From: a virus
DNA length: 64,000 nt
Virus record (IMG/VR): IMGVR_UViG_3300029850_000008
Direction: 5' to 3' (one strand)
Positions 1-64,000 of the stretch are shown one piece after another (within the stretch, counting starts at the first letter, position 1; the number at the start of each line of letters is the position of its first letter). The position numbers were made by a program, and so were the translations under genes. The notes below the pieces were generated by a model. It searched no databases and was not told where the DNA came from. It saw nothing but the letters and a program-made list of their open reading frames with translations.

Positions 1-165
1 GGAATGCTAACAGCTATGGTATGCATTGATTTGATACAACAGGTTAGAAAAATCCCTTTTTGGAAAAGAGAGAAGTTTTGGAAAGAAAATTACGAACAGC
101 AGGTATTAGACGAGATTGTTAATCCGATAGAGAAGAAGCTGGATGAAATGGAAAAAGGAGATTGA
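1..165 (+). CDS. hypothetical protein, 3' fragment (start lies upstream of window)
   Basis: Frame 1 open from base 1 to TGA 163-165; same strand and tight spacing with next gene. Confidence 0.4.
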   Translation, partial: GMLTAMVCIDLIQQVRKIPFWKREKFWKENYEQQVLDEIVNPIEKKLDEMEKGD

Positions 166-169
166 GAAT

Positions 170-622
170 ATGGAACAGTTAATGCTTGAAGATATGATAA
201 AAGCCCTAAAATGTATTGCCAGCCAAGATGCTGATGGGGATTGCTATATGGAACACGAGAATTTTAAACATATGGAAGATGAAAATTACAAGCCCATTGT
301 CTGTGCGACTGGTGAGAATTTAAGAGATCCAATTAGCGGAGAAGATGCTATTAGTTGCCCATATTATAATAAAGCATATGAGTGTTGCCTTGAAGATGGG
401 GATCTGTCTTGGATGAAAGATGTTGCAGAACTTCTGGAAAAGCAAATTCCAAAAACCATAAAAATGAATGACGAAATAAAATATTTGGATGGAGAAGGCG
501 TTGGCTGGGTATGCCCAGGGTGCAATACAGTGATTTTTGATTTTGGCATTTATGATTACTGCCCTCATTGTGGTCAGAGATTGGAATGGAGAGATGATAA
601 TATTGAAGCTGAAAGTAATTAG
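170..622 (+). CDS. Cys-rich hypothetical protein with C-terminal zinc ribbon
   Basis: SD AAAGGAG then ATG 170 inside track ORF 143..622; C-terminal CPGC-x12-CPHC. Confidence 0.6.
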   Translation: MEQLMLEDMIKALKCIASQDADGDCYMEHENFKHMEDENYKPIVCATGENLRDPISGEDAISCPYYNKAYECCLEDGDLSWMKDVAELLEKQIPKTIKMNDEIKYLDGEGVGWVCPGCNTVIFDFGIYDYCPHCGQRLEWRDDNIEAESN

Positions 623-1334
623 CAGTGGAAGCCAGTACGGTAATTGCTATGCAATTATAGCCGGAAGCGAGATATTGCTGCTAGATTGTGGATGCAGATA
701 CAGTGATATTTTAAAAGGAATCGGATATAAAATCACAAATGTGGTCGGTTGCTTGTTGACACATGAACATGGAGACCATTCCAAATCATATAAAGAGATT
801 TTAAAGGCTGGAATTCCAATCTATACAAATGATGAAGCGGCAGATTCTCTTGAAATTATCACGGGTGAGAAAATGATTGGGAAACAGGAAAAACGCCCAT
901 TTATGGCTGGAAATTTTGTGATTACGCCATTTTATGTGCCACATGATGGCACGCCAAACTATGCGTATCTGGTCAGATTGCCGGATGGTGGAGTTTTCCT
1001 ATATGCTACGGACTTTTTGTATTTGCCATATAAGTTTCAAAAAATGAGGATCAATCATTTTCTCATAGAGTGCAATCATATGGACGAATCACCAGATGAA
1101 AGCTCTATGAAGTACAACCATAGCATTTGTGGGCATTCAAGGCTTTCTGAAGTGAAGAAAATCATAGATATAAATAAAAGTTCTTCGCTCAGAAATGTGA
1201 TTCTATGTCACTTGTCAGAAACGTGGGGGAACCCAGAAATAATGCAAAACGAAGTTCAATCTATTATTCCAGATGTTAATGTTCAGATTGCAGATCCTGG
1301 GCTTGAAGTTGATTTGAAATTAGAGCCATTTTAG
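594..1334 (+). CDS. metallo-beta-lactamase-fold hydrolase
   Basis: THEHGDHS (HxHxDH) motif; ATG 594 inside track ORF 537..1334, overlaps upstream gene end. Confidence 0.8.
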   Translation: MIILKLKVISSGSQYGNCYAIIAGSEILLLDCGCRYSDILKGIGYKITNVVGCLLTHEHGDHSKSYKEILKAGIPIYTNDEAADSLEIITGEKMIGKQEKRPFMAGNFVITPFYVPHDGTPNYAYLVRLPDGGVFLYATDFLYLPYKFQKMRINHFLIECNHMDESPDESSMKYNHSICGHSRLSEVKKIIDINKSSSLRNVILCHLSETWGNPEIMQNEVQSIIPDVNVQIADPGLEVDLKLEPF

Positions 1335-1370
1335 AAAATGAGTGTTTGTTAGAAAGGGTTTAAAGTTACA

Positions 1371-1514
1371 ATGATTACTGCAACAGATTATGTGAAAAAG
1401 AAAAAATCAAGCGATATTAAATGGTTGGAAATGCTGGAAAGCCTTGGATTTAAAAATGTAGGGTTAGAAGAATCTATTCGGCTTTTTGAAGCAATCAGAT
1501 ATTTCCATAAATAA
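1371..1514 (+). CDS. small hypothetical protein (47 aa)
   Basis: ATG 1371 to TAA 1512-1514, fills gap between MBL and SSB genes; weak SD. Confidence 0.3.
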   Translation: MITATDYVKKKKSSDIKWLEMLESLGFKNVGLEESIRLFEAIRYFHK

Positions 1515-1534
1515 CAGAAAGGAAGGTATTGAAA

Positions 1535-1981
1535 ATGAACAAAGTTATTCTGATTGGTCGGTTAACCCGTGATCCAGAAGTGAGATATTCTCAAGGTGAG
1601 GAGTCGATGGCGATTGCACGCTATACATTAGCTGTAGATCGTAGAGGTAAAAAAGATACGAATGAGCAGGCAGCGGATTTTATTAACTGCATTGCTTTTA
1701 GAAAAAACGGAGAATTTGCCGAAAAATATCTTACCAAAGGGATGAAGATTGCAGTTGTTGGAAGAATCCAGACCGGATCATACACGAATAAAGACGGTCA
1801 AAAAGTTTACACCACAGATGTTGTTGTCGAAGAGCATGAATTCGCTGAGAGTAAATCTTCTGGAAATTCAAACTATTCCGATTCTAGCGGTTCTACAAAG
1901 TCAAAACCAGAAAATGCATCGAATGATGGATTTGTAAACATCCCGGATGGAGTTGAAGACGAAGGGCTTCCATTTAATTAA
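1535..1981 (+). CDS. ssb: single-stranded DNA-binding protein
   Basis: MNKVILIGRLTRDPEVRY OB-fold N-terminus, Gly/Ser-rich linker, acidic tail DEGLPF; SD GAAAGGAAGG. Confidence 0.9.
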   Translation: MNKVILIGRLTRDPEVRYSQGEESMAIARYTLAVDRRGKKDTNEQAADFINCIAFRKNGEFAEKYLTKGMKIAVVGRIQTGSYTNKDGQKVYTTDVVVEEHEFAESKSSGNSNYSDSSGSTKSKPENASNDGFVNIPDGVEDEGLPFN

Positions 1982-2066
1982 CCGTCTCAAGAATTCTACG
2001 GCCTCTTAGGTAGCGGGATGAATTGAGACAAAGAATAATATATGTGAAAGGAAGTGACAAAGAATA

Positions 2067-2444
2067 ATGACTTCAAGAAAACCATCAGAGATTATTAAGG
2101 ATTTTTTGGATCTTATGGATAGTTCTCATGACCAGTATTTGAATTCCAAGAAAACAGTGGAAAGTTATGATGAACAGACAATTTCATGGGTTCACAAAAT
2201 CGAAAATGAGGATCTGGCAGAAGAGCGGAGTAAAATTTCTACTGCCTGGCATAAAGAGAGACTTGCTAGAAGAGCAGAGAAAAATAACATGCTTCTGTAT
2301 GAAAAAATCCATGAGTTTTCTATTAATGAGATGAACAAGTCAACTTTGAAGCGTTTAAGAAGTATGCTTGGAAACCAGATTAAGACAGAGGAATATCTGT
2401 CACAGGAAAATAAGGTTTTGAAAAGCAAACGGAGGATAGAGTAA
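2067..2444 (+). CDS. hypothetical protein
   Basis: Track ORF, charged coiled-coil-like, abuts next gene (ATGA overlap at 2444). Confidence 0.55.
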   Translation: MTSRKPSEIIKDFLDLMDSSHDQYLNSKKTVESYDEQTISWVHKIENEDLAEERSKISTAWHKERLARRAEKNNMLLYEKIHEFSINEMNKSTLKRLRSMLGNQIKTEEYLSQENKVLKSKRRIE

Positions 2445-3022
2445 TGGTCATTGGAGTTGATAAGGCTCAACAGGACGGAAAACACATTTTGAAACACAAA
2501 ATGTTGCAAGATATGGGAAATCAGCTGATTGATCTTCCAATTCCTGTTGGGGACTATATCGAAATCACACCGGAAATCAAGGAAGTGATTGACCGGAGAG
2601 GAGATAAGCTAAAGAAAATGGATCTCATTGGTTTAATCAATGTATCTGTAGATACAAAGAGAGACTGTGAAGAGTTATATTCCTGCTTGATGCAGGGGCA
2701 TAAGCGATTTTCGGATAGTTGTTTTTTGGCTCATAATAACGGAATCCGGCTGGTTATTCTTGTTGAAAATCTGGATGGTGTCACGTCAGTAGACAATCTG
2801 GAAAAATGGAAGAATGAAAAACGGTGGAAAAGCTACTTCATTGCCAGAAAAAGAGCGGAAAGAGCTGGAACAAAGGCTCCGAAACCTCCATGCAAACCAT
2901 CTCAGCTGAAACAGATCATGTGGACGATGCATGGAAAATATGGAACAGAATTTGTTTTTTGTAGACCAGAAGAAACGGCACAGAAAATAGTAGAATATCT
3001 TACATCAGATAATAGTAAGTAA
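2444..3022 (+). CDS. putative ERCC4/Mus81-like nuclease (possible junction resolvase)
   Basis: PVGDYIEI ... VDTKRDCEELYSCL resembles the GDY ... ERK..DL..S nuclease signature; by-eye only. Confidence 0.4.
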   Translation: MVIGVDKAQQDGKHILKHKMLQDMGNQLIDLPIPVGDYIEITPEIKEVIDRRGDKLKKMDLIGLINVSVDTKRDCEELYSCLMQGHKRFSDSCFLAHNNGIRLVILVENLDGVTSVDNLEKWKNEKRWKSYFIARKRAERAGTKAPKPPCKPSQLKQIMWTMHGKYGTEFVFCRPEETAQKIVEYLTSDNSK

Positions 3023-3137
3023 ATCTAAAGATCATAAACATCAGATAACCCAGGTGAATCATCCTGGAATACCAATAAAAAGAAGAAAGGAACCGAACCT
3101 CCGGCCGGGGCAATGCTATAGCAGGTTCCTATAAAAA

Positions 3138-5654
3138 ATGACATACAAAGAATTTTTAGAGACAAAGATTGAGCTTGCGACCGAAAGCGGATTTGTTGTA
3201 AGTCAAGAGGAAGTCAACAGTGCATTAAAACCACACCAGAAAGATGCGGTGATGTGGGCGCTAAGAGGTGGCAGAAGGGCGTTATTTGAGAGCTTTGGAC
3301 TTGGAAAGACGGCACAGGAAATTGAATTCTGCCACTTGGCAGCGAAACATAGTGGTGGAAGGGCATTAATTGTGTTGCCGCTTGGAGTAAAACAAGAGTT
3401 TACCAGAGATGCTGTGGAAATTCTTGGCTATGAAAAACCAGAATACTGTCGGACGATGGAAGAGGTGGAAAAAAGTACAAGTCAGATTGTATTAACTAAC
3501 TATGAACGAGTCAGAGATGGAGACATTAGACCGGATTATTTTGTGGCAACTTCTCTTGATGAAGCGAGTGTATTGAGGAGTTTTGGAAGCAAGACCTATC
3601 AAACATTTTTGGACAAGTTCAAGAATGTACCATATAAACTAGTAGCGACTGCTACACCGTCACCAAACAAATACAAGGAACTAATTCACTATGCTGGTTA
3701 CCTGGAAGTGATGGATACTGGGCAGGCGTTGACAAGATTCTTTCAGAGAGATAGCACAAAGGCAAATAATTTGACATTGTACCCAAACATGGAAGATGAG
3801 TTCTGGATGTGGGTAAGTAGTTGGGCATTATTCATCACTAGACCCTCAGATCTGAATCCTAATTATTCAGACGATGGATATGATCTGCCGCCGCTGGAAG
3901 TAAGATGGCATGAACTTCCAGTACACTACGGAGATACCTCTGGTAAGGATGGCCAGATGCAACTATTTCAAGAAGCAGCAGAAGGGTTGAAAGAAGCTGC
4001 ATCAGTAAAGCGTGACAGCATAGATCAGCGAGTGGCCGAAATGAAGAGAATCGTAGAAGAATCACCAAATGATCATTTCTTATTGTGGCATGATCTGGAA
4101 AATGAGCGTCATGCCATTAAAAAAGCATTACCGGATACTGTAGATATTTATGGAGCTATGGACTATGACCTGAGAGAACAACTGGTGATTGACTTTTCAA
4201 ATGGAGCGACCAAATTATTTGCCACAAAGAAATCATTGTCGGGATCCGGATGTAATTTCCAGAGATATTGTCACAGGGAGATTTTTCTGGGAATTGATTA
4301 TGAGTTTAATGATTTCATTCAGGCCGTGCACCGATGTTACAGATTTTTACAGAAAGAACCAGTTGTGATCGATATTATTTACATTGAGAATGAGAGACAG
4401 ATAAAAGAAGCATTGATGGAAAAATGGAAGAATCATAATCATATGGTTTTCAAAATGATAGAAATCGTAAAAAAATATGGACTGACGTCTGCAAATAAAG
4501 AGGAGCGGCTGGAAAGGAAAATGGGAGTGGAAGGAAGTAGAGAAGAAAGAACAGTAAGAGGAAAACACTATGAAGCGGTATATGGTGACTGCGTGGAAGA
4601 AACTAGAACAATGGAAAGCAACAGTGTAGATCTGATCCACACATCAATCCCATTTGGTAATCACTATGAGTATAGCGCCAATTATAACGATTTTGGACAC
4701 AACCAGAATACAGAACGATTCTTTGAACAGATGGATTTTCTTACACCAGAGCTGCTGCGGGTATTGCGTCCTGGAAGAGTGGCAGCAATTCATGTAAAGG
4801 ATCGTGTGCTGTTCGGAAATGCTACAGGTACGGGAATGCCAACTGTCGAACCTTTTCATGCACTGTGTATCAGTCATTATATGAAGCATGGTTTTCAGTA
4901 TTTTGGCATGATTACAGTTGTTACAGATGTGGTTCGAGAAAATAACCAAACATATCGTTTAGGGTGGACGGAACAGTGCAAAGACGGTTCAAAGATGGGG
5001 GTAGGATGCCCAGAATATATTTTACTATTCCGAAAACTCCCGACAGACAGATCTACTGCATATGCTGATGTACCAGTTAAGAAGTCAAAAGAGGACTATA
5101 CCAGGGCGCAGTGGCAGATTGATGCACATGGCTACTGGAGATCATCAGGTGATCGGTTGGTCGGCAAGGAAGAGCTGGAAAACATATCTGTAGATAACTT
5201 GCAGGCGGTATACCGGAAATACAGCCGGGAAAGTGTATACAACTATGAAGACCATGTGAATCTGGCAAAGAAACTGGATGAAAACGGAAAGTTACCGGCT
5301 ACGTTCATGGTGGTTGCACCGGGATCATGGAATCAGTTGGAGGTATGGGATGATATTAACCGGATGCGGACACTGAACACCACACAGAGCCGTAGACGTG
5401 CTCAAATGCACGTGTGCCCGTTACAGCTGGATATCGTTGAGAGAATCATCAATAGATACAGTAATGAGGGTGATACTGTCTATGATCCGTTTGGCGGTCT
5501 TATGACAGTACCTATGATAGCTGTGAAAATGCATAGATTTGGAAAAGGATGCGAGCTGAATGCTGACTATTTCCGGGATGGAATTGGTTATTTGCAAGCA
5601 GTTGAAAACGAGATCGACTCTCCTACGTTGTTCGATTTTATGCAAGAAGTATAG
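3138..5654 (+). CDS. SNF2-family helicase fused to beta-class amino DNA methyltransferase
   Basis: N-half GLGKT, DEAS, TATPSPN, QAVHRCYR helicase motifs; C-half TSIPF (motif IV-like) followed by DPFGG (motif I). Confidence 0.8.
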   Translation: MTYKEFLETKIELATESGFVVSQEEVNSALKPHQKDAVMWALRGGRRALFESFGLGKTAQEIEFCHLAAKHSGGRALIVLPLGVKQEFTRDAVEILGYEKPEYCRTMEEVEKSTSQIVLTNYERVRDGDIRPDYFVATSLDEASVLRSFGSKTYQTFLDKFKNVPYKLVATATPSPNKYKELIHYAGYLEVMDTGQALTRFFQRDSTKANNLTLYPNMEDEFWMWVSSWALFITRPSDLNPNYSDDGYDLPPLEVRWHELPVHYGDTSGKDGQMQLFQEAAEGLKEAASVKRDSIDQRVAEMKRIVEESPNDHFLLWHDLENERHAIKKALPDTVDIYGAMDYDLREQLVIDFSNGATKLFATKKSLSGSGCNFQRYCHREIFLGIDYEFNDFIQAVHRCYRFLQKEPVVIDIIYIENERQIKEALMEKWKNHNHMVFKMIEIVKKYGLTSANKEERLERKMGVEGSREERTVRGKHYEAVYGDCVEETRTMESNSVDLIHTSIPFGNHYEYSANYNDFGHNQNTERFFEQMDFLTPELLRVLRPGRVAAIHVKDRVLFGNATGTGMPTVEPFHALCISHYMKHGFQYFGMITVVTDVVRENNQTYRLGWTEQCKDGSKMGVGCPEYILLFRKLPTDRSTAYADVPVKKSKEDYTRAQWQIDAHGYWRSSGDRLVGKEELENISVDNLQAVYRKYSRESVYNYEDHVNLAKKLDENGKLPATFMVVAPGSWNQLEVWDDINRMRTLNTTQSRRRAQMHVCPLQLDIVERIINRYSNEGDTVYDPFGGLMTVPMIAVKMHRFGKGCELNADYFRDGIGYLQAVENEIDSPTLFDFMQEV

Positions 5655-5674
5655 ATATTCCAGGAGTAATTAAA

Positions 5675-6331
5675 ATGCCAACATCAATCTACCAAAAAAG
5701 AATGTATCAAAAAAGAAGATCGCTAGGTCTTTGCGTTGATTGCGGTAATCCTGCTGAAAATGGTGCGTGCAGATGCCTAAACTGTAGCACGAATAAAAAT
5801 AATGAGAAAGCATTGAATTACCGATTGTATCAATCCTATGGAGTATGCCCTATATGCAAAGTTAATTCAATTATGGGTGATGAAAAAACTTGTCCAGAGT
5901 GCAGAGCCACTTCTGTAGAATATTCAAATGATTGGCATAGGAAAAATCGTGACCAATATAACCAGACTCATCGTACATGGGCAAAGATGGAATACTCCAA
6001 TAGAAAAGAACTTGGAATATGTACCAGGTGTGGAAAAAGAAAATCAATAAACGGAAGAGTTATGTGCGGTATATGTGCAGATAAGGCAAGGAAGCAGAAA
6101 GAAAAGAAGAGAGTTTCGGCCATGACAAAATCCGAGAGAATTGAAAATGGAATCTGCTATTTTTGTGACAATCCAGCAAAGAAAGGTTATAAGGTGTGTG
6201 AAGAACATTATCAGAAAAACCTTGAGAATCTGAAACATCCAAAATGTGTGGAAGCAACCAATAAAGAGAAGAAAAAAATTCATCGTATTATTCAAGGGAG
6301 GAAAGCAAGAAATGAACGAATTTGCAATTAA
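5675..6331 (+). CDS. protein with four tandem CxxC...CxxC zinc-ribbon units
   Basis: CVDC..CLNC, CPIC..CPEC, CTRC..CGIC, CYFC..C repeats; SD AGGAG upstream. Confidence 0.6.
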   Translation: MPTSIYQKRMYQKRRSLGLCVDCGNPAENGACRCLNCSTNKNNEKALNYRLYQSYGVCPICKVNSIMGDEKTCPECRATSVEYSNDWHRKNRDQYNQTHRTWAKMEYSNRKELGICTRCGKRKSINGRVMCGICADKARKQKEKKRVSAMTKSERIENGICYFCDNPAKKGYKVCEEHYQKNLENLKHPKCVEATNKEKKKIHRIIQGRKARNERICN

Positions 6332-6596
6332 CTGGATTAAGGGTGGAACATATGCAGAAATTACCGTGCCGAGTGGTACTGCTTTAAAATCAAAATTACT
6401 GAAACTGGCAAAAAGAAAGCCAAATGAAGTAAACCATGTAATTATCAATAAAGATGGTTCCATGGTTTGCCACGTACCGATTAATTATATCAAAGTTAGT
6501 CCTCCAAGAAAGATTTCCGATGAACAGGCAGCAGCGGCAAGCGATCGTTTTAAGCAGATGTGGGAAGAAAAGAAATCTGAAAGCAATTTGAATTAG
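6312..6596 (+). CDS. hypothetical protein
   Basis: SD GGGAGGAAAG then ATG 6312 inside track ORF 6246..6596. Confidence 0.5.
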   Translation: MNEFAINWIKGGTYAEITVPSGTALKSKLLKLAKRKPNEVNHVIINKDGSMVCHVPINYIKVSPPRKISDEQAAAASDRFKQMWEEKKSESNLN

Positions 6597-6669
6597 AAAC
6601 AATTAACAATCCGCCCAGATCCATATGATTTGGGCGGAAATCAACTAATCAGAGAGGCGGCATAGTGTT

Positions 6670-7419
6670 ATGGGAGAAAAAAGAGGCTATGCATTAACAG
6701 AAAGTAATCCATTTTCCGGAAGAATCATAGAAAAGTTAGGAAAACTGCCTGGTGGTGATAGATTATCGCTTGCTTATTTAAAAATGTATATTTTACAGAA
6801 GAATAATATGTTGGAAACATATCTTTTTGAAAAATCTGGATTTTATCCATTGGCACAGGCAATTAACGAAGACGAAGAAATAGTTCGTTTATTGTGTTCT
6901 TATCTTATTTCTACTAATGAGTTGAAGTTGACAGATGATTATAAAGAAAAATCAAAGAAAGAAAACCAGAAGAGAGAAACATTAATTAATGATGATGATA
7001 TAGAAGAGATTATAAAAGTATGGAATGCATCTGGTGCTGATCCCGTAATACGAATTTCTAAGACAACTGATCGTTACAAGATGCTTATTTGCAGGGTAAG
7101 GGAGTACGGAAAAGACGCAGTCATTCAAGCCATTAAAAATGTTTCTTCCAGTGACTTCTTAAGGGGGAAAAATGATCATGGGTGGAAAATTACATTTCAG
7201 TGGTTCGTTAAGCCTAACAACTTTGTAAAAGTATATGAAGGTCAGTACAATAAAAGTAATAACGGTCATCAAAATAATACAGATAAATTTTACATGGTTC
7301 CAAAGGAAATTCGAGAGGACATGGAGCGTAGGGGAGTGATCCGAGATGGAAGCATTAACTATGCGAAGCTATCTGATCGGGATTCGGATATACTTAGAAA
7401 CGCCGGGGTGAAAATTTGA
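6670..7419 (+). CDS. replication-associated protein with conserved phage C-terminal (Phg_2220_C-like) domain
   Basis: C-terminal DFLRGKNDHGWKITFQWFVKPNNFVKVYEGQY pattern; sits directly before primase-helicase. Confidence 0.55.
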   Translation: MGEKRGYALTESNPFSGRIIEKLGKLPGGDRLSLAYLKMYILQKNNMLETYLFEKSGFYPLAQAINEDEEIVRLLCSYLISTNELKLTDDYKEKSKKENQKRETLINDDDIEEIIKVWNASGADPVIRISKTTDRYKMLICRVREYGKDAVIQAIKNVSSSDFLRGKNDHGWKITFQWFVKPNNFVKVYEGQYNKSNNGHQNNTDKFYMVPKEIREDMERRGVIRDGSINYAKLSDRDSDILRNAGVKI

Positions 7420-9236
7420 TGCAATACGAATTCAATGTACAAGATGCTTGGGATTTTGCTAGAAGAATGAATGAGCAGCCAAAGCAAAAGGGGGATGAAC
7501 TTCATTTTCGCCTTTGCCCATATTGCAGAGGGGGGCAAGGTGGAAAAGACAAAGAAACGTTTTCAATAAATCTTATTACTGGACAGTTCAAGTGCTTGCG
7601 TGCATCATGTGGAATCACTGGAAACATGGTGACACTAGCAAAAGATTTCGATTTTCGGTTAAGTGGTGACTACCAAGAGTATTTGAAGCCATCGAAACAG
7701 TTTCGTGCTCTGAAAACACCGCCAAAGCCGATTATCCCCAAAGATCCGGCCATAAAATATTTAGAGTCCAGAGGAATTTCCAAAGAAACAGCTGAATTAT
7801 ATGAAATTACTGTTCAGAATGGAAAAGACAACATTCTGGTATTCCCTTTCTATGACGAAAATGGAAAGTTGCAGTTTGTGAAATACCGAAAAACGGATTT
7901 TAATAAGGAAAAAGATAAAAATAAAGAGTGGTGTGAATCATCCTGCAAGCCTATTTTGTTTGGAATGAAACAGTGTAAGGATTTCACCAGACTTATTTTA
8001 ACAGAGGGACAATTAGATTCGCTTTCTGTTGCTGAATCTGGAATTGATAATGCAGTTTCGGTTCCAACAGGTGCCAAGGGATTTACCTGGATTCCATATT
8101 GTTGGGACTGGGTTCGGAAGTTTGAAGAAATCATTGTTTTTGGAGACTGTGAAAACGGGAAGGTCACGCTTCTTGATGAAATAAAATCGAGATTTCCGAA
8201 TAAAATCCGTGTAGTTCGCATGGATGATTACCAAGGATGCAAAGATGCAAATGAGATTTTGCAGAAACATGGCAAGGGCGCAGTGAAAAAAGCAGTAGAA
8301 CAGGCTGAAATGCTTCCGGTTAAGCGTATCAAGCAATTTGCAGACATCAAAAGGGTTGATATTTATAAGCTACCAAAGTTAAAAACAGGCTTTAAGGAAC
8401 TGGACAAAATCTTAGGTGGTGGTCTCTTTTTTGGACAGGTTGATTTAATTTGCGGCAAAAGAGGAGATGGAAAAAGTACTGTTGCGCAGCAAATTATTGG
8501 TGGATCAGTAGCCCAAGGATACCCAACATTAATATATTCTGGTGAGTTGACGGATTATCTTTGTAAAAGCTGGCTTGATTTTCAAATGGCAGGTCCATCA
8601 AATGTCATTGAGAATTACAATATTGATGGAACCATTCACAGATTTATCACAAATTCAACAGAAGAACTATTAAACAACTGGTATCGAGATAAATTATTTA
8701 TTTACGATAATTCTATTATTGACGATGATGAACCAGAAGATCTAATAAAGACCATAACGGAATCTATTATGCAATACGGAATAAAGGTTATATTGATTGA
8801 TAACCTCATGACAGCCATTGACCTAGATGCTTCTCCGGAATCCGACAAATACGAGAGACAGTCAAAATTTGTGAAAAATTTGGCTAAAATTGCCACGAAG
8901 TATGATGTTTTGATTATTCTGGTAGCACACAAGAGAAAGAACGGTTATACCACAGATGCAAATGATGAGGTTTCCGGATCTGCAGATATCACAAATGCTG
9001 CCGGCGTAGTCATGAGTTATGACCGAGACACTGAGTTACCACAAGATCAGCGGAAATTGATTCTATCAAAAAGCCGTATTATGGGAAAATTGAATTATGA
9101 TGGCTATATCCTTCAATACGATGAAAAATCAAAAAGAATCTTTTCCAATGCAGAAGAATTGAATCGTAGATACGGATGGGAAAAAGAAAATAACGGATTC
9201 TATGAAAGCGCAGAAGGAGATGTGGTGTTTGCATGA
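7416..9236 (+). CDS. bifunctional primase-helicase (Zn finger + Toprim + DnaB-like ATPase)
   Basis: CPYC..C..C zinc finger, Toprim TEGQLDS, Walker A GKRGDGKST, Walker B VILIDNL. Confidence 0.85.
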   Translation: MMQYEFNVQDAWDFARRMNEQPKQKGDELHFRLCPYCRGGQGGKDKETFSINLITGQFKCLRASCGITGNMVTLAKDFDFRLSGDYQEYLKPSKQFRALKTPPKPIIPKDPAIKYLESRGISKETAELYEITVQNGKDNILVFPFYDENGKLQFVKYRKTDFNKEKDKNKEWCESSCKPILFGMKQCKDFTRLILTEGQLDSLSVAESGIDNAVSVPTGAKGFTWIPYCWDWVRKFEEIIVFGDCENGKVTLLDEIKSRFPNKIRVVRMDDYQGCKDANEILQKHGKGAVKKAVEQAEMLPVKRIKQFADIKRVDIYKLPKLKTGFKELDKILGGGLFFGQVDLICGKRGDGKSTVAQQIIGGSVAQGYPTLIYSGELTDYLCKSWLDFQMAGPSNVIENYNIDGTIHRFITNSTEELLNNWYRDKLFIYDNSIIDDDEPEDLIKTITESIMQYGIKVILIDNLMTAIDLDASPESDKYERQSKFVKNLAKIATKYDVLIILVAHKRKNGYTTDANDEVSGSADITNAAGVVMSYDRDTELPQDQRKLILSKSRIMGKLNYDGYILQYDEKSKRIFSNAEELNRRYGWEKENNGFYESAEGDVVFA

Positions 9237-9487
9237 AAGAAATGAAAAATACAGATGTTATGGCATTGATGAATGATATTCATAACGTATTTTTTAAAAA
9301 ATACCGTGACATGGAATTAAGCCCAGATTCAACAGCATGGGATGACATTGTTGCAGATGCCGGGAAACTGATGGATAAGTACAAGGAATTTACACATATG
9401 GAGTGTGGGACAGAGGTCAGAAGTGCTGATGCCCCAATACTCTGGATGCTTGGAATACTGGAAAGAAGGTCGAAAAAGAATGAATAG
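9233..9487 (+). CDS. hypothetical protein
   Basis: Track ORF, ATGA overlap with primase-helicase stop. Confidence 0.5.
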   Translation: MKEMKNTDVMALMNDIHNVFFKKYRDMELSPDSTAWDDIVADAGKLMDKYKEFTHMECGTEVRSADAPILWMLGILERRSKKNE

Positions 9488-9809
9488 ACAGCAAAGAAGA
9501 TTATCTGAAAAAATGCAAGGGAAGAAACGATCCTATACAGACGAAGAAATGCATGAAATTTGTGAAAAATACGCCAAAAAGCGTATTGAAATGGATCGAA
9601 AGAAAAGCAATGAAGTGGAAATTGAATTGTATTTCACTGCTTTGGGATTAGCATTGGAAGAGATTCATGGTTTTAAAATGGAGCGGATCTTGAATGTGTG
9701 GAAGAAAACGGATGAATACATTTCAAAGATTCCGGCTGGTGAATGCACATTTGAAGATTTGAAAAATATGCTTTATGAACGTGCGAATATCATTTGCAGC
9801 TTTGAATAG
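9480..9809 (+). CDS. hypothetical protein
   Basis: ATG 9480 overlaps upstream stop (ATGAATAG); inside track ORF 9405..9809. Confidence 0.5.
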   Translation: MNRQQRRLSEKMQGKKRSYTDEEMHEICEKYAKKRIEMDRKKSNEVEIELYFTALGLALEEIHGFKMERILNVWKKTDEYISKIPAGECTFEDLKNMLYERANIICSFE

Positions 9810-9823
9810 GTTGGTGAGGACAA

Positions 9824-9964
9824 ATGGGGATTGATAAAACCATATTACTTATGATAAATGAGCGGTTATACAAAAATGGAAAGATAGATAAATACACGAA
9901 AGAAAAAATAGAAAAGGAGATTAATAAAAATGATTGTAAAACAGGAATGGATAGACTAAAATAA
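9824..9964 (+). CDS. small hypothetical protein (46 aa)
   Basis: SD GGTGAGGA then ATG 9824, TAA 9962-9964. Confidence 0.3.
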   Translation: MGIDKTILLMINERLYKNGKIDKYTKEKIEKEINKNDCKTGMDRLK

Positions 9965-9998
9965 TGGTAGGTTCTGTCCTTCCATATGGAGGATTAGC

Positions 9999-11753
9999 AT
10001 GAGTAATATATACCAGTTAAGAGAACTACTTAGAACACAGACAATTTATGATTTGCCGTTACGAGTTGCATACTATGCAAGAGTCAGCACAGATCATGAT
10101 GAACAGAAAACATCAATCAAGAACCAGGATGATTATTTTAAGGAATTGATAAAATCAAAGCCGAACTGGAAATTTATGGGAGGCTATATTGATGAGGGGA
10201 TTTCTGGAATTGCCGTAAAAAATCGTGAAGATTTTTTGAGGATGATTGATGATGCTAAGAATGGAAAGATTGATTTGATACTGACAAAAGAAATTTCCAG
10301 ATTCGCTAGGAATACACTAGATAGCATCAAATACACCCGTGAACTTTTGGCATGTGGTGTATGTGTATGGTTTATGAATGATGGAATCAATACGATTGAT
10401 GAAGACAGTGAGTTAAGATTGACTATTATGGCAGCTATGGCACAGGACGAAATCAGAAAGATGTCTTCCAGGATTAAATTCGGTCAGGCTCAGTCAATAA
10501 AAAATGGCGTAGTAATGGGAAATTCAAGATTGTATGGTTATGACAAAAAAGATGGAAAACTGACAATCAATGAAGCTGAAGCCGAAATGGTTCGATTCAT
10601 TTTTGAAAGTTATGCATCTGGCAAATGGACAACACCACAGATTGAACGATACCTATATGAAAAAGGGTACAGAAACTATAATGGAGGTAAAATCAACCGT
10701 GGAGTTATCAAAAATATCATAAAGAATCCAAAGTACAAAGGTTATTATGCTGGTGGAAAAGTAAAAGTTATTGATATGTTTACAAAAAAACAGATGTTTC
10801 TTCCAAAAGACCAATGGGTTTATTACAAGGATGATGGATCAACGGTTCCGCAAATCATAGATGAAAAGACTTGGGAAGATGCAAATTATTATATGAAGAG
10901 CCGTGGTGACAATATAAGAAGTCACAGAACGGTGTTTAAGTATGGTAATGTGTTTACTGGAAAGGTAATTTGTGGGATAGATGGTGCTTCGTATTGGCTA
11001 CGTGAACACAAGATACGTGGAAAAGAAAGTGATCCAAGATGGGTCTGTAGTCATAAAATCAAAAATGGAGCAAATTCTTGTCTATCGGTTCCTGTCAGAG
11101 AAAGCGACTTGAAACAAATGGTTGCATCAGCAATCAGTCAAGCAGCTGGAAACTCTAAAGATGTTATTGATTCATATATGAATTATTACTTAAAAGCCAT
11201 TGATGATTCAAAAGAAAAAGAGGGAGAAATAGCAGTTTTAAGAAAAAATATTGAATCCACAAAATTGAAGATGGAGAAAATCCTGGATTACAATTTGAAC
11301 GGATCAATATCTGATGATGAATTCTTAAAAAGAAACGCTGCGTATAAAAAAGAGATTGAAAACGCAGAAGAGAAAATTCTAAAATTGTCTAAAAAACCGG
11401 AAGAGCCGGATTCTATTGCAAGGAAAATCGAACAGATAAGGGAATACTTGGCGAACACAGAAATTGTTTCTGCTGATGACATAACTAAACAAATTGTCGA
11501 AAAATTAATTGAAAAGATAATTATATTACCAGAAGAGGAAAATGGTATAAAAGTCATCAAGTCAGAAATATACCTTATAAATAAGGAACTGTATAAGTTT
11601 TGTAAGGATATGGGGACAAAAAATAGTTGTTCAGATAACGTAACTTTGATCATGTTCCCTAAACAACGCATGGAAATTACTAATGAAAATGCGCATTGTG
11701 TGAACCAGTATAAAAGATTTTCAATAGAATTTTCTCTCTTTGTAAGATTTTAA
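9999..11753 (+). CDS. large serine recombinase (integrase)
   Basis: Resolvase catalytic N-terminus YARVSTDHDEQKTSIKNQ, 584 aa with Cys cluster and long coiled-coil tail. Confidence 0.9.
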   Translation: MSNIYQLRELLRTQTIYDLPLRVAYYARVSTDHDEQKTSIKNQDDYFKELIKSKPNWKFMGGYIDEGISGIAVKNREDFLRMIDDAKNGKIDLILTKEISRFARNTLDSIKYTRELLACGVCVWFMNDGINTIDEDSELRLTIMAAMAQDEIRKMSSRIKFGQAQSIKNGVVMGNSRLYGYDKKDGKLTINEAEAEMVRFIFESYASGKWTTPQIERYLYEKGYRNYNGGKINRGVIKNIIKNPKYKGYYAGGKVKVIDMFTKKQMFLPKDQWVYYKDDGSTVPQIIDEKTWEDANYYMKSRGDNIRSHRTVFKYGNVFTGKVICGIDGASYWLREHKIRGKESDPRWVCSHKIKNGANSCLSVPVRESDLKQMVASAISQAAGNSKDVIDSYMNYYLKAIDDSKEKEGEIAVLRKNIESTKLKMEKILDYNLNGSISDDEFLKRNAAYKKEIENAEEKILKLSKKPEEPDSIARKIEQIREYLANTEIVSADDITKQIVEKLIEKIIILPEEENGIKVIKSEIYLINKELYKFCKDMGTKNSCSDNVTLIMFPKQRMEITNENAHCVNQYKRFSIEFSLFVRF

Positions 11754-11916
11754 ACTAACAAAAGATGAAAAAAGGGCAGAACCTACCAAATAAAATTGCC
11801 ACGGTGAAGAACAAGTTCATCGTGGCTTTGATTATAAGCTATTCTAATGTTTAAGTCAATATTGCAAGAAATAATTGTCTGAATTTTTCAGAATTGTTTT
11901 TTTCGGAATACTAATT

Positions 11917-11980
11917 GGAAATTTTTTGATACCCCCCCTGGGTCTGGTTTTCTACTGGAAATTCCATTTTCAATCTTCTC
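11917..11980. repeat. 64-bp bipartite direct repeat, copy A
   Basis: GGAAATTTTTTGATACCCCCCCT ... GAAATTCCATTTTCAATCTTCTC; first 23-mer 22/23 identical to copy B. Confidence 0.7.
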
Positions 11981-12040
11981 TAAATTCTCTTCTGAAATTC
12001 TAAGAATTTTTTTCAAAAATTTTTTCTCGCCAGACCATTC

Positions 12041-12104
12041 GGAATTTTTTTGATACCCCCCCTACCCTCTATTTTGGAGCCGAAATTTCGATTTTCAATT
12101 TCTC
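12041..12104. repeat. 64-bp bipartite direct repeat, copy B
   Basis: GGAATTTTTTTGATACCCCCCCT ... GAAATTTCGATTTTCAATTTCTC; 124 bp downstream of copy A. Confidence 0.7.
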
Positions 12105-12305
12105 GAAAAACGCTTCAAAAATCCCAGGCAGATTTTGTTCAGATCCAATGGCAGACCTCACCAGAGCGATTTTGACGGCTTTTGTGGCTGGAGTATATGA
12201 AAGTCCTGCTGAAAACCTGGAAACGCCTAAATGGGGCTATAAACGTGCCTATTAATTAGATTACATCGTACCACAAATAAACTCAATATACAAGTGTAAA
12301 CACAA

Positions 12306-12332
12306 ATAGAGGGGCGTTATTATCCCCTCTAT
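12306..12332 (-). terminator. intrinsic terminator of the minus-strand micro-gene operon
   Basis: 9-bp stem ATAGAGGGG/CCCCTCTAT directly after stop at 12332-12334, followed on the minus strand by UUUGUGUUU. Confidence 0.65.
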
Positions 12333-12532
12333 TATTCATAAAAGCCCCATGCTTTGTATTGCTTTTTCAATACTTCCAAAGCAGAATTTTTACTGAGAAA
12401 CTCAGCTCTAGCCGTTTCTCTTGTATATTTCTTGGCACTATACCAGGCGAAACCATTGATCACATACCAGGAATCCCCGTGATCATCGGTTTCCAGCTCA
12501 ATACTATAAACCATCTTTTTCTTACGTGGCAT
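12332..12532 (-). CDS. hypothetical micro-protein (66 aa)
   Basis: Track ORF; SD AAGGAGG 8 nt before ATG. Confidence 0.55.
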   Translation of the reverse strand: MPRKKKMVYSIELETDDHGDSWYVINGFAWYSAKKYTRETARAEFLSKNSALEVLKKQYKAWGFYE

Positions 12533-12568
12533 GGCTTGACCTCCTTATTCTTTTTTTCTGGATATGCT

Positions 12569-12758
12569 AAAAAATCCCGGATATACCGCCGGGGCGGTGC
12601 CCTGTTATGGCCTTGGACATCGGCTACAGTGCTGGCTTTTTCGGCTCCCAGTCAACGCCGCTTTTGCCTCCCTTCGCGATCCGGGCATTAAAAGCGGATA
12701 AAGCCCGGAGAGAAACCCAGCGGCGGACTGAACCGCCCACGGCTTAACCGTCACAGGG
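12569..12758 (-). ncRNA. candidate structured RNA (~190 nt, GC-rich, pseudoknotted), class unknown
   Basis: Closing helix 12600-05/12753-58, three hairpins, interleaved helices 12681-86/12703-08 and 12658-65/12690-97, U6 at the 3' end. Confidence 0.4.
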
Positions 12759-12764
12759 TAGGTT

Positions 12765-12827
12765 TTATAAGAGGCTCAAGCTATAACCTCCGATAAATGA
12801 CAAAACGGCAATAAGAACGTAATACAT
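12765..12827 (-). CDS. 20-codon hydrophobic mini-ORF (MYYVLIAVLSFIGGYSLSLL)
   Basis: Strong SD AAAGGAGGG 6 nt before ATG at 12827-12825; TAA at 12767-12765. Confidence 0.3.
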   Translation of the reverse strand: MYYVLIAVLSFIGGYSLSLL

Positions 12828-12842
12828 ATGTTTCCCTCCTTT

Positions 12843-13103
12843 CTATGCTTGGCAGAAATCGCCCTGCCAGCCTGTTACTAGGATCATTTTCCCGTCATCC
12901 CGGCGGTAAACAACGCCGCAGCCGTCCGCCCATGTGCTCCATACAAGCCAACCTGGACGGCCTACAGTTTCCTTTTTTCTGGAATCGTACCAGATAAAGG
13001 ACGGCTTAATACCTTCTTTTTCTTGATCCAGAGCGTTCTGGATCGCTTGATCTTCCGTGATAATCTGGTTATGATCCTTAAAATGCAAGATATATTTTCT
13101 CAT
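12843..13103 (-). CDS. hypothetical micro-protein (86 aa)
   Basis: Track ORF; SD GGAGGAAAA upstream. Confidence 0.55.
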   Translation of the reverse strand: MRKYILHFKDHNQIITEDQAIQNALDQEKEGIKPSFIWYDSRKKETVGRPGWLVWSTWADGCGVVYRRDDGKMILVTGWQGDFCQA

Positions 13104-13138
13104 GTGTTTTCCTCCATTTTTTTTGATTTTTATAAAAA

Positions 13139-13178
13139 CGCCGCCCGTGGGAATCGAACCAACGAAACTCCAAACGGC
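13139..13178 (-). other. tRNA-like acceptor/T-arm minihelix followed by U run
   Basis: Minus strand GCCGUUU-GGAGUUUC-GUUGG-UUCGAUU-CCCAC-GGGCGGC-G then UUUUU; starts right after a stop codon. Confidence 0.3.
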
Positions 13179-13328
13179 TTAATATTCGATGAATACAAAC
13201 TCTTCATCGGTTTCCAGTTCTGCAACCCGGTTTCCAAGTGTGATAAGCATAAAACCGGCCTTTCTGTAATCCTTGATAAGGCTTTCAAAATGCTCCTTAC
13301 TTGCTGCGGTGATTTTATATTTTCTCAT
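13179..13328 (-). CDS. hypothetical micro-protein (49 aa)
   Basis: SD AAAGGAAC then ATG 13328; the longer track ORF 13179..13448 would run through the ribozyme. Confidence 0.45.
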   Translation of the reverse strand: MRKYKITAASKEHFESLIKDYRKAGFMLITLGNRVAELETDEEFVFIEY

Positions 13329-13341
13329 ATTGTTCCTTTCT

Positions 13342-13404
13342 CGCCTGTCATCATCAGCGCAACGGGGCGGATCGTTGCGGACGCCCTGGAGGGCGTTTCG
13401 ACTA
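13342..13404 (-). ncRNA. hammerhead ribozyme, type II (copy A)
   Basis: UAGUC GAAAC GCCC-UCCA-GGGC GUC^CGCAACG-loop-CGUUGCG CUGAUGA U GAC; predicted cut after C at 13380. Confidence 0.75.
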
Positions 13405-13662
13405 TTTAAGCAGCTTTTCAAATGCTTTTCTCTTTTTGTAATTTTCAACTTGACTTATACTGGAGTCATCAAAAAGGATCTGGAAACCATCAGAAGCAAG
13501 TGCTGCGGCCATTGTGTACGGGTCAATCTTTGGGAACCTGCAAAGGTATTCGACCACGTTCATTCTTATGTTTTTATCATTTTTCGTTCCGATCTTTTCA
13601 AGGTCTCTTTTGTAAACATTAAAAATTCTTTCCTGTTTCTCTTTCACGGTTTCTTTTATCAT
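13402..13662 (-). CDS. hypothetical micro-protein (86 aa)
   Basis: Track ORF; SD AAAGGA upstream; stop TAG overlaps the 5' end of hammerhead A. Confidence 0.55.
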   Translation of the reverse strand: MIKETVKEKQERIFNVYKRDLEKIGTKNDKNIRMNVVEYLCRFPKIDPYTMAAALASDGFQILFDDSSISQVENYKKRKAFEKLLK

Positions 13663-13683
13663 ATATTTTACGTCCTTTCTTTT

Positions 13684-13747
13684 TGCCCTGTCTCATCGGT
13701 GCAGGTGGGGCAGTTCCTACAGACCGCCGGGCGGCGGTTTCGACTAA
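13684..13747 (-). ncRNA. hammerhead ribozyme, type II (copy B, U4C core variant)
   Basis: UUAGUC GAAAC CGCC-GCCC-GGCG GUC^UGUAGG-loop-CCUGCA CCGAUGA GAC; predicted cut after C at 13722. Confidence 0.7.
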
Positions 13748-13975
13748 TTAGCATTCTCGGTGTATGCAACCAGTGTAAACAGTGTTTGTGGTTCCCTCGC
13801 AGCCGTTCAACCACTTTTTGCAGTGGTAGCAGATGCTATTGTAACGGTTGTATTCTGTAGCTTTTCCATATTCCTCGCACTCTTTGCGATATGGACAAGT
13901 GGTGCAGTCCTTTTTGTATTTATGGCAATTTCTTTTTAGCAGTTTTTCCAGCTCTAAAAATCTTTCTTTTGTCAT
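13748..13975 (-). CDS. Cys-rich hypothetical micro-protein (75 aa)
   Basis: Track ORF; 11 Cys including CTTCPYRKEC and CYHC; SD AAAGGAG upstream. Confidence 0.55.
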   Translation of the reverse strand: MTKERFLELEKLLKRNCHKYKKDCTTCPYRKECEEYGKATEYNRYNSICYHCKKWLNGCEGTTNTVYTGCIHREC

Positions 13976-14012
13976 GTTTTCTATCTCCTTTTAGGTTTTC
14001 ATCTCTTTGTTA

Positions 14013-14106
14013 TGTACACAATTATATAATGTTACGTACACAATATCAATGTGCATTTTACACAAAGTTACGCACACATTTTTATATATTTTTGATGTGT
14101 ACACAA
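14013..14106. promoter_or_regulatory. divergent promoter region with five GTACACAA-type repeats
   Basis: TGTACACAA 14013, CGTACACAA 14035, TTTACACAA 14057, CGCACACAT 14071, TGTACACAA 14098; TATAAT at 14120-14125. Confidence 0.45.
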
Positions 14107-14155
14107 CATTGAAACTATGTTATAATTTCCGCATAATGGAAGGGGGGGCCTTTTT

Positions 14156-14338
14156 ATGGCGATGTCAGAAGAACGAAAAAATTATCTGTATTCTTACAAA
14201 AAACAAAGGCTAAAGCGTGTCCCGCTGGATATGCAAATAGCGGACTATGAAGCGCTAAAAGCAGCAGCAGATCAAGCCGGGCAAACTGTCAACGGCTTTA
14301 TTAAACAAGCCATAGCCGAAAAACTGGAGCGGATGTAG
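14156..14338 (+). CDS. ribbon-helix-helix (Arc/CopG-like) protein
   Basis: 60 aa; KRVPLDMQIADYEALKAAADQAGQTVNGFIKQAI fits a beta-alpha-alpha RHH pattern. Confidence 0.65.
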   Translation: MAMSEERKNYLYSYKKQRLKRVPLDMQIADYEALKAAADQAGQTVNGFIKQAIAEKLERM

Positions 14339-14382
14339 TAGGAGAGAGGGGAATAACCCCCTCTTTTTCTATTTCCCGGCAT

Positions 14383-14586
14383 TTAACACATACTTCCGCA
14401 GATCCCGTCTTTTGGCGCTGGTTCGTCTAACCAGTGATTAAACGCTTCCGGGTTCCGGCGTTCGATCTCGTCCATGATCCAGCCCCTAACCGTTGAAAGA
14501 TTCGGGTTCCGCTCTGCGGTGCTGGTCGCCTCCCAGATGTCCAGGAGCTGACAGAGTGACATAGTTTTCAAGTCTTTTTTCTTCAT
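14383..14586 (-). CDS. hypothetical protein (67 aa)
   Basis: SD GGAAAGGAAG then ATG 14586 inside track ORF 14383..14691. Confidence 0.5.
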   Translation of the reverse strand: MKKKDLKTMSLCQLLDIWEATSTAERNPNLSTVRGWIMDEIERRNPEAFNHWLDEPAPKDGICGSMC

Positions 14587-14605
14587 GTTTATGTTCTTCC
14601 TTTCC

Positions 14606-14842
14606 TTAGAATTCGATTTTCCCATTTGATAAGCATTTGCAGGCGTATGAAAAACCTGCAATGAATGCTTTTTCCTGGATATCCCATACATTTTTATTGA
14701 TGGAGCATTCTATTTCCTCTGCTAATTCCTCTTTGAGAATTTCATGGATTTTTGCAACTGCTTTGTCATAATCTCCCCAACTAAGGTTCCCGGCTTCTTC
14801 CTCGAACCACTTTTTGTAAATCATTTTTGCGAATTCTTCCAT
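14606..14842 (-). CDS. hypothetical protein (78 aa)
   Basis: SD AAGGAG then ATG 14842 inside track ORF 14606..14905. Confidence 0.5.
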   Translation of the reverse strand: MEEFAKMIYKKWFEEEAGNLSWGDYDKAVAKIHEILKEELAEEIECSINKNVWDIQEKAFIAGFSYACKCLSNGKIEF

Positions 14843-14989
14843 GTTTAACTCCTTTCTTAAAACAAATGTTTTACTATGGTTTAATAATACACTATAGTAA
14901 AACAAATGTCAACATTATAACAAAACATTTTAAACTATATTGAATAATTATATTTGTTATGGTATTATATAGAATATAGGAGGGGAAAA

Positions 14990-15202
14990 ATGGAGAATAT
15001 AAGAAATGAAATTAAATCATATATAGCAAAAAGCGGTATGACATTAACGGAAATAATAGCTAAATACAACGAGACGCATGACACACCAACAACAACACAA
15101 AACATTTCTAATAAGTTGACCAGAGGAACTATAAAATATAGTGAATGTTTAGAACTAGCTAAAATCATGGGGTATGTTATTAAATGGGAAAAAGAAAATT
15201 GA
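14990..15202 (+). CDS. small helix-turn-helix regulator
   Basis: SD AGGAGGGG then ATG 14990; SGMTLTEIIAKYN ... ISNKLTRGT HTH-like segment. Confidence 0.55.
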   Translation: MENIRNEIKSYIAKSGMTLTEIIAKYNETHDTPTTTQNISNKLTRGTIKYSECLELAKIMGYVIKWEKEN

Positions 15203-15314
15203 TTTCATATTCTGCTAAATAAGTCATGTAATTTTGCTATTTAATCGCCCCTTTTAGTATGAATTTTCCCACATTTGTGATATAATAAAATCAAAAATGA
15301 TGGGAGGATTTTTT

Positions 15315-16268
15315 ATGGTTGCGTTTATTGGTTTTTTGATGCTTTTAACACTAATTGGAATGCTGATTGGTGGATCATGGCTAATAATGGCGTTATTGCT
15401 AAGAGGGAAAAAGAAAAAAGCGTTGAAAATTTTTTGTGCTTCTTTTCTTGGCCTTATACTGCTGCTTTTAATATATGAAAAGGCGGTTCCAGAAAGCGCA
15501 AAAGCTGAGGCAAAGGCTAGTATTGAGGCAGAAAATACAGTTGAAGAAACCACCGTAGAATATACAGAAGAGGGAACCACAACAGAAGCACCGACAGAGT
15601 CAGAACCAGAAACAACTACGGAGGAAGCCACAGAAACGCAAACGGAGACGGAGCCACCAACAGAACCAAGCACAGAAGAGGCTACAACAAGTGCATATTC
15701 TGAAGATCAGTTGATGGAAACCTTGAAAACAAATCTTCCAGAAGATGTTGCAGAAAAAGCGTATGATATTATTGTAAATCAGATTGGATTTACTGGAATT
15801 GAATATAAAGGTAAAAATTCAATGGGAACCGATAACTATGATTTTTCGGCAGATCATTATAATTTTACTTTGACCGCAAGCGATGATGTTTATAGAATCT
15901 TCCAGCCTGGTGGAGCAAATTTTTATGTTGATGGAGAAGTAAAAATAAAATTAACTGATATCATAGATCAATATGATGCAGTGCCATATATGCAGATTGC
16001 AGAAGAAATAGTTAATCAAAATTTAAAGAACCCAAGATCCGCAAAATTTCCGTCTATTGTCACCCATTCAAGCGATATTACAATGATGAAAAAAGACGAT
16101 ATTGTAGCAGTACAGAGCTATGTAGATGCCACAAATTCATATGGGGCAAAAGTCAGAACGCAATGGACTGTAGAATTTAAAGTACTAGATTTAGCGAATT
16201 ATAAATATCAAACAATTTATATAAAAATTGGGGATAGTTCAACAGGAATTTTTATTGATCTAAATTAA
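15315..16268 (+). CDS. membrane-anchored protein with Thr/Glu-rich linker
   Basis: SD GGGAGGA then ATG 15315; two N-terminal hydrophobic helices, TE-rich low-complexity linker, beta-rich C-domain. Confidence 0.6.
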   Translation: MVAFIGFLMLLTLIGMLIGGSWLIMALLLRGKKKKALKIFCASFLGLILLLLIYEKAVPESAKAEAKASIEAENTVEETTVEYTEEGTTTEAPTESEPETTTEEATETQTETEPPTEPSTEEATTSAYSEDQLMETLKTNLPEDVAEKAYDIIVNQIGFTGIEYKGKNSMGTDNYDFSADHYNFTLTASDDVYRIFQPGGANFYVDGEVKIKLTDIIDQYDAVPYMQIAEEIVNQNLKNPRSAKFPSIVTHSSDITMMKKDDIVAVQSYVDATNSYGAKVRTQWTVEFKVLDLANYKYQTIYIKIGDSSTGIFIDLN

Positions 16269-16286
16269 ATAGAATTTATTTTTTAT

Positions 16287-16345
16287 GCACTGAAGATAAG
16301 AAATGCCAATAAATGATTGTATGGCGCTTATTTTCAGTGCTTTTT
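16287..16345 (+). terminator. intrinsic terminator
   Basis: 14-bp stem GCACTGAAGATAAG/CTTATTTTCAGTGC followed by TTTTT. Confidence 0.6.
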
Positions 16346-16448
16346 ATTTTTGGGGGAGGTGAGGCCGAAAAACAATTTTTTACTTCCGACAACCTACGCA
16401 AGATAAGAAGTTAATAGAAAAATACTATAAGACTATGGAGGTTGTACC

Positions 16449-17246
16449 ATGAACGATTTAATGATTTTTGAAGGTCACAATGTAGAGGTTTTTGAACTGA
16501 ACGGACAAGTGTTATTTAACCCGTACCACGTGGGAGAATGTTTGGAATTGAATAGTGATGCAGTGAGAAAGGCAATGTCCAGAATGAATGACAAGCAGGC
16601 TATCAAGATCAAAAATTCGGATGTGACTAATAGTCACATCCGAAAACTGAACAATGCTGGAGAGAATTTTCTCACTGAAAGCGGCGTGTATAAGCTGGTA
16701 TTTAAAAGCCGTAAACCAGAGGCAGAGAGATTTTCCGATTGGGTGACAGACGAGGTGCTGCCAACGATTCGCAAAACTGGTGGGTATGTAAATAACGATG
16801 ATCTTTTTATTTCCACCTATTTACCATACGCAGACGATACTACTAAAATGTTATTTGCTCAGACGTTGAAAACAGTCAGAGAACAGAATGAAACCATTGT
16901 GCGGCAGAAAACCGAAATCATTCACAAAGAAAACGTTATTATCGGACTAGTTGAAAATATCGACCTAGCAACCAAGCGCCAGCGTATAACCCAGATTGTG
17001 CGCTATGGAGCAGGCGGGAACTATAAGGAAAGATATAATTTATTATACGGAGAATTTGAAAGAAAATACCACTGCAACTTGAAAATGAGAATGGAAAATT
17101 CCACGATCAAGCCAAAGGTGAAAAATAAAATGGATTATATAGATAGGGAACTTGGAATGATTCCACAGTTATATGAAATTGCTTGTAAACTTTTTGAAAA
17201 TGATGTAGAAAAGTTAAAGGCTGAATGGGAGAGTATTGTGGCATAA
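16449..17246 (+). CDS. Bro-N domain antirepressor-like protein
   Basis: N-terminal MIFEGHNVEVFELNGQVLFNPYHVGECL ... FSDWVTDEVLPTIRKTGGY Bro-N pattern. Confidence 0.8.
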   Translation: MNDLMIFEGHNVEVFELNGQVLFNPYHVGECLELNSDAVRKAMSRMNDKQAIKIKNSDVTNSHIRKLNNAGENFLTESGVYKLVFKSRKPEAERFSDWVTDEVLPTIRKTGGYVNNDDLFISTYLPYADDTTKMLFAQTLKTVREQNETIVRQKTEIIHKENVIIGLVENIDLATKRQRITQIVRYGAGGNYKERYNLLYGEFERKYHCNLKMRMENSTIKPKVKNKMDYIDRELGMIPQLYEIACKLFENDVEKLKAEWESIVA

Positions 17247-17276
17247 AGAGGGAGGGCTTTAAGCCCTCCTGTTTTA

Positions 17277-18278
17277 TTATGCGGTCTTGAGAATTTCGGA
17301 CGGATCAACCCGGAATAAGAAACCATGTAAGAATTTGCTATAATATGCGCCCCGCTCTTTCATGGCCTTATTTTCCGCAATGTATGCGTCACGGTCTAAT
17401 TTTTCAACTATCCGAACGATCCAGAGCGTGGAGCCGTCACGGGTATCTTCTCCACGGGTGATTTTGTAGGTGTAGCCGGTTTTCTGGGTGATCGCTTCCA
17501 GATCTTCTTTACTTTTGGCGCTTTCTGTTTTCACTTCGGATTTTTTGTTCTTGATTCGTGGCGTTTTCGGTACGATGTTAACAGATATACCGTTATTCTG
17601 GCAGCAACCGAAATAATAAAAATTGACGTCAAAATAGTCTATCATTCCGTCACAGTCGCTATAATTGTAGGAATGTACAAAAGCGTCCACATCTTCTACA
17701 ACGGCCTTAGTCACTTCGTTCATGACCTTGTAAAAGTCTCCATGTTCGGAAACAATCCGGTTGTATTCTGCCTTAAATTCCGTATCATTCCAGCAGCTAA
17801 GAGACCAGTAACCGTTGTGTTGTGCCTTCCGGAAGAATTCGCTTTTATCCTCATTGGTGAACTCATCAATGGTTTTATAGATCTCTATTGGGCTATCTTT
17901 CATTGTCACGTGTAACTCCTGGCACATGGAAGCGTATGAGGTTCTAACGCTGAATTTGTAAAGAGGGTATTTCTCTTTGATATATGCCCGGACTATCTGA
18001 GAAATCTCTTTCAGTGTCAAGCTACCATCATATCGGGATCCCTCCCAGCCGAACATAGTGTAGAACTGGCGGCGGGTGCTTTCTGCGGTTTCCTCTACTT
18101 TTTCGCCTGTCTCTTTTTCCTGGTGGTCTTTCCAGATGCGAAAAAGAGCGTCATACTCCACATTAATTTCTTTCATGGTTTCCAGATCTCCGCCGTTGTC
18201 TGGATGGTTCGCTTTTAACAGGCCCCGGTACTGATTTTTCAGATCATCATAAGATTTGATGTTTTTAAAATGTTTCAT
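17277..18278 (-). CDS. J-domain (DnaJ-like) protein with large unknown C-terminal region
   Basis: N-terminal YRGLLKANHPDNGGD with HPD tripeptide; 333 aa. Confidence 0.8.
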   Translation of the reverse strand: MKHFKNIKSYDDLKNQYRGLLKANHPDNGGDLETMKEINVEYDALFRIWKDHQEKETGEKVEETAESTRRQFYTMFGWEGSRYDGSLTLKEISQIVRAYIKEKYPLYKFSVRTSYASMCQELHVTMKDSPIEIYKTIDEFTNEDKSEFFRKAQHNGYWSLSCWNDTEFKAEYNRIVSEHGDFYKVMNEVTKAVVEDVDAFVHSYNYSDCDGMIDYFDVNFYYFGCCQNNGISVNIVPKTPRIKNKKSEVKTESAKSKEDLEAITQKTGYTYKITRGEDTRDGSTLWIVRIVEKLDRDAYIAENKAMKERGAYYSKFLHGFLFRVDPSEILKTA

Positions 18279-18331
18279 ATGTTTGTCCCCTTTCTGGTGA
18301 TGTGGTTTTCTTTATTTGATGGTTTTATTAT

Positions 18332-18473
18332 ATATTGAGTAATATATAAAGTCAATATAAATTGAGCAATATTATTCGAAATAGCAATTTGCACAAATGC
18401 CCACAATCATATTGAACAATATAAACAAAAAAATAATTCTTATATTGATAAATTGAATTGAGTATACTATAAT
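18332..18473 (+). promoter_or_regulatory. ATTGAGYAAT operator-like repeats plus consensus promoter
   Basis: Repeats at 18332, 18359, 18409, 18455; TTGATA 18445-50, 17-bp spacer, TATAAT 18468-73. Confidence 0.5.
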
Positions 18474-18496
18474 TAAGAAAAAAGGAGGTTGAACAA

Positions 18497-18706
18497 ATGG
18501 AATTATTAGAAGCAAAAAGAAAGTTAGAACAACGTTATAACAAACAAAATGAATATAATAAGAAGAATTACGACAGGGTTTCGGTGATGTTTCCGGCTGG
18601 ATATCGTGACAAAGTGAGAGAGATTGCAAGTGGAGAAGGGAAAAGCCTAAACGCTTATATACTTGAGGCTGTGCAAGAAAAGATGGAAAAATTGAGTAAT
18701 TTATAA
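18497..18706 (+). CDS. ribbon-helix-helix protein
   Basis: 69 aa; YDRVSVMFPAGYRDKVREIASGEGKSLNAYILEAV fits an RHH pattern. Confidence 0.6.
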   Translation: MELLEAKRKLEQRYNKQNEYNKKNYDRVSVMFPAGYRDKVREIASGEGKSLNAYILEAVQEKMEKLSNL

Positions 18707-18713
18707 AAAACTA

Positions 18714-18742
18714 TTGACAAAATATATTGAGTAATATATAAT
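18714..18742 (+). promoter_or_regulatory. consensus sigma-70-type promoter overlapping an ATTGAGTAAT repeat
   Basis: TTGACA 18714-19, 17-bp spacer, TATAAT 18737-42. Confidence 0.6.
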
Positions 18743-18788
18743 AATATTGTCGAAAGGCAATAGGGCGAAAGCCCAGAAAGGGGGACGC

Positions 18789-18941
18789 ATGGAAGATATG
18801 CGTGAATTCGTTTCATATTGCCGGAAACTTCTTAGGGTTCTTGAGAAGATCGAAAAACTTCTTGAATCCGGGAAGATCGGCGAGGCTCTGGAGCTGGTTA
18901 GAGAGCTGAAAGAGGATACACAAAAGGACATTGAAGCCTAG
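18789..18941 (+). CDS. small helical hypothetical protein
   Basis: SD AAAGGGGG then ATG 18789 inside track ORF 18747..18941. Confidence 0.5.
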   Translation: MEDMREFVSYCRKLLRVLEKIEKLLESGKIGEALELVRELKEDTQKDIEA

Positions 18942-18999
18942 TGTTCCAGACCAGAGGGCGGCGAATAACCGCCCTGTAAAAAAACAGGAGGAGAAGAAA

Positions 19000-19251
19000 A
19001 TGAAGACTTGGGCACTTTATGACGGTGAGTTTATCGAAAATGTTGGTACTGTGGACGCCGAGAGTAAGGAAGACGCATTGTTAAGCATGTGCGAGATGCT
19101 CAATAATGACAGCGAGGTTTATAATTATGTTATTACTGGTGAAGAGATTTACCAGTATGAAGGTGAGGTTCATGATGGTGATGAGCCTGTTAGAGTATAT
19201 GATGTAGAAGAAGAGGAAGTTATTGATCGGAAATATGCGGAGGTAGAATAA
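19000..19251 (+). CDS. acidic hypothetical protein
   Basis: SD CAGGAGGAG then ATG 19000 inside track ORF 18931..19251. Confidence 0.55.
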   Translation: MKTWALYDGEFIENVGTVDAESKEDALLSMCEMLNNDSEVYNYVITGEEIYQYEGEVHDGDEPVRVYDVEEEEVIDRKYAEVE

Positions 19252-19454
19252 TGAAAAGAAAAATTTACGGAGTATCAAGCAAATACGATTTTGGAGCATG
19301 GAGTCATAAAGTATATGTTTTCAGTGACAGAGATTCTGCTGAAAAATGGCTAAACACGGAAGAACGTGACTTCCGTGAAAGAGAGCTTATGTCCAAAATA
19401 GCAGCAATTAAGCTTGCTGGAAGAAAAGCTATTGAAAATGCAGAAAAAATTTAA
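19251..19454 (+). CDS. hypothetical protein
   Basis: Track ORF; start overlaps upstream stop (TAATG). Confidence 0.55.
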   Translation: MKRKIYGVSSKYDFGAWSHKVYVFSDRDSAEKWLNTEERDFRERELMSKIAAIKLAGRKAIENAEKI

Positions 19455-19509
19455 GGCCAACATGGGTGGGCGGGCAACCGCCCAACATGAAACCAGGAGG
19501 AAGCAAAAC

Positions 19510-19632
19510 ATGAGCAAAATTGATAACATGAGAGCCGCAATGGTTCTTTTTTTGTTAGATATAATGCTATTATTTAAACCCGTGTCTGACTGGTTTGCTG
19601 GCAGCTCCATATATACAGCATCATGTATATAG
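19510..19632 (+). CDS. small hydrophobic peptide (40 aa)
   Basis: SD AGGAGG 19494-99 then ATG 19510; MSKIDNMRAAMVLFLLDIMLLF. Confidence 0.35.
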   Translation: MSKIDNMRAAMVLFLLDIMLLFKPVSDWFAGSSIYTASCI

Positions 19633-19745
19633 ACAAAATTATGATAAACCATGTTTTCGGGTATTACAATATGATTTTGTTTTTTATTTTGGCGCTTTAT
19701 GTTATGCATGATATTTTTACCATTTAAACGATTTTAAAGGCAAAT

Positions 19746-20060
19746 TGGCACGATTTTTATTTTGTGTGCAAATGATTAAAGATAATAGCAAGGCCCGGAA
19801 TCGTGATCTATGGATTCCAGAAAAGAAAGGTTACCCGGTGTTTTGCGATCTCGCAAAATATACAAGCGTTTTAAACGTCGATTTTTGATTTTTGGTGTAT
19901 ACATGAGGATTTTACCGCGAGAGTTATTTTGACAGGAATTTGACACGATTTTTATTTATCTGCTATAGGATTCCAGAAAAAGAAGTTGTTGTTATGTGCG
20001 TTTGCTTTCACCGGATCGGAACACGGCCACAAAAGAGCCGGAATGATTCCAGAAGAAAAA
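19746..20060. repeat. iteron-like repeat cluster
   Basis: CACGATTTTTATTT x2 (19749, 19943) plus CGATTTTTGATT; CCGGAAT..GATTCCAGAAAAGAA x3 (19794-19826, 19968, 20037); palindrome TGCGATCTCGCA 19843. Confidence 0.45.
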
Positions 20061-20106
20061 AACTGATCCACTTACTGCTGATCTGGAAGAAGCGGAGCAG
20101 ATGCCC

Positions 20107-20275
20107 CGAAAATCACCCCTTCTTCTTTCCCTAACTTCTCTTCCTTTCTTCTTTTCCCCTCATACTCCCCTTATTATCTATCTATTACTTTATACCCTTA
20201 TAACAACCCCATAATATATAATATATATAATAACACTATATATATAAATAACGTATATTTTTATATATACCGTGG
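20107..20275. other. ~100-bp polypyrimidine tract followed by a TA-rich tract (unwinding-element-like)
   Basis: CT-only runs 20107-20200, then ATAATATATAATATATATAATAACACTATATATATAAATA. Confidence 0.4.
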
Positions 20276-20547
20276 ATATACCACAAAAAAGAAAGAAAAA
20301 AAGGACCACCTACTCGTAACTTTTTATGAGCGTAGCGAATAAAAAGGCTAACGGTTTTAGGTAAATATAAAAAATACAGTATACTCGTAAGCCAAGAAAG
20401 AGTATTATATATAATGGTTTTAGGTATATGATTATAATTATGCTATTCGTTAGCCAAAGAGTAAATATATAAACAAATACAATAGTTTATGGAATACATA
20501 TATACTATTCCATTAATAATTAGAATATTCTGAAAATTAATACCATG

Positions 20548-20576
20548 TTGACAAATTAAAAAAATTAGAGTAATAT
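20548..20576 (+). promoter_or_regulatory. sigma-70-type promoter upstream of terS leader
   Basis: TTGACA 20548-53, 17-bp spacer, TAATAT 20571-76. Confidence 0.55.
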
Positions 20577-20612
20577 ATCCATACAACGTGTATAAAGAAA
20601 TGCTTTTCACTG

Positions 20613-20695
20613 GAAGATGATAAATAAGAGAGATAAAGGGCTTTTGTGTGCCCATGTAACACTCTTTATTTTCATCTTCTTTTTTTATTTTTTAG
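20613..20695 (+). terminator. leader terminator upstream of terS
   Basis: Long imperfect stem GAAGATGATAAATAAGAGAG / CTCTTTATTTTCATCTTC followed by T7-A-T6. Confidence 0.65.
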
Positions 20696-20737
20696 ATTCC
20701 TGGATCGGATGATCCGGAGAGAGGAGAACCCAAAACG

Positions 20738-21415
20738 ATGATTGACAAGAGCGAGTTGAAAGAAACCACGGAAACCGGGATAGAAGTATATTTATCCGAA
20801 GTACACGCATGCCTAGCACAGTACATGGAGGACCGGGGAATTGAGGACATGGAAAAAGAAAGCCAAAATAAATGGTCGGCTGCCATGAGATATGTTGGGC
20901 AGCACGTTTTTAAGGGGACGCAGAAGTTAAAAGAAAAGCCTACGATTGTTCGAGAAGGGTTTTCGGGCGTGACCAATGACAACGCTTACGATTTGGATAA
21001 GGTAAACGCTCTGGTTGATTATTATGTTAGCCTTTGTTATGAGTATGACAAAGAGGTTTCTATGAATGGGTTTTCTTTTATCTCTGGGATTCCACCAGAA
21101 ATCTTGACAGTTTGGAGTGGGGTGTATACAGATGGATATGGAAATATTCGGAAAACTGGAGAAGCGGGATTAAGAATTATCAGAAAACTTAAGTCAAACA
21201 ATGAGGAAAGTTTGTCTGGAATGCTAATAAGTGGAGGGAAGCGGTCGCCTGTCGGAATCCTTGGAGCATTGAACCGTAAACACGGCTGGAACATGGGCCA
21301 GCCGATCGAGATTCAGAGAAACGGACTCCCGAACAGGACAGCGGCAGATATAGCGGAAGAACATAGAATAGCATCTACAGAGGTTCCGGAGCTGCCAGAT
21401 TTAGATGAGAATTAA
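20738..21415 (+). CDS. terS: terminase small subunit
   Basis: GFSFISGIPPEILTVWSG HTH-like segment and C-terminal GILGALNRKHGWN resemble the Terminase_2 pattern; first gene after the non-coding region. Confidence 0.7.
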   Translation: MIDKSELKETTETGIEVYLSEVHACLAQYMEDRGIEDMEKESQNKWSAAMRYVGQHVFKGTQKLKEKPTIVREGFSGVTNDNAYDLDKVNALVDYYVSLCYEYDKEVSMNGFSFISGIPPEILTVWSGVYTDGYGNIRKTGEAGLRIIRKLKSNNEESLSGMLISGGKRSPVGILGALNRKHGWNMGQPIEIQRNGLPNRTAADIAEEHRIASTEVPELPDLDEN

Positions 21416-21557
21416 CAGATAATTAATACACACATAGAAACAAAACAAACAATTTAATCATTCATATACATCTTGCACAATAAATACATATCTTTCTTAT
21501 GTACTATGAACAAAGAACTATTCGTGAAACAATTCTTTATCGAATAGTTTAGAAGTA

Positions 21558-21693
21558 AGAGGATCACAAGGAGCCATCTGGAATCCTAAACGGTTTCAGC
21601 CATTGGAAGCACTGCGGAGTCTGGAAAACTCACGGTTTGGCGCATGGGGGGTAGGGGTCTAAACGGCCCGCCCGATACCGCCTAGTGACCTCT
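21558..21693. ncRNA. candidate structured RNA domain (GC-rich island), strand undetermined
   Basis: 9-bp closing helix AGAGG(a)TCAC 21558-67 / GTGACCTCT 21685-93 encloses ~115 GC-rich nt with ACGGTTT repeats. Confidence 0.3.
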
Positions 21694-21809
21694 CCAAATT
21701 TCCAAAAAATAAAAAAGCCCGATAGTGATTGCAATATGACAAGCCGTGAGCCTTGACGGTTTCTCTGCCATAACAATCAAGGCAAATATCAGAAAGACAG
21801 GTATAAAAA

Positions 21810-22571
21810 ATGAACGAGATGATGATTTTCAATAATCCAGAATTTGGTAAAATACGAATGGTGCTTGTTTCTGGGAAAGAATATTTTTACGGAAGTGATG
21901 TTGCAACGGCTTTAAAGTATGAGCGACCAAGCAAAGCAGTTAGCGATCATTGCAAAGGTGTCCTAACTTTGGACAGCATAAAGAACGATGGCGGTTATCC
22001 GGAAAAGCTGATTCCAGAAGGAGATATGTACCGTTTAATAGTAAAGGCATCTACGCAGGGTACAAGTGAACAGGTGAAGAAAGCAGCGGATAGATTTGAG
22101 AGATGGATATTCGATGAGGTTCTTCCAGAAATCCGTAAGACCGGAAAATACGAAATCAATCAGAAACAAGATTCCTACCAGATCGAAGATCCAATAGAAC
22201 GTGCTAAGCGTTGGATTGAGGAGCAGGAAGAAAAGAAACTTCTGGAAGAGAAAGTGAAAGAGCAGGAGCCAAAGGCCAGATATTTTGATAATCTTGTGGA
22301 TAGTAAGCTTCTGACAACGTTTAGAGATACGGCCAAGGAATTTCATATTTCTCCAAGAGAATTGACCAAGTGGTTAACGGATAATGGCTATATTTACAGA
22401 GATAGACATAAAATCATCAAGCCATATGAACAACATAGAAAATCTGGGTTGTTCCAAATGAAAGACTTCTCAACACCATATGGATATTCAAACGTCCAGA
22501 CTTACATCACGGTCAAAGGGAAAGAGACATTCCGATTGTTGATGGAAAGTCAGGGCATCATAAGACAATAA
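21810..22571 (+). CDS. Bro-N / KilAC-type antirepressor
   Basis: N-terminal MIFNNPEFGKIRMV ... FERWIFDEVLPEIRKTGKY; C-terminal ARYFDNLVDSKLLTTFRDTAKEF KilAC-like. Confidence 0.8.
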   Translation: MNEMMIFNNPEFGKIRMVLVSGKEYFYGSDVATALKYERPSKAVSDHCKGVLTLDSIKNDGGYPEKLIPEGDMYRLIVKASTQGTSEQVKKAADRFERWIFDEVLPEIRKTGKYEINQKQDSYQIEDPIERAKRWIEEQEEKKLLEEKVKEQEPKARYFDNLVDSKLLTTFRDTAKEFHISPRELTKWLTDNGYIYRDRHKIIKPYEQHRKSGLFQMKDFSTPYGYSNVQTYITVKGKETFRLLMESQGIIRQ

Positions 22572-22678
22572 AAATCATTTTCACATCAGATAATCAGTAT
22601 TTCAAAATTTTCCAAAAACAAAAAAATTAATCCATAGGGAGGCACTCATGCAATATTGTATGTAGGAGTGTAATTGAT

Positions 22679-22855
22679 ATGAATAAGGTAATGTGCTTTT
22701 TAACTGGTGGGCATAAATTCAAAAGTTCTGATACAGAATCAAAATGTAATGACAAAGAAAAGACTTGTACCATTACGGAAACTTGCTGTAAATGTGGAAA
22801 ACAGTTCTCATTTACAGGTACATACAAACAGTTTGGCATTCCAGATGTGAGGTAA
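22679..22855 (+). CDS. small Cys-rich protein (58 aa)
   Basis: SD AGGAG 22664-68 then ATG 22679, TAA 22853-55; below track length cutoff. Confidence 0.4.
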   Translation: MNKVMCFLTGGHKFKSSDTESKCNDKEKTCTITETCCKCGKQFSFTGTYKQFGIPDVR

Positions 22856-22860
22856 AAATA

Positions 22861-23175
22861 ATGAAAAAGTTATTTATTTCTCAGCCCATGAGGGGCAAGA
22901 CAGACGAAGAAATTCTTGCAACAAGAGAGAAAGCTATTGCAAAAGCGAAAGAGTTAGTTGGAGAACCTGTAGAGGCGCTTGAGACGTTTTTCCAGAGTGC
23001 TCCGGCAAATGCAAAACCACTGTGGTATCTTGGCGAATCCATCAAGTATCTGGGCGATGCCGATGTTGCCTTTTTCGCCAAAGGCTGGGAAGATGCGCGC
23101 GGATGCCGCATTGAGCACGAGTGTGCGAAAGAATATAATGTTGATCGCATCGAAGAGACAGAGGAGGAAATATGA
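22861..23175 (+). CDS. DUF4406-like (nucleoside 2-deoxyribosyltransferase-fold) protein
   Basis: FISQPMRGKTDEE and ADVAFFAKGWEDARGCRIEHECA match the DUF4406 pattern; ATG 22861. Confidence 0.55.
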   Translation: MKKLFISQPMRGKTDEEILATREKAIAKAKELVGEPVEALETFFQSAPANAKPLWYLGESIKYLGDADVAFFAKGWEDARGCRIEHECAKEYNVDRIEETEEEI

Positions 23176-23507
23176 CAGGATCAGAATATCAAAAATTAGC
23201 AATGCGGACATGCAGTATTCCGTATGATAGAAAAGAGGATATGGCCAGACACGCTATTTTCGGGCTGACATCTGAAGCGGGAGAAGTGGCTGGAATCATG
23301 CAGAAACAGTACCAGGGTCATGAGATTTGTGTGGATCACATGAGAAAAGAAGTTGGTGACTGTCTTTGGATGTTAGCTGAGATTTGCCAGGCATTCGGAT
23401 TTTCCATGGACGATGCTATGGAAACCAATATTGAGAAATTAAAGGCCCGGTATCCAGATGGCTTTTCAGCAGAAAAATCTTTGCACCGGAAAGCAGGTGA
23501 CATTTGA
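23172..23507 (+). CDS. MazG-like nucleotide pyrophosphohydrolase
   Basis: LTSEAGEVAG and EVGDCLWMLAEIC acidic helix motifs, NIEKLKARYP tail. Confidence 0.8.
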   Translation: MTGSEYQKLAMRTCSIPYDRKEDMARHAIFGLTSEAGEVAGIMQKQYQGHEICVDHMRKEVGDCLWMLAEICQAFGFSMDDAMETNIEKLKARYPDGFSAEKSLHRKAGDI

Positions 23508-23755
23508 TGGAGAAGTTGCTCAAGGATTTGAAACTGGAATCGGAGATGATTAATCATCCAAACCATTATACAAACCACCAGCATGAGTGTATTGACGAAA
23601 TGATAGCAGCATTTGGGAAACGTGCTGTTATTAATTTCTGCATCTGTAACGCATGGAAATATCGTTATCGGGCTGATAGTAAAGGGCAACATGATATGGA
23701 CATGGAAAAGGCTGATTGGTACATCAATAAGGCAATGGAACTTCAAGAATCTTAG
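23507..23755 (+). CDS. DUF3310-family protein
   Basis: HPNHYT..ECID..F..CNAWKYRYR...KADWYI pattern; TGATG overlap with mazG-like stop. Confidence 0.7.
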   Translation: MEKLLKDLKLESEMINHPNHYTNHQHECIDEMIAAFGKRAVINFCICNAWKYRYRADSKGQHDMDMEKADWYINKAMELQES

Positions 23756-23772
23756 GCGGGGAGGTAAAAAGA

Positions 23773-23904
23773 ATGATTCCTAATCTTATTATTTTATACA
23801 TGCTTTGCCAGATGCAATCACCGGAGTGGTGCAAGATAGTAATTATTGCCTGCACAGTTCTTGATGTGGCTATCAGTGTATATAAACTTTGTACATCTAA
23901 ATAG
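23773..23904 (+). CDS. small membrane peptide (43 aa)
   Basis: SD GGGGAGG then ATG 23773, TAG 23902-04; hydrophobic. Confidence 0.35.
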   Translation: MIPNLIILYMLCQMQSPEWCKIVIIACTVLDVAISVYKLCTSK

Positions 23905-23914
23905 AGGTGAGAAC

Positions 23915-24805
23915 ATGATAAAAATTGAAAATATTACGCCGCCTTCTACTGATCAGTGGGGAATGGCGATTTTAGGTGCAAGAAACCCCATGAATAGTTG
24001 GAATAAAAGCGATAGCCAAGTTGTACAATGGCACATGCTGGAAATCGGGGAGAATGATTTAGGACTTATGAAGAGACTTGTTGCAGCCGGAACAGATCAT
24101 TCAAAATTTCTTAGATTCTTGCCAGTTGTTATGGACATTACAGCACCGTTGTATTGGTGGTCTGAGTATGATACTTATAAGGTTGGAACAGTTGCTAACT
24201 CTTGTTCAAAAATGCATAAGATCCATACCAAAGAATTTTCCATGAACGATTTTTCAACAGAACATTTGATTTCTTATGAATCATCTAAACCTTATAGCGA
24301 AATAGACGGAAGCCTTGATGATGAGTATACATATTATTTGCCAAAGGATTTCTTGGATTGTTGGATTATTCCGATATTGAATAAATATAGAAAAAAATAT
24401 CTTGAAACCAAGGACAAAACGTATTGGTGGCAGATGATTCAGCTTCTTCCGTCTAGCTACAACCAGAAGCGAACAGTTATGCTAAACTATGCGGTACTTC
24501 GGAATATGTACCACGCAAGAAAAAATCATAAGCTGGATGAATGGAGAGATTTCTGCGAGTGGATTAAAGTGCTTCCATATAGCGAATTGATCACTATGGA
24601 ATCTGGCAATCAGAATAGCAAACCTATTTCTGTAGAAGATGCCATGAAAACCATTAGAAACGAATTGGTAAAGCATGGAAATTTATACGATGGATTCCAG
24701 ACAAGTGTAATATCTGCAATCTTTGAGAATTCAGACATTACCGATTCAGAAAATGCAGTTTTGCTTGCTAAAACAATTCTTGACCGAGTGATAGGAGATG
24801 ATTAA
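23915..24805 (+). CDS. divergent ThyX-fold (flavin-dependent thymidylate synthase-like) protein
   Basis: HSKFLRFLPVVMDITAPLYWW..Y and LLPSSYNQKRTVMLNYAVLRNMYHAR resemble ThyX blocks, but RHR..S..SxRY is not recognisable. Confidence 0.6.
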   Translation: MIKIENITPPSTDQWGMAILGARNPMNSWNKSDSQVVQWHMLEIGENDLGLMKRLVAAGTDHSKFLRFLPVVMDITAPLYWWSEYDTYKVGTVANSCSKMHKIHTKEFSMNDFSTEHLISYESSKPYSEIDGSLDDEYTYYLPKDFLDCWIIPILNKYRKKYLETKDKTYWWQMIQLLPSSYNQKRTVMLNYAVLRNMYHARKNHKLDEWRDFCEWIKVLPYSELITMESGNQNSKPISVEDAMKTIRNELVKHGNLYDGFQTSVISAIFENSDITDSENAVLLAKTILDRVIGDD

Positions 24806-24970
24806 ATGTTTAGATTATTTGCAATGTGTGTATCAGCATTTGATATAATGCTTGCCATAGCGATTTTCCTAACGTGGAGAAACATTGAAAAAGATAAATC
24901 AAGTAATTTAGCTGTAGCATCTCTCGAATTATCATTTTTAGCATCTGCAATCCTCTTGATTTTTTCATAG
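24806..24970 (+). CDS. small membrane peptide (54 aa)
   Basis: ATG 24806 immediately follows upstream stop (TAAATG); two hydrophobic segments; TAG 24968-70. Confidence 0.35.
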   Translation: MFRLFAMCVSAFDIMLAIAIFLTWRNIEKDKSSNLAVASLELSFLASAILLIFS

Positions 24971-24978
24971 ATGCTTTA

Positions 24979-25050
24979 TGGGCTATCGCCAAGCGGTAAG
25001 GCACATGACTTTGACTCATGTATGCGTTGGTTCGAATCCAACTAGCCCAG
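24979..25050 (+). tRNA. tRNA-Gln (anticodon UUG)
   Basis: Acceptor TGGGCTA/TAGCCCA, anticodon arm CATGA-CTTTGAC-TCATG, T arm GTTGG-TTCGAAT-CCAAC. Confidence 0.85.
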
Positions 25051-25312
25051 CTTGGTAAGATTTATTTACCTTACCAAAATAGCATATCATTTATGCTATT
25101 CCTCCTCATTCATATTACCACCTAGCGGAAAGCTGATAAAAGAACCGTCACAAGGTTCGGGTGGTTTTCTGGTTTGGAAGCCAGGACATGTGCAAAGTTC
25201 CGAACTGTTTACCACATCATAGGGATGTTTGCATGGCCTTTGTTATGGCTGGTGGATAAGAACCATAACAGTGAAGGGGATTTCTTGCAGAATTCAAATC
25301 CCCTTTATCTCA

Positions 25313-25385
25313 GGAGCTTTATTTCAGTTGGTAGAAAGACCGCCTCATAAGCGGTAAGTCATCGGTTCGAGTCCGGTAGGCTCCA
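25313..25385 (+). tRNA. tRNA-Met-type (anticodon CAU; Met vs Ile2 vs initiator not resolved)
   Basis: Acceptor GGAGCTT/AGGCTCC (one G-U), anticodon arm ACCGC-CTCATAA-GCGGT, T loop TTCGAGT. Confidence 0.85.
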
Positions 25386-25410
25386 TTATTTCAATGGAGG
25401 TGTGAAGAAT

Positions 25411-25602
25411 ATGGCAGGAAGAAAATTAAAACGATTGGACAAAAAAAAATTTGAAGATGCTTTGAATGGGTATTTGAATGGAAAATATATCCAGTTAGAA
25501 GCAGCAAAGATTGCAGGATGCAATAGGGATACTTTTTTGAAATATGCAAACATGATTTTACTTGGAGAACCGATTCCGAATGGGGTGTTTTGGGATGATT
25601 AA
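25411..25602 (+). CDS. small HTH protein
   Basis: SD GGAGG then ATG 25411; LEAAKIAGCNRDTFLKY HTH-like. Confidence 0.5.
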   Translation: MAGRKLKRLDKKKFEDALNGYLNGKYIQLEAAKIAGCNRDTFLKYANMILLGEPIPNGVFWDD

Positions 25603-25762
25603 TGCTGATACAAAGATATTTCCAGATGGAGCAAAATGGGTGGTCTGCCCATATTGTCGAAAAAAGGCGGTTAAGGTATTGGAAGATACCAGAATTTATC
25701 ATATGCCGTTCCGGTGCCATGGAAGTAACTGCAAAAAGGATTTTATTGTGAATGTGGGGTAA
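25595..25762 (+). CDS. small zinc-ribbon protein (Mu Com-like architecture)
   Basis: CPYC-x20-CHGSNC; ATG 25595 overlaps upstream stop. Confidence 0.45.
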   Translation: MINADTKIFPDGAKWVVCPYCRKKAVKVLEDTRIYHMPFRCHGSNCKKDFIVNVG

Positions 25763-26133
25763 TGAATATGTCTTGTTATTATGAACCGGGAACAGATAGA
25801 TACTACGCATGTAGCATGTGTGATAGTCGAAGGATACTTGGCTGTATATTCAATAATCCGCAAGAAAAAGAGGTGGAATCAATGGAAAATACTAAAATTT
25901 TATATGCTCATGAGGCAAATAGGATAGCCAAAGAAAAGAACAAAGACATCCAGGAAAATTTAAAAGAGATTGAAGAAAAAATTAGATGTGCTGCGGATAA
26001 CGGTTATTTTTCTGTTATGTTAAACGGATCATTAAGAAAGATAGTTAATGACGAGCTGGTGAAACTTGGATACGATGTGCAAACATATTTGAATCATAAT
26101 GAAAATGTGTATGTAATCAGTTGGGACAAATAA
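25762..26133 (+). CDS. hypothetical protein
   Basis: Track ORF; TAATG overlap with upstream stop. Confidence 0.5.
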   Translation: MNMSCYYEPGTDRYYACSMCDSRRILGCIFNNPQEKEVESMENTKILYAHEANRIAKEKNKDIQENLKEIEEKIRCAADNGYFSVMLNGSLRKIVNDELVKLGYDVQTYLNHNENVYVISWDK

Positions 26134-26197
26134 ATAGAACTAGTCAAGAGAGCCAAAGAGAGCCATGACTTCATAGAAAGGAGGTCTGGCTCTTTTT

Positions 26198-28396
26198 ATG
26201 CAAGAAGGATCATTTGAATGGTATAAGGCTATTTTTAATAGTCTTTTAAAATCTGACATGAAAAACTTTCAAAATCAAAAGGATTGTTATGATTTGCTGC
26301 TAAACATGAAAATTGATTTGAAGTTTGATGATAAGCAGATAAAAAACTATGCTTTAAAAATCAGTCAGTATACACACAAAATGGCAGATTATATGGCCGG
26401 AATGACTGGAAGTGGACAATTTGATGAATTGTATTGGAATTTACTTCTGTTCGAAGCCCCGGATCTTCTGGATTCCTATTGTCTGTATGTTGAGAAAGAT
26501 AGAAAACCTCAAGAACGCTTTTACCAGCCAAGAAGAAAAACCTTGATAAAGGTTGTGAACTTGTTACAGCGGTTGGAAGATGACGAACTGGACGAAGGAT
26601 TTGTACACATGCCAGCACGTGTCGGAAAACTGATTTCCAATGATACTCCTGTTTTCACAAAAGATGGATGGAAAAAGCATGGAGAATTAAAACTGGGAGA
26701 TAAGGTTATTGGAAGTGATGGAAATTTTACTACGGTTATTTGTGTTCATCCAAAATATCATACAACTCATACCGTAGAATTTTCTGATGGAACAAAAATT
26801 GAATGCCACTTTAGGCATGAATGGACTGTATACGATTCACTTGGGAAACGATGGATTACAACAGAAACAAAAAATCTTATAAAGAGCCAAACCTATGGAT
26901 TTTTTAAAGAACGATATTTTCTTCCAATAGTTTCAACAAATTTGGACTTAAAAGTACCATTAGTTCAAGAAAAAAGATCAATCAAATCTATTAGGAAGAG
27001 CAATCCAAAACAAGGTAACTGTATTACGGTTTCAAATAGCGATGGTTTGTATCTGGTTGGAAAAACAATGATTCCAACGCATAACACGCAGATCATTACA
27101 CTTGGTATGAGCTGGCATTGTTGCCGAAATACAGAGAAAAGCAATCTTTATTGTTCCTACAAAGAAGATGCTGGAGGAGCATTTCTTGATGGTGTAAAAG
27201 AAATCTGGACAGATCCTATATATCGTCATGTAGATGTGTTCCCTAAAGCACAGATTGTTGATACGGATGCAAAAGCAAACACGATTGATCTGGAACGCAA
27301 GAAAAAATACAAGTCTCTGTCTGGAAAAGGCCTTACTTCTGGATTGAATGGATTGTATGATGCAAATGGTTGGTTGGTTGCTGATGATATTTTATCTGGA
27401 ATTGAGGACGTGTTAAGTCCAGATGTTTTAGCAAGAAAACAGATGCTGTTCGATAACAACCTTATGAAAAGAAAAAAAGAACAGTGCAAGGTTCTTTATA
27501 ACGGAACAATTTGGAGTCTCCATGATATTTATATGGATCGTGTAAACTTCCTGGAAACAGATCCAGAAGCAAAAGATGTAAGATGGGAAGTTCTGAAGAT
27601 CCCTGCTCTTGACCCAGAAACCGATGAAAGTAACTTCGACTATGATTATGGAGTAGGATTCAGCACAAAATACTACAGAATGGAACGTGCAAAATTTGAA
27701 GCAAATGACGATATGGCTTCATGGTTTGCACAGTGTCAACAAGAACCGATAGAACGTGATGGAGCGGTATTTAATCCGGAGCATATGAATTTTTATAATG
27801 GTGTTCTTCCAGACGAAATTCCATTGAAAATAGTCGCTGCATGTGATGTGGCTCTTGGTGGAACGGACTTTCTTTCCATGCCAGTTGCCTATGTATATGA
27901 AGATGGATCTGTTTATATTCATGATGTGGTATTTGACAGTAGTGAGAAGTCAGTAACTCAGCCTAAAGTAGTAGATTGTTTGATCAGGAACAATGTTACA
28001 AATTCCTTTTTCGAAGCAAACAATGGTGGAGAGGGATACAAAGATGATATTGATAGGTTGTTAAAAGAGAGAGGACACAAGATTAATCTGGTATCAAAAT
28101 TTGCACAACAGATGATTGTCAACGCTGGAAAGGGTGGATCAAAAACTGCGCAGCGGAAAGAACAAAGAATCTGGGACAATGCACAGACAATCAGAAGCTT
28201 TTATTTCCGGGACTCCGGACATCAAAGCCTGGAATACCGAAAATTTATGAATCAGCTTTATTCTTTTACTGTAAACGGTAAAAATAAGCATGATGATAGC
28301 CCAGATAGTTTGGCAGCATTAGCAGTATTTTTAAATAAGGGTAGTGGAACTCAAACAACTCAAGTAGTGTCAAGTCCTTTTGGACGTAGGAGGTAA
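26198..28396 (+). CDS. terL: terminase large subunit, interrupted by a mini-intein
   Basis: Walker A PARVGK/T split at aa 144/297; 732 aa; precedes portal; C-terminal nuclease-like HDDSPDS. Confidence 0.9.
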   Translation: MQEGSFEWYKAIFNSLLKSDMKNFQNQKDCYDLLLNMKIDLKFDDKQIKNYALKISQYTHKMADYMAGMTGSGQFDELYWNLLLFEAPDLLDSYCLYVEKDRKPQERFYQPRRKTLIKVVNLLQRLEDDELDEGFVHMPARVGKLISNDTPVFTKDGWKKHGELKLGDKVIGSDGNFTTVICVHPKYHTTHTVEFSDGTKIECHFRHEWTVYDSLGKRWITTETKNLIKSQTYGFFKERYFLPIVSTNLDLKVPLVQEKRSIKSIRKSNPKQGNCITVSNSDGLYLVGKTMIPTHNTQIITLGMSWHCCRNTEKSNLYCSYKEDAGGAFLDGVKEIWTDPIYRHVDVFPKAQIVDTDAKANTIDLERKKKYKSLSGKGLTSGLNGLYDANGWLVADDILSGIEDVLSPDVLARKQMLFDNNLMKRKKEQCKVLYNGTIWSLHDIYMDRVNFLETDPEAKDVRWEVLKIPALDPETDESNFDYDYGVGFSTKYYRMERAKFEANDDMASWFAQCQQEPIERDGAVFNPEHMNFYNGVLPDEIPLKIVAACDVALGGTDFLSMPVAYVYEDGSVYIHDVVFDSSEKSVTQPKVVDCLIRNNVTNSFFEANNGGEGYKDDIDRLLKERGHKINLVSKFAQQMIVNAGKGGSKTAQRKEQRIWDNAQTIRSFYFRDSGHQSLEYRKFMNQLYSFTVNGKNKHDDSPDSLAALAVFLNKGSGTQTTQVVSSPFGRRR
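26630..27085 (+). mobile_element. 152-aa mini-intein (class 3 / WCT-type) in the TerL P-loop
   Basis: Block A-like LISNDTPV (no Cys1), H-E-W in block B, GNCITV block F Cys, IPTHN then +1 Thr; removal restores ARVGKTQI. Confidence 0.75.
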
Positions 28397-28401
28397 TAAT
28401 C

Positions 28402-28812
28402 ATGAACAAACGCAAAGCCAGATATAAAGATTACGATATTACGCCAAAGAGAAAGAAAGAATTAGAGGGATTTTGCGAACAATATCCAGAATGGAAAGAT
28501 GAGTTAATCATTAACCGTATTTCTCCAAAGGGGCAGAAAATTACTGGAATGCCATATTCCAGGACAAATGAAACCAGTGATGAAACCGCCATGTTGGCAA
28601 TCAGAAGAGCTGAAATTCAAGAAAAGATTGATTTGATTGAAAACATTGCCAAGGAAGTAGATCCAGATATTTGGACATACATTATTAAGTCGGTATGCTA
28701 TTTGAAACCATATCCATATTTGAGAAATGTTATGGGAATTCCGTGTTCTCCGGCGGCACTCGCAGACCGGAGAAGATATTTCTTTTGTCTGTTGAATTTA
28801 AGAAAAAAGTGA
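28402..28812 (+). CDS. hypothetical protein (possible late regulator)
   Basis: Track ORF between terL and portal; basic N-terminus; function not recognised. Confidence 0.5.
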   Translation: MNKRKARYKDYDITPKRKKELEGFCEQYPEWKDELIINRISPKGQKITGMPYSRTNETSDETAMLAIRRAEIQEKIDLIENIAKEVDPDIWTYIIKSVCYLKPYPYLRNVMGIPCSPAALADRRRYFFCLLNLRKK

Positions 28813-28894
28813 GTTTTTAAACGGTATTAAACTGTATTATAATACTATTGTGAAAAAATAAAATTGCGTTTGGAGAATATCCAGACGCTTTTTT
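28809..28894 (+). promoter_or_regulatory. late promoter-terminator cassette L1
   Basis: GTGAGTTTTTAAAC 28809, TATAAT 28838 (29 nt start to start), 8-bp hairpin 28866-88 plus T6. Confidence 0.55.
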
Positions 28895-28932
28895 CTTTGC
28901 AAAAACTATGAGAAGGGAGAAATATCTGACAC

Positions 28933-30480
28933 ATGAGAGCAACAATAGAAGACATAAAAATTCGGGAAAAACTTCGTGGCAGAAGGAAGATTTTCACTAG
29001 CTATAAAGTTATCACGAAGGACAATTTGCTTGATGTATTGACGAAAGCAAAATCTACACATATGCTGAATGTTGCAGAAATGAACTTTCTCATAGATTAC
29101 GAAAGAGGGAACCAACCACTTCTGAGAGATAAGATTATAAGACCAGAAATTGATATTGAGGTTAATAGTAATCTTGCGAACTATATCAAGGAATTCAAGA
29201 TAGGTTATGTTTGGAGCAGCCCTGCGATGCTGGTGCAACGAGGAAACCAGGAGATGCATGAGACATCTTCGGATAGTGATGACTCTGGTATTAATGCCTT
29301 GAATGAATCTCTGATCAATGGATCTAATATGGGAAGATTGGAACAGTCTATGGCTGAATTCGTGGAAATCTGCGGAATTGGTCACAGAATGGTTGATGTG
29401 AAATCATCCGACTGGGAAGATGGTCAACTCGCAGAGATCTACACGTTAGATTCCAGATATGCTTTTAATGTGTATTGGAATGGTCCGGGACAGAAAAAGG
29501 TCTTAAGCGTGTCATACTATGAAGATGATGTTGATGATAAAACATATTTTACTTGTATAACGGACGATATGCGATATGAGGTTGTCAACGATGAGATTGT
29601 TGATATGATGCCTAATCCGCTTGGAAAGTGTTCTATTGTGGAATACGAAAGAACCTTTGACCGTACTGGATGCTTTGAAAGGGAAATTCCAAGAATGGAT
29701 TCCTTGAATATCCTGCTTTCTGATTTTACCAATGATGTAGCACAAAGAACGCAGGAAGTTTGGTGGGGAGACAATATTGATTTTAAGCAGGATGAAAAAG
29801 GGAATCGTATTGAACCGCAAAGCGGAGATTGGGTTCTAACTTATAGTGGAGAAGGGAAAACAGCAAAAATCCAGCCGCTTTCAAGTTCATTTGATGGAAG
29901 TAGTACTTTAAATGCTATTTCAAGTGCCAGAAATGAGATTTTGCAGGATTGCAAAGTACCAATTCAGTATGATAGTGCTGGTGGTGGATCTACGGGAACT
30001 GCTATGGATATGGGAAGCGGATGGAGCGCAACAGAACTGGATGCTATGAAAGAGCAGCAGATGATTGAAGCTGGAAAACGTGAAGAACTAGACCTAATAA
30101 TTAGGGCAATTCAAAAAGTTCCAGAAAGAATTCTTCCGCTTGATGATCCGATAAGATCTGTGCATTTAACGGACGTGAACTTCCATTTTACAAGAAGAAA
30201 GAGCCTTGATATGAGCATTAAAGCTAATACGTTTTCAACGTACTTTAACGCTGGAGTTCATCCGAGACATATTTTACAAGCTGTTGACGCTTTCCCGGAT
30301 AATGAGCAGGTATATCTTGATTCCAAAGATATGTTTGATGCTTTACAGAAAAAAATGGTATCAGATACATCAATGGAAAATACAGATGATGCTGCGAATA
30401 CATCAAGTGATCCAATAAATCAGATTGGACAGTCTCCACTTCTTGATGGAATGAACACAGACCGATCAACGGTTGTATAG
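28933..30480 (+). CDS. portal protein
   Basis: 515 aa, position after terL and before Mu F-like head protein. Confidence 0.8.
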   Translation: MRATIEDIKIREKLRGRRKIFTSYKVITKDNLLDVLTKAKSTHMLNVAEMNFLIDYERGNQPLLRDKIIRPEIDIEVNSNLANYIKEFKIGYVWSSPAMLVQRGNQEMHETSSDSDDSGINALNESLINGSNMGRLEQSMAEFVEICGIGHRMVDVKSSDWEDGQLAEIYTLDSRYAFNVYWNGPGQKKVLSVSYYEDDVDDKTYFTCITDDMRYEVVNDEIVDMMPNPLGKCSIVEYERTFDRTGCFEREIPRMDSLNILLSDFTNDVAQRTQEVWWGDNIDFKQDEKGNRIEPQSGDWVLTYSGEGKTAKIQPLSSSFDGSSTLNAISSARNEILQDCKVPIQYDSAGGGSTGTAMDMGSGWSATELDAMKEQQMIEAGKREELDLIIRAIQKVPERILPLDDPIRSVHLTDVNFHFTRRKSLDMSIKANTFSTYFNAGVHPRHILQAVDAFPDNEQVYLDSKDMFDALQKKMVSDTSMENTDDAANTSSDPINQIGQSPLLDGMNTDRSTVV

Positions 30481-30490
30481 GTGATGGCTT

Positions 30491-31126
30491 ATGATTGGTG
30501 CTAGAAGCTTCGATGAAGTGAATGATCTGGTTACAAATAAGCGTGGAATAGATTTTGAAGAATATTTTTCCACGATGGATATTTCAAACGGAGAAAAGGA
30601 AAAGCGTGTTGAATTGGCAAAAAGATTAAATGATCAGTTTCTTGTAATTGTTTCTTTGCTTTTTATGGCTCAGAAATATAGTACAAACGATTATGAATTG
30701 ATTAGAAATAAATTTGTTGATATGTACAAGAATGCGATATTGGGTGTGATTGCTATAGATTCCTATATGAGCGATTATATAGAACAGATATCGCACGATG
30801 TCATAGATTCAACATTGAATAATCCAGATGATCCATACTATGTTTCACCGGACAGAGCAGTGTTCATGGCAGAAAATGAATCAAATACTTGCTGGAATCA
30901 TCAAGAGTTTGAAGATGCCATCGAAAACGGAGCAACAAAAAAACAATGGATTGATATAAGGGATAAAAGAGAAAGAAAAACGCACATAGAAGTTGGCGGA
31001 AAAATAAAACCAATACAAGAACCATTTGCAGTTGGAGATTCACTTTTAGATTATCCGAAAGATACAAAATATGGTGCCGATGCAAAAGAAATTGTAAATT
31101 GCAGATGCTCCATTCGATATTTTTAA
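30491..31126 (+). CDS. minor head protein (Mu F / SPP1 gp7-like)
   Basis: C-terminal VNCRCSIRYF motif typical of Phage_Mu_F; follows portal. Confidence 0.8.
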   Translation: MIGARSFDEVNDLVTNKRGIDFEEYFSTMDISNGEKEKRVELAKRLNDQFLVIVSLLFMAQKYSTNDYELIRNKFVDMYKNAILGVIAIDSYMSDYIEQISHDVIDSTLNNPDDPYYVSPDRAVFMAENESNTCWNHQEFEDAIENGATKKQWIDIRDKRERKTHIEVGGKIKPIQEPFAVGDSLLDYPKDTKYGADAKEIVNCRCSIRYF

Positions 31127-31130
31127 AATT

Positions 31131-31149
31131 ACAGGCATTGCCTGTTTTT
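31131..31149 (+). terminator. intrinsic terminator
   Basis: ACAGGC-ATT-GCCTGT followed by TTTTT. Confidence 0.55.
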
Positions 31150-31227
31150 ATATTGTCCGAGAGAACGGACATTAATATCACACAAAACGCAGAGAAGCGT
31201 ATAAACACAGAAAGGTAGGATTTTGAT

Positions 31228-31887
31228 ATGAAATACATGAATAATCATTTTGGTCAGAGTAGAATTTTTGGAAAGGCTAGATTTATGGCTGAACCAGCCG
31301 GAGATATTGGTGGCGATGATCCTGGATCAAGTGGTGGAGGATCTGGAAACGGAGGATCTGATGATGACAAACCATCGGTTGAGGAACTGATGGCAAGACT
31401 CGCAAAAGCAGAATCTGATAACCAGAAGAATAAACTGGCACTTGATAAAGCACTAAAAGAAAAAGGAGAAATCACTAAACAGTATCGGCAAACAATGACC
31501 GCTCAAGAACAGGCGGAAATTGCGAAGAAAGAAGCAGATGAAGCCAAAGATGCGAGAATCAAAGAGCTGGAAACCAAGATGCTTATTGGTGAGTATACAG
31601 AAAAAGGAATGGATGCTGCTATTGGCATGGACAAAAACACAGCCAAAGAATTCGCCACATCTCTTACATCTGGAGATGTAGAAAAAGCATTTGAGTCCCT
31701 TGGAAATCATATCAAATCTTTAAAGGCTAAATGGGAAGAGGATTTTTATGCAAGCCGACCAGATATTAAGGCTGGAAACGGTGATGGAAAAGATCAGGAA
31801 ACACTGGCAATGAAAAAAGCCAAAGAGTACGCAGAAGCACATAAAAATTCCAAAGCCAATCAGGATGTATTGAAACATTATCTTTAA
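31228..31887 (+). CDS. scaffolding protein
   Basis: Gly-rich N-terminus then A/K/E-rich coiled coil; directly upstream of capsid genes. Confidence 0.65.
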   Translation: MKYMNNHFGQSRIFGKARFMAEPAGDIGGDDPGSSGGGSGNGGSDDDKPSVEELMARLAKAESDNQKNKLALDKALKEKGEITKQYRQTMTAQEQAEIAKKEADEAKDARIKELETKMLIGEYTEKGMDAAIGMDKNTAKEFATSLTSGDVEKAFESLGNHIKSLKAKWEEDFYASRPDIKAGNGDGKDQETLAMKKAKEYAEAHKNSKANQDVLKHYL

Positions 31888-31906
31888 TTTTTAAGGAGGT
31901 TTAACC

Positions 31907-32317
31907 ATGGCAAGAGGTGACATGAAGATGACTAAGATTTCTGTTAATTTAGAAACAGAAATCTTGAATCGCAAAGAATTTGAAGCAACTCCAATGACCA
32001 TTGATTTTGCTGACGTTACTGATACGGCAGACAATGGAGAAAAGATTGTAAAAGCTGGAATGCCGATTGATAAGGACGGAAAACCAGTTAAGACAACACC
32101 GTGGACTGGTGCGGTTGGAATTTTGCTGCACGATGCATACGAGAGCAGACCACAACAGCAGATTTTAAAGAAAGCATATATTAATGTAACCAGAGCAAAG
32201 GCAAATTGTGGATTAACATACGATGCGGCTCTTGTTGCTGCTATGGTAAACGCTGGTTGCAGAATCGTATTTGAGGAAGGAACTTTAGTGGGAACAGTTC
32301 CAGCAGCAGGATCATAA
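31907..32317 (+). CDS. head-associated protein (possible decoration protein)
   Basis: SD AAGGAGG then ATG 31907; between scaffold and major capsid genes. Confidence 0.5.
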   Translation: MARGDMKMTKISVNLETEILNRKEFEATPMTIDFADVTDTADNGEKIVKAGMPIDKDGKPVKTTPWTGAVGILLHDAYESRPQQQILKKAYINVTRAKANCGLTYDAALVAAMVNAGCRIVFEEGTLVGTVPAAGS

Positions 32318-32390
32318 TAAAATTACCGATCGCTTGAAACATAAGAGGTTGCTGACCCCTAACAGTTATGGGGTGGAAAGGAGTTAAGAA

Positions 32391-33458
32391 ATGAGATTTA
32401 CAGATGTATTTTCTGCACAGTCTATCGCATTTAGATGGACCGTTGATGCAAGCAATGCGGTTCCGTTTTTAGGAACCATATGGTTTCCAAACAAAAGAAA
32501 AAATGGTATTACTTTGAAATGGATTAAGGGGCATAAGGGAGTAGGAGTTGCATTAAAGCCGTCTTCTTTTGATGCATTAGCTACTATCAGACCAAGAGCT
32601 GGAGTTACAACTCTGGAACAGGAAATGCCTTTATTTAGAGAGTCTATGACTGTCAAAGAACATGACCTTATGGAGTTAGAGAGAATCAAAGACTCTAATG
32701 ATTCATATCTGGACGATGTGATTGAGCATGTATACAATGATACTGGTGAGCTGATTGATGGTGCGGAAATCTCTGCTGAAAGAATGAGAATGCAGTTACT
32801 GGCTCCGGCAGTTGGAGAGATGCAGATTTCTGTAGGACTGGCCGACAACACTGCATATATCTATGATTATGACAGTGATGATTCCTGGAAAGGAACTCAT
32901 TATGCATCTTTATCCGGAAACGCAACATGGGATAATGCAGCAACAGCAAAACCATTAAAAGATATCAGAACTGGTGTTGAGGCATTGACTGATATCGGAG
33001 TTGTTGCCACATACGCATTAATGAACAGTAAGACATTTGATTATCTTCTGGAAAATGCTCAAATGAAAAATGCATTAATTACTACTTCTGGTGTTAATGT
33101 AGATTTTATGACAAAAGATAAATTAAAAGAGCTGTTCAGAAGCATGACTGGTCTGATCCCGGTACTGTACGATAAGAAATATAAGGATTATGATGGAACA
33201 ACCAAAAAGTTTTATCCAGATGATTATGTTACAATCATTGGAGATGGAGAACTTGGTAACACTTGGTTTGGTGTTACTCCAGAAGAGAGAACTTTAAGGG
33301 AAGATTCCAACGTAGACGTAAGCGTGATGGATAATGGAATTGCAGTTGCTGTGCAGACCGTATATGGTCCGCCTGTTCAGTACAATACAACAGCTTCCAT
33401 GATTGCTCTTCCATCTTTTGAAGGCATGGATGAAATCTATGTTATCAAAGTGAAATAG
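32391..33458 (+). CDS. major capsid protein
   Basis: 355 aa, SD GGAAAGGAG, position after scaffold; capsid E-like pattern. Confidence 0.85.
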   Translation: MRFTDVFSAQSIAFRWTVDASNAVPFLGTIWFPNKRKNGITLKWIKGHKGVGVALKPSSFDALATIRPRAGVTTLEQEMPLFRESMTVKEHDLMELERIKDSNDSYLDDVIEHVYNDTGELIDGAEISAERMRMQLLAPAVGEMQISVGLADNTAYIYDYDSDDSWKGTHYASLSGNATWDNAATAKPLKDIRTGVEALTDIGVVATYALMNSKTFDYLLENAQMKNALITTSGVNVDFMTKDKLKELFRSMTGLIPVLYDKKYKDYDGTTKKFYPDDYVTIIGDGELGNTWFGVTPEERTLREDSNVDVSVMDNGIAVAVQTVYGPPVQYNTTASMIALPSFEGMDEIYVIKVK

Positions 33459-33470
33459 GAGGCCCAGCAA

Positions 33471-33650
33471 ATGAAGTATGACCACATTGTAAATTACAAT
33501 GGAGTCTATTATAAAGCTGGCGAGGATGTACCAGATGAGTTAACGGGAGATGGGAACGAAAGTTCTTGTCTCCCTAATTCCTTTAATGTAGATGATGAAG
33601 TTACGGAGTCAACTACGCCAAAAAGAGGAAGGCCTAAGAAACATCAATAG
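33471..33650 (+). CDS. small protein with AT-hook-like KRGRPKK tail (59 aa)
   Basis: SD AGGAGG then ATG 33471, TAG 33648-50. Confidence 0.4.
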   Translation: MKYDHIVNYNGVYYKAGEDVPDELTGDGNESSCLPNSFNVDDEVTESTTPKRGRPKKHQ

Positions 33651-33661
33651 AGGTGACGAAC

Positions 33662-34006
33662 ATGGAAAATCAACTACTCAAAGAACTTATTCTGTATATC
33701 GGACCAGATTATACTCCAGATCAAGATTCATTTTTGCTTCTTCTAGTCAATGATGCAATAGAAGAGGTTTGCAACGAAATGTTTCCATATGGATTTTCTT
33801 CTGATGAAGAAAAAGAAAAAGGGAAGAATCTTGCAATCAAACGATATGGAAGTGTTATTCGGAAGATTGCACAGTACCATTACGATAAACAAGGAAAAGA
33901 AGGGTTAGTTGGTTTTTCAGAAAGTGGAACTTCTGTTTCTTATGAGAGTGCTGGTACGCCAACCAGTTATTTAAGAAGCGTTATTCCGGTGTCCTTGATT
34001 ATTTAA
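33662..34006 (+). CDS. head-tail connector (gp6-like)
   Basis: ATG 33662 in track ORF 33653..34006; LKELILYIGPDYTPDQDSFLLLLVNDAIEEV resembles gp6-like connectors. Confidence 0.6.
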   Translation: MENQLLKELILYIGPDYTPDQDSFLLLLVNDAIEEVCNEMFPYGFSSDEEKEKGKNLAIKRYGSVIRKIAQYHYDKQGKEGLVGFSESGTSVSYESAGTPTSYLRSVIPVSLII

Positions 34007-34112
34007 AAAGATGGTACGTGGTACGGTGCCCTCCCATCCGTATTGCTGGGATGTTTCGTGAGGTGGTGGGGAGAAACATATCTTTTGACTAACCTGGGAG
34101 AGCGAGGTAAAA

Positions 34113-34427
34113 ATGATGGGATGTGAAAGTGATTGCCCAAATCTTCACCGTTTGCAGAGCCTAGAAGAAGATTACCATGCGTTCAAAGAAAAAAATTCTG
34201 CTGATCACAAAGAATTTTATAATAGAATTGAAATGCTGGAAAAAGAAAGTGCTTTGCATAAGAATGATTTAGAACATATCAAGGAAACGGTGGATGAAGT
34301 AAATACAAATGTGAAAAGTCTCATGGCAATGCCAGGGAAACGATATGAAACTTTGATTGTGTCAGTTATAACCGCTCTTGCAGGTGCATTTGTCGGTTTT
34401 TTGTTAAGCGGTAATATCCCTGTTTAA
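34113..34427 (+). CDS. XhlA-like coiled-coil protein with C-terminal membrane anchor
   Basis: Coiled coil then TLIVSVITALAGAFVGFLLSG transmembrane tail. Confidence 0.5.
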   Translation: MMGCESDCPNLHRLQSLEEDYHAFKEKNSADHKEFYNRIEMLEKESALHKNDLEHIKETVDEVNTNVKSLMAMPGKRYETLIVSVITALAGAFVGFLLSGNIPV

Positions 34428-34459
34428 AACAGGAAATTCCACTTCGGGAGGGACGTGGA

Positions 34460-34702
34460 ATGGAAGACTACAGAGATTTTACAGAAGATGAGAGAAGTTT
34501 TTATTTGCATGAAGCTGGATTTGATTCCAGAGAATCAATGCTTTTCCGATTGCGAGTCTATGATGAAAAAACATTATGGGAGGCAGCGGAGATTATGGGA
34601 TATAGTTCTAGGACTATTGACCGAATAAATAGAAAAATGAAAAAGAAGATTATTCGATGCGCCCCGATGTATTATCGGGGCGTTTCTTTGCAATGGAAAT
34701 AA
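34460..34702 (+). CDS. small sigma-70 region-4-like HTH regulator
   Basis: LWEAAEIMGYSSRTIDRINRKMKKK HTH; SD GGGAGGGA; hairpin CGCCCCGAT..ATCGGGGCG at the 3' end. Confidence 0.5.
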   Translation: MEDYRDFTEDERSFYLHEAGFDSRESMLFRLRVYDEKTLWEAAEIMGYSSRTIDRINRKMKKKIIRCAPMYYRGVSLQWK

Positions 34703-34740
34703 AATAAATGGCGTATAGATGACGTGCTTTTGTCGATATA

Positions 34741-34775
34741 GTGGCGTTTAAACTTCTTTATATAAGGCTTATAAT
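34741..34775 (+). promoter_or_regulatory. late promoter L2 (no terminator)
   Basis: GTGGCGTTTAAAC 34741 and TATAAT 34770, same 29-nt geometry as L1, L3 and L4. Confidence 0.5.
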
Positions 34776-34805
34776 AGTCTTATCAAGATAGGGGAGGGAC
34801 AGAAC

Positions 34806-35300
34806 ATGATGCAACCATATATGTATCCACAATATCAACAGACGATGCCTCCATATGATAGATTGACTCAGTTACAGTCAAATTACCAGGCAGCAATGGC
34901 ACCATACGCACAGATGCAGCAACAAGCACAAGTGCCGATTCAGCCAATTATGCAACCAAACCAATTTCTTTCTGGACAAATGGTTGACAGTATTGAATCA
35001 GTAAAGGCGAAAGATGTGGATATGTCTGGAAACCCTGTTTACTATCCAAAAACAGATGGATCAGAGATTTACAGAAAACAGTTGCAAGCAGATGGAAGAA
35101 GCCGAATTTTTGTTTATCGACTAATAAATCCAGATCAGCAACAGGTTCAAGATGAACCAAAGCAGGTCGATATCGTTGCATTGTTTGACCAACTTAGAAA
35201 TGATGTTCACTCTGAAATTTCTGGACTTAGAGAATTAGTTGGATCGCAAATGGTACCATTAAATAATACCTCCAAAGAAAAAGGAGGTGTATCAAAATGA
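34806..35300 (+). CDS. Q/M/P-rich low-complexity protein
   Basis: MMQPYMYPQYQQTMPPY ... MQQQAQVPIQPIMQPNQ N-terminus; SD GGGGAGGGA. Confidence 0.6.
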   Translation: MMQPYMYPQYQQTMPPYDRLTQLQSNYQAAMAPYAQMQQQAQVPIQPIMQPNQFLSGQMVDSIESVKAKDVDMSGNPVYYPKTDGSEIYRKQLQADGRSRIFVYRLINPDQQQVQDEPKQVDIVALFDQLRNDVHSEISGLRELVGSQMVPLNNTSKEKGGVSK

Positions 35301-35536
35301 TGAATCCAATGCAGATGATTCAGATGATTAGAGGTTCCGGAAATCCTCAACAGATGATGATGAACATGATAAAACAAAATTCCAGTTCTAACCCAATGTT
35401 GAGTAATGCCATGAAAATGATGGAAAATGGAAACACTTCTGGAGTTGAGGACATGGTGAAAAATATATGTAAAGATAAAGGAATTGATCCAAACGATGTT
35501 ATGAAAGCAACTAAAAATATGTTTGGAATGAAATAA
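35297..35536 (+). CDS. M/N/Q-rich small protein
   Basis: MMNPMQMIQMIRGSGNPQQMMMNMIKQN; ATGA overlap with upstream gene. Confidence 0.6.
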   Translation: MMNPMQMIQMIRGSGNPQQMMMNMIKQNSSSNPMLSNAMKMMENGNTSGVEDMVKNICKDKGIDPNDVMKATKNMFGMK

Positions 35537-35613
35537 TCGCCTACAAGATTAAAAGAGCCGCGGACTTTTGATTTTTGTATATATTTATGAAAAATCAATA
35601 GGAGGTAAACACT

Positions 35614-36408
35614 ATGATGACTAGTGGATTATCAGCGAGTGATGTCGCTTTGTTAAGCGGCTCTAATAACCGTGCCAACGATGGATTCGGCTGGGGCGGT
35701 GACGGCGCTTGGTGGATCATCATCCTTTTCTTATTCGTTTTCTGCGGATGGGGAAATGGTGGCTGGGGTGGTTTTGGCGGCAATAATGGCGGTGGCTATG
35801 TTGCTACAGCAGCTACTCAGGCAGATATCCAGAGAGGATTTGATAACCAGGCAGTGATTAGTAAACTGGATGGAATTAATAACGGTCTGTGTGATGGTTT
35901 TTATGCCATGAATAATGGTATGCTTACTGGTTTTAACGGTATCAATACCAATATTATGCAAACTGGATTCGGAATTCAGCAGGCAATCAATGCTGACACG
36001 GTAGCCAATATGCAGAACACAAATGCAATTCAGTCTCAGCTTGCAAATTGTTGCTGCGAAACAAGAGAAGCTATCCAGGGAATTAATTACAACATGGCTA
36101 CCAACACTTGCGCATTGCAGAATACGATGAATAACAATACTCGTGATCTTCTGGAAAACCAGAACGCAAACGCAAGAGCAATCCTGGACTTTTTAACCAA
36201 CGATAAGCTTGCTACTTTACAAGCAGAGAACTCCGATCTGAAGAGAGCAGCTTCTCAAGATCGCCAGAGCGCACTTCTGACTACTGCAATGCAGGCTCAG
36301 ACACAGCAGTTAATCAATGCGATTAACCCGGCTCCGATTCCTGCTTTCCAGGTTCCGGCTCCATATGCTTATGCAGGTTGTAATGGATATGGAAATGGAT
36401 GCTGCTAG
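35614..36408 (+). CDS. Gly/Trp-rich membrane protein with N/Q-rich domain and Cys clusters
   Basis: GFGWGGDGAWWIIILFLFVFCGWGNGGWGGFGG, internal CCCE, C-terminal GCNGYGNGCC; SD AGGAGG. Confidence 0.6.
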   Translation: MMTSGLSASDVALLSGSNNRANDGFGWGGDGAWWIIILFLFVFCGWGNGGWGGFGGNNGGGYVATAATQADIQRGFDNQAVISKLDGINNGLCDGFYAMNNGMLTGFNGINTNIMQTGFGIQQAINADTVANMQNTNAIQSQLANCCCETREAIQGINYNMATNTCALQNTMNNNTRDLLENQNANARAILDFLTNDKLATLQAENSDLKRAASQDRQSALLTTAMQAQTQQLINAINPAPIPAFQVPAPYAYAGCNGYGNGCC

Positions 36409-36486
36409 GTAACTCGCCCTTAGAGGCTGATTGATTCTAAGAGGTGAGTTCCGGCTCACCTCTTATTTTGATTGAGAGGTAAGAAT

Positions 36487-36900
36487 ATGAGTTGTAGAAA
36501 TATTTGCAAATTATGCAATCGACTTGTCATCAGTACGGCAGTGACCTTTACTGGAGGCAATCTCGTAGTAACAATTCCTGCTGGAAGCTATAATAATGGA
36601 GAAAAGTATTGCATTGTTGTTGCACAGTCTATTCCAGATACAACTACAATTAATGCTCCAGTAGTTATCCAAATTGGAACTGGTGCTACTCTTTATCCAG
36701 TATCAAAGAAGAATTGCGCACAACTTACAGCAAGTGGATTAAGAACCAGGACAAAATATGCCATGAGAGTGCATACATCTGTTGATACCGCAACTTTTCG
36801 GTTACTTGGAGATGTTTGCTGTGTTCCAACCAATAATCTTAGAGCGGTAAATGGTGATGGAACGCAGGTTACAACGCAGACCGTGAAAGGGGGAAAATAG
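36487..36900 (+). CDS. beta-rich protein with Cys-rich termini
   Basis: ATG 36487; N-terminal CRNICKLCNRL and CCVP near the C-terminus. Confidence 0.6.
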   Translation: MSCRNICKLCNRLVISTAVTFTGGNLVVTIPAGSYNNGEKYCIVVAQSIPDTTTINAPVVIQIGTGATLYPVSKKNCAQLTASGLRTRTKYAMRVHTSVDTATFRLLGDVCCVPTNNLRAVNGDGTQVTTQTVKGGK

Positions 36901-36903
36901 TTT

Positions 36904-37464
36904 ATGCATAGATTCGCTAAAGAAATCGCTGAATGTGTAAAAAAAAATATTGAATCAAAAGGAATCGACAATATCACTCCAGAAGAAGTTTGTGTTTACG
37001 GACAGTGGGTTGACATTGCAAAGGATCTGGCAGACTTTGATAAAAATATGCGTGTCATCGAAGAGATGGACAGAGAAAATGAAAACGATTTTATGGATCG
37101 TCTAGGATATGACCGATACCGCTATGCAAATGGAAGATTCGCTCCAAAAGGCAGAGGAACAAGAATGGGATATCAGCCATATACATACATGCAGGATGAT
37201 GACTGGATGAAGGAATATCTTGGCCAGAAGAAATACGATGGAGAGAAATCGAGATATGGTGAGTCCTATGATCGATATGATGAAAGCAGAAGGCATTACC
37301 ATGATACAAAAGATGCTGATTCTAAGCGTAGAATGGATGATAGCATGAAGACCTATACCGATGATGTGATTCATAGCATCAAAGAAATGTGGTCAGACGC
37401 AGATTCCACATTACGCCAGACAATGAAAGCAGATTTGACAAAAATGATTCAACAGTTACAGTAA
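36904..37464 (+). CDS. D/R/Y-rich hypothetical protein
   Basis: Track ORF; DRYRYANGRFAPKGRG ... YDRYDESRRHYHD low complexity. Confidence 0.6.
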   Translation: MHRFAKEIAECVKKNIESKGIDNITPEEVCVYGQWVDIAKDLADFDKNMRVIEEMDRENENDFMDRLGYDRYRYANGRFAPKGRGTRMGYQPYTYMQDDDWMKEYLGQKKYDGEKSRYGESYDRYDESRRHYHDTKDADSKRRMDDSMKTYTDDVIHSIKEMWSDADSTLRQTMKADLTKMIQQLQ

Positions 37465-37470
37465 ATGGAA

Positions 37471-37510
37471 GGAACCTGTGCCGCATATATTTGCGGTATG
37501 GGTTCTTTTT
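37471..37510 (+). terminator. intrinsic terminator closing the low-complexity cassette
   Basis: Two-tier hairpin GGAACC..CCGC-loop-GCGG..GGTTC followed by TTTTT. Confidence 0.6.
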
Positions 37511-37530
37511 ATCAGTGATAGGTGACAAAT

Positions 37531-37914
37531 ATGAGAAGTGTAAGAATCAATGATCATATATGGAATATTTACTATGTATCAGAAGATAATCCGGTTTTGA
37601 TTGATCGCACAGGAACATGGACGTTGGCCGTTACCATACCAAAAAGGAAATCTATATATTTGTCAGACAATTTATTCAGAAATCAGTTAATTACTGTGCT
37701 GTTGCATGAAATGACTCATGCAACCTTATGGGAGTTTGGAATCATAAATGACATAAGGAAATATTGCTATCCAGAGAATGCAATAGACATGGAAGAACTG
37801 GTTTGCAATATTGTGGCAGACTATGCACAGTATATTTTTATGGAAGCATATAGGGTTTTAGGTGGTCAAGCTATATTTTATATGCCTATGGTATTGGAAA
37901 GGCTGGTGGCGTAA
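37531..37914 (+). CDS. HExxH metallopeptidase-like small protein
   Basis: LLHEMTHATLWEFG motif; ATG 37531. Confidence 0.5.
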   Translation: MRSVRINDHIWNIYYVSEDNPVLIDRTGTWTLAVTIPKRKSIYLSDNLFRNQLITVLLHEMTHATLWEFGIINDIRKYCYPENAIDMEELVCNIVADYAQYIFMEAYRVLGGQAIFYMPMVLERLVA

Positions 37915-37915
37915 A

Positions 37916-38332
37916 ATGAGAAGCAATATGAGACAAAGACAAGAAGTGTATTTCTGTAAAATATCAGAAAAAATAGAAGGAATTGATACTGTGAGAGAGT
38001 ATCAAAAGCCAGAATGCCTATGGGTTACTGTATCTTCAACCTCTGGAACACCAGAAGAACAGGCTGCCGGAATCGTACTTGATTATGACCGATACATCAC
38101 ACACTGGAAATCCAGATGGGATAACTTTGAACCAGAAGAAGGTATGCTTTTGTGGATTGATGAAGTCCCAGATATTGACGATGATGGAAACCTTATACTT
38201 GATGATGATGGAGAACCAACGATCCTACCGGATTATCGTCTGTTAAGAATCATTGATACTCAAAAAGGGACTGTAGCACGATATGGAATTGTAAAAACTG
38301 GTGGTGATTTTTATGGTGAAAAGAGTAATTAG
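37916..38332 (+). CDS. head-tail joining region protein
   Basis: ATG 37916 in track ORF 37862..38332; position only. Confidence 0.5.
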   Translation: MRSNMRQRQEVYFCKISEKIEGIDTVREYQKPECLWVTVSSTSGTPEEQAAGIVLDYDRYITHWKSRWDNFEPEEGMLLWIDEVPDIDDDGNLILDDDGEPTILPDYRLLRIIDTQKGTVARYGIVKTGGDFYGEKSN

Positions 38333-38831
38333 TGGGGTCTTATCGGCAACCAGCATTGAACAAATGAAAGATGAACTTTTGAGATATCAGAAAAGCCTTA
38401 AGAATAAAAACGAACTATTTGTCCGTAGACTGGCAGAAATTGGAATTCCGGTTATTGATCGAAACATTGCTTCTGCGAAAGGGGATTCAAAGAAGAGCCA
38501 CAACACGTATATAAAGATAAATTCGTTTGGAGAATATTCACAAGCAGTGCTGGTTTGTGAGGGAAAAGATTTGCTATTTATAGAATTTGGTGCTGGTATC
38601 CATTACAATGGAAACCCGGGAGGGAGCAATCATCCAAAAGGGGAAGAGATGGGCTATACAATAGGTTCTTATGGTAAAGGTCTTGGAAAGAATGACTACT
38701 GGGTATATTATACAGACGATGGAAGATTTTTAACATCTCATGGTACAGAAGCAACCATGCCTGTTTATAAAGCCGGACAAGAAATCATCAAAAGGATAAG
38801 AGAAATCGCAAAAGAGGTATTTGGAGGTTGA
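38313..38831 (+). CDS. head-tail joining protein (HK97 gp10-like?)
   Basis: ATG 38313; position and size; weak by-eye similarity. Confidence 0.45.
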   Translation: MVKRVISGVLSATSIEQMKDELLRYQKSLKNKNELFVRRLAEIGIPVIDRNIASAKGDSKKSHNTYIKINSFGEYSQAVLVCEGKDLLFIEFGAGIHYNGNPGGSNHPKGEEMGYTIGSYGKGLGKNDYWVYYTDDGRFLTSHGTEATMPVYKAGQEIIKRIREIAKEVFGG

Positions 38832-38835
38832 ATGT

Positions 38836-39231
38836 ATGATTACAGTTAGAAACCCAACGCTAGATGTGTTTGAAATATGGTCTGAGAAAATAAAGGCAAT
38901 TAAAAACGTTTCTTATTCTATGGAAATGAGCAAAATTCCAAGCTCTTTTCCATATGCAAGGCTTTTCCCTATTGGAAATCCGACTTATCGATCTGATTTG
39001 ACAGGAAACGAATGCGCCATAACACCATCTTATCAGATAGATCTATTTGCAAAAGGGAAATATGCGTTAAAAAATGTTTATGAGTTGGACGAAGTAAGCC
39101 ATAATGCAATGGTCGAAATGGGATTCCATCGAACGTATGGACCGGAGCCAATAGAAAACACAGATAATACGATTAAAAGGCTTGTAAGTCGCTATAGTAG
39201 GACATACTGCGGAGAAGATCTACGAATGTGA
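38836..39231 (+). CDS. tail completion-region protein
   Basis: SD GGAGG then ATG 38836; position only. Confidence 0.45.
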   Translation: MITVRNPTLDVFEIWSEKIKAIKNVSYSMEMSKIPSSFPYARLFPIGNPTYRSDLTGNECAITPSYQIDLFAKGKYALKNVYELDEVSHNAMVEMGFHRTYGPEPIENTDNTIKRLVSRYSRTYCGEDLRM

Positions 39232-39305
39232 GTTTTTAAAACAATAGTAACTGGTTTATAATAGTATAAGAGAAATGAGACATCTGGATTCCAGGTGTCT
39301 TTTTT
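39228..39305 (+). promoter_or_regulatory. late promoter-terminator cassette L3
   Basis: GTGAGTTTTTAAAAC 39228, TATAAT 39257, 10-bp hairpin 39278-39300 plus T5. Confidence 0.6.
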
Positions 39306-39329
39306 AATTTGTGGAAAGGAGAAAATGAT

Positions 39330-39590
39330 ATGGATTTTGGAATTGCGAGTGTGGCTGCGATTGTTGCAATCTGTTATTTTATCGGTCTTGGTGTGAAAGC
39401 ATCTGGCATTAATGATAAATGGATTACAGTGATTGTTGCAGTAACTGGTGGACTTCTTGGAATTGCCGGAATGTATGTCATGCCAGATTACCCGGCAAAT
39501 GATGTGATCAATGCCGTTGCGATTGGCATGGTATCTGGTGCATCCTCCACATGGATTGACCAAACCAAGAAACAGTTATCAAAAAAGTAA
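39330..39590 (+). CDS. holin-like membrane protein
   Basis: SD AAGGAG then ATG 39330; 86 aa, hydrophobic segments with a charged C-terminus. Confidence 0.5.
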   Translation: MDFGIASVAAIVAICYFIGLGVKASGINDKWITVIVAVTGGLLGIAGMYVMPDYPANDVINAVAIGMVSGASSTWIDQTKKQLSKK

Positions 39591-39667
39591 CAGAACAATA
39601 AAAAATTTTCCGGTCATTGAAATGATGATCGCTGACCACAAATAATTACGTGGTAGAAAGGAGAAAT

Positions 39668-40153
39668 ATGGCAATAGCTAATATTCCAGGCATTTCCACG
39701 TTAAAGATGAGATTAGGATATGCCGTTGAAACTACTCCTGGAGAAGCTCCTACTGCCTATACATGGCTTCAAAGAGCAAACTCCATTGGAGAAATTAGCC
39801 TGAGTACAGAAACGATTGATGCATCTGCGGTCGAAGACGAACAAACCAGATCCATTGCTGGTAGACAGGATACTGGCGGCGAATGGACGTTGTCATTTAA
39901 CCTTACGAATGAGACAGAGCCAGTATATAGCAAAATGTTGGAAGATGCTGCAACGGGTTTGGCGGCGAATAAGAGAACATGGTTCACTGTATGGTCTCCA
40001 TACATGACAAAAGCATTTTTCATTGTCGCACAGCCTGGTGGTAAGATTCCAATGCCATCCATTGATCAGAATGCTCTTCTGGTAGCAGAACTTTCTCTGG
40101 CTATTGATGAGTATAAGGGACTGATGACTGCGATTGAGCCAACAGCCGACTGA
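39668..40153 (+). CDS. major tail protein
   Basis: SD GAAAGGAG then ATG 39668; 161 aa directly upstream of the chaperone pair and tape measure. Confidence 0.65.
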   Translation: MAIANIPGISTLKMRLGYAVETTPGEAPTAYTWLQRANSIGEISLSTETIDASAVEDEQTRSIAGRQDTGGEWTLSFNLTNETEPVYSKMLEDAATGLAANKRTWFTVWSPYMTKAFFIVAQPGGKIPMPSIDQNALLVAELSLAIDEYKGLMTAIEPTAD

Positions 40154-40192
40154 TGATTTAATAGAACGGTTATTAATGGGAGGGGATAACTG

Positions 40193-40732
40193 ATGTATAA
40201 AGTTTTAAAAATTGGAGACAAAGATTATAAACTGGAGTATACAATCGAGGCATCTTTGTATGACGAGGGCATTGATACAACATTAAAGTTTATTAGTGCT
40301 GCCGGAATGCCAAAAGAAGAGGATCTGGAAAAGTATACTCCAGAACAACAGATCGAGATCCGAAAACAAGTGGTTGATAATATCATGAAATCCATGACAA
40401 ATCTTCCGAAAACAGCTATGGACTTATTTTACATGGGGCTTTTGGAACATCATGGATCTGGAAAATATGCAGACCATACCATTAAAAGTAAGGACGATGT
40501 AAAAGATCTTATCAGAGATTATTTTGAAGACCATACAGATGATGGGACTGGAACTTTTTATGATATTTTATCCATGTGTTTGGATCAAATGGCAGAAGAC
40601 GGTTTTTTCAAACGGACGGGGCTGGAGAAGATGATGAGCAACGCACAGAAAAAGGACGAATCGAGCGAACCAGTTCCGGTAAACAGAGAACAGAGACGGG
40701 CGAAGCAGAAGCAGAAACCCTCAAAGAACTAG
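40193..40732 (+). CDS. tail assembly chaperone (G-like)
   Basis: Position before tape measure; acidic; overlapping -1 frame ORF downstream. Confidence 0.7.
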   Translation: MYKVLKIGDKDYKLEYTIEASLYDEGIDTTLKFISAAGMPKEEDLEKYTPEQQIEIRKQVVDNIMKSMTNLPKTAMDLFYMGLLEHHGSGKYADHTIKSKDDVKDLIRDYFEDHTDDGTGTFYDILSMCLDQMAEDGFFKRTGLEKMMSNAQKKDESSEPVPVNREQRRAKQKQKPSKN

Positions 40733-41076
40733 CATTAAAGAAATTACTTCCAAAAGCGATTGATTGTGGAATACGGACAGAAGATTTTTACCATATGACA
40801 TTAAAATCGGTTCGTATGGAGATCGAAGGATTTTGGAACAGAAGAAAAAATGAATGGGAACTTGCTGAATATCAAGCGTGGGTTTCTGGTGCTTATAACT
40901 TAAGAGCCATTGCTTCGGCATTTTCCAGAAATGCAAAATATCCAGGTAATCCGATGCAGGAAGAATCCATTAATGTGGAAGAACTGACGGATGATGAACT
41001 TGCTGGAATCCAGGAACAATATCTTTTGAGCCTGGATCGCATGGCGAAAAGAGCCACTGGGCAGGCAGATGATTAA
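40193..41076 (+). CDS. tail assembly chaperone -1 frameshift product (GT-like)
   Basis: Track ORF 40576..41076 is in the -1 frame and has no SD of its own; slip at 40648-54 joins the frames. Confidence 0.55.
40648..40654 (+). promoter_or_regulatory. candidate -1 slippery heptamer G_AAA_AAG
   Basis: Zero-frame codons CAG AAA AAG; the -1 frame continues GGA CGA ... to 41076. Confidence 0.5.
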
Positions 41077-41098
41077 ACGTCTGCTTGCCCTATTTTTT
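41059..41098 (+). terminator. intrinsic terminator between chaperone and tape-measure genes
   Basis: 11-bp stem GGGCAGGCAGA/TCTGCTTGCCC followed by TATTTTTT. Confidence 0.65.
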
Positions 41099-41159
41099 AT
41101 TATATACGGTTATTTAAGCACGAAAATAACTGTTGACCTTTAAAAGATTGGAGGAAGAC

Positions 41160-44100
41160 ATGGCTGATAATACAATAGATTCTTTGGCGATAAAAATATC
41201 GAGTAATATGGGCAGTGCCGATAAATCTATAGGGCGATTGGCGGATTCCTTATCTAGGGTAGCAGAGTCGCTTGGCAAAATAAACCCATCTACGTTTTCC
41301 AACTTAGCTAGTGGAATCGGTGATTTGAAAGTTGCAATGGATGGAATGAATGCTACGGTAAAAACTGTTGATTATACTAGGGTTGCAAAAGGATTAAACT
41401 CTATCGCCACAGTAAATGTACAGGGAGTAACTGATGCGTCAAGGGCAATAAGGGATCTGGTTACAAATCTTAATCAGGTTGGTACAATTGCGTTTGATTC
41501 ACAGGGCATTTTGAATATTGCGAACTCTGTTGCGCAATTAGGAAGAGGCACAGTAACGCAAGCAGCAGACAATATTCCAAAATTGACTACGGAATTAAAA
41601 AATCTTATCGCTGGGCTTAATGGACTGAATTTTAATGGATTTGATCTTACTGGTCTCACGAATTTAACCACGGCAATATCGAAAATGGGAGGTGCGGCAG
41701 CCGGAAGAGCGGCAAGCGGAAATATAGAGAATCTTGGAAAAGCATTGAAAAATATGCTGACTACGCTTTCCACGGCACCAACGGTAAGCAATAACATCAT
41801 TCAGATGACAAATGCGCTTGCTGGATTGGCGGCGGCAGGTGGAAAGGCGGGTGTTGCGGCAAACAGCCTGGTTTCTGGATTCCGTTCACTCCCTGCGACT
41901 ACTTCAAAAGCAAAGAATAGTTTTGGCGGACTTGCATCAGCAATAAGCAAGTTCTATGCAACATATTGGATGATCATTCGTTCTATTGGTCTATTCAAAA
42001 AGGCTATTGATATTTCCAGTGACTTAACCGAGGTTCAAAACGTTGTCGATGTCACATTTGGTGACTTGGCAAACAAAGTTGATGAACTGGCAAGCCACTC
42101 CATCCAGGACTACGGAATGTCTGAACTGACTGTAAAGCAGGTATCCAGCCGTTTTCAAGCAATGGGAACTTCAATGGGATTTGCGCAGGATAAAATGGCT
42201 GATATGTCCATTGAATTGACCAAATTAACAGCAGACATGGCGTCATTTTACAATGAAAGCCAGGGAGATGTGGCTAAGAGATTACAGTCGATCTACACTG
42301 GTGAAACCGAACCACTCCGCCGTTACGGAATTGACCTTACAAATGCCACTTTGCAGGAATGGGCAAACAAAAAAGGAATTGATGCAAAAGTAAATTCCAT
42401 GACGCAGGCACAGAAGACCATGCTTCGGTATGCGTATGTCATGGAAAATACATCAGCAGCACAAGGGGATTTCGCCCGTACAAGCGGAAGTTGGGCGAAT
42501 CAACTTAGAATGCTTGTTCAGCAGTTTGAACAATTAGGATCAGTAGTTGGCGGTACTTTGGTTAATGCATTTAAGCCTTTAATCACTGTATTGAACAACG
42601 TAATGCAAAAGGTTATCTCCTTTGCAAAAACGGTAGCAAATGCACTTGGTGCTATTTTTGGATGGACAATTCAAATTGATTCTGGTGGCATGGCTAACGA
42701 TTTCGAAGCGGCAGGAACAGCGGCAGAAGACATGGCTGATGGAACCGGAGATGCTGCTAAAAATGCAAAGAAGCTGAGTAACTATATTGCTGCATGGCAT
42801 GAAGTCAATAATATGACTACAGATGATAGCAAGAAAAAAGGCTCTGGTTCTGGTGGTGGTGCTGGAGACTTAGGGGATTTATCTGGATACCAGGAAAATC
42901 TTGTAAAGACCGATGGTTTGCTTCAAAAGTATGAGAGCGAGATTGATACTCTCAGAAAACTTGGAAAATATATTGGTGATACTCTTTCTGATGCCATGGA
43001 AAGTATAAACTGGGATGCGGTTTATGAAAAAGCCAGAAATTTCGGAACGGGATTAGCAGATTTTCTTAATGGATTATTTGTTGACACCAGTCTGTTTTCG
43101 AGTCTTGGAAAAACCATCGCCGGATCTTTAAATACGGCATTACATGCACTGAATTCATTTGGAACCACATTTGACTGGACTGGATTTGGAAAATCTGTTG
43201 CTGATGGTATTAATAAATTCTTTTCCACGTTTGATTTTGGATTATTGGCTAATACACTAAACGCATGGGTTCATGGAATTTTCGATATGGTTAAATCAGC
43301 AGTGCTAAATATAGATTGGTCTAATATTTTATCTGGAATCGCTGATTTTTTTAATGAAATTGACATTGATACCTTGTTGGTAATAATAGGCGGAATTGCA
43401 CTTAAAAAAGGAACTGTAAAAAAACTTTTTGCATCTTCAATAATTAAATCAATAGGAACTGGAATTTCATTAAAAAATCTCCCTGTGAGTATTAGTTCGA
43501 TTTCATGGGGAACAATTTATCTTGGTGGAGCTGCTTTCGATGTAATTGGAACAGAAATCATAAACGGAGTAAACAGTTTTATAACAACATACTTTGGAGA
43601 AAGTGTTGCTAACGCAATGGGAGAAGCACTTCTTATATCCGTTACTACTGGAGCTGGATTGGTATTAGGTGGACCGATAGGATCGGCTATTGGTGCAGCC
43701 ATAGGCATTGCACTCGATACTTTTGTGGTAAAAGGCGAGTGGATAACGAAGTTCTGGAAAAAAATAGGAGATGACTTATTTAATTTTGATGTGACAAAAA
43801 GTCTTCTGGACTACTCTAAACAATGCTTTTCTACTGCATTTAGCACGGATTCGTTTGCTGAATTTGGTATTAATATAGTAGAAGGAATTGCTAATGGATT
43901 GGCATCTGCTCTTACTTTTTTAGTAGAACCAATATTCGATATGTTTGATATAGTCGTAAAAGGAATTTGTGATGTGTTTGGTATACATTCTCCATCAAAG
44001 GAAATGGAACCATATGGAGAATACATCTTACTCGGAATAGTACAAGGATTTTCTAATTCTATAGGAACATGGGTTCAAAAAATAGTCGATTGGAAAAATC

Positions 44101-44873
44101 AAACCACAGAAAAATTCAAATCAATTATTAATGATACTGTTATACCAAATGTCATGACATGGTTCTCTGCTATGCCAGGGAAAATATATGATTCCATTAT
44201 TAAAGTTAAAGATAAACTTGATGTATGGAAAACCAATATCAATTCATTCTTCGCAACAAATATTCCTCAGATTGTAAAGCGTGTGGTTGATTTGTTTGGT
44301 GATCTTCCAAAACAGATGGTCACTGTTGGAGAAAATATCATCAAGGGACTTTGGAATGGTATTAATAATATGGTCGGATGGATTGGAGACAAAATCAAGG
44401 GTTTCACATCTGGAATCGTAAACGGATTCAAGGAAGGATTTGACGAACATTCTCCATCAAAGATTGCTTTTCAGATTGGCGATTACTGGACGATTGGACT
44501 TGGTAATGGTATGTCTGATAAGTTTTCAGATATTTACAAGCAAGTCAACAATTTCACAGATAATATTGCAAAAACTCAGATTTCAATTCCAAAATTGGAT
44601 TTATCTGTGCCGGATACTGATTTCACACCTAAAATGAATTTTGATTCTGGAAAACTTTCCACCACAATGCATGATGAAATTGATGTAAAGATGGCTGAAT
44701 ATTCCTATCAGATGCGTCAGCTTCAACAGTCCATTGAAACCCAGAATCAGATTCTGGAAGAAATGAATGCAAAAGGCTTGGTATTTGATGATAATGCTAT
44801 GGTCAAAAAATATCAAACGGCAGCAACAAAGTTCCGTAGACAAACCGGAAGACAGTTAGGAATTGCATATTAA
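41160..44873 (+). CDS. tape measure protein
   Basis: 1237 aa from ATG 41160 (SD GGAGGA); Ala/Gly-rich helical repeats; canonical position. Confidence 0.9.
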   Translation: MADNTIDSLAIKISSNMGSADKSIGRLADSLSRVAESLGKINPSTFSNLASGIGDLKVAMDGMNATVKTVDYTRVAKGLNSIATVNVQGVTDASRAIRDLVTNLNQVGTIAFDSQGILNIANSVAQLGRGTVTQAADNIPKLTTELKNLIAGLNGLNFNGFDLTGLTNLTTAISKMGGAAAGRAASGNIENLGKALKNMLTTLSTAPTVSNNIIQMTNALAGLAAAGGKAGVAANSLVSGFRSLPATTSKAKNSFGGLASAISKFYATYWMIIRSIGLFKKAIDISSDLTEVQNVVDVTFGDLANKVDELASHSIQDYGMSELTVKQVSSRFQAMGTSMGFAQDKMADMSIELTKLTADMASFYNESQGDVAKRLQSIYTGETEPLRRYGIDLTNATLQEWANKKGIDAKVNSMTQAQKTMLRYAYVMENTSAAQGDFARTSGSWANQLRMLVQQFEQLGSVVGGTLVNAFKPLITVLNNVMQKVISFAKTVANALGAIFGWTIQIDSGGMANDFEAAGTAAEDMADGTGDAAKNAKKLSNYIAAWHEVNNMTTDDSKKKGSGSGGGAGDLGDLSGYQENLVKTDGLLQKYESEIDTLRKLGKYIGDTLSDAMESINWDAVYEKARNFGTGLADFLNGLFVDTSLFSSLGKTIAGSLNTALHALNSFGTTFDWTGFGKSVADGINKFFSTFDFGLLANTLNAWVHGIFDMVKSAVLNIDWSNILSGIADFFNEIDIDTLLVIIGGIALKKGTVKKLFASSIIKSIGTGISLKNLPVSISSISWGTIYLGGAAFDVIGTEIINGVNSFITTYFGESVANAMGEALLISVTTGAGLVLGGPIGSAIGAAIGIALDTFVVKGEWITKFWKKIGDDLFNFDVTKSLLDYSKQCFSTAFSTDSFAEFGINIVEGIANGLASALTFLVEPIFDMFDIVVKGICDVFGIHSPSKEMEPYGEYILLGIVQGFSNSIGTWVQKIVDWKNQTTEKFKSIINDTVIPNVMTWFSAMPGKIYDSIIKVKDKLDVWKTNINSFFATNIPQIVKRVVDLFGDLPKQMVTVGENIIKGLWNGINNMVGWIGDKIKGFTSGIVNGFKEGFDEHSPSKIAFQIGDYWTIGLGNGMSDKFSDIYKQVNNFTDNIAKTQISIPKLDLSVPDTDFTPKMNFDSGKLSTTMHDEIDVKMAEYSYQMRQLQQSIETQNQILEEMNAKGLVFDDNAMVKKYQTAATKFRRQTGRQLGIAY

Positions 44874-44890
44874 AAGTTTTGCAGAAAGAA

Positions 44891-44940
44891 AGGCAACAAA
44901 ACTGTTCTTAATAAGAGAGCGGCAATGTTGCCTTTTTCTT
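44891..44940 (+). terminator. terminator after the tape-measure gene
   Basis: 8-bp stem AGGCAACA/TGTTGCCT (27-nt loop) followed by a T-rich run. Confidence 0.5.
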
Positions 44941-44965
44941 TTTTTGGTGAAAACAGATAGTGCCA

Positions 44966-45011
44966 TTGACTTTTGTCATAACAAAACGTATAATTATGTC
45001 ATGACAAAACG
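44966..45011 (+). promoter_or_regulatory. consensus promoter with twin 15-bp direct repeats
   Basis: TTGACT 44966-71, 17-bp spacer, TATAAT 44989-94; TGTCATAACAAAACG 44974 and TGTCATGACAAAACG 44997. Confidence 0.6.
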
Positions 45012-45026
45012 AAAGGAATTAATACA

Positions 45027-45191
45027 ATGGCTAGACCAACAAAAAACCCAAAAGGGAACAGGGAGAGTTTTCGCCTGTCAGACCAAGATGTTGAAAAACT
45101 GAAATTATGTGTAGAAAAAACAGGAATGAGCAAGACCGATGTGATTCGAATGGGAATTGACAAGATATATACGGAATTAAAAGAAAAGTGA
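45027..45191 (+). CDS. ribbon-helix-helix protein (54 aa)
   Basis: ATG 45027, TGA 45189-91; ESFRLSDQDVEKLKLCVEKTGMSKTDVIRMGI RHH pattern. Confidence 0.6.
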   Translation: MARPTKNPKGNRESFRLSDQDVEKLKLCVEKTGMSKTDVIRMGIDKIYTELKEK

Positions 45192-45329
45192 TGGGAGTTT
45201 ATTCCCACCACTAAATCTTTGTTGAAAGTGTTTCCACCGTTCAACTAGTTTATAATTCTTTCTCGACAATTGAATTATAACACGGTGGTTACTCTTTCGC
45301 AAGTGAAAAGGCAGAAAGAGGGTAGAAAT

Positions 45330-46328
45330 GTGAGCAAGTTATTAATAGATGAATCACCATTATTAGTATTGCCGTCATTGGCGGCAACTATTGGACTCAA
45401 TGAATCAATCGTGCTGCAACAAGTTCATTATTGGCTCCAAGTAAAAAAATCAGCAGGAAAAGATTATATTGATGGGCATTATTGGGTGTACAACAGTTTT
45501 TCTGACTGGAACAAGCAATTTCCGTTTTGGTCTATCAATACGATAAAAAGAACTTTTTACAGCCTGGAAGAAAAAGGTTTATTGATCTCCGGAAACTACA
45601 ATCAGAGAAATTTTGATAAAACTAAGTGGTATTCCATCGACTATTCTGTGTTGACTCATTTTGATGCACTCGTCGACCCATTTTGGGTCGATCGAGAATC
45701 CCATTTTGGGTCGACCAATACCATAGACTACATTACAGATAATAACAACAATAATGTCACAAACCCTCTGGAGGAAAAGAATCCAGAGGATAGTGATAAG
45801 GATAATGCTTTTTCCAAAAAGAAGGAAAAAGATATTCATGCTTCTTCTTGTAATTATATAAACAATGTAAATATATCTAATAGCATTCAAAAACAGAGAG
45901 AACTGATTAAATCAAGGAAGAAGGAACAGTTATCTTTAACTCTTCCAGAAACGATTCTTTTATCGGAACAATCAATCCATGCTGCTATGGCTCAATCAGT
46001 GATTGGAGAAGATGCATGCTTTGAATCGTGGGTAAAAGAAGTGGTTAGGTACTTCTTGGAATCATATGGCAGAAACCGTGGCGAGATGCACCCGTCTATT
46101 ACGGTATCTCAAGCAGTGAAAATTATTGATAAGTATGTTCTGGTTCCAAAATCATTGGAAAATGAGGATATTGGTGTTAGAGAATACAAGTTAATGATAG
46201 ATCAATACTTTAAGACTAAATTTGGGCTGAGGAGCGGGCAAAACGTGGATTATCGTATCATGCATTTCATGAGCGATAAAATTAGGGAACGTATGTACTG
46301 GAAAATTAATAACTCTGATATGCAGTAG
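45330..46328 (+). CDS. replication-initiator-like winged-helix protein
   Basis: GTG 45330 after SD AAAGAGGG; LPSLAATIGLNESIVLQQVHYWL ... INTIKRTFYSLEEKGLL resembles RepA_N / replisome-organizer N-domains. Confidence 0.5.
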   Translation: MSKLLIDESPLLVLPSLAATIGLNESIVLQQVHYWLQVKKSAGKDYIDGHYWVYNSFSDWNKQFPFWSINTIKRTFYSLEEKGLLISGNYNQRNFDKTKWYSIDYSVLTHFDALVDPFWVDRESHFGSTNTIDYITDNNNNNVTNPLEEKNPEDSDKDNAFSKKKEKDIHASSCNYINNVNISNSIQKQRELIKSRKKEQLSLTLPETILLSEQSIHAAMAQSVIGEDACFESWVKEVVRYFLESYGRNRGEMHPSITVSQAVKIIDKYVLVPKSLENEDIGVREYKLMIDQYFKTKFGLRSGQNVDYRIMHFMSDKIRERMYWKINNSDMQ

Positions 46329-46348
46329 CTTTTTGGTGGAGGGATGAC

Positions 46349-46650
46349 ATGAATCATAGGAAAGAAGAAAAAAAGAGTGGATTATTGATTATGCAATAAA
46401 TAATCAAGATGTTTTTATTGATATAACATCTGAAGAGTTTGTAGAAGCATATGTTGAAAAATTCGATCCACCAGGCGTATTGTGGCAATGGTATGGTGCA
46501 CCGACTGTTCCGGAGCTGAAAAAGCTATTAGCGGATCTTTACAAAGAGGGGAAAATGTCAAGGTATAGACACTACTGCGATATATGGAAAGATGGATTTC
46601 CTAGATGGTTTTATATTTATAAATATACTGGAACAGATCGCAGATTTTAG
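46349..46650 (+). CDS. ORF needing a -1 shift at A_AAA_AAG (programmed slip, or A7 indel/pseudogene)
   Basis: SD GGTGGAGGG then ATG 46349 gives a 16-codon ORF; heptamer 46369-75; the -1 frame has 91 further codons and no start codon. Confidence 0.35.
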
Positions 46651-47164
46651 ATTCATAATTCCGCTAAATAGCAATTTGAGTAACTTCCAATCTGAAAATG
46701 CCAAATTGGTAATCGGTAAAGTTGACAATGGTCCATATATGTACTTAATAAACAAAATTACTAACAGTTTGTTAATGCTACGGATGAATGAAGAAGATAA
46801 GTCCATAGCTGTGAATGCACAGACCAATGGTGCATGGGGATCCGAAAAACTGCTTGCCACAAAGGATTATTTAGGCGTGACCCAATACAATGGCGTAGAC
46901 TACATTTCTCTGAGCGGGAAATTATCCAATATTGGTGAATGGGTAAAAAATAATGGTACGCCAGGTAAATGTACATTTGTTCGTGTAGAACCATCAGATT
47001 CTGACGGATATTTTGGTACATCCGGATTTAGCATCTTATGGATGCGCACTTCAGTTAACTATGGCTGGTGTATCTTAATATCTGATGATCCAAGAATGGT
47101 AGTTTTTGGTCGGAATTCCACTGGATGGCATTGGTATGCGCCGTCGTTGACCGAAGTATCATAG
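46592..47164 (+). CDS. hypothetical protein (start uncertain)
   Basis: Track ORF; overlaps previous ORF by 59 nt; weak SD. Confidence 0.4.
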   Translation: MDFLDGFIFINILEQIADFRFIIPLNSNLSNFQSENAKLVIGKVDNGPYMYLINKITNSLLMLRMNEEDKSIAVNAQTNGAWGSEKLLATKDYLGVTQYNGVDYISLSGKLSNIGEWVKNNGTPGKCTFVRVEPSDSDGYFGTSGFSILWMRTSVNYGWCILISDDPRMVVFGRNSTGWHWYAPSLTEVS

Positions 47165-47266
47165 TTTTACATCACTAAAAGTACCACCATTGCTATTTAT
47201 TTGAGTAATTTTAAAATGTATATTTAATCAAAATTATCACATAAATTACTGTGATGATAAATGGTA

Positions 47267-47327
47267 AATAAGAGCTATTCGGCTGTACAATCCTTACGGA
47301 TTATGGGTACTGTGAATAGCTCTTATT
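47267..47327. repeat. long perfect inverted repeat / hairpin
   Basis: 14-bp arms AATAAGAGCTATTC / GAATAGCTCTTATT with inner AATCC/GGATT and GTAC/GTAC pairs. Confidence 0.6.
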
Positions 47328-47398
47328 AAGATATCTTATGTGTATTTTACAATAATATGCTTAAGATTGCAAGTTAATTACCATTTAGCAATTTCAAA

Positions 47399-47479
47399 GT
47401 GAGTTTTTAAAACTGCCCAATATGGGTTAAAATAATATAAGAGATTTTAGGAGAACGTCATTTTGTGGCGTTCTTTTTT
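47399..47479 (+). promoter_or_regulatory. late promoter-terminator cassette L4
   Basis: GTGAGTTTTTAAAAC 47399, TAAAAT 47428, 8-bp hairpin 47453-73 plus T6. Confidence 0.6.
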
Positions 47480-47505
47480 CTTTGTGAGAAAGGAGGTCGA
47501 TTTTC

Positions 47506-47919
47506 GTGAATGGATTTGAAGGTTGGCTCATAAAAATAAATGGAAAGATATTTCCAAACAAATATATTCATGCTGGAACATATAAGTGTACTCCAGACCA
47601 GGAAACCGACCTTGATGATGAAACTGACGCTGATGGAATATTTCACAGAAATGTATTGCCAGCTAAAGCAACTAAGATTGAATTCGATATCAAGCCAGTA
47701 AGATTGAATGATTTAGTTCAAATAAAAGAAATCATTCCAGATAATGCAACGGAAATTGATGTAGAATACTGGAATGACAGAAAAATGCAATATCAAACCG
47801 GAAAAGCATATATTCCTGTTGCAACTTTTGAACCATATATGGTTTACAAAGATATTAATGACATATTATACAATCCAACAAGAATAGCAATCATTGAATA
47901 CGGGGAGGTGAGAGATTGA
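47506..47919 (+). CDS. distal tail-region protein
   Basis: SD GAAAGGAGG then GTG 47506; position after the tape-measure region. Confidence 0.5.
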   Translation: MNGFEGWLIKINGKIFPNKYIHAGTYKCTPDQETDLDDETDADGIFHRNVLPAKATKIEFDIKPVRLNDLVQIKEIIPDNATEIDVEYWNDRKMQYQTGKAYIPVATFEPYMVYKDINDILYNPTRIAIIEYGEVRD

Positions 47920-49916
47920 TGCTCAACTTTCCAGAAGAACTAAAAGAACTATTCAAAAAAGATAATACATCAGCTGAAACTAGAAAAAGTTTGCGGCTGA
48001 TTTTTTTTGATGATAAATCTGATTCTTTGTATCCTGCTGAAAACTTATATCCGGAAGAATCGTTGTTTCCGGCTGAACATGGAGTACCGTGGCTTGTGAT
48101 AGAGAATGACCGTATTGAAAGCGAGTCATTGAGCATTACAGAAACGCTTTCCTCATCTGATGACATTGAATTTGGATCGTGTGAGGCTTCCAAACTGGAA
48201 ATCACAGTATTTGATGTAGTTGAAAATCTCTCTGGGAAAGAATTCATGTTAGTCTTAAAAATTGGTGAGCATGAGTTAGAAATGGGGCATTACACCGTAG
48301 AGTCCTATGTCAGACAATCCAATCGAAGAAAGAGAAAGATTACGGCATATGACCGAATGCGAAAATTCAATATAGATGTTTCAACTTGGTATAATGATTT
48401 GACATTCCCGATGACCTTAAAAACGTTTAGAAATTCGTTGTGTGAATACATTGGAGTTGTTCAATCATTTGCCAGCCTAATCCTGGATGATATGGAAATT
48501 TCAAAAACGGTAGAACCATCAAAGTTATCTGGATTAGATGTGATGAAAGCTATATGTCAAATAAATGGTTGTTTTGGACATTTTGATAAGACTGGAAGTT
48601 TTAAATACATTCAGCTGCAACAGACTGGATTGTATCCATCAGAAGAACTTTTTCCAGCGGAAAGTTTGTATCCATCAGAATTTGGATCTGATGGAATGGA
48701 TGTTGAAGTTATATCAAAATACAGTCAGCCAATGACATATGAAGATTATTTGGTCAATGGAATTAGTGGATTACAAATCCGACAGCAAGAAGGAGATGTT
48801 GGAGCAAGTGTTGGCGATGGTGATAATGCGTATATCATTGAGGGAAATTTCTTAGTTTACGGAAAAGATGCTAATACACTTTTGAATATTGCACAGTCAA
48901 TACTTCCACAAATTTCCGGAAGATCATATAGACCTGCTTCTTTAAAAACCAATTTTTTACCATGGGTTGAAGTTGGTGATGCACTGAGAGTAATAACTAG
49001 AGATGATATCGTGGAAACCTTTTGCATGAAAAGGGAAATAAAAGGAATCCAAGCGATGTCAGATACGTTTACATCAACAGGATCTGAAACCAGAGAAGAA
49101 TCATTCGGAATAGAAAGCCAAATTGTTCAGTTGGAAGGGAAAACGGCAGTCATTATTAAAAGTGTAGATGAAGTTTCTGCAACGGTTACAGACTTGAAAA
49201 ACTACACAGAAGCACAGTTTAAGATAACTGCCGACAGTATCACAGCCGAAGTCACAAGAGCAAAAGGGGCAGAAGGAGAATTATCCAGTAAGATAACGCA
49301 GACAGCTACAGAAATTAGATCAGAAGTTACTGATAAGACGAATGGCCTGCAAAGCCAAATCACACAGCAAGCCGGACAAATTGCATTGAAAGTAAGTCAA
49401 GGAGATGTAACAAATCAGCTGAATTCCGAATTGAAGATCACCGGGAATTCAATTGCTCTGACTACCGGACACTTTACTATTGATTCCAAAAATATGAAAC
49501 TGGACGCTTCTGGAAATGCGACATTCTCTGGAACAGTTTCTGGTGCTGCAATTAGTGGTGGTACTATTTCTGGATCTAGTATCACTGGTGTAAGTATTAA
49601 TATTGATGATTTTTTTGTGTGTGATAGTCAAGAAGTACAGATTGGTGGTTTTGAGACATCCTACGCATACGGAAGAGATATTTTCCAGTCACAAGATGGT
49701 CAGTGCGGTATTTCTGCGAGTGCTTCAAAGGCAGGAAAACTATGGATATGGGCAGGATATAATAGTGCTTCCGATTACGATTTTATGGTAAATAATGCTG
49801 GTAGCGTATATTGCCGAAATGGTGTTCACGCAGATGATTTCTATCCGACTAGTTATAAGAATTCGGTAGTCTATTGGATTGATTGGCTTTATGATGCAGT
49901 TCAATCACTTTCATAA
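47916..49916 (+). CDS. tail-tip / minor structural protein
   Basis: 666 aa; coiled-coil TAEVTRAKGAEGELSSKITQTATEIRSEV and SGxxISG repeats typical of tail structural proteins. Confidence 0.7.
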   Translation: MMLNFPEELKELFKKDNTSAETRKSLRLIFFDDKSDSLYPAENLYPEESLFPAEHGVPWLVIENDRIESESLSITETLSSSDDIEFGSCEASKLEITVFDVVENLSGKEFMLVLKIGEHELEMGHYTVESYVRQSNRRKRKITAYDRMRKFNIDVSTWYNDLTFPMTLKTFRNSLCEYIGVVQSFASLILDDMEISKTVEPSKLSGLDVMKAICQINGCFGHFDKTGSFKYIQLQQTGLYPSEELFPAESLYPSEFGSDGMDVEVISKYSQPMTYEDYLVNGISGLQIRQQEGDVGASVGDGDNAYIIEGNFLVYGKDANTLLNIAQSILPQISGRSYRPASLKTNFLPWVEVGDALRVITRDDIVETFCMKREIKGIQAMSDTFTSTGSETREESFGIESQIVQLEGKTAVIIKSVDEVSATVTDLKNYTEAQFKITADSITAEVTRAKGAEGELSSKITQTATEIRSEVTDKTNGLQSQITQQAGQIALKVSQGDVTNQLNSELKITGNSIALTTGHFTIDSKNMKLDASGNATFSGTVSGAAISGGTISGSSITGVSINIDDFFVCDSQEVQIGGFETSYAYGRDIFQSQDGQCGISASASKAGKLWIWAGYNSASDYDFMVNNAGSVYCRNGVHADDFYPTSYKNSVVYWIDWLYDAVQSLS

Positions 49917-49930
49917 TTGGAGGATATGTG

Positions 49931-50239
49931 ATGTATAAAATAAAAAAAGTACCATCACCTACTGGATATACAATTTTAGAGTCAGAAATCGAAGTTAATA
50001 GCGTAAATGGGATTCAGACCGTATACGAGAGCGATGGAGAATTAAGAGGGAAAATTAGTATTGTATCGATAGAATCAGAACTTGAGATTTCTTACGAGAG
50101 AAAGTATAAAAATGGGAAAATAAGAACTTTTGTTGTTCGCAAGAAAATGGATGTTGGAGAAAATGATTTTAGCCTATCAGAAGCACCAATGTTTGATAAA
50201 GAGTTAGAGTCGGTCTCCATTGTTGCGAAACTTATATAA
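49931..50239 (+). CDS. hypothetical tail-region protein
   Basis: SD GGAGG then ATG 49931. Confidence 0.5.
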   Translation: MYKIKKVPSPTGYTILESEIEVNSVNGIQTVYESDGELRGKISIVSIESELEISYERKYKNGKIRTFVVRKKMDVGENDFSLSEAPMFDKELESVSIVAKLI

Positions 50240-50251
50240 GAGGAGAAACAC

Positions 50252-50467
50252 ATGAAAAAGACGTTGACATATGATTATGATTTGATGGTAAGGGCTGGAC
50301 AGTTACTCAATTCCCTTACCTTTACTGGAATTCAGCAAGCAAGAGTTGTATCAGAACTTGCTAATATTTTAGATTCTGGAAAAACAGGAGAAATATTTGA
50401 AAGAAAGGATGATGAAAAGAATGGCGTACACGGCGAAAAAATACAGTCGGATAAACTGGAAAAATAG
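50252..50467 (+). CDS. hypothetical protein
   Basis: SD GAGGAG then ATG 50252. Confidence 0.45.
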   Translation: MKKTLTYDYDLMVRAGQLLNSLTFTGIQQARVVSELANILDSGKTGEIFERKDDEKNGVHGEKIQSDKLEK

Positions 50468-51719
50468 ACCATCTACTTCTACGGCATTAGGTGCCACCAA
50501 CATGAACCACATGGATGTTTTTCTCAATGATGTTGATAATGCACTTGTTGAGATGGAAGCCGCAAAGCTTAATATTGCAACGGCAAATTCCATGTTGAAA
50601 AGTGTGGCATATAATAAATCCACTGGTGTTTGGAATTTTCAACAGTTAGATGGTACATCATTTTCATTTGACCAAAACATTGAAAAAATTCCAGTATCGT
50701 TTTCACTTTCAGAAAGTGGTGTACTGACCATGACAACGGAAGATGGCACGCAATGGGAATGCAATGTTGCAGAACTTATAAAAGATTATGTGTTTGACGA
50801 TTCAGAAACGATTGGTTTTAGCAAAGAATTCAAGAGCAATGAATACCATGTATCCGCAATTGTGAAGGACGGAAGCATTGGGGCTAAGCATTTGAACCCA
50901 GATTATAGGTCTGATATACAGTCTTATATGAATACGGCTCAAACCGCTGCGAATGATTCACTGACTTACTCCAAGGATTCTAAGCGATGGGCGGTTGGTG
51001 ATGCGTCATATTCTGGAAGTGAAACGGACAATAGCCGATATTACAAAGAGCAAGCAGAATCGGCAAAAGTAGCGGCAGAAAAAGCAAGAGATGAAGCTCA
51101 AGCTGCTACTGGTGCAAAAATTATGACTTCCACCGAAATGGGCGTTGGCAGACCAGACGGAACAACGATTGGAGTAGAAAATGGGATTTTCGGTCTTGTT
51201 GCAAAAGCAATTAATCTTCCAGCAGTTGATACTTCTGGAATTGTTGGAACTGCTGGAGAAGAATCGACCGCTCAAGCGTTGCTGGACGAATTAGCAAGTA
51301 GAGTTGTGAGCAAACTGGTCACAAACGATGCTTTAACCGCAAAACTGGCTGACTATATGACAAAATCCATGATGTCTGGAACGCAGGTAAATGATGCAAA
51401 TCATGTACCAACATCAGCATTAGCGTACTCCATGAATCAAGCCATTGAGACACTAAATAGCAAGACTCCGAAGATAATCACTAAAAGTTATTCAAATGTT
51501 GCCATAGATTCTTCAAGTACACCAGCATATAAAATATTGGATTCATTTTCTGATCTTGGAGTCCCAGCTGGTGGAAAAGTAATAGGTTTAAATGTTAAAG
51601 GTTGGAACTCTGGAACTGGGACATTTAATTTAGCCAAAGATAGTGCTGGAAATAATCTTATTCTGATCGCTCCGAATGGTACTTTTGGAGGCATCACTGT
51701 CGAAGTAACTTATGTTTAA
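50421..51719 (+). CDS. tail fiber / receptor-binding-type protein (start 50409-50421 uncertain)
   Basis: N-terminal INWKNRPSTSTALGATNMNHMD pattern common in phage fibers; 433 aa. Confidence 0.6.
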   Translation: MAYTAKKYSRINWKNRPSTSTALGATNMNHMDVFLNDVDNALVEMEAAKLNIATANSMLKSVAYNKSTGVWNFQQLDGTSFSFDQNIEKIPVSFSLSESGVLTMTTEDGTQWECNVAELIKDYVFDDSETIGFSKEFKSNEYHVSAIVKDGSIGAKHLNPDYRSDIQSYMNTAQTAANDSLTYSKDSKRWAVGDASYSGSETDNSRYYKEQAESAKVAAEKARDEAQAATGAKIMTSTEMGVGRPDGTTIGVENGIFGLVAKAINLPAVDTSGIVGTAGEESTAQALLDELASRVVSKLVTNDALTAKLADYMTKSMMSGTQVNDANHVPTSALAYSMNQAIETLNSKTPKIITKSYSNVAIDSSSTPAYKILDSFSDLGVPAGGKVIGLNVKGWNSGTGTFNLAKDSAGNNLILIAPNGTFGGITVEVTYV

Positions 51720-51834
51720 AGGCTACAATATCAATAAATATACATTAGGTTCGGCCATGCCAGAGGGTGCTATTGTATCATTTATTCCAGTTGTATGATT
51801 TAAGCGATACAATACGAACAGGATACATATGTTG

Positions 51835-52284
51835 CTATTTAAACGGAACAAATAAATACCAAATCACCCGGTGCTGGGCATTTGTCGAGTTGGTAAGAGT
51901 ACTGAGTATATCTCCTTTATGTACAATTACCGATCCATTGGAAGCACCTAATTTATTAGGATTTCGAAGCGCAAATACCTGCACACCGGAAGCTAATACA
52001 CTCTTTCCAATTAGATTTATGACAAAATAAAAATCGGAACCATCATATGCAATTTGAGAATCTGCCGAAATGTAAACTATTCCATTTGCTGGAACAGAAA
52101 ACCTAGAACCATTTGTTCTGTGTGAAGTTTTTAAATCGACAGAATTATCATAATCCAATTCATACATCTTGCTATTTAGCAACGTTGATGTAGAAAAGAA
52201 AATAGGCGGGCCGTGGTATACACCCGGTGCCGCCTTTTGTGAAATTATTTTATGGAATGCATAATAATCATGAGATTTACTTCC
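51835..52284 (-). pseudogene. start-less, SD-less beta-rich (C1q/TNF-like?) ORF on the opposite strand
   Basis: Frame open from 52284 with no ATG/GTG; first candidates TTG 52182 and ATG 52167 lack an SD; a terminator hairpin lies within the open frame, ~20 nt 5' of those candidate starts. Confidence 0.35.
52204..52238. terminator. bidirectional-looking GC hairpin terminator
   Basis: AGGCGG...CCGCCT outer stem with inner pairs; TTTT on the plus side, T-rich on the minus side. Confidence 0.5.
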
Positions 52285-52484
52285 CTACAAATAAATAGAC
52301 GAATGAATTTATAAAATGCAACAAAAAATATTGATTTTCTGATTTTAAAGTATAAAATAAAAAAAGAGTGGGCATTCTACCCTCGCAAAGTATGTATGCC
52401 CACTCAATCTCTAAAGGAGATCGTGTCTATTATACCACGATCTCTGTTTGAGTACAATAAAAATATGAAAAGGGGACTAGTGGT

Positions 52485-53480
52485 ATGTCTAACGAAATCA
52501 GAAATCAAGTAATTATGGAACTCCAGGGAGACTTTACAACGGAACAATTAAAGATCATTGATTTGGCAGTGGCTAAGGCAATGAGGGGATATAGGATTGA
52601 GCGAGAAGAGACGCTTCCGGCGACAACAGTATGTGAAATGCCTTTAGATATAAGGGAATTCCTTGCAAGGAAGAAAATGAAAGGTTGTTCTGATGGAACA
52701 ATCGAACAGTACAAAGATTTGTTGTCGGATTTTGCATTGTGGGCCAGAAAAGATCTTCGGCAGGTAAAAGACCTTGATATTTTAGCGTATTTGGATTATA
52801 GGGCGAAGCTTGGAGCATCGAACAGAACATTGGATAGTAAGCGTCTCATATTATCATCATTTTATACTACGATGCATGAAACTGGGAAAATGCAGTATAA
52901 TCCGTCTAAGACAGTTGATCCAGTGAAATACAAGGCAAAAGTTCGGGAACCGCTGAACGATATGGAATTGGAAAAAGTTCGGTCTGCTTGTCGGACTCTA
53001 AGAGAAAAAGCGTTGTTTGAAGTCTTATATGCAACTGGCGGACGTGTGAGTGAGATAGTTGGAATTAATTATACGGAAATAGACAAGCAAACCAGAAGCG
53101 TAGTAATAACTGGAAAAGGTGACCAGGAAAGATATGTATTTCTAAATGCGAAAGCCATGTTAGCTATCGAAAATTATATAAAAAGCAGGGGAGATGAAAG
53201 CCCAGCATTATTTGTTGGTGCAAGAAAACCACATAATCGTTTGGGGAAAGAAGCCATTGAAAGAGAGCTGAAAGCAATAGGGGAAAGGTCTGGGATTGAC
53301 AGACCAGTTTTCCCACATTTATTAAGACATACGTTTGCGACTGATATGCTTGAACATGGAGCATCTCTTAATGAGGTATCGGAGATGTTGGGGCACAAGA
53401 AATTGGATACAACAAAGATTTATGCTAAAATCAGTACGAATACATTGGCAATTTCTTATAAAAAACATCATGCCGCATAA
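52485..53480 (+). CDS. tyrosine recombinase (XerC/D-like)
   Basis: ATGGRVSE (Arg I), HLLRHTFAT (H-x-x-R), LGHKKLDTTKIYAKI (His ... Tyr). Confidence 0.85.
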   Translation: MSNEIRNQVIMELQGDFTTEQLKIIDLAVAKAMRGYRIEREETLPATTVCEMPLDIREFLARKKMKGCSDGTIEQYKDLLSDFALWARKDLRQVKDLDILAYLDYRAKLGASNRTLDSKRLILSSFYTTMHETGKMQYNPSKTVDPVKYKAKVREPLNDMELEKVRSACRTLREKALFEVLYATGGRVSEIVGINYTEIDKQTRSVVITGKGDQERYVFLNAKAMLAIENYIKSRGDESPALFVGARKPHNRLGKEAIERELKAIGERSGIDRPVFPHLLRHTFATDMLEHGASLNEVSEMLGHKKLDTTKIYAKISTNTLAISYKKHHAA

Positions 53481-53511
53481 AATAGGACAATCAAATCTAC
53501 TGCATGGAATA

Positions 53512-53533
53512 GGCTGCCACGGGTGGCCTTTTT
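53512..53533 (+). terminator. intrinsic terminator
   Basis: GGCTGCC-ACG-GGTGGCC followed by TTTTT. Confidence 0.45.
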
Positions 53534-53691
53534 GGTGTGGAGATGAAGAAATGTATAAATAGTATTTTTTAGGAATATGTGTTTTGGGATGAATAGCAAT
53601 ATTCCTGAGAAAATGATTTTAAAGCAAATGCTTCCAAGTATTTGCGCCAAGAGAGAATAATTATACATATCAAACCAATAAAGGAGCCAAC

Positions 53692-54069
53692 ATGATAAAA
53701 GAACAAGAGATTCCCACCTACCGTAAATCAACCAACAGCAATGTATCTAAGAGCCGCAGGAAAACAGATCATAAGCACAACTATGAAGAATGCTTAATCA
53801 AATACAGATCACCGTATTTTGATAAGGAATATATTTTTACGCACCTGGCAAGTTATTGTACTATTTGCGGCAAACTTGGTCCAAAATTCAAAGATGAAAA
53901 ATCCATAGTAACCGATTATAAAAAAATCATTAATTCGCCAATTGGCAAAGTCATCCAGGTACTCAGCGGCGAAGAACTCTATAAAAGATACAAGGATACA
54001 CTGCCGATTTTCTTTCTAAAATACAGATCTGATAAATATGTCCACTTATGGCAAAACAACGAAAAATGA
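53692..54069 (+). CDS. hypothetical protein
   Basis: SD AAAGGAG then ATG 53692. Confidence 0.5.
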   Translation: MIKEQEIPTYRKSTNSNVSKSRRKTDHKHNYEECLIKYRSPYFDKEYIFTHLASYCTICGKLGPKFKDEKSIVTDYKKIINSPIGKVIQVLSGEELYKRYKDTLPIFFLKYRSDKYVHLWQNNEK

Positions 54070-54115
54070 TACAAAAATCTACTATCGCAATAATAAAAAC
54101 TAGGAGGAATAAACC

Positions 54116-54238
54116 ATGGGTAAACATAATGAATTAGAAGCTGTCTATACTGGCCGCCAATTAGAAGAAAAATACAATATTGTAAAGGACTATTTAATAT
54201 TGAAAACCCACACCACAAAGGTGTTTAAATATAAATAA
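54116..54238 (+). CDS. small hypothetical protein (40 aa)
   Basis: Strong SD AGGAGG then ATG 54116, TAA 54236-38. Confidence 0.4.
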   Translation: MGKHNELEAVYTGRQLEEKYNIVKDYLILKTHTTKVFKYK

Positions 54239-54275
54239 AACTGAAATTTAATAAATTCTGAAAGGAGAAATCAAT

Positions 54276-55058
54276 ATGACACCAAACCAAAAACGAAAAT
54301 CAGTAATTGATAAGTACGATGAAATTATTGGAAGAAACATATATAACCAGACGCTTCGGGACTGGTGCTACAAGCCATATAAAGATGGAAAATACTACAG
54401 TGATTGTTCTTCTTCCATCTGCTATGCCTACAAAGAAGCAGGACTCGGATTTGGAATTTTGAATACCGCAGGAATGTATAATTCCAAGAAATTGACCACA
54501 GTCAATGTGGAGATCAAGGACGGCATTCCAAATGAGAAAGATTTGAGAATGGGAGATATGCTTCTGTTTGCCGGAAATGATTCTAGTAGACCTCTTCGTA
54601 TTGGCCACGTAGAAATGTATGTTGGAGGCGGTAAAATTTGTGGGCATGGAAGCGGAAGACCATCTTACAAGGACTTGAAAACATACTGCAAAAACCGCTA
54701 CAATTCATTTGCTCCTGGTGGATGGAGAAAAGGCGTTGTGTGTGTAAAAAGATATATCCAAGATGAAACTGAACCAGAAGGATGGGTAAAAGATTCTCAT
54801 GGTTGGTGGTGGAGTAATGGAGACGGAACATTTGCTAAAAGCGAATGGAAACTGATTAATCATCATTGGTATCTCTTTGGCGCAAACGGATATATCAGAA
54901 AAGGCTGGCACCGTTGGAATCCAGACACAAAACAGGTAGATCCATTTGACGGATCTGGAGATTGGTATTTCTTGGACGATACAGAAAATGGAGATTTTGA
55001 AGGTGCTTGCTGGCATAGCCGGGACAACGGGGCACAAGAAATCTGGTATGTTGAGTAA
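54276..55058 (+). CDS. endolysin: NlpC/P60-type peptidase plus cell-wall-binding repeats
   Basis: Catalytic DCSSSICYAY and GHVEMYVGGG; C-terminal GW..WW/WY repeats (CW_binding_1-like). Confidence 0.85.
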   Translation: MTPNQKRKSVIDKYDEIIGRNIYNQTLRDWCYKPYKDGKYYSDCSSSICYAYKEAGLGFGILNTAGMYNSKKLTTVNVEIKDGIPNEKDLRMGDMLLFAGNDSSRPLRIGHVEMYVGGGKICGHGSGRPSYKDLKTYCKNRYNSFAPGGWRKGVVCVKRYIQDETEPEGWVKDSHGWWWSNGDGTFAKSEWKLINHHWYLFGANGYIRKGWHRWNPDTKQVDPFDGSGDWYFLDDTENGDFEGACWHSRDNGAQEIWYVE

Positions 55059-55088
55059 CTATTAATTTTTCATAGATGGAGGTTTATT

Positions 55089-55484
55089 ATGTCGGAGCAG
55101 TTAAAATTATCAAATGGGCAAGTATATGACCTTGTTACCGATGGTGTGCAACAGAGTGGAGATAACCTGGTTTTAAAGTTCCAACCATCGTTTAAAACAT
55201 TTGCAGGGATTGAAAATGATTTTGATGATGAGTCAAAAACAGAGAAAATCTATGTTTTGGATTCTGCCGGAGAAACCATGATGTCTCTTGTTGGATACAC
55301 CCAGTATAAGGGCATGGAAAAGATTATGAATTATGTGATTTCCTCTGAACTGGTGGATGGAGAAACTAAGGATGTAACGGCAGTAATATATAAGGTAAAT
55401 CTGTCCAAACCAGATATTCAGAAGAAAGTCCAGGATATCCAGGATACCGTTGACATGTTAGTAGCAGATCAGTTAGGAGTGTGA
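55089..55484 (+). CDS. hypothetical protein
   Basis: SD GGAGG then ATG 55089. Confidence 0.5.
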   Translation: MSEQLKLSNGQVYDLVTDGVQQSGDNLVLKFQPSFKTFAGIENDFDDESKTEKIYVLDSAGETMMSLVGYTQYKGMEKIMNYVISSELVDGETKDVTAVIYKVNLSKPDIQKKVQDIQDTVDMLVADQLGV

Positions 55485-55488
55485 TAGT

Positions 55489-55611
55489 ATGTATAACACA
55501 TTGAAGCGTATGTATTTAACAGGGAAGCTCACCAAAGAGGGATTGGACAAGGCAGTTTTAAAAGGTTGGATTACACTGGAACAGGAAAATGAGATTCTTT
55601 CTTTGAAATAG
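55489..55611 (+). CDS. XkdX-family small protein
   Basis: MYNTLKRMYLTGKLTKEGLDKAVLKGWITLEQENEIL matches the XkdX pattern; 40 aa. Confidence 0.6.
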   Translation: MYNTLKRMYLTGKLTKEGLDKAVLKGWITLEQENEILSLK

Positions 55612-55678
55612 AAAGGCGGTGATCCGTTTCTCCGGGTCCGGCGGTAACCGGGCGGCCTAAAGCCATCAAATGAAGAAA

Positions 55679-55716
55679 GGGGCAGAACATCCATAGAGAT
55701 GCTGCCCCTGTTTTTT
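55679..55716. terminator. bidirectional terminator between lysis and lysogeny modules
   Basis: GGGGCAG-loop-CTGCCCC followed by TGTTTTTTT. Confidence 0.6.
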
Positions 55717-56312
55717 TATTTTTTGATTGAGATAAGCGTATATCCATTTTCTCCGGCATATGCCGCTGATCGCCCTTTTGTAAGTGCATTTTTTAACGTT
55801 TCCACATCCGGCATGATTTGATCAGATCCAACAAGTTCTTCGTGCGCCTGTTCCATGGTGAAGTTGTCCAGGATTAACTGACACACATTGACTCTGGAAC
55901 GCATGGTACAGTGGTTGTTTGCGGTCAGCATGTTAAGCTGTTCGTGAAAAGAACTTCCAGTATTTCCAAACATACAGAATGCAAGTTGGCGAATATCACG
56001 TTCGCTACACTGATTATTGATATACGCATGAACACAATCTTTAATTTGCTGGATGCTGGAATCTTGTGTATCAAAATGATTTCTGTATTTGTAATTCAGA
56101 ATATACAGTTCCATATTAATTCCAAGAGCATCAAACCATTTTTCCAATGTCCGGTATCCTGGTTCTCCAACACCGGATTCCCAGTTCTGGATCGTGTTTA
56201 CTGATTTTCCAAGAGCCTGCGCCATGTATTTCTGCGTTTTGCCTGCGTCAGTTCTGGATTTTGCAAGCATAGCACCAAATCTCTGAGCATTTTCTAAATC
56301 TGTCATTGCCAT
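55716..56312 (-). CDS. XRE-family HTH protein with C-terminal extension
   Basis: KTQKYMAQALGKSVNTIQNWESG HTH. Confidence 0.75.
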   Translation of the reverse strand: MAMTDLENAQRFGAMLAKSRTDAGKTQKYMAQALGKSVNTIQNWESGVGEPGYRTLEKWFDALGINMELYILNYKYRNHFDTQDSSIQQIKDCVHAYINNQCSERDIRQLAFCMFGNTGSSFHEQLNMLTANNHCTMRSRVNVCQLILDNFTMEQAHEELVGSDQIMPDVETLKNALTKGRSAAYAGENGYTLISIKK

Positions 56313-56975
56313 AAAAAATCATCTCCCGTTCAAAGATTTTAACCCAAAAAATTATGGGTGTCCTAAAAAAAATATGGGCATAAAAAATTATGCCCATCGT
56401 TGGTAAAAGAACAGTATAAAAATTATGCATAAATTTGAAGAAAATCTGCTGAACACATTCCTGCTAGATTAGTAATATCATAGTAACATATAGGAAATAA
56501 TATACAAGTATAATACATCAATATTTTAGATATTTCAAGTGTTTTCTGGAATTGTTTCCATGAAAAACGCATATGATGTAATAAAAGGAGTGTGGCGGTA
56601 CGAAAAAGTTTAGTGTATGGGCAATTTTAATTGTAGTTTTGATTACGTCTACTTTGGTAAAAACAGACATATCATCTTCTGGAAAGCATAATTACAAGAT
56701 AATTCACCAGGATTGTAGTAAGACCATTATTGGGAACAACATTAAAACAACGGCAGTCAAGAAGCTACAACCAGTCAGTCCAGATATTACCGCAAGAGTA
56801 AACGGTGGTCATTTGATTCACAACAATAAGGTTCAGAAAATTTTTCTGATAGACAACCGGGAACGAAAAACAAAAATCCTTTTACGGAAGCAAAGAGCCA
56901 GAAGTAGTATCGACAAAAACGGACATATGTTCTATCATATAACCAGGCGATCATATTCAGTAAAGGGGTTAGAAT

Positions 56976-57086
56976 ATGGAAGATTACAAAGAAAAGATTA
57001 TAGAAATTGTGGAAAAGGTTGACAATGAGAAACTTCTTAGGTATATATGGATTATATTGGTAGATTTGACTGGTTTGGAAAAATGA
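56976..57086 (+). CDS. small hypothetical protein (36 aa)
   Basis: SD AAAGGGG then ATG 56976, TGA 57084-86. Confidence 0.3.
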   Translation: MEDYKEKIIEIVEKVDNEKLLRYIWIILVDLTGLEK

Positions 57087-57102
57087 AGGGAGTTGAGACA
57101 TA

Positions 57103-57405
57103 ATGATATTTTGTAAGAAAAATAGAACAAAAAAGCCTTACCGCATAGATACATCACGGAAAGGCTTTGAATATGTCGGCATAAAGCTAACAGAAGAACA
57201 GTTCCATGATCTGACAAATTTAGATATCCTTTGGAAAGGAAGTAGAAAAGATACTCCTGTTCTTAATACACTTGTTATGATGAAAATTCTTGGACTACTT
57301 CCACCCGAAATGATTTGCGATAGCAGCAACGGTAACTCCGATAATGATTCCAATAGCGATATCTACACTTCTCTGGAACGTAAATTTGGTAAGGTTATAA
57401 GATGA
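57103..57405 (+). CDS. hypothetical protein (doubtful; overlaps convergent ORF)
   Basis: Track ORF; 3' 110 nt overlap the minus-strand ORF 57295..57678. Confidence 0.3.
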   Translation: MIFCKKNRTKKPYRIDTSRKGFEYVGIKLTEEQFHDLTNLDILWKGSRKDTPVLNTLVMMKILGLLPPEMICDSSNGNSDNDSNSDIYTSLERKFGKVIR

Positions 57406-57678
57406 TTGTAGCAGAATTTTCTTAGCTTTTTTAGATGTCGATGGAAATAACCTATTGTATGCTTCAAGCCCTAAATCAGTAACGTGAATATCATAAGAAG
57501 ATGTTTGAAGTGTATAATGTTTAGTGTTTAGCGATTCGATAAATGGAATCAAGGAAAAATCATCGCATTTCAAAGTTTCCGTTATATCATCGAACATGGA
57601 ATTATGGCTATCATCCATACATTCGATGATTGCTTTTAAAACGTTTTCTTCTGATAACATATCATACCACCTATTCAT
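57295..57678 (-). CDS. membrane-anchored protein downstream of the repressor
   Basis: C-terminal VDIAIGIIIGVTVAAIANHFGW transmembrane segment; same strand as and just after the cI-like gene. Confidence 0.5.
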   Translation of the reverse strand: MNRWYDMLSEENVLKAIIECMDDSHNSMFDDITETLKCDDFSLIPFIESLNTKHYTLQTSSYDIHVTDLGLEAYNRLFPSTSKKAKKILLQSSYNLTKFTFQRSVDIAIGIIIGVTVAAIANHFGWK

Positions 57679-57725
57679 AAAATATATTTTGGCATCTGGA
57701 AGATATTTTCCAGGTGCCTTTTCTG

Positions 57726-58085
57726 TTATTCTGAGAGAAAATTAATCAGTTCAATTACGTGCTTCTTCTTAGCTTCAGATAGTTCGAAGTATTTCTGCAA
57801 TGCTTTGGACAACTCTGGGTCTCTTACCAGTTTTGCTACCAGATGGGCGGATTCATCAGAAAAATCTGGTTCCGGCTCTTTTCCTGTCATTAGAAAGTCT
57901 ATACTTACATCTAAAAAATCCGCAACTTCCATAATTCTACTACTAGGGATATCTTTTGCCTTTGAGAGAGAACCATTGCTATATCCTAATATATGCTCAA
58001 GTGTAGTAAGGCTTATATTCTTCTTTTCTCTACATAGTGTCTTTATTCGTTCTAGAACTGTCATGTGATTACTCCTTTTAAACAA
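57726..58085 (-). CDS. cI-like XRE-family repressor
   Basis: ISLTTLEHILGYSNGSLSKAK HTH; divergent from the cro-like gene across the operator array. Confidence 0.8.
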   Translation of the reverse strand: MFKRSNHMTVLERIKTLCREKKNISLTTLEHILGYSNGSLSKAKDIPSSRIMEVADFLDVSIDFLMTGKEPEPDFSDESAHLVAKLVRDPELSKALQKYFELSEAKKKHVIELINFLSE

Positions 58086-58109
58086 CTAGAAAAAAATCTA
58101 TAAAAGGGC

Positions 58110-58230
58110 TTGACAAACTAGAACATGTTCTATATACTAGCCTTATGAACTAGAGGATGTTCTAGTTCAAGACATAAATATAGAAGATGTTCTCTTTGTG
58201 TGTGGTAACTCAATTTTAGAACATCTTCTA
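58110..58230. promoter_or_regulatory. genetic-switch region: promoter plus four 14-bp palindromic operators
   Basis: TTGACA 58110-15, 17-bp spacer, TATACT 58133-38; TAGAACATGTTCTA 58119, TAGAGGATGTTCTA 58151, TAGAAGATGTTCTC 58181, TAGAACATCTTCTA 58217. Confidence 0.7.
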
Positions 58231-58272
58231 ATAAAAGTCAAGATAATTAAAAGGAAAGGAGAGTAAAACATA

Positions 58273-58464
58273 GTGGTTTATAACAATGTAATTGAATATT
58301 GCAGCAAGCACAATCTTTCAATTTTTGCATTTGAACAGAAATGCGGTATTGGAAATGGAACTGTGGCGAAATGGAAAGAAAAGAATTATGAGCCTAGTAT
58401 TCCAACTTTGCAAAAAATTGTGAATGCAACAAATATCCCGATTGCAGAATGGCTTAAGGAATAG
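58273..58464 (+). CDS. Cro-like XRE HTH protein
   Basis: GTG 58273; FAFEQKCGIGNGTVAKWK HTH; 63 aa. Confidence 0.7.
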   Translation: MVYNNVIEYCSKHNLSIFAFEQKCGIGNGTVAKWKEKNYEPSIPTLQKIVNATNIPIAEWLKE

Positions 58465-58477
58465 GGGGTGACAAATT

Positions 58478-59272
58478 ATGAATAGCTTACAAGTTTTTAA
58501 TTCGGCGGAATTCGGAGAGGTGAGGACAGTAACCATTGATAATGAACCGTGGTTTGTTGGTAAGGATATTGCAGAAGTATTGGGGTATGGAAATTCAAGA
58601 GATGCGTTGACAACCCATGTTGATGATGAGGATAAGACAATCATTCAAAGGTCGGATTTTCCGACTTTAGAAATTCCAAATAGAGGAATGGTAATTATCA
58701 ACGAGTCAGGATTATACAGTTTAATACTTTCCAGTAAACTTCCAACAGCAAAGAGATTTAAGCATTGGGTCACAAATGAGGTTCTTCCAGCTATTAGGAA
58801 AAACGGCGGTTATATCGCAGGGCAGGAAAATCTTTCTGATGCCGAGTTGATGGCGAAAGCAATCTTGGTGGCACAGAGAACCATCGAAGAGAAGAACAAG
58901 GTGATTGAACAGCAACGTCAGAAAATTGAGACAGATAAGCCAAAGACAATTTTCGCTGATGCGGTTTCCACAAGCAAAACATCAATTCTCATTGGAGACT
59001 TGGCGAAGCTGATTTGCCAGAACGGTTACAAGATCGGTCAGAAGAGATTGTTTCAGTGGATGCGAGATAACGGATATCTGATGAAGAAAGGCTTTTCTTA
59101 CAATATGCCAACACAGAGATATGTGGAACAGGGATTATTTGAAGTAAAAGAAAGCAACGTCCAGAATCCAGATGGTTCCGTTCGGATTACACGCACAACA
59201 AAGGTAAGCGGCAAAGGGCAAGTTTACTTTGTAAACAAATTTCTGGGAAGAAAGGAAACATTAGATGATTAG
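58478..59272 (+). CDS. Bro-N / KilAC-type antirepressor
   Basis: LQVFNSAEFGEVRTVTIDNEPWFVGKDIAEVLGY ... FKHWVTNEVLPAIRKNGGY. Confidence 0.8.
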   Translation: MNSLQVFNSAEFGEVRTVTIDNEPWFVGKDIAEVLGYGNSRDALTTHVDDEDKTIIQRSDFPTLEIPNRGMVIINESGLYSLILSSKLPTAKRFKHWVTNEVLPAIRKNGGYIAGQENLSDAELMAKAILVAQRTIEEKNKVIEQQRQKIETDKPKTIFADAVSTSKTSILIGDLAKLICQNGYKIGQKRLFQWMRDNGYLMKKGFSYNMPTQRYVEQGLFEVKESNVQNPDGSVRITRTTKVSGKGQVYFVNKFLGRKETLDD

Positions 59273-59597
59273 TGACTATGTTCCAGAAAATCCGGCAGAA
59301 GAATTGTTTGAACTGGTCGGAAGAATCAAGGCGTTTGCGGCATATGTCAATAATTCAAAATACGATATTGACAGAAGGACTTGTGCCGATATGCTTGGGT
59401 TCAAATTAAATGAAATGGTTGGAGAGAAATATCATGAAATATTACCAGTATATCCCATTTCCAAAACTTCGGAAGATGTACCGAAAAGAGAGGGAACACA
59501 AAGAGATGATAAAAAGTGTAGCAATCGGTCTGGTATGGATTTTGGTAATTGTGAGATTCCTTTTACTAGGGACGAATTAAAAATGCCCCGGCGGTGA
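59265..59597 (+). CDS. hypothetical protein
   Basis: Track ORF overlapping the upstream stop. Confidence 0.5.
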   Translation: MISDYVPENPAEELFELVGRIKAFAAYVNNSKYDIDRRTCADMLGFKLNEMVGEKYHEILPVYPISKTSEDVPKREGTQRDDKKCSNRSGMDFGNCEIPFTRDELKMPRR

Positions 59598-59701
59598 TGG
59601 CGCACCAACCGGAGCGAGCACCCACTAAAGCACACTTAGCGGATACATGGATAGTATAACATAAATTCTCCTGTATCTGCAAGGGTTAGGAGGATTATTT
59701 T

Positions 59702-60004
59702 ATGGAAGAGAACAATAAAAAATGGGAAAATGTGGAACACCAATTAGCAAGTGAGCTAATTTCGGGAAGTGTACGGCAGGCAAAAGCGAAGGATTTCGCT
59801 ATCTGGTGTTTGACGGTGGCGATTGTGATTATCGGAATCGGAATGTCAGCGATCAATTACAAGAATGACTGCGACTGGAGAAAACTGTTCAGTTCGTATG
59901 ACTATGTTTCACAGGATGGAAATGGTCAGAATTATTATAACGCAGATGTAGGAGGTGATGTATTAAATGGGGCAACGAGTACGGAGACAGAAGAACAGAA
60001 ATAG
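59702..60004 (+). CDS. single-pass membrane protein
   Basis: SD AGGAGGA then ATG 59702; FAIWCLTVAIVIIGIGMSAI transmembrane segment. Confidence 0.5.
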   Translation: MEENNKKWENVEHQLASELISGSVRQAKAKDFAIWCLTVAIVIIGIGMSAINYKNDCDWRKLFSSYDYVSQDGNGQNYYNADVGGDVLNGATSTETEEQK

Positions 60005-60031
60005 CGTTAAGTGTACAAAGAGGAGACGAAG

Positions 60032-60709
60032 ATGATGAGAAAATTTCTGGTATTTGCATTTGCAGTGATTTTAATGGCTGAATCAATCACACTTGGAACT
60101 TCCATGATTTACGAGGAAATTCCAGTAGTAGAAAAGGCAACGATAGAATCGAAGCCAAGAAAACTGATTGTGAACAATATTCAAAAAGAAGAAACACAAT
60201 CAGATATGTTGGAAGAAACAGCTCCAGATCCGATTGATTCCAGAATCTATTACACAGTAGTTGACCAGGGCGAAAGGGTGACACTTCATAGGGATTTGCA
60301 AGATCATGTCTATGAGATGTGTGAGAAATACGGAATCCAGGGATTTGAGAAAGTAATCATTGCAAAGCTATACAAGGAATCTTCTTTCAGACCGGATGCA
60401 ATCCATTACAACAGTAACGGTAGCTTTGATTCTGGAATGGCACAAATCAATTCCACAAACCAGAAAAGGCTTTCCAGAGATATCGGAATCACGGATTTTT
60501 ATGACCCGGTTCAGAGCATAGAAGCTGGCGTGTATATGTTTTCCGAATGCTTAAACGCCAATGACAGAAACGTTGATGCTGCACTGGTGGCATATAACAC
60601 AGGAAAGAATGGAATGGTATCTGGAAACAAATACTCAAATGCAATACAAGAAATCATAAAAAACATGGAGGAATGGCATGATTGGGATAAGCAAAAATTG
60701 TGTCAATGA
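60032..60709 (+). CDS. membrane-anchored lytic transglycosylase (SLT domain)
   Basis: LYKESSF catalytic Glu-Ser, GMAQIN, AYNTG motifs; N-terminal anchor; ATG 60032. Confidence 0.8.
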   Translation: MMRKFLVFAFAVILMAESITLGTSMIYEEIPVVEKATIESKPRKLIVNNIQKEETQSDMLEETAPDPIDSRIYYTVVDQGERVTLHRDLQDHVYEMCEKYGIQGFEKVIIAKLYKESSFRPDAIHYNSNGSFDSGMAQINSTNQKRLSRDIGITDFYDPVQSIEAGVYMFSECLNANDRNVDAALVAYNTGKNGMVSGNKYSNAIQEIIKNMEEWHDWDKQKLCQ

Positions 60710-61316
60710 AGTTACAATCATTGGAACAATTTCAGAAAATTTTGAATTCGACCATGAAGCCTATGGGAAAAAATATTTCCATTCATATATTTGTGCCGAG
60801 CGAAATAGCAAATATGTGGATCGGATTTTGATGGTGGTTCCAGAAGATATCATTGATGAAAATGAAGATTATGTGGGGCAACGTGTATTTGCCATTGGTC
60901 ATTATCTATCTCATGAATATCATGATGAAAACAATAAATACCATGTCAAATATTATTTCGCTGCTAATCAATTCGATATTTCCAGCAAAACAAATGATTG
61001 GAATGAGATCATCTTAAAAGGTTATGTCTGCAAAAAGCTAGTAAAAGAAAGAATTAGCGCAGGATTGACCATATTGAAATTAGCAATTAACAGAGAACAT
61101 GGATGTGATTATCTCCATTGTTTATTCTGGGGGGATAATTCTCGAATAGCAGCAAACCTTGAGATAGGAGATATGGTTGAAATTTTTGGAAGAATTCAAA
61201 GCCGTGATTATATCAAAAAAACGGACAATGGACAGGAGATCAGAACCGCATATGAAATATCTGTCGCAGAAATTTTAGAAGTGGAGGAACGTCACATTGA
61301 AAGACATCAGAATTAA
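60678..61316 (+). CDS. tandem OB-fold (SSB/PriB-like) protein
   Basis: NEVTIIGTISENFEF and NEIILKGYVCKK repeat starts, GDMVEIFGRIQSRDY; by-eye only. Confidence 0.45.
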   Translation: MIGISKNCVNEVTIIGTISENFEFDHEAYGKKYFHSYICAERNSKYVDRILMVVPEDIIDENEDYVGQRVFAIGHYLSHEYHDENNKYHVKYYFAANQFDISSKTNDWNEIILKGYVCKKLVKERISAGLTILKLAINREHGCDYLHCLFWGDNSRIAANLEIGDMVEIFGRIQSRDYIKKTDNGQEIRTAYEISVAEILEVEERHIERHQN

Positions 61317-63333
61317 GAACATTTCCCTTACAGATTTTAAAGGGAAGAAAGAAGAATCCTATGATTTTGGAAGCGATGGTTCTGTCATTGTTTCTGGACG
61401 TAATGGAAGCGGAAAAACTACGATTGCGGATGCTTATTATTGGGCAATGGCTGATAAGGATTATTCCTTAAAAAGCAATCCAAACATAAGACCGGATGAT
61501 GGACGTGAGTGCATTCCAAGAGTGGATATTTGTCTGGAAATTGATGGAAAGCCGGTTAATGTGGCGAAGTTCCAGAAGAAAAGCGTATCAGAGTCCAGAG
61601 ACGGAAAAACTCGTGTGTCTCTTACAAACCGATATGAAATTAATGGAGTTGTTAAGACTGAAAGAGATTTTAAGTCTGATATGGCTGAAAAAGGGGTCGA
61701 TTTCGACACGTTTCTCATGCTTTCTCATATTGATTTCTATACCATGCAGAAGTCCGATGATATGAGAAAAATCCTTTTTGAAATGGTTGGAAATGCGACC
61801 GATGCAGAAATCGCAGCTAAGTTCCCAGAATTAAAGGAGCTTTCCAGTTTGTTAGAGTCGTACCGTCTGGATGAAATCTCAGCTATGTACAAAGCAATTA
61901 AGAAAAAAGCTGATGAACAAGTCGAGGTTTTGAAAAACCAGATTATCGGCATGGAGAAAGCAAAATGCGATGAATCCGATGTTGCGGAATATGAACTTCG
62001 AAAAAATGCGTTGGTTGACGAAATAAAGGTTATTGAAAACAAATTGGCTCAGATATCAAATGGAAATGGAAAAGAAGAACTTCTGAATCTGCTAAATGCC
62101 AAGATCGCTAAGAAGATGTTAATGGAGACCGAAGAGCAAGACAGGGTATCAAAATCTAGGAATGATTTGAACCAGAATATTTCTATGCTTAAATCCGAGA
62201 AGTCAAAAGAGGAATACAACCTCAGATCCGCTGAAATGGATTTGAATCATGCAAATATGGGAATCCAGAGAAATACATCAGATCTCCAGAATGCAAGGGT
62301 TGACTGGAGAAAACTTCACGATTCTGAGTATGACACTTCTGTATTGGAATCTATCAAGGCAGAGCAGTTTGACGAAGAGACATTGATTTGTCCTACTTGT
62401 GGTCAGATATTTCCAGATGAAAGAGCGGATCGTATAAGACAGGATTTTGAAAGTTCCAAAAATGAGCGGGTTGCCAGAGAAGAGAAAAATGCTGAAAGTT
62501 GGAAAACCAGAAAGGAAGAAAAACTGAAAGCAATCACATCAGTTGGTCAAACTGCATCTGAGAATTTAAAGGAATCAAAGGCCATGAAAGAGACTTCTGA
62601 ATTGGAAATTGAAAGATGCAAGGTGCATATCTCCGAACTCAGCCTTAAAATTGCCAACACAGAAGCAGAATTAAAGAAGATTCCGGTTAACGTGAATCTT
62701 TCTGAAAATGCTGAATATCAGATTTTGGTGTCAGAAATTCTCAGCATCAAGGAACAGATTGCCGGAATGAATCATCAGATTCTGACAGATTCCGAATCAC
62801 TGAATTCAGAATTACAGAAAAAGAAATCAGAGTTGCAGGAAGTTTGGAATGAGATCGCCAAGGCAGAAAACAATGTTCGAATTGATGAACAGATTGAAGA
62901 AGCGGAGAAAGCGAAAAAAGATTATATCCAGTCCGGTGCAGATGCAAAAATGATTTTAGACCAAGTAGAAATGCTTAAAATGAAGAAAAATATTGAATCT
63001 GAAAACAATGTGAATTCTTATTTTTCTGGTGTAAAAGTTAAGCTATTTGCATATCAGAAAAATGGTGATGCAGTAGATGCTTGTGATTGGAGCGTATGGG
63101 ATGATCAGAATGGAAAATGGACAAAGCTGATTGGATGTGCCAATACTGCCCTGGCAATAAAAGGAAAGGCTGGAATCATTTCTGGTTTGCAGAAATTCTT
63201 TGGGCTGAATTATCCTGTGTTTGTAGATTATGCAGCTGAATTGGACAACACCAGCATCAAGGCAATCAAAAATGACAATCAGATGATTTATCTGAAGGTA
63301 AATGATGAGAAACTTTGCGTTTCTACATTATAA
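61297..63333 (+). CDS. SMC/Rad50/SbcC-like ATPase with coiled coil and CxxC hook
   Basis: Walker A GRNGSGKTT, ~400-aa coiled coil with central CPTCGQ, C-terminal PVFVDYAAELD; TTG start after SD GGAGGA. Confidence 0.8.
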   Translation: MKDIRIKNISLTDFKGKKEESYDFGSDGSVIVSGRNGSGKTTIADAYYWAMADKDYSLKSNPNIRPDDGRECIPRVDICLEIDGKPVNVAKFQKKSVSESRDGKTRVSLTNRYEINGVVKTERDFKSDMAEKGVDFDTFLMLSHIDFYTMQKSDDMRKILFEMVGNATDAEIAAKFPELKELSSLLESYRLDEISAMYKAIKKKADEQVEVLKNQIIGMEKAKCDESDVAEYELRKNALVDEIKVIENKLAQISNGNGKEELLNLLNAKIAKKMLMETEEQDRVSKSRNDLNQNISMLKSEKSKEEYNLRSAEMDLNHANMGIQRNTSDLQNARVDWRKLHDSEYDTSVLESIKAEQFDEETLICPTCGQIFPDERADRIRQDFESSKNERVAREEKNAESWKTRKEEKLKAITSVGQTASENLKESKAMKETSELEIERCKVHISELSLKIANTEAELKKIPVNVNLSENAEYQILVSEILSIKEQIAGMNHQILTDSESLNSELQKKKSELQEVWNEIAKAENNVRIDEQIEEAEKAKKDYIQSGADAKMILDQVEMLKMKKNIESENNVNSYFSGVKVKLFAYQKNGDAVDACDWSVWDDQNGKWTKLIGCANTALAIKGKAGIISGLQKFFGLNYPVFVDYAAELDNTSIKAIKNDNQMIYLKVNDEKLCVSTL

Positions 63334-63355
63334 AAAATAAAAGGAGATTAAGATC

Positions 63356-63589
63356 ATGATTAAATATGAAAAAGGCCATGCGGAAGTCAAAGGTGAAAAA
63401 ACGCAAATTCTCGCTGAGTATACATGTATTACTAAAATGTTACTTGATGATTTCAGCGAAGAAGAACTGAAAAGTTGCATCAAATATGCAAAAATGTCGG
63501 AAGAAGAACTTGACAATGAAATCAGAAACAAAACAAAGGATATTATTGATTCGCTTTTTAATTCATTCTTTAAGCAGGAGGGAAACTGA
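63356..63589 (+). CDS. hypothetical protein
   Basis: SD AAGGAG then ATG 63356. Confidence 0.5.
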   Translation: MIKYEKGHAEVKGEKTQILAEYTCITKMLLDDFSEEELKSCIKYAKMSEEELDNEIRNKTKDIIDSLFNSFFKQEGN

Positions 63590-64000
63590 TGAAAGCATAC
63601 AAGGGATTTCATAAGGACATGACATGCAAAGATTTTCAGTATGAAGAAGGAAAATCTTACCATGAAGACAAAGCAGTTTGCTGTGAGACGGGATTCCATG
63701 CATGTGAATATCCGTTGGATTGCTTGAGCTATTATGAACCAAATGATAGCGTTTACCATAAGGTTGAACTGTCTGGAGATACGGATAAAAACACAGAAGA
63801 TTCCAAAGTATGTGCTACAGACATTACAGTTGGGGCTAGACTTTCCATCGCTGGACTTGTTCAGGCTGCTATTGATTTTACCATGAAAAGAGTAAAAAAA
63901 GAAGCAAGCTCCAATGATGACTATGGAGCATCATCCGCAACCGGAAACTGTGGAGCATCATCCGCAACCGGAAACTGTGGAGCATCATCCGCAACCGGAA
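63589..64000 (+). CDS. hypothetical protein with 9-aa tandem repeats, 5' part (runs off the window)
   Basis: ATG 63589 overlaps upstream TGA; repeat GASSATGNC begins at aa ~113. Confidence 0.55.
   Translation, partial: MKAYKGFHKDMTCKDFQYEEGKSYHEDKAVCCETGFHACEYPLDCLSYYEPNDSVYHKVELSGDTDKNTEDSKVCATDITVGARLSIAGLVQAAIDFTMKRVKKEASSNDDYGASSATGNCGASSATGNCGASSATG
63925..64000 (+). repeat. perfect 27-bp tandem repeat (2.8 copies within the window)
   Basis: GGAGCATCATCCGCAACCGGAAACTGT at 63925, 63952 and 63979, in frame. Confidence 0.85.

Follow-up and report, generated by a model that had tools for sequence, protein, structure and literature searches.

A small accessory-gene operon of a gut-bacterial phage carries two type II hammerhead RNAs, a stripped-down tRNA look-alike and a conserved RNA of unexplained function between its tiny genes, and related phages swap such elements for one another, which suggests that they serve to cut the long message into single-gene pieces. 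The operon lies on the minus strand (13975-12306) of a 64,000-nucleotide viral sequence (IMG/VR record IMGVR_UViG_3300029850_000008; hereafter the window). A first-pass annotation made from the sequence alone had described six small open reading frames of no assignable family behind a repeat-containing promoter, a clean terminator, hammerheads in gaps 1 and 2, a tRNA-like minihelix with a U-run in gap 3, and a hydrophobic mini-ORF followed by a ~190-nt pseudoknotted RNA in the last large gap. Our analysis confirmed this observation, except that the pseudoknot is unsupported. The accompanying proposal, that the unexplained gaps next to the hammerheads hold further processing RNAs, was partly supported: it gained strong comparative support for gap 3, whereas nothing shows that the ~190-nt RNA is a processing RNA.

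Architecture of the operon

All six ORFs were present with the annotated lengths of 75, 86, 49, 86, 20 and 66 codons, and none matched Pfam or PHROGs at a meaningful score. The promoter (TTGATA-17-TATAAT) matches 11 of 12 consensus positions and lies among operator-like repeats. The motif TGTGTRCRYA, which is the annotated GTACACAA read on the other strand, occurs at only four sites in the whole window, all of them in the promoter region; the chance expectation is 0.67 and 0 of 100 shuffles reached the observed count. A fifth, degenerate copy (TTGTGTAAAA) lies between them. At the other end the operon terminator reads AGAGGGG/CCCCTCT followed by ATTTGTGTTT in DNA form, and it is conserved in L001 and L010, two of the roughly 100 related phage loci that we collected and numbered with the prefix L. 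A BLAST search of the 2-kb unit against 50,697 GenBank phages found no match, and a profile search of genome contigs with ORF4 gave no confirmed locus.

Features of the operon and their coordinates in the window
Feature	Position	Strand	Description
Ribbon-helix-helix gene	14156-14338	+	60 aa, divergent from the operon
Promoter and operator region	14011-14105	-	-35 TTGATA (14049-14044), -10 TATAAT (14026-14021); four strict repeats plus one degenerate copy
ORF1	13748-13975	-	75 aa, Cys-rich, no family; homologues in L001, L003, L084-L090
Gap 1 hammerhead, type II	13682-13745	-	U4C core variant (CCGAUGA); predicted cleavage between C13722 and U13721; loop I GCCC can pair with 3' tail GGGC as a pseudoknot
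ORF2	13402-13662	-	86 aa, no family; homologues in many related loci
Gap 2 hammerhead, type II	13339-13403	-	Canonical core CUGAUGA; overlaps the ORF2 stop codon by 2 nt; predicted cleavage between C13380 and C13379; loop I CGCC can pair with 3' tail GGCG as a pseudoknot
ORF3	13179-13328	-	49 aa
Gap 3 tRNA-like element	13134-13178	-	Acceptor 5' strand 13178-13172, GG linker 13171-13164, T-arm 13163-13147 (loop UUCGAUU), acceptor 3' strand 13146-13140, discriminator G13139, U5 13138-13134; starts directly after the ORF3 stop codon
ORF4	12843-13103	-	86 aa; most widespread gene of the operon family (507 clusters, no Pfam domain)
Mini-ORF	12765-12827	-	20 aa (MYYVLIAVLSFIGGYSLSLL), SD AGGAGG
5' domain of the large-gap RNA	12715-12759	-	Y-shaped three-helix junction: P1 ACCCUG/CUGGGU, P2 ACGG-UUAAG-CCGU, P3 GGCGG-UUCAGU-CCGCC; then a U-rich stretch
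Remainder of the ~190-nt RNA	12569-12714	-	Hairpin CCGGGC...GCCCGG; block GGCGUUGACUGGGAGCCGAAAAAGCCAG, shared with the L098-type phages; terminator-like hairpin CCCGG-CGGUAUAU-CCGGG plus A and U6 (12593-12569)
ORF6	12332-12532	-	66 aa; a rare family, with a single 90%-identity cluster besides the exact sequence
Operon terminator	12298-12331	-	7-bp stem AGAGGGG-loop-CCCCUCU followed by AUUUGUGUUU

The AlphaFold model of ORF4 is confident (pLDDT 88.9) and shows a predicted small beta-rich fold without a significant PDB neighbour, the best matches being Sm/SH3-like small barrels (E 0.2).

Hammerheads and tRNA-like elements across related phages

A default Rfam search at gathering thresholds reported only two tRNAs in the window and missed both hammerheads, so such operons are probably under-annotated. 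With permissive filters, the gap 2 element matched Hammerhead_II (RF02276) with 40.2 bits, above the gathering score of 37, whereas the gap 1 element scored 31 bits (E 8e-4), below the threshold because of its U4C core. The gap 2 copy has the complete core (CUGAUGA, GAAA and the cleavage site GUC/C), while the gap 1 copy retains GAAA and GUC/U and departs from the core consensus at U4C. Both have the type II layout, with stem II (3 bp) open and stems III (6 bp) and I (6-7 bp) capped by loops, together with the pairing between loop I and the tail 3' of stem II. The U4C variant is conserved with covarying stems in more than 12 related phages; this change is reported to lower hammerhead activity in vitro, yet to suffice in vivo in a viroid. 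Stems III and I and the loop I/3' tail pseudoknot change in a compensatory way between subfamilies, with other subfamilies showing GGUCU:AGACC and AGCCU:AGGCU. Across 88 related loci, 82 structure-checked hammerheads lie on the sense strand, against 1 on the antisense strand and 0.05 per shuffle.

The gap 3 element, which we term a tRNA-like element (TLE), has an acceptor-like stem GCCGUUU/GGGCGGC (7 of 7 pairs, three of them G·U), an 8-nt linker (GGAGUUUC) and a T-arm GUUGG-UUCGAUU-CCCAC (4 of 5 pairs, with a U·C mismatch), followed by the discriminator and the U-run. It shares with tRNAs a 7-bp acceptor stem stacked on a 5-bp T-stem with loop UUCRANY, but it has no D arm, anticodon arm or CCA, and it is not a tRNA: ARAGORN called only the two true tRNAs at 24979 and 25313, and Rfam gave no tRNA (RF00005) hit in 12200-14200 even at E <= 10. 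Single-sequence folding of gap 3 was no better than shuffles (z = -0.64), and therefore only comparative evidence was used. A covariance model (R1) built only from copies in other phages, without window-like copies, found this site with 33.6 bits (E 6e-6), against 14.6 bits for the next hit; it was the only hit below E 0.4 in the 64 kb, on both strands with filters off. The same model gave 105 hits at E <= 0.01 in loci found through ORF4 or ORF6 and 7 more in loci found through an unrelated protein, all on the operon strand.

In the TLE alignment 94% of stem cells are paired, against 65% in shuffles, and 10 of 12 pairs change on both sides. MAFFT alignments with native linkers put the 5' acceptor strands out of register, and each linker was therefore trimmed to 8 nt or excised for the model and the pair counts; in the covariation alignment the 5' strand was chosen by best pairing and the linkers were excised, which inflates the percentage paired. 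Among 90 distinct copies, 88 have U within 2 nt after the discriminator, none has CCA, 81 have GG in the linker and 70 have a stop codon within 12 nt upstream. Many TLEs, such as type E with loop AUCACUA, lack a canonical T-loop. RNase Z of Bacillus subtilis is stimulated about 200-fold by such a U (PMC10100781), and the phage's own tRNAs are CCA-less with U downstream.

The related loci form a mosaic operon family in which homologous gene pairs can be separated by different elements. The locus L001 has ORF2-hammerhead-ORF4, whereas L004 has ORF2-like-TLE-ORF4-like. Phage L001 is otherwise ~95% identical to the window but lacks ORF3 plus its TLE as one block, which is bounded by a 13-nt repeat (ATGAGAAAATATA). 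The slot just upstream of ORF4 homologues holds a TLE in about 52 loci, a hammerhead in about 8, pistol in L058 (69 bits) and a twister-like element in L063; equivalent slots also hold pistol in L064 and a twister-P1-like element in L077. The window itself has only hammerheads among ribozymes, its two other gap elements matching no ribozyme family in Rfam 15.

The conserved RNA of the last gap

The 20-codon mini-ORF is a real gene, as it has an SD and synonymous changes dominate among relatives; a 28-aa relative with the same F(I/V)GGY core occurs in L079. The ~190 nt that follow are nearly invariant among relatives while the flanking ORFs accumulate synonymous changes, and in every relative recovered ORF6 is preceded by the mini-ORF and this RNA. 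All five substitutions in the predicted stems keep pairing, and the CCGGGC...GCCCGG hairpin shows one compensatory G-C to U-A change in L010. P1 and P2 of the 5' domain covary in L079, L098 and L100, and the domain stands alone as a gap element in L077 and L103. Single-sequence folding of the ~190-nt RNA was no better than shuffles (z = -0.73), and a long-range RNAalifold model was set aside because its closing helix has no counterpart in L098-type relatives. No match to twister, twister-sister, pistol, hatchet, HDV-like or hairpin ribozymes was found in 12200-14200 at E <= 10, nor over the related L098-type region. The RNA is rare, being found only in window-type phages and as a partial relative of L098 type; three further IMG/VR pattern scans returned no new copies, and a 19-mer from it hit three unrelated MAGs, which were discarded because about four such hits are expected by chance in 596 Gb.

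Interpretation and relation to known systems

We consider it somewhat more likely than not that the unit is a repressor-controlled accessory-gene operon at the integrase end of a temperate phage of gut Clostridia, belonging to a large mosaic family of micro-gene operons in which almost every intercistronic gap carries a module that cuts RNA. In this view the primary transcript would be cut by self-cleavage at the two hammerheads, the first being a slower variant, and at the gap 3 TLE by host tRNA-maturation enzymes, with RNase P acting at the 5' side of G13178 and RNase Z after G13139, the latter helped by the U-run and not inhibited by a CCA. The TLE is most likely not a ribozyme but a substrate mimic for host tRNA-processing enzymes. 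Each micro-gene would become its own mRNA with defined, structured ends, whose stability and translation no longer depend on whichever cassette recombination has placed next to it. The last gap is different: the peptide gene, of membrane type, is followed by a composite RNA with a Y-shaped, tRNA-like-shaped 5' domain, conserved blocks and an intrinsic terminator 40 nt before ORF6, which most likely acts as a leader that gates ORF6 expression, although this leader/antiterminator idea rests on little. What the sequences establish is that the elements exist, are conserved, covary, replace one another and, but for the single antisense hammerhead, lie on the sense strand; every cleavage event, the enzymes involved and the role of the ~190-nt RNA are inferred. 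It should also be noted that RNase P cleavage would leave the ORF3 mRNA ending exactly at its stop codon, which could hamper termination.

Other readings of the TLEs appear less likely. They could be intrinsic terminators, attenuators or 3'-end protectors that set polarity along the operon, as every TLE is followed by U-rich sequence, a U-run after a helix can act as a terminator, a weak terminator-like site was listed inside the window's TLE (13159-13143), and type A copies are followed by a second small hairpin and more U residues. This is possible but unlikely, because a terminator needs no GUUCGAUUC T-loop, 7+5-bp geometry or GG linker, yet these are conserved across subfamilies with different sequences; moreover the U-run is short (4-5 nt), the adjacent helix is often AU- or GU-rich, the downstream genes have no promoters of their own, and the same slots hold self-cleaving ribozymes in relatives. 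It is more doubtful still that hammerheads and TLEs are kept mainly at the DNA level as linkers for cassette exchange by homologous recombination, with secondary or vestigial RNA activity, or that TLEs are simply decayed phage tRNA genes. The mosaicism, the block missing from L001 and the presence of identical elements beside different genes fit this idea, but DNA-level homology patches would not require the compensatory changes in hammerhead and TLE stems, the strand bias is strict, and decayed tRNA genes would not repeatedly lose exactly the anticodon arm while keeping a 12-bp acceptor/T stack. An att-site remnant in gap 3 was rejected, since the 5' acceptor strand lies 8 nt from the T-arm, the elements recur at several slots per operon, and the integrase is a serine recombinase.

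For the last gap, the suggestion of the first-pass annotation that the ~190-nt RNA is an undescribed self-cleaving ribozyme draws on its position in a ribozyme-rich operon family, its conservation well above the neighbouring coding sequence and the absence of a match to known families. We regard this as improbable, because the RNA is rare, much larger than the other gap modules, composite and ends in a terminator hairpin, and no conserved core could be defined from the few variants. Equally improbable is a type I toxin-antitoxin-like module, or a stand-alone small RNA released from the operon. The peptide is entirely hydrophobic and under purifying selection, and prophages of Bacillota often carry such modules; however, no promoter-like site for an antisense RNA was found on the plus strand over 12300-12800, although a consensus scan cannot exclude one, and in L079/L098-type phages the related mini-ORF lies upstream of a 98-aa gene and not next to the RNA, such that the two are separable.

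The hammerhead part of this arrangement is not new. Perreault et al. 2011 (PMC3088659) described multiple type II hammerheads, with the same loop I/3' tail pseudoknot, flanking single genes in prophages next to integrases, showed in vitro cleavage for a Clostridium scindens array and proposed processing of polycistronic RNA. Both systems have several ribozymes per operon, placed between small genes of unknown function next to an integrase; here one copy is a conserved U4C variant, and the hammerheads share the operon with non-ribozyme tRNA-like modules and a large conserved RNA. The first-pass annotation was also correct that pistol, hatchet and twister-sister were found by searching near hammerhead- and twister-associated phage genes (Weinberg et al. 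2015, as summarised in Harris et al. 2015, PMC4604425). The present unit is a ribozyme-associated phage micro-gene operon. TLEs as an interchangeable fourth module were not found in our literature search or in Rfam, although we cannot exclude that tRNA-like motifs were noted in Weinberg et al. 2015 or its supplement. The closest analogies are mitochondrial tRNA punctuation, plant mitochondrial t-elements and mascRNA/menRNA from MALAT1 and MEN-beta (RF01684), in which a tRNA-shaped module, with an acceptor plus T-arm stack and without decoding function, recruits RNase P and RNase Z within a longer transcript to make ends. TLEs of relatives gave their best Rfam match to mascRNA-menRNA, but at 25-27 bits against a threshold of 42.5, and the window copy gave no hit; this is analogy and not membership, the TLEs being found in a bacterial virus and missing the anticodon arm altogether. 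TLEs also resemble minimal RNase P and RNase Z substrates (acceptor-T-arm minihelices, and CCA-less precursors with a downstream U in B. subtilis; Pellegrini et al. 2003 and 2012, as cited in PMC10100781), with a 12-bp acceptor/T-stem stack, a T-loop, a discriminator followed by U within 2 nt and no encoded CCA, but those are laboratory substrates or true tRNA precursors, whereas here the shape is a conserved natural element inside an mRNA.

More tentatively, temperate phages of gut Clostridia may punctuate their mosaic accessory operons with interchangeable RNA-cutting modules, using besides three classes of self-cleaving ribozymes a previously undescribed family of anticodon-arm-less tRNA mimics that hand the cut over to host RNase P and RNase Z, in a bacterial-virus version of mitochondrial tRNA punctuation. 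The ~190-nt RNA would then be a further member of this toolkit, either a regulator or a new catalytic RNA. The biological role of bacterial and phage hammerhead, twister and pistol ribozymes has been sought since 2011-2015. If a tRNA mimic that can only recruit host endonucleases replaces them between the same genes, then the selected function is most simply to make a cut, for cistron separation or insulation, and not ligation, circularisation or ligand-controlled switching. It would also add a new kind of tRNA mimicry in phages, a new class of RNase P and RNase Z mRNA substrates in Bacillota, and natural counterparts of the ribozyme and tRNA spacers used to insulate synthetic operons and guide-RNA arrays.

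Architecture of the operon and its hammerheads

The minus-strand unit contains six ORFs of 75, 86, 49, 86, 20 and 66 codons, located where the first-pass annotation had placed them, and none has a Pfam or PHROG family. Upstream lies a near-consensus promoter (TTGATA-17-TATAAT) set within TGTGTRCRYA repeats, which occur nowhere else in the 64-kb window (four sites, 0.67 expected by chance). A divergent gene encoding a 60-aa ribbon-helix-helix protein, Arc-like by PHROG, is the likely repressor. The unit ends in a hairpin with a U-rich tail, and a gene for a large serine recombinase lies about 550 nt beyond. Between the recombinase gene and the operon terminator are two 56-nt direct repeats, 75% identical and 124 nt apart, each ending in GATACCCCCCCT; these may be binding sites for the recombinase or a directionality factor near attP.

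Using permissive filters, the Rfam search identified a Hammerhead_II in gap 2 (40.2 bits, against a gathering score of 37) and another in gap 1 (31 bits, E 8e-4), whereas the default gathering run missed both. Each copy has the type II layout (stem II open) and a 4-bp pseudoknot between loop I and the 3' tail. The gap 1 copy reads CCGAUGA instead of CUGAUGA. This U4C form (C instead of U at core position 4), which falls below the Rfam gathering score, is the majority state of a subfamily found in more than 12 related phages (among them loci L001, L003, L004, L005, L008, L011, L020, L023, L035, L037, L043 and L067, the L numbers denoting related phage loci), where the stem III sequences differ but stay paired and the stems covary. 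A few members carry CUGAUGA; sister copies in L022, L024, L025 and L030 have this form. Perreault et al. 2011 note that U4C lowers activity in vitro but suffices in vivo in a viroid.

Coordinates of features in the window and in related phage loci
Sequence	Feature	Coordinates (strand)
Window	Serine recombinase gene	9999-11753 (+)
Window	56-nt direct repeats	11884-11939 and 12008-12063 (+)
Window	Six-ORF unit	13975-12306 (-)
Window	Operon terminator hairpin and U-rich tail	12331-12298
Window	Y-shaped 5' domain of the ~190-nt RNA	12759-12715
Window	20-codon mini-ORF	12765-12827 (-)
Window	13-nt repeat at the starts of ORF3 and ORF4	13316-13328 and 13091-13103 (-)
Window	tRNA-like element, gap 3	13178-13134 (-)
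Window	Hammerhead_II, gap 2	13403-13339 (-)
Window	Hammerhead_II, gap 1	13745-13682 (-)
Window	Non-coding spacer between tRNA-Gln and tRNA-Met genes	25052-25312 (+)
L001	Region compared with the 13-nt repeat	3990-4013
L002 (also L004-L008)	Promoter-like site and G+C-rich repeat region	4521-5000
L012 and L013	Element with tRNA-like outline or hairpin plus U-run	about 2935-2975
L058	Pistol	950-1016
L063	Twister-P1-like	452-513
L064	Pistol	740-807
L077	Twister-P1-like	6685-6744 (-)
L083	IS605 OrfB/TnpB-type gene	1307-2557 (-)
L094	Element with tRNA-like outline or hairpin plus U-run	about 2925-2965
L097	tRNA-like element with sub-threshold mascRNA-menRNA score	391-437
L098 (also L099-L102, L104, L106, L107)	~465-nt G+C-rich non-coding stretch	2798-3262
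L103	tRNA-like element with sub-threshold mascRNA-menRNA score	2346-2385
L108	tRNA-like element with sub-threshold mascRNA-menRNA score	121-160

A tRNA-like element family in related operons

To place the operon in context, related loci were collected. The 86-aa ORF4 is the most widespread gene of the operon, and it led to 8 IMG/VR loci and 67 metagenome loci, mostly from human gut. Exact-sequence look-ups of ORF6, of ORF4 relatives and of a neighbour protein from locus L079 added about 25 more, one of which lies in the genome of butyrate-producing bacterium SS3/4 (Clostridia). All of the operons found with longer flanks are mosaic strings of small ORFs, and most are recognisably next to a recombinase gene. 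ORF4 forms 507 clusters without any annotation; its predicted structure is confident (pLDDT 88.9) but has no significant structural neighbour. In one relative of the window phage (L083) an IS605 OrfB/TnpB-type gene is inserted between ORF6 and the recombinase gene. In another branch of the family (L002, L004-L008), a strong promoter-like site (TTGACAATTTGACAATATAGGCATATTATAGCC) lies downstream of the operon terminator, followed by about 400 nt of G+C-rich sequence with many GATCAGC-type repeats and no convincing ORF.

Gap 3 holds a member of a recurrent tRNA-like element (TLE) family. The window copy consists of a 7-bp acceptor-like stem (GCCGUUU/GGGCGGC), an 8-nt linker (GGAGUUUC), a T-arm (GUUGG-UUCGAUU-CCCAC), a discriminator G and UUUUU, and it starts right after the ORF3 stop codon. 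It is not a tRNA, as neither ARAGORN nor the Rfam tRNA model calls it. The same architecture, with quite different stem sequences (subtypes A to E), fills gaps in the relatives, where a descriptor found 122 copies on the sense strand, 6 on the antisense strand and 13.5 per shuffle. Within 22 distinct copies, 94% of stem cells pair, compared with 65% in shuffles and 40-57% in slid controls, and ten of 12 pairs change on both sides, although the 5' strand was picked by best pairing and the linkers were removed for this analysis. As an independent check we built a model (R1) from 19 copies that exclude the subtype of the window. R1 found exactly one significant hit in the whole window, at gap 3 (E 6e-6; next hit E 0.41), along with 105 hits at E <= 0.01 in the ORF4 and ORF6 loci, all on the operon strand, and 7 more in loci recovered through an unrelated protein.

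Across 90 distinct copies, U follows the discriminator within 2 nt in 88, CCA never does, GG is in the linker in 81, and a stop codon lies within 12 nt upstream in 70. Longer linkers form a mini-hairpin (GCA-GACGG-UGC, GCG-AGCGG-CGC) that also covaries. By inference, the GG could mimic the D-loop GG that docks on the T-loop. Among slots in L012, L013 and L094, and just upstream of the ORF4 homologue in L016, L019 and L027, some hold elements with the TLE outline (closing stem, hairpin with 7-nt loop, U-run) but no T-loop sequence, for example CACCGCC-GACAGCGUA-CCGGGG-AGCGUUU-CCCCGG-GCGGU-UUUUU, while others hold a plain hairpin plus U-run; these may be degenerate TLEs or simple terminators.

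TLEs and ribozymes occupy the same positions. Between homologues of ORF2 and ORF4, phage L001 has a hammerhead and phage L004 has a TLE. The slot just upstream of ORF4 homologues holds a TLE in about 52 loci, a hammerhead in about 8, a pistol ribozyme in L058 (69.3 bits) and a twister-P1-like RNA in L063 (49.6 bits, E 5e-8). Further pistol and twister copies occur in intercistronic slots of L064 and L077, respectively, although the twister hits (49.6 and 64 bits) fall below the gathering score of that family (67.2). Both hammerheads and TLEs are carried by 47 of 88 loci. The window differs from the ~95% identical L001 by one block, ORF3 plus TLE. ORF3 and ORF4 both start with ATGAGAAAATATA, and the block missing from L001 is bounded by this 13-nt repeat, which suggests cassette gain or loss by short-homology recombination.

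The mini-gene and the conserved ~190-nt RNA

The 20-codon ORF in the large gap is real: between the window, L001 and L010, and across L083-L093, it changes mostly at synonymous sites. Tiny hydrophobic peptides sharing its F(I/V)GGY core recur in these operons and evolve under purifying selection (20 aa here, 28 aa in L079/L098-type phages); in L079 the relative lies on the reverse strand, about 90 nt after the TLE.

The following ~190 nt are almost invariant while ORF6 and the mini-ORF drift. All five substitutions in stems predicted by RNAalifold keep pairing, including one G-C to U-A exchange; however, the long-range closing helix of that model has no counterpart in L098-type relatives. A local Y-shaped 5' domain covaries in its P1 and P2 helices and occurs alone as a gap element in L077 and L103. 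In L098-type phages, a related family that includes a prophage of butyrate-producing bacterium SS3/4, this domain heads a ~465-nt G+C-rich non-coding stretch that follows a 98-aa gene and shares the block GGCGUUGACUGGGAGCCGAWAAAGCCAG with the window. L105 lacks about 158 nt of this stretch, between GCGGA repeats. The window RNA ends in a terminator-like hairpin plus U6, 40 nt before ORF6, with no promoter in between; ORF6 expression should therefore depend on read-through. No Rfam family matches either the window RNA or the L098-type stretch. We regard the window RNA as a composite conserved RNA of unknown function, most likely a leader, although a new ribozyme is not excluded.

Proposed processing of the operon transcript

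In summary, the arrangement described in the first-pass annotation is confirmed, apart from the pseudoknot it had assigned to the ~190-nt RNA, which is unsupported. Its reading of the unexplained gaps as candidates for further processing RNAs is supported only in part. The hammerhead component is already known: Perreault et al. 2011 reported hundreds of bacterial hammerheads near integrases in prophages, often several flanking single genes, showed in vitro cleavage of three arrays and suggested processing of long phage RNAs. Harris et al. 2015 confirm that later ribozyme classes were found through such neighbourhoods. The TLE as an interchangeable module and the conserved ~190-nt RNA are the new and testable parts. 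Searches of 8 million papers, which did not extend to the text of the key 2015 paper, found nothing that links tRNA-like elements to these operons, while a 2023 survey mentions unspecified tRNA-like candidates in phages. The closest functional analogues are mitochondrial tRNA punctuation, plant t-elements and mascRNA. TLEs of relatives (L097, L103 and L108) give their best Rfam score to mascRNA-menRNA (RF01684), but at 25-27 bits and E about 0.3 this is well below the threshold, an analogy rather than membership.

Because three ribozyme classes whose only known chemistry is self-scission share slots with the TLE, the simplest common function would be an RNA cut. The TLE has what the host tRNA-end enzymes need: a 12-bp acceptor/T stack with a T-loop, which is the minimal RNase P substrate, and a CCA-less 3' side with U right after the discriminator. 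In B. subtilis this U stimulates RNase Z about 200-fold (PMC10100781). The tRNA-Gln and tRNA-Met of the phage itself, whose genes are separated by about 260 nt of non-coding sequence, are also CCA-less with U downstream. We therefore propose self-cleavage at gaps 1 and 2 and RNase P/RNase Z cleavage at gap 3, giving single-gene mRNAs. While the elements, their covariation and their sharing of slots are observed in the sequences, every cleavage step in this scheme is inferred. A plausible benefit in a constantly reshuffled operon is insulation, in that each cassette would keep a fixed 5' end and RBS context whatever lies upstream.

Follow-up and report, generated by a model that had tools for sequence, protein, structure and literature searches.

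New classes of ribozymes and riboswitches have mostly been found as GC-rich, conserved and unclassified intergenic RNAs located beside known ribozymes in phage-like regions. Phage transcripts are also known to carry intercistronic RNase III processing hairpins, as in the early mRNA of phage T7 and in lambda sib. The closest described systems are the multi-hammerhead operons of prophages, in which several type II hammerhead ribozymes lie on either side of single small genes, close to an integrase gene (Perreault et al. 2011, PMC3088659). The locus presented here has the same layout, i.e. an operon of short genes beside an integrase gene, with GC-rich RNAs in its intergenic regions.

A type II hammerhead ribozyme (Rfam RF02276, Hammerhead_II) was identified at 13339-13403 with 40.2 bits, above the gathering score of 37, and a type II hammerhead-like ribozyme at 13682-13745 with 31 bits (E = 0.0016), below the gathering score. 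The hammerheads which the original prediction had placed near the element are real; both are encoded on the minus strand, in upstream intergenic regions of the same operon, with the nearest ~580 nt away. Related phages carry hammerheads as well.

Gene context and distribution of the element

The element is the highest-GC island of the 64-kb window (the whole stretch of viral DNA that was analysed). Over 190 nt (12569-12758) its G+C content is 59.5%, compared with 37.9% for the window, in agreement with the predicted GC-rich stretch inside an AT-rich phage. The core of 183 nt (12576-12758, minus strand; 59% G+C) begins 6 nt past the stop codon of a small ORF and ends at the base that precedes A-U6. 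The element lies in a minus-strand operon, in a gap of 232 nt between this hydrophobic ORF of 20 codons (12827-12765, minus strand) and a gene encoding a 66-aa protein (12532-12332, minus strand).

The small ORF (MYYVLIAVLSFIGGYSLSLL) is unannotated, and no gene is called at this position in any of the related contigs. It is preceded by the Shine-Dalgarno sequence GGAGGG, and its peptide is conserved, the changes being mostly synonymous or conservative (55% of third positions variable, 20% of first and second positions). The 66-aa gene, downstream of the element, has a Shine-Dalgarno sequence of its own (AAGGAGG, 12546-12540); its product is a member of a real protein family, and distant homologues of it occur in other phages. 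The AlphaFold model of this protein, composed of three strands and two helices (pLDDT 80), gave no significant match in the PDB, and Pfam and PHROGs returned no function for any gene of the operon.

A promoter-like site of the operon is located at 14049-14021 on the minus strand. The promoter scan returned no site between the element and the 66-aa gene, nor one directly upstream of the element; by eye, ATAACA-17 nt-TATATC could be taken for a weak promoter, which the scan does not list. Together with a terminator-like hairpin, the small ORF, the element and the 66-aa gene make up a cassette at the prophage end, beside the serine-integrase gene. This closing hairpin (12331-12309, minus strand) was read from the sequence as AGAGGGG-AUAAUAAC-GCCCCUCU followed by a U-rich tail, AUUUGUGUUU, and is absent from the list of the consensus terminator scan. 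The element is not attP, since mapping places the boundary between prophage and host at ~11645, ~900 bp from the element and within the integrase gene at its 3' end. A comparison with type I toxin-antitoxin systems found the small ORF, which is hydrophobic, conserved, 20 aa long and equipped with a strong Shine-Dalgarno sequence, to lie inside the operon, and no plus-strand promoter-like site pointing into the element.

The element is non-coding. A 49-aa minus-strand ORF gains TAG (A to T at 12745) in many haplotypes, a 45-aa plus-strand ORF is frameshifted by A-tract indels in relatives, and the changes found in relatives in a 46-aa plus-strand ORF are mostly non-synonymous. It is not a tRNA or tmRNA either, since ARAGORN finds only two tRNAs (~25 kb). 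Searches of 4 kb and of 321 nt (12520-12840, both strands) with cmscan against Rfam returned no match to the element at the gathering thresholds or, for either length, even at E <= 10, as expected from the claim that it belongs to no known RNA class. Models that gave no match include hammerhead I, II and III, twister, twister-sister, pistol, hatchet, HDV-like, hairpin, glmS and hovlinc. A degenerate hammerhead can be dismissed, there being no weak Rfam match and the CCGAUGU-like stretch of the element being one of its variable sites. Nor does the element resemble a riboswitch in Rfam class, in occurrence (one phage lineage only) or in position, being absent upstream of distant homologues of the 66-aa gene.

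Among the searches made, the element was confined to one narrow lineage of human-gut phages, in which the whole module occurs at 38 loci with 18 distinct sequences. A blastn search (distant mode) of 50,697 phage records gave a single spurious match of 40 nt, megablast of 8 kb gave none, and plasmids contained no match to the element. Scans of IMG/VR with the pseudoknot pattern, the back-translated peptide end, a 3' motif and two 16-mers, the matches being vetted with nhmmer and covariance model R1, recovered one contig of the same phage and chance matches only; chance matches were likewise all that came from an 18-mer scan of 185,579 GTDB species genomes and from a pseudoknot-pattern scan of JGI metagenomes. 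The element is present in a single copy in the 64-kb window, and neither an empty site nor a second copy was seen in any context. With no true matches elsewhere, a MITE or REP-like repeated mobile element was rejected.

What follows the homologues of the upstream 86-aa gene (L003-L009) differs from the region found here, integrase relatives at 57-72% identity lack the element, and distant homologues of the 66-aa protein (30-45% identity) are encoded 15-36 nt after the previous gene, with no such leader, which indicates that the element is not the ancestral regulator of that gene family. A 20-nt motif of the terminator-like hairpin region, GCGGTATATCNGGNATTTTT, is common to a second phage lineage; there it is surrounded by many repeats of CCCGGA and GATCAG within a non-coding region. 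Direct repeats of ATATCC, 19 nt apart, are found at 12584-79 and 12565-60.

Conservation of the core

The core is under strong purifying selection. Only 12 of its 183 positions vary, as opposed to 26 of the 66 third-codon positions (39%) of the 66-aa gene and 11 of 20 (55%) in the small ORF (Fisher p = 3e-9). When a single relative (L067) is compared with the window, two of 183 sites differ in the core, 26 of 198 in the 66-aa gene, 11 of 60 in the small ORF and seven of 46 in the spacer. Overall, the core differs by 1-3% in the same haplotypes whose flanks on both sides diverge by 13-18%.

Two controls from the same operon allow this constraint to be gauged. The 13682-13745 hammerhead varies at two of 64 positions, compared with 15-17% of the flanking third positions, and an ordinary intergenic hairpin (13104-13178) at 17 of 75 sites (23%). 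Judged by these counts, the core is conserved about as strongly as the hammerhead. Moreover, its near-invariance reaches the loops, the bulges and the positions predicted to be unpaired.

Base pairing and candidate folds

The original prediction was built on seven pairs of complementary segments, all of which are exact reverse complements. The element is indeed rich in such pairs: six 7-mer pairs were counted where 1.6 are expected (20 of 1000 shuffles reach six), and 15 6-mer pairs where 6.3 are expected (17 of 1000 shuffles reach 15). The pairs nevertheless fare differently when relatives are considered. The predicted 6-bp helix, referred to as P4 (12708-12703 with 12686-12681, minus strand, closing a 16-nt loop), holds up well. 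It belongs to both candidate folds and is the sole helix with covariation, since in haplotype L066 both partners of the G-C pair 12706/12683 have changed, restoring the pair as U-A, and in L013 a G-C to G.U change at 12684 keeps the pairing; the covariation comes from these single haplotypes and the shuffle controls are weak, 15-43 of 500 reaching the observed values.

The pseudoknot proposed between the P4 loop (12697-12690, CCGCUUUU) and 12665-12658 (AAAAGCGG) stands as an exact 8-bp complement, but it lacks covariation, and a complement of this length is found in 28% of dinucleotide shuffles of the element. Its only variation among relatives, C to U at 12660, gives G.U, and its 3' strand also fits a competing 7-bp helix, 12725-12719/12662-12656. 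The segments of three smaller predicted hairpins are exactly complementary but likewise without covariation. The closing helix of the original fold (12758-12753 with 12605-12600, an exact 6-bp complement) finds no specific support, U to C at 12755 producing a C.A mismatch in three haplotypes; the same change turns U.G into C-G in the fold described below.

Both energy minimization and RNAalifold lead to a long branched rod (12576-12757, minus strand) composed of five helices and a side branch at ~12636-12599. Four of the helices are 12757-47/12584-76, 12743-32/12598-88, 12731-19/12662-48 and 12716-10/12672-66, and the fifth, 12709-12699/12690-12680, is an extended P4. The minimum energy of the core on the minus strand is -80.1 kcal/mol (z = -2.05; 5 of 200 shuffles fold as well); on the plus strand it is -73.2 kcal/mol (z = -1.58), i.e. 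7 kcal/mol worse. Such z-scores for the whole region (-1.6 to -2.05) are modest. The rod gains ~9 kcal/mol in stability over the original fold, counting the nested part of the latter, and all 59 pairs of its RNAalifold version are kept in 12 of 12 distinct sequences. In the single-sequence minimum-energy fold only one of the 12 substitutions breaks a pair (p ~0.006 by random re-placement), and placements breaking at most one pair made up 0.56% of trials for the rod compared with 16% for the original fold. Four further single changes keep rod pairs, three of them being C to U, which gives G.U, and one U to C, from U.G to C-G.

The substitutions are compatible with a minus-strand fold, and the nested branched rod fits them better than the original pseudoknotted fold. 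Every sequence, however, belongs to a single narrow lineage, and for this reason none of the folds can be assigned confidently.

At its 3' end the element has a GC-rich hairpin followed by a U-tract, as in an intrinsic terminator or attenuator (12593-12569, minus strand). The hairpin CCCGG-CGGUAUAU-CCGGG (12593-12576; 8-nt loop, -8.8 kcal/mol) is listed by the consensus terminator scan, and its AUCCGGG (12582-12576) runs directly into A (12575) and U6 (12574-12569), exactly as claimed for the minus strand. In relatives the tract consists of 6, 5 or 4 U. The same AUCCGGG can pair with 12685-12679, and this 7-bp alternative helix, on which the predicted terminator/antiterminator arrangement was based, is an exact complement, but shows no covariation; it is kept in most haplotypes and broken by an A.G mismatch in L066, the haplotype with the compensatory change in P4. 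Mutually exclusive perfect helices together with a terminator-like hairpin and its U-tract make a terminator/antiterminator or switch layout plausible from the sequence.

Possible roles and comparison with known systems

The element is most likely a structured RNA read from the minus strand, and the best reading is that it represents a functional, highly constrained, structured RNA domain of a polycistronic mRNA. What this domain does can be proposed tentatively at most. The account we favour, while rating it somewhat short of an even chance, is that of a cis-acting, fold-switching RNA which gates the downstream 66-aa gene. The RNA would adopt two mutually exclusive sets of helices: in the first, the long branched rod, the basal helix would end at the U-tract; in the second, local hairpins and a pairing of loop with downstream sequence would form, and AUCCGGG would be freed for the small terminator hairpin. 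Transcription past the U-tract and accessibility of the Shine-Dalgarno sequence would both depend on which fold is taken, and this in turn might depend on ribosomes that complete translation of the small ORF 6 nt upstream, or on some other factor. In this account the switching, its trigger and its regulatory output are inferred. That almost every position is fixed would follow from the need to satisfy two folds at once.

A possible link between the two flanking genes is a long-range helix (12531-12784, minus strand) that encloses the element: its upstream arm is formed by the last codons of the small ORF (12784-12767), its downstream arm by the stretch with the Shine-Dalgarno sequence and start codon of the 66-aa gene (12548-12531). 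Of its 18 positions 14 form Watson-Crick pairs and one a G.U pair, and the helix is present in the minimum-energy fold. The Shine-Dalgarno sequence of the 66-aa gene is predicted to be paired (unpaired probability 0.07). With a ribosome modelled at the stop codon of the small ORF, this value rose from 0.07 to 0.18, the stop having been placed 3 nt too far upstream, and ribosome-dependent unmasking of the Shine-Dalgarno sequence, as modelled, was not convincing. In relatives the helix shows one C-G to U.G to U-A series (L086) and four pair-breaking changes. These four changes in the sequestering helix and the small modelled gain in accessibility speak against a gate, as do the shrinkage of the U-tract to 5 or 4 U in some relatives, the P4 change of L066, which breaks the proposed 7-bp antiterminator pairing, and the lack of such a leader before distant homologues of the 66-aa gene.

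An unlikely alternative to the gate is a stand-alone, trans-acting RNA, e.g. a decoy or regulator in lysogeny, processed from the operon transcript and ending at its own hairpin and U-tract. Strong constraint at predicted unpaired positions, a 3' end formed by a hairpin and A-U6 as in many small RNAs, the moron-like position of the cassette at the prophage end (junction ~11645) and the absence of the element from other phages with the 66-aa family would all suit such an RNA. However, no promoter-like site lies directly upstream, the RNA would start only 6 nt past a translated ORF, the length of the U-tract varies, and no target or partner can be named.

Slightly less probable still is a new class of self-cleaving ribozyme, or an RNA-processing element, that would separate the small ORF from the 66-aa gene by cutting the mRNA. 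The two hammerheads in other intergenic slots of the operon, together with those of its relatives, point in this direction, and so do the published prophages in which hammerheads sit on either side of single genes close to an integrase gene (PMC3088659). The element is also GC-rich like the hammerheads, has the same relative conservation and matches no known family. On the other hand, no motif resembling a catalytic core was recognised, the ribozyme models were silent even at E = 10, and the element is restricted to one lineage and one locus. With 183 nt it is also larger than the small self-cleaving classes by a factor of two to three.

A double-stranded processing or stability hairpin, acting as an RNase III site or 3'-end protector to separate and stabilise the cistrons, is more doubtful again. 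The best-supported fold, an imperfect branched rod of 59 pairs, would suit this role, and other processing or termination elements occupy intergenic regions of the operon. Nevertheless, in a plain hairpin many changes would be harmless, both compensatory ones and those in loops, whereas here the loops and bulges hardly vary and the constraint is that of a ribozyme, far from the 23% of variable sites in the ordinary hairpin at 13104-13178.

A DNA-level element, with a cluster of sites for protein binding and/or a weak promoter that would serve the 66-aa gene, seems very unlikely. It would account for the three occurrences of CCCGGA in a stretch of 134 bp (compared with 15 in the entire 64 kb), for the ATATCC repeats, for the occurrence of GCGGTATATCNGGNATTTTT among repeats in the second lineage and for the promoter-like ATAACA-17 nt-TATATC seen by eye. 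Yet contiguous near-invariance over 183 bp far exceeds that of usual operators, the promoter scan has no site here, the prophage-host junction is ~900 bp off, and the compensatory change and the strand-specific G.U pattern indicate a folded single strand. That the element has no function at all, being a GC-rich relic or recent insertion which looks conserved through recent common ancestry, is hardly credible: the single lineage and the modest z-scores fit this idea, but the flanks have diverged by 13-18% where the core differs by 1-3%, no empty site or second copy was seen, and the substitutions avoid breaking pairs.

We consider it rather improbable that temperate gut phages carry a new class of large functional RNA of which this element would be the first member. 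Such a class could be a self-cleaving or processing ribozyme in a hammerhead slot, or else a switch sensing a ligand or factor, and constraint on nearly every nucleotide would be explained if a precise tertiary structure or two alternative structures were required.

With attenuators and riboswitch platforms the locus shares a short upstream ORF, mutually exclusive helices and a hairpin with a U-tract, followed by a Shine-Dalgarno sequence. Unlike the throw-away leaders of leader-peptide attenuators, however, the small ORF is a conserved peptide gene; the U-tract varies in length, and one haplotype carries a mismatch in the proposed antiterminator. Compared with riboswitches, the element has no match to a known aptamer and is absent upstream of distant homologues of the 66-aa gene. 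The complementarity between the end of an upstream ORF and a downstream Shine-Dalgarno sequence and start codon recalls the long-range pairing of MS2 coat-replicase and mok-hok, here with a structured domain enclosed between the two pairing arms; the locus differs from those systems in having one compensatory series against four disruptive changes and a small modelled gain in accessibility. As a long imperfect rod between phage cistrons, the element also resembles the RNase III hairpins of the T7 early region and lambda sib, but its constraint covers loops and bulges and is far above that of another hairpin in the operon.

The restriction to one lineage limits the value of the element, as comparative data cannot fix its fold. 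The signature of selection, in turn, is unusually clear, with an island of conservation about as sharp as that of a hammerhead between two diverging genes, and the element fits the profile under which new ribozyme and riboswitch classes were mostly found. A switch at this place would reveal the control of a cassette at the prophage end that consists of a tiny membrane peptide and a 66-aa protein, and an element that proved catalytic or trans-acting would add a new class of RNA to the human gut virome. Relative to the prophage hammerheads (PMC3088659), whose operon architecture it shares, this RNA matches no ribozyme model and is about three times longer.

Conservation and distribution of the GC-rich element

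The 190-nt stretch at 12569-12758, originally described as GC-rich and self-complementary, was confirmed as such: its G+C content (59.5%, compared to 37.9% for the window) makes it the highest-GC island of this DNA, and all seven pairs of complementary segments proved to be exact reverse complements. Individually, such helices are close to chance expectation (an 8-nt complement arises in 28% of dinucleotide shuffles); overall, the self-complementarity of the element is enriched, with 6 pairs of complementary 7-mers where 1.6 are expected, a count reached by 20 of 1000 shuffles.

The core of the element (12758-12576, minus strand), together with the preceding 20-codon ORF and the following gene of a 66-aa protein with its terminal hairpin, forms a module found in 38 loci (18 distinct sequences; 12 for the core alone). 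The strongest result obtained for the element is the selection to which these sequences point. Over the 18 module sequences, 12 of the 183 core positions are variable (6.6%), as compared to 26 of the 66 third codon positions of the 66-aa gene (39%; p = 3.4e-9, Fisher's test), 7 of its 132 first and second positions (5.3%) and 11 of the 20 third positions of the small ORF (55%). In L067, the haplotype that diverges most, differences from the window fall at 26 of 198 positions in the gene, 11 of 60 in the small ORF, 7 of 46 in the spacer and 2 of 183 in the core. Judging from controls within the same operon, the element shows the conservation of the ribozyme there and not that of a spacer or plain terminator. 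In the hammerhead at 13745-13682, 2 of 64 sites vary versus 15-17% of flanking third positions; in the hairpin-containing intergenic region 13178-13104, 17 of 75 sites vary, the adjacent 86-aa gene having 35% variable third positions. It is unlikely that a mobile insert that spread recently accounts for this conservation, since neither an empty site nor a copy in another context was found; nhmmer and a covariance model built from the element detected no second copy in the window, in 37 related loci or in another 81 viral loci.

The element was found in a single narrow lineage, comprising one IMG/VR contig and the contigs reached via exact variants of the 66-aa protein, while searches of phages, plasmids, GTDB genomes and JGI metagenomes returned chance matches only. 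It is absent from phages with integrases 57-72% identical, and the genes for remote homologues of the 66-aa protein, at 30-45% identity, follow the preceding gene by 15-36 nt, with no comparable leader. This distribution indicates that the element was acquired specifically by this lineage and is no ancestral leader of the gene family.

Protein-coding explanations were rejected: a 49-aa minus-strand ORF in the element gains a TAG codon in many haplotypes, and the plus-strand ORFs show homopolymer-indel frameshifts or mostly non-synonymous changes in relatives. The suggestion that the RNA is unclassified held when cmscan was run, the element having no match in Rfam 15 at gathering thresholds or at E <= 10 on either 4 kb or 321 nt; ARAGORN also gave no match at the element.

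Predicted secondary structure

The predicted folding energy of the core is -80.1 kcal/mol (z = -2.05) for the minus strand, versus -73.2 kcal/mol (z = -1.58) for the plus strand. In helices other than P4, C to U changes at 12660 and 12594 produce G.U pairs if the minus strand is folded and would produce A.C mismatches if the plus strand were. The substitution pattern thus makes RNA structure on the minus strand likely. It supports P4, a 6-bp hairpin (12708-03/12686-81) with a 16-nt loop, in which a G-C pair is replaced by U-A in L066 and a G.U-compatible change occurs in L013.

P4, the only covarying helix, is common to the pseudoknotted fold originally proposed and to the nested, long branched rod returned by RNAalifold and by single-sequence minimum-energy prediction; the remaining segments are employed by both folds in a mutually exclusive manner. 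The pseudoknotted architecture fared less well than the rod, which fits better in these models. Its closing helix (12600-05/12753-58) is not supported, as three haplotypes carry a C.A mismatch; in the rod, where 12584-76, directly before the U-tract, is the partner of the 5' end (12757-47), the same U to C change converts U.G to C-G. All 59 pairs of the RNAalifold rod are retained in 12 of the 12 distinct core sequences. When the 12 observed substitutions were randomly re-placed on same-base positions (5000 trials), at most one broken pair was obtained in 0.56% of trials for the single-sequence minimum-energy fold and in 16% for the pseudoknotted fold. Shuffle controls were weak (observed values reached by 15-43 of 500 shuffles), and the energies of the rod and the pseudoknotted fold are close (-80 and -71 kcal/mol, the pseudoknot uncounted). 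What stands of the original interpretation is a real, constrained and unclassified RNA, without its specific fold, and we consider it quite probable that the minus strand encodes a structured RNA with a function.

Operon and prophage setting

The element is part of an operon of very small genes on the minus strand. In order, a promoter-like site (TTGATA-17-TATAAT, 14049-14021) is followed by a 75-aa gene, a hammerhead, an 86-aa gene (13662-13402), a second hammerhead, a 49-aa gene, a hairpin with a T-loop-like loop and U5, another 86-aa gene, the 20-codon ORF, the element, the 66-aa gene (12532-12332) and a terminator-like hairpin (12331-12309). The two hammerheads, correctly anticipated, are of type II and flank the first 86-aa gene: that at 13339-13403 exceeds the gathering score with 40.2 bits, and that at 13682-13745 scores 31 bits and has CCGAUGA instead of the core CUGAUGA. 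A homologous pair occurs in related phages (L009, of a second phage lineage, 2351-2420 and 2586-2651; 62 and 26 bits). The weakly conserved intergenic hairpin (13104-13178) contains the tRNA T-loop-like sequence GGUUCGAUUCC and a U-rich tail, and has counterparts in L003 and L005-L009 at about 3250-3300, flanked in L009-type phages by acceptor-like complementarity (CAACC...GGUUG); its appearance is that of a terminator or of a processing signal resembling a tRNA minihelix.

The unannotated 20-codon ORF (12827-12765, MYYVLIAVLSFIGGYSLSLL) has a strong Shine-Dalgarno sequence and was uncalled by gene callers in every related contig. Its hydrophobic peptide is conserved in relatives, with mostly synonymous or conservative changes (20% of first and second positions variable), and is probably genuine, a membrane peptide with a single helix. 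The 66-aa protein is one of a family of small phage proteins (consensus ..TDE.G..W..ING.T.Y......E.A...YLS........AWGFYD), which are encoded by stand-alone genes or, in L022 and L023, form the C-terminal portion of a larger protein. Its AlphaFold model comprises three strands and two helices (pLDDT 80), and PDB, Pfam and PHROG searches yielded no significant match.

The phage derives from human-gut metagenomes. A serine-integrase gene (9999-11753) converges on the operon, and in integrated copies the window homology stops at about 11645, within the 3' end of this gene; the junction lies at about 2386 in L086 and L082, with a RecG helicase gene in the host flank of L086. The cassette is thus situated at the prophage end and the element, rejected as attP, lies outside the attachment core, which is therefore inside the 3' end of the phage's own integrase gene, so that integration alters the C-terminus of the integrase. 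Upstream of the cassette, one gene is exchanged for another among relatives; the four parts of the module remain linked. In several relatives an IS605-family TnpB gene (OrfB_IS605/Cas12f1-like; L011 1307-2557, L071 and L073-L078 about 2150-3200), absent from the window, is inserted between the 66-aa and integrase genes. Opposed promoter-like sites (14098-14338 region, plus; 14021-14049, minus) separate the operon from a 60-aa ribbon-helix-helix (Arc/CopG-like) gene (14156-14338, plus), and the region between is probably a phage regulatory switch. The window also encodes tRNA-Gln (UUG) and tRNA-Met (CAU) at 24979-25051 and 25313-25385 (plus).

At L009 3640-3900 a conserved GC-rich non-coding region contains about six GATCAG(C/G) and five CCCGGA repeats, preceded by a promoter-like TTGACA...TATTAT. 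Present also in L003, L005-L008, L091-L093, L095 and L097-L099, this region has the motif GCGGTATATCNGGNATTTTT in common with the element's 3' end and could be an iteron/binding-site array or another non-coding RNA. In the window, ATATCC occurs twice (12560-12565 and 12579-12584, minus), 19 nt apart and straddling the U-tract; L066-L069 variants carry a longer repeat, UAUAUCCGG, twice.

Possible roles of the element

No promoter-like site was detected by scanning between the element and the 66-aa gene, so this gene must be transcribed through the element. The element ends in a terminator-like hairpin (CCCGG-8 nt-CCGGG) with A-U6, and AUCCGGG (12582-12576), followed on the minus strand by A and six U as originally described, has three possible partners: the local CCCGG of that hairpin, the P4 3' strand (7 bp) and the element's 5' end. 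Prediction places the Shine-Dalgarno sequence of the 66-aa gene in a paired state (unpaired probability 0.07); it is complementary to the last small-ORF codons over 15 of 18 positions, and one series of changes runs from C-G via U.G to U-A. This arrangement tentatively suggests a fold-switching gate that would control read-through, translation or both for the 66-aa gene. Ribosomes completing the small ORF, 6 nt upstream, may set this gate, and a requirement for two folds would also account for the near-invariance of the element. The hairpin, U-tract and competing partners are present in the sequence, but the U-tract varies (6, 5 or 4 U in relatives) and the P4 compensation in L066 disrupts the 7-bp alternative helix. 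Furthermore, the long-range helix carries four disruptive changes, modelled blocking of the small-ORF end raises Shine-Dalgarno accessibility to 0.18 only, and the gene family occurs elsewhere without such a leader. Given these five contrary results, we rate the gate at somewhat below an even chance.

A stand-alone trans-acting RNA, ending at its own hairpin and U-tract, appears unlikely. A new ribozyme or processing element would occupy an intergenic slot, and show a level of constraint, analogous to those of the hammerheads, which are published to flank single prophage genes near integrase genes (PMC3088659); however, the element is large and has no recognisable catalytic core, which makes this reading rather unlikely still. 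A DNA-level element is disfavoured: the three CCCGGA, the ATATCC direct repeats and the 20-nt motif common to L009-type phages, lying there among CCCGGA and GATCAG repeats, speak for it, yet the long invariant block and the compensatory and G.U pattern do not. An RNase III-type processing or stability rod is disfavoured by invariant loops and bulges, and absence of function by the conservation island.

The element as a whole could be clearly assigned to no named family. It fits best as a structured RNA motif of a generally known kind, a cis-located RNA in a phage mRNA, restricted to one lineage and not described before; that it constitutes a new functional RNA class seems improbable. Single-lineage distribution and covariation that is not decisive limit its weight, while the signal of selection and the nearby ribozymes recommend it for experiments. 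Its setting matches that of hammerhead-rich prophage operons, and its architecture resembles those of attenuators and expression platforms, as well as of translational-coupling devices based on long-range pairing.

Follow-up and report, generated by a model that had tools for sequence, protein, structure and literature searches.

The minus strand of the window, the whole stretch of 64,000 nucleotides of viral DNA that was analysed (IMG/VR record IMGVR_UViG_3300029850_000008), carries two elements, A (13404 to 13342) and B (13747 to 13684), that are very probably genuine type II hammerhead self-cleaving ribozymes and, judging from their sequence, would split the RNA of an operon of very small genes. 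Each of them fills the spacer between two cistrons exactly. They add two members to a ribozyme class described in 2011, the main features of which are already known.

Two hammerheads in an operon of small phage genes

The DNA derives from a temperate phage of gut Clostridia, and the island that holds the two elements is an accessory-gene operon beside a serine integrase gene. Outside this island, transcription of the window follows the plus strand, and the gene content is phage-like. A large serine recombinase gene at 9999-11753 matches a PHROG integrase (E 2e-113), and its end lies about 1.6 kb from hammerhead A. The island extends on the minus strand from approximately 14050 to 12300 and comprises six very small ORFs of 75, 86, 49, 86, 20, and 66 aa. 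None of them matched a Pfam or PHROG family, no function was assigned to them, and a blastn search of 11800-15300 against a phage collection gave no match. Upstream of the operon, a consensus scan located a putative promoter (TTGATA-17-TATAAT, minus strand, 14049-14021; 11/12 matches). The cysteine-rich ORF1 (75 aa, 13975-13748) is followed by B, by ORF2 (86 aa, 13662-13402), which lies between both ribozymes, and by A. Then come ORF3 (49 aa, 13328-13179), a tRNA-like minihelix in the gap after it (13178-13137, recognised by a covariance model), and ORF4 (86 aa, 13103-12843), which was taken from the ORF list. The last gene of the operon, ORF6 (66 aa, 12532-12332), stands before a hairpin at about 12329-12302. 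A GC-rich non-coding gap of 230 nt (12763-12533) ends in a terminator-like hairpin with a U run (12593-12576); it had no Rfam match and a folding z of -0.9, and it is present in the three closest relatives only. ORF3 and the minihelix are missing from the closest relatives L001 and L002.

Read from 13404 to 13342, the 5' half of A is UAG-UC GAAAC GCCC-UCCA-GGGC GUC, with the cut site next, and its 3' half is CGCAACG-AUCCGCCC-CGUUGCG CUGAUGA U GAC AGGCG. The element opens with the UAG stop codon of ORF2 (13404-13402), whose G doubles as the outer base of stem II. After the 3' strand of this stem (GUC, 13402-13400) come GAA (13399-13397) and stem III (ACGCCC-UCCA-GGGCGU, 13396-13381). C17 is located at 13380, and cleavage is predicted between 13380 and 13379. 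Stem I (13379-13358) leads into the core box CUGAUGA (13357-13351), an extra U (13350), and the 5' strand of stem II (GAC, 13349-13347). The tail GGCG (13345-13342) pairs with CGCC in loop I to form a pseudoknot of 4 bp.

B, read from 13747 to 13684, has the 5' half UUAGUC GAAAC CGCC-GCCC-GGCG GUC, again with the cut site next, and the 3' half UGUAGG-AACUGCCCCA-CCUGCA CCGAUGA GAC AGGGCA. The 3' strand of stem II (GUC, 13744-13742), G12A13A14 (13741-13739), and stem III (ACCGCC-GCCC-GGCGGU, 13738-13723) precede C17 at 13722, and the predicted cut falls between 13722 and 13721. Stem I occupies 13721-13700, the core box CCGAUGA 13699-13693 with C4 at 13698, and the 5' strand of stem II (GAC) 13692-13690. 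Here the pseudoknot has 5 bp, between the tail GGGCA (13688-13684) and UGCCC in loop I. The two predicted cut sites are 342 nt apart, in the same orientation, and bracket ORF2.

Direct reading of both elements gives a three-way junction in which stems I and III are looped and stem II is open, which is permutation II. The core bases C3, U4, G5, A6, N7, G8, and A9, the G12, A13, and A14 bases, the A15.1-U16.1 pair, and H17 are all present in A, together with the inserted U between A9 and G10.1, and all are kept in B except for a C in place of U4. The earlier note on this DNA had proposed the same type II topology and core with a GUC cleavage triplet, and the sequence bears this out; the minus-strand letters it had transcribed were identical on re-reading. 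The two core deviations it had pointed to, the extra U of A and the C4 of B, are real and lie at 13350 and 13698. The pairing it had suggested between loop I and the 3' tail is found in both copies, and this helix covaries in the relatives described below.

The fit to the neighbouring codons is tight. B starts at the base next to the UAA stop codon of ORF1 (13750-13748), and 21 nt separate its end from the ATG of ORF2 at 13662. For A, the distance to the ATG of ORF3 at 13328 is 13 nt. A Shine-Dalgarno sequence, GAAAGGA, lies between the element and the start codon in both cases (13340-13334 for ORF3). The ORF coordinates agree with the placement given in the earlier note, namely a stop codon at the 5' end of each element, 13-21 nt to the next start, and the Shine-Dalgarno sequence just 3' of the ribozyme.

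We compared both elements with the Rfam model of the family, RF02276 (Hammerhead_II), and both alignments span the full model (positions 1-66). A scored 40.2 bits, above the gathering score of 37, with E-values of 1e-4 for the whole window and 9.5e-7 locally. B scored 31.0 bits, 6 bits under the gathering score, with an E-value of 2.4e-4 in a search of 601 nt. The covariance-model check suggested earlier thus gave a match above threshold for A and a significant match below it for B. A default Rfam gathering scan with its fast filters reported neither A nor B, and a whole-window scan by E-value listed A only, B surfacing only when a short region was scanned. We attribute the miss of both elements in the default scan to a property of the filters and not of the sequences.

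As a control for chance, a descriptor was written that combines GAAAC, YNGANGA, and H17 (non-G) with stems III and I of 5 bp or longer, a 3-bp stem II, and an insert of 0-2 nt. The window was matched twice, exactly at A and B. No match arose when the window was shuffled 60 times with its dinucleotides preserved, nor in 2000 shuffles of the GC-rich region 12300-14000. The single-sequence folding energies of the two elements were unexceptional (z of -1.7 and -0.5), in a type of calculation that cannot represent the pseudoknot; in the nested minimum-energy fold of B, the pseudoknot helix was favoured over stem I.

Covariation and core variants in related loci

To follow the elements in relatives, we took the 86-aa ORF2 protein as anchor and worked with 66 loci in which a relative of it is encoded (48-93% identity). 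One locus came from a first scan of viral contigs with the single protein (the same contig appears again as L008), four from an exact protein look-up, two from metagenome-assembled genomes (named Schaedlerella and Eubacterium), and 59 from IMG/VR viral contigs of about 35-60 kb. RF02276 gave type II matches of 67.1, 66.9, 58.9, 40.4, and 40.2 bits in the first five loci. In the gap directly upstream of the ORF2 homologue, B-type matches scored 30.3 and 29.9 bits. With the descriptor, 67 good hammerheads were located; they are distributed over 41/66 loci, occupy equivalent gaps, and all have the orientation of the operon. The A-type lineage includes the window, L001, L002, and L008. A variant of A in L062 has C-G for U-A in stem II and U-A for G-C at one pair of stem III, with the fold kept. 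The B-type lineage has C4 without exception. The C-type lineage is characterised by a stem II of GCC/GGC, a pseudoknot of GGUCU:AGACC, and an extra U that is mostly present; a D-type lineage is rarer.

A single layout was observed in all 47 distinct hammerhead contexts. The distance from the upstream stop codon to stem II is 2-6 nt, and the next start codon follows 18-35 nt past the 5' strand of stem II, with a GAAAGG-type Shine-Dalgarno sequence before it. The stop codons fall into two classes: UAG with its G as the outer base of stem II (26 contexts) and UAA ending 0-3 nt before stem II (21 contexts). In 25/66 loci, the ORF2 homologue is preceded by an ordinary tight stop-Shine-Dalgarno-start junction, indicating that the ribozyme is dispensable for that gene.

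The earlier note had named non-compensatory substitutions in the stems of related phages as evidence against its reading, and the opposite was seen. In a MAFFT alignment of 36 distinct sequences, 97.8% of the cells pair, compared with 78.5% after shuffling of columns, and sliding the partners by 1-3 columns lowers the pairing to 28-43%. Both sides have changed in 15/20 pairs (1/3 in stem II, 4/6 in stem III, 6/6 in stem I, and 4/5 in the pseudoknot). The covariation score was 0.552 against 0.208, a value reached by 0/500 shuffles. The U-A to C-G switch in stem II occurs in 18/36 sequences, and the pseudoknot is 91% paired across the 36 relatives, with changes such as UGCCC:GGGCA to CGCCC:GGGCG. 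The descriptor demanded pairing, so the stems were partly preselected; the pseudoknot and a recount with a sequence-only pattern are free of that bias. The sequence-only pattern recovered the same 67 hammerheads and a near-hammerhead in L020 with an uncompensated G-G in stem III, 67/68 candidates thus being paired, and it also gave 27 chance matches to its degenerate core. An earlier MAFFT alignment of 10 sequences misplaced the extra U as well as one stem III and was dropped; the 36-sequence alignment is in register. By the measure of these alignments, the hammerhead fold is under selection in the relatives.

Both core deviations recur. The extra U after A9 is present in 18/36 distinct sequences, including those that score 67 bits. 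For C4, IMG/VR was searched with the pattern GUCGAAAC...GUC...CCGAUGAGAC, which matched at least 120 contigs, with 84 distinct sequences among the matches listed. The same pattern with A4 gave 2 matches and with G4 gave 10, C at position 4 being at least 12-60 times commoner than A or G. Among the matches listed, several C4 sequences have unrelated stems and pseudoknots that still pair. The recurrence of C4 over A4 and G4 and its association with unrelated stems that pair suggest a tolerated or preferred natural variant rather than decay. Its distribution resembles that of a catalytic variant which phage type II hammerheads tolerate, and B would probably be active but slower than A or a consensus hammerhead.

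Deviations at the same two positions have been described elsewhere. According to the discussion in PMC3088659, which cites Ambros and Flores 1998, a U4C viroid hammerhead has considerably lower activity in vitro, yet sufficient activity in vivo. The CChMVd (+) hammerhead carries an extra A10 between A9 and G10.1 (De la Pena and Flores 2001, as cited in PMC1636495), and the hammerheads of Penelope-like elements have a conserved extra nucleotide at the A9/G10.1 position (PMC4209133). These viroid and retroelement variants remain functional at reduced rates. They are of type I or III, whereas the C4 and the extra U described here are fixed in large type II phage lineages.

A tRNA-like minihelix in equivalent gaps

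The gap after ORF3 contains an element that is built like the top half of a tRNA. The window copy (13178-13137, minus strand) reads GCCGUUU-GGAGUUUC-GUUGG-UUCGAUU-CCCAC-GGGCGGC, with a U run next and one mismatch in the T-stem. In general, the element consists of an acceptor-like helix of 6-7 bp, a linker of 3-15 nt, and a stem of 5-6 bp closed by UUCGAUU, as in a T-arm. The acceptor and the T-arm make up a coaxial helix of 12 bp; D and anticodon arms are absent. A hammerhead follows the 86-aa gene in 8 loci, as in the window, and the other loci usually have the minihelix in that gap.

A covariance model of the minihelix was built from ten copies of equal length. This seed was chosen because MAFFT misregistered the acceptor strands when linker lengths were mixed, and RNAalifold recovered the T-arm only. 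Applied to 64 related loci, the model recovered 55 copies, none of them on the strand opposite to the operon. In the window it scored highest, with filters off, at 13178-13137 (21.8 bits, E about 0.002), a copy from outside the seed. In 29 distinct minihelices, 94.5% of the cells pair against 58.5% after shuffling, in an alignment that was fitted to the model and favours structure, and both sides have changed in 7/7 acceptor pairs and 3/5 T-stem pairs. We also applied a regular expression to a separate set of 120 loci, drawn only from the C4 pattern search, which had at least that many matches. It yielded 64 elements on the hammerhead strand, nearly all of them 255-790 nt downstream of the hammerhead. 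Shuffled sequences gave about 7 per replicate, and what matched on the opposite strand belonged to genuine tRNA genes at a distance of 4-7 kb.

Neither ARAGORN nor Rfam reported the minihelix, and a search of the literature library for tRNA-like or minihelix elements in phage operons found no description of it there. The possibility that it originated as a fragment of a tRNA gene at an attachment site was rejected, since the acceptor helix covaries on both of its strands and no copy is oriented against the operon. Minihelices made of an acceptor stem and a T-arm are minimal substrates cleaved by bacterial RNase P, and in mitochondria the polycistronic RNA is cut at tRNAs that punctuate it. The element shares with these systems the 12-bp acceptor/T-arm helix and the UUCGAUU T-loop between coding regions. 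D and anticodon arms and an encoded CCA are lacking, and the element does not qualify as a tRNA gene. RNase P or RNase Z of the host may plausibly cut the operon RNA at the minihelix, and the hammerhead would then be an alternative means to the same end.

Proposed action and comparison with known hammerheads

We propose that stems III and I would fold while the polycistronic RNA is being synthesised. The 3-bp stem II would close after its 3' strand had been transcribed and the terminating ribosome had departed. The stop codon overlaps or abuts stem II, and its closure would thus await release of the ribosome; a terminating ribosome must be expected to cover stem II and part of stem III, so that folding of an RNA with an open stem II would have to wait. 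Loop I could then pair with the 4-5 nt directly past stem II, and the RNA would cut itself after C17, at 13380 in A and at 13722 in B. The upstream piece would have the stem III hairpin as its 3' terminus, carrying a 2',3'-cyclic phosphate. Stem I would form a hairpin at the very start of the downstream piece, whose first nucleotide would bear a 5'-OH, and the Shine-Dalgarno sequence would lie a few bases past the pseudoknot tail. In Bacillus, 5'-OH ends made by glmS are attacked by RNase J1, and a hairpin at the extreme 5' end protects. The predicted downstream product would have both a 5'-OH and a 5'-terminal hairpin. The net result would be the conversion of the operon RNA into single-gene messages, the stability and translation of which may be uncoupled; the effect on RNA stability is conjecture on our part.

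Natural type II hammerheads were found to be common in bacteria by Perreault et al. 2011 (PMC3088659), with a stem II of 2-3 bp, a pseudoknot between loop I and the 3' tail that is important for the rate, and occasional core variants. The same study described locations in prophages near integrases and several ribozymes flanking single genes, cleaved polycistronic constructs of about 2 kb from three clusters in vitro, and proposed splitting into single-gene RNAs. These clusters are from Clostridium scindens, Azorhizobium caulinodans, and Agrobacterium tumefaciens (ardA), and that of A. tumefaciens was also cut in E. coli (PMC3088659, Fig. 3). The likeness of A and B to the type II and pseudoknot description in this paper had already been noted in the earlier reading of the sequence, and the paper does describe both. 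A and B share with the RF02276 family the core boxes, the A15.1-U16.1 and C15.2-G16.2 pairs, GUC, capped stems I and III, a short open stem II, the pseudoknot of loop I with the tail, and a prophage site near an integrase. They depart from it by the one extra U between A9 and G10.1 in A and by C4 in B. Apart from C4 and its score under the Rfam threshold, B agrees with the family in every feature that sequence can reveal, and its lineage is large and covarying. As in the prophage clusters of Perreault et al., the ribozymes here are intergenic, belong to one polycistronic unit, and bracket small genes that vary; a pair on the same strand brackets ORF2 in a phage context, with the integrase gene about 1.6 kb away. 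The clusters of that study are from another host lineage and involve genes other than those of a gut Clostridia phage with a serine integrase. The packing against stop codons and the alternation with a tRNA-like element, both seen here, are not mentioned in the portions of PMC3088659 cited here. Three type II hammerheads of Desulfovibrio vulgaris were cut in vivo in a cyPhyRNA-seq study (PMC8782182). They lie near hypothetical and phage-like genes, as here, but occupy distinct locations in the genome, whereas A and B are a pair within one operon. A 2019 review (PMC6765202) stated that the purpose of bacterial hammerheads needs additional work.

Several other explanations were weighed against self-cleavage at both sites. 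One is that B and the C4 lineage are catalytically disabled derivatives kept for another role, for which an intercistronic structured insulator, a protective hairpin module, or a ribozyme dependent on a signal or a protein would be candidates. Taken with all these roles together, we judge this explanation unlikely. B does score under the gathering threshold at 31.0 bits, U4C lowers activity considerably in vitro according to the discussion in PMC3088659, and regulation of the slower phage variants was raised as a possibility by Perreault et al. (PMC3088659). Nevertheless, the other core positions are all kept in the 84 distinct C4 sequences among the matches listed, the stems covary together with the pseudoknot that is important for fast catalysis, C4 exceeds A4 and G4 by the factor of at least 12-60 given above, and the viroid U4C variant works in vivo as cited in that discussion. 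It is also very improbable, in our estimate, that the pair serves to excise a 342-nt RNA containing ORF2 (13721 to 13380), the product of which would carry 5'-OH and 2',3'-cyclic phosphate ends and could be circularised, or joined to another RNA, by an RtcB-type host ligase. Two ribozymes in the same orientation do flank one gene, and Perreault et al. named this possibility, but their own search for circular or spliced products of such clusters was negative (PMC3088659). The second ribozyme is, moreover, often missing in the relatives or has a tRNA-like element in its stead. Cuts by RNase P or RNase Z at a tRNA-like element would leave ends unlike those made by a hammerhead.

The compensatory changes in the stems and the covarying pseudoknot, together with an orientation that is always that of the operon strand, would not be expected if the 60-70 nt blocks were DNA homology patches for the exchange of mosaic cassettes and ribozyme activity were incidental. 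We hold this explanation to be hardly probable, even though the same ribozyme lineages adjoin different genes and cassettes come and go cleanly at the elements, as do ORF3 and the minihelix, which L001 and L002 lack. A chance resemblance, in which GC-rich hairpins or terminators happen to carry hammerhead boxes, was given almost no credence. In its favour, the hammerhead core has few bases, and a caution about chance matches in large databases is given by Perreault et al. (PMC3088659); against it stand the E-value of 1e-4 for the window, the lack of any match in the shuffles, the presence of two copies in one operon, and the conservation and covariation in relatives. A chance match is refuted by the E-value, the shuffles, and the covariation, and a reading of the elements as terminator hairpins was likewise rejected.

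The preferred reading of A and B as self-cleaving ribozymes has consequences beyond the two elements. The phage family, with its 36 distinct sequences, is a well-sampled addition to the class described in 2011. The two core changes that were supposedly disallowed are common in nature, which is useful for the design of search descriptors, and the case of A shows that the default Rfam filters can miss a match that scores above the gathering threshold. Tentatively, and with more doubt than confidence, we suggest that the hammerheads and the previously undescribed minihelix may be interchangeable intercistronic punctuation across gut-phage operons, with the smaller point that C4 may be common, selected, and no defect. 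If the slots were truly interchangeable, they would amount to a natural swap experiment, in which the selected function would be the severing of polycistronic RNA. In phages that otherwise resemble each other, one and the same gene has a hammerhead before or after it, or a minihelix, or neither of the two, and this family of loci is suited to testing the purpose of hammerheads in bacteria and their phages.

C4 hammerheads and their detection

Type II hammerheads with C in place of U at core position 4 (C4), as in hammerhead B (13747-13684, minus strand), are common in viral contigs. Retrieval from IMG/VR with the C4 pattern yielded at least 120 matches with at least 84 distinct sequences (loci L067-L186), although these contig counts overstate independence because a single large sample (3300045988) supplied many of the matches. 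The matches listed include several unrelated stems and pseudoknots. The equivalent control patterns with A4 and G4 returned 2 and 10 matches, respectively (L187-L198). The fast filters of the default Rfam gathering scan missed hammerhead A (13339-13403, minus strand), even though it scores 40.2 bits, above the gathering score of the family; more permissive filters were required for it to appear.

A tRNA-like minihelix and possible cassette exchange

The intercistronic gaps of related phage operons recurrently contain a tRNA-like minihelix, in which a short linker joins an acceptor-like helix to a T-arm whose loop reads UUCGAUU. The window carries one copy (13137-13178, minus strand). Further copies were found in relatives, including L003 (3145-3190), L004 (3392-3437), and L047 (3485-3530), and about 50 more, always on the operon strand and with strong covariation among them. 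Neither ARAGORN nor Rfam gave a match to the minihelix, and no description of it was found in the literature searched. The slot 3′ of the 86-aa gene that lies between hammerheads B and A is occupied by the minihelix in most relatives, whereas it holds hammerhead A in the window.

A 49-aa ORF and the tRNA-like element (13104-13330) together form a clean indel relative to the closest relatives, L001 and L002, in both of which the gene for the 86-aa MRKYILHF... protein directly follows hammerhead A. The products of the 49-aa ORF and this second 86-aa gene share the N-terminal start MRKY. The RNA elements seem to be points at which gene cassettes are exchanged.

Non-coding stretches and neighbouring genes

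The last ORF of the ribozyme operon is separated from a 20-aa ORF by a GC-rich non-coding gap of 230 nt (12533-12763, minus strand), which hardly varies across L001, L002, and L008 and which other relatives lack. At its 5′ end (12760-12700), an acceptor-like helix around two hairpins can be drawn, and a terminator-like hairpin with a U run (12593-12576) closes it. The gap has no Rfam match, and its folding z-score is -0.9. Further on, the non-coding stretch between the operon end and the serine integrase stop contains an exact repeat pair, GGGGGGTATCAAAAAA (11922-11937 and 12046-12061, minus strand), with copies 124 nt apart and a chance expectation of 0.01. A similar sequence containing GGGGGGTATCAAAAAA occurs at the corresponding position in L001, L002, and L040. 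The repeat may be an operator or belong to the attachment site.

A 60-aa ribbon-helix-helix, Arc-like protein (PHROG 13890, E 5e-11) is encoded on the opposite, plus strand between two minus-strand units (14156-14338). Its gene faces the promoter-like site upstream of the ribozyme operon, and the protein may regulate that operon. Phage-borne genes for tRNA-Gln(UUG) and tRNA-Met(CAU) (24979-25051 and 25313-25385, plus strand) are also present; in related contigs, tRNA genes lie on the opposite strand, 4-7 kb from the hammerheads. Near the ribozyme operon of the related locus L003, a 66-aa gene (884-1084, minus strand) has a precomputed Pfam match to the anti-CRISPR AcrIC5. This match suggests that these regions of small genes may act as modules for anti-defence or accessory functions, similar to the ardA cluster of A. 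tumefaciens.
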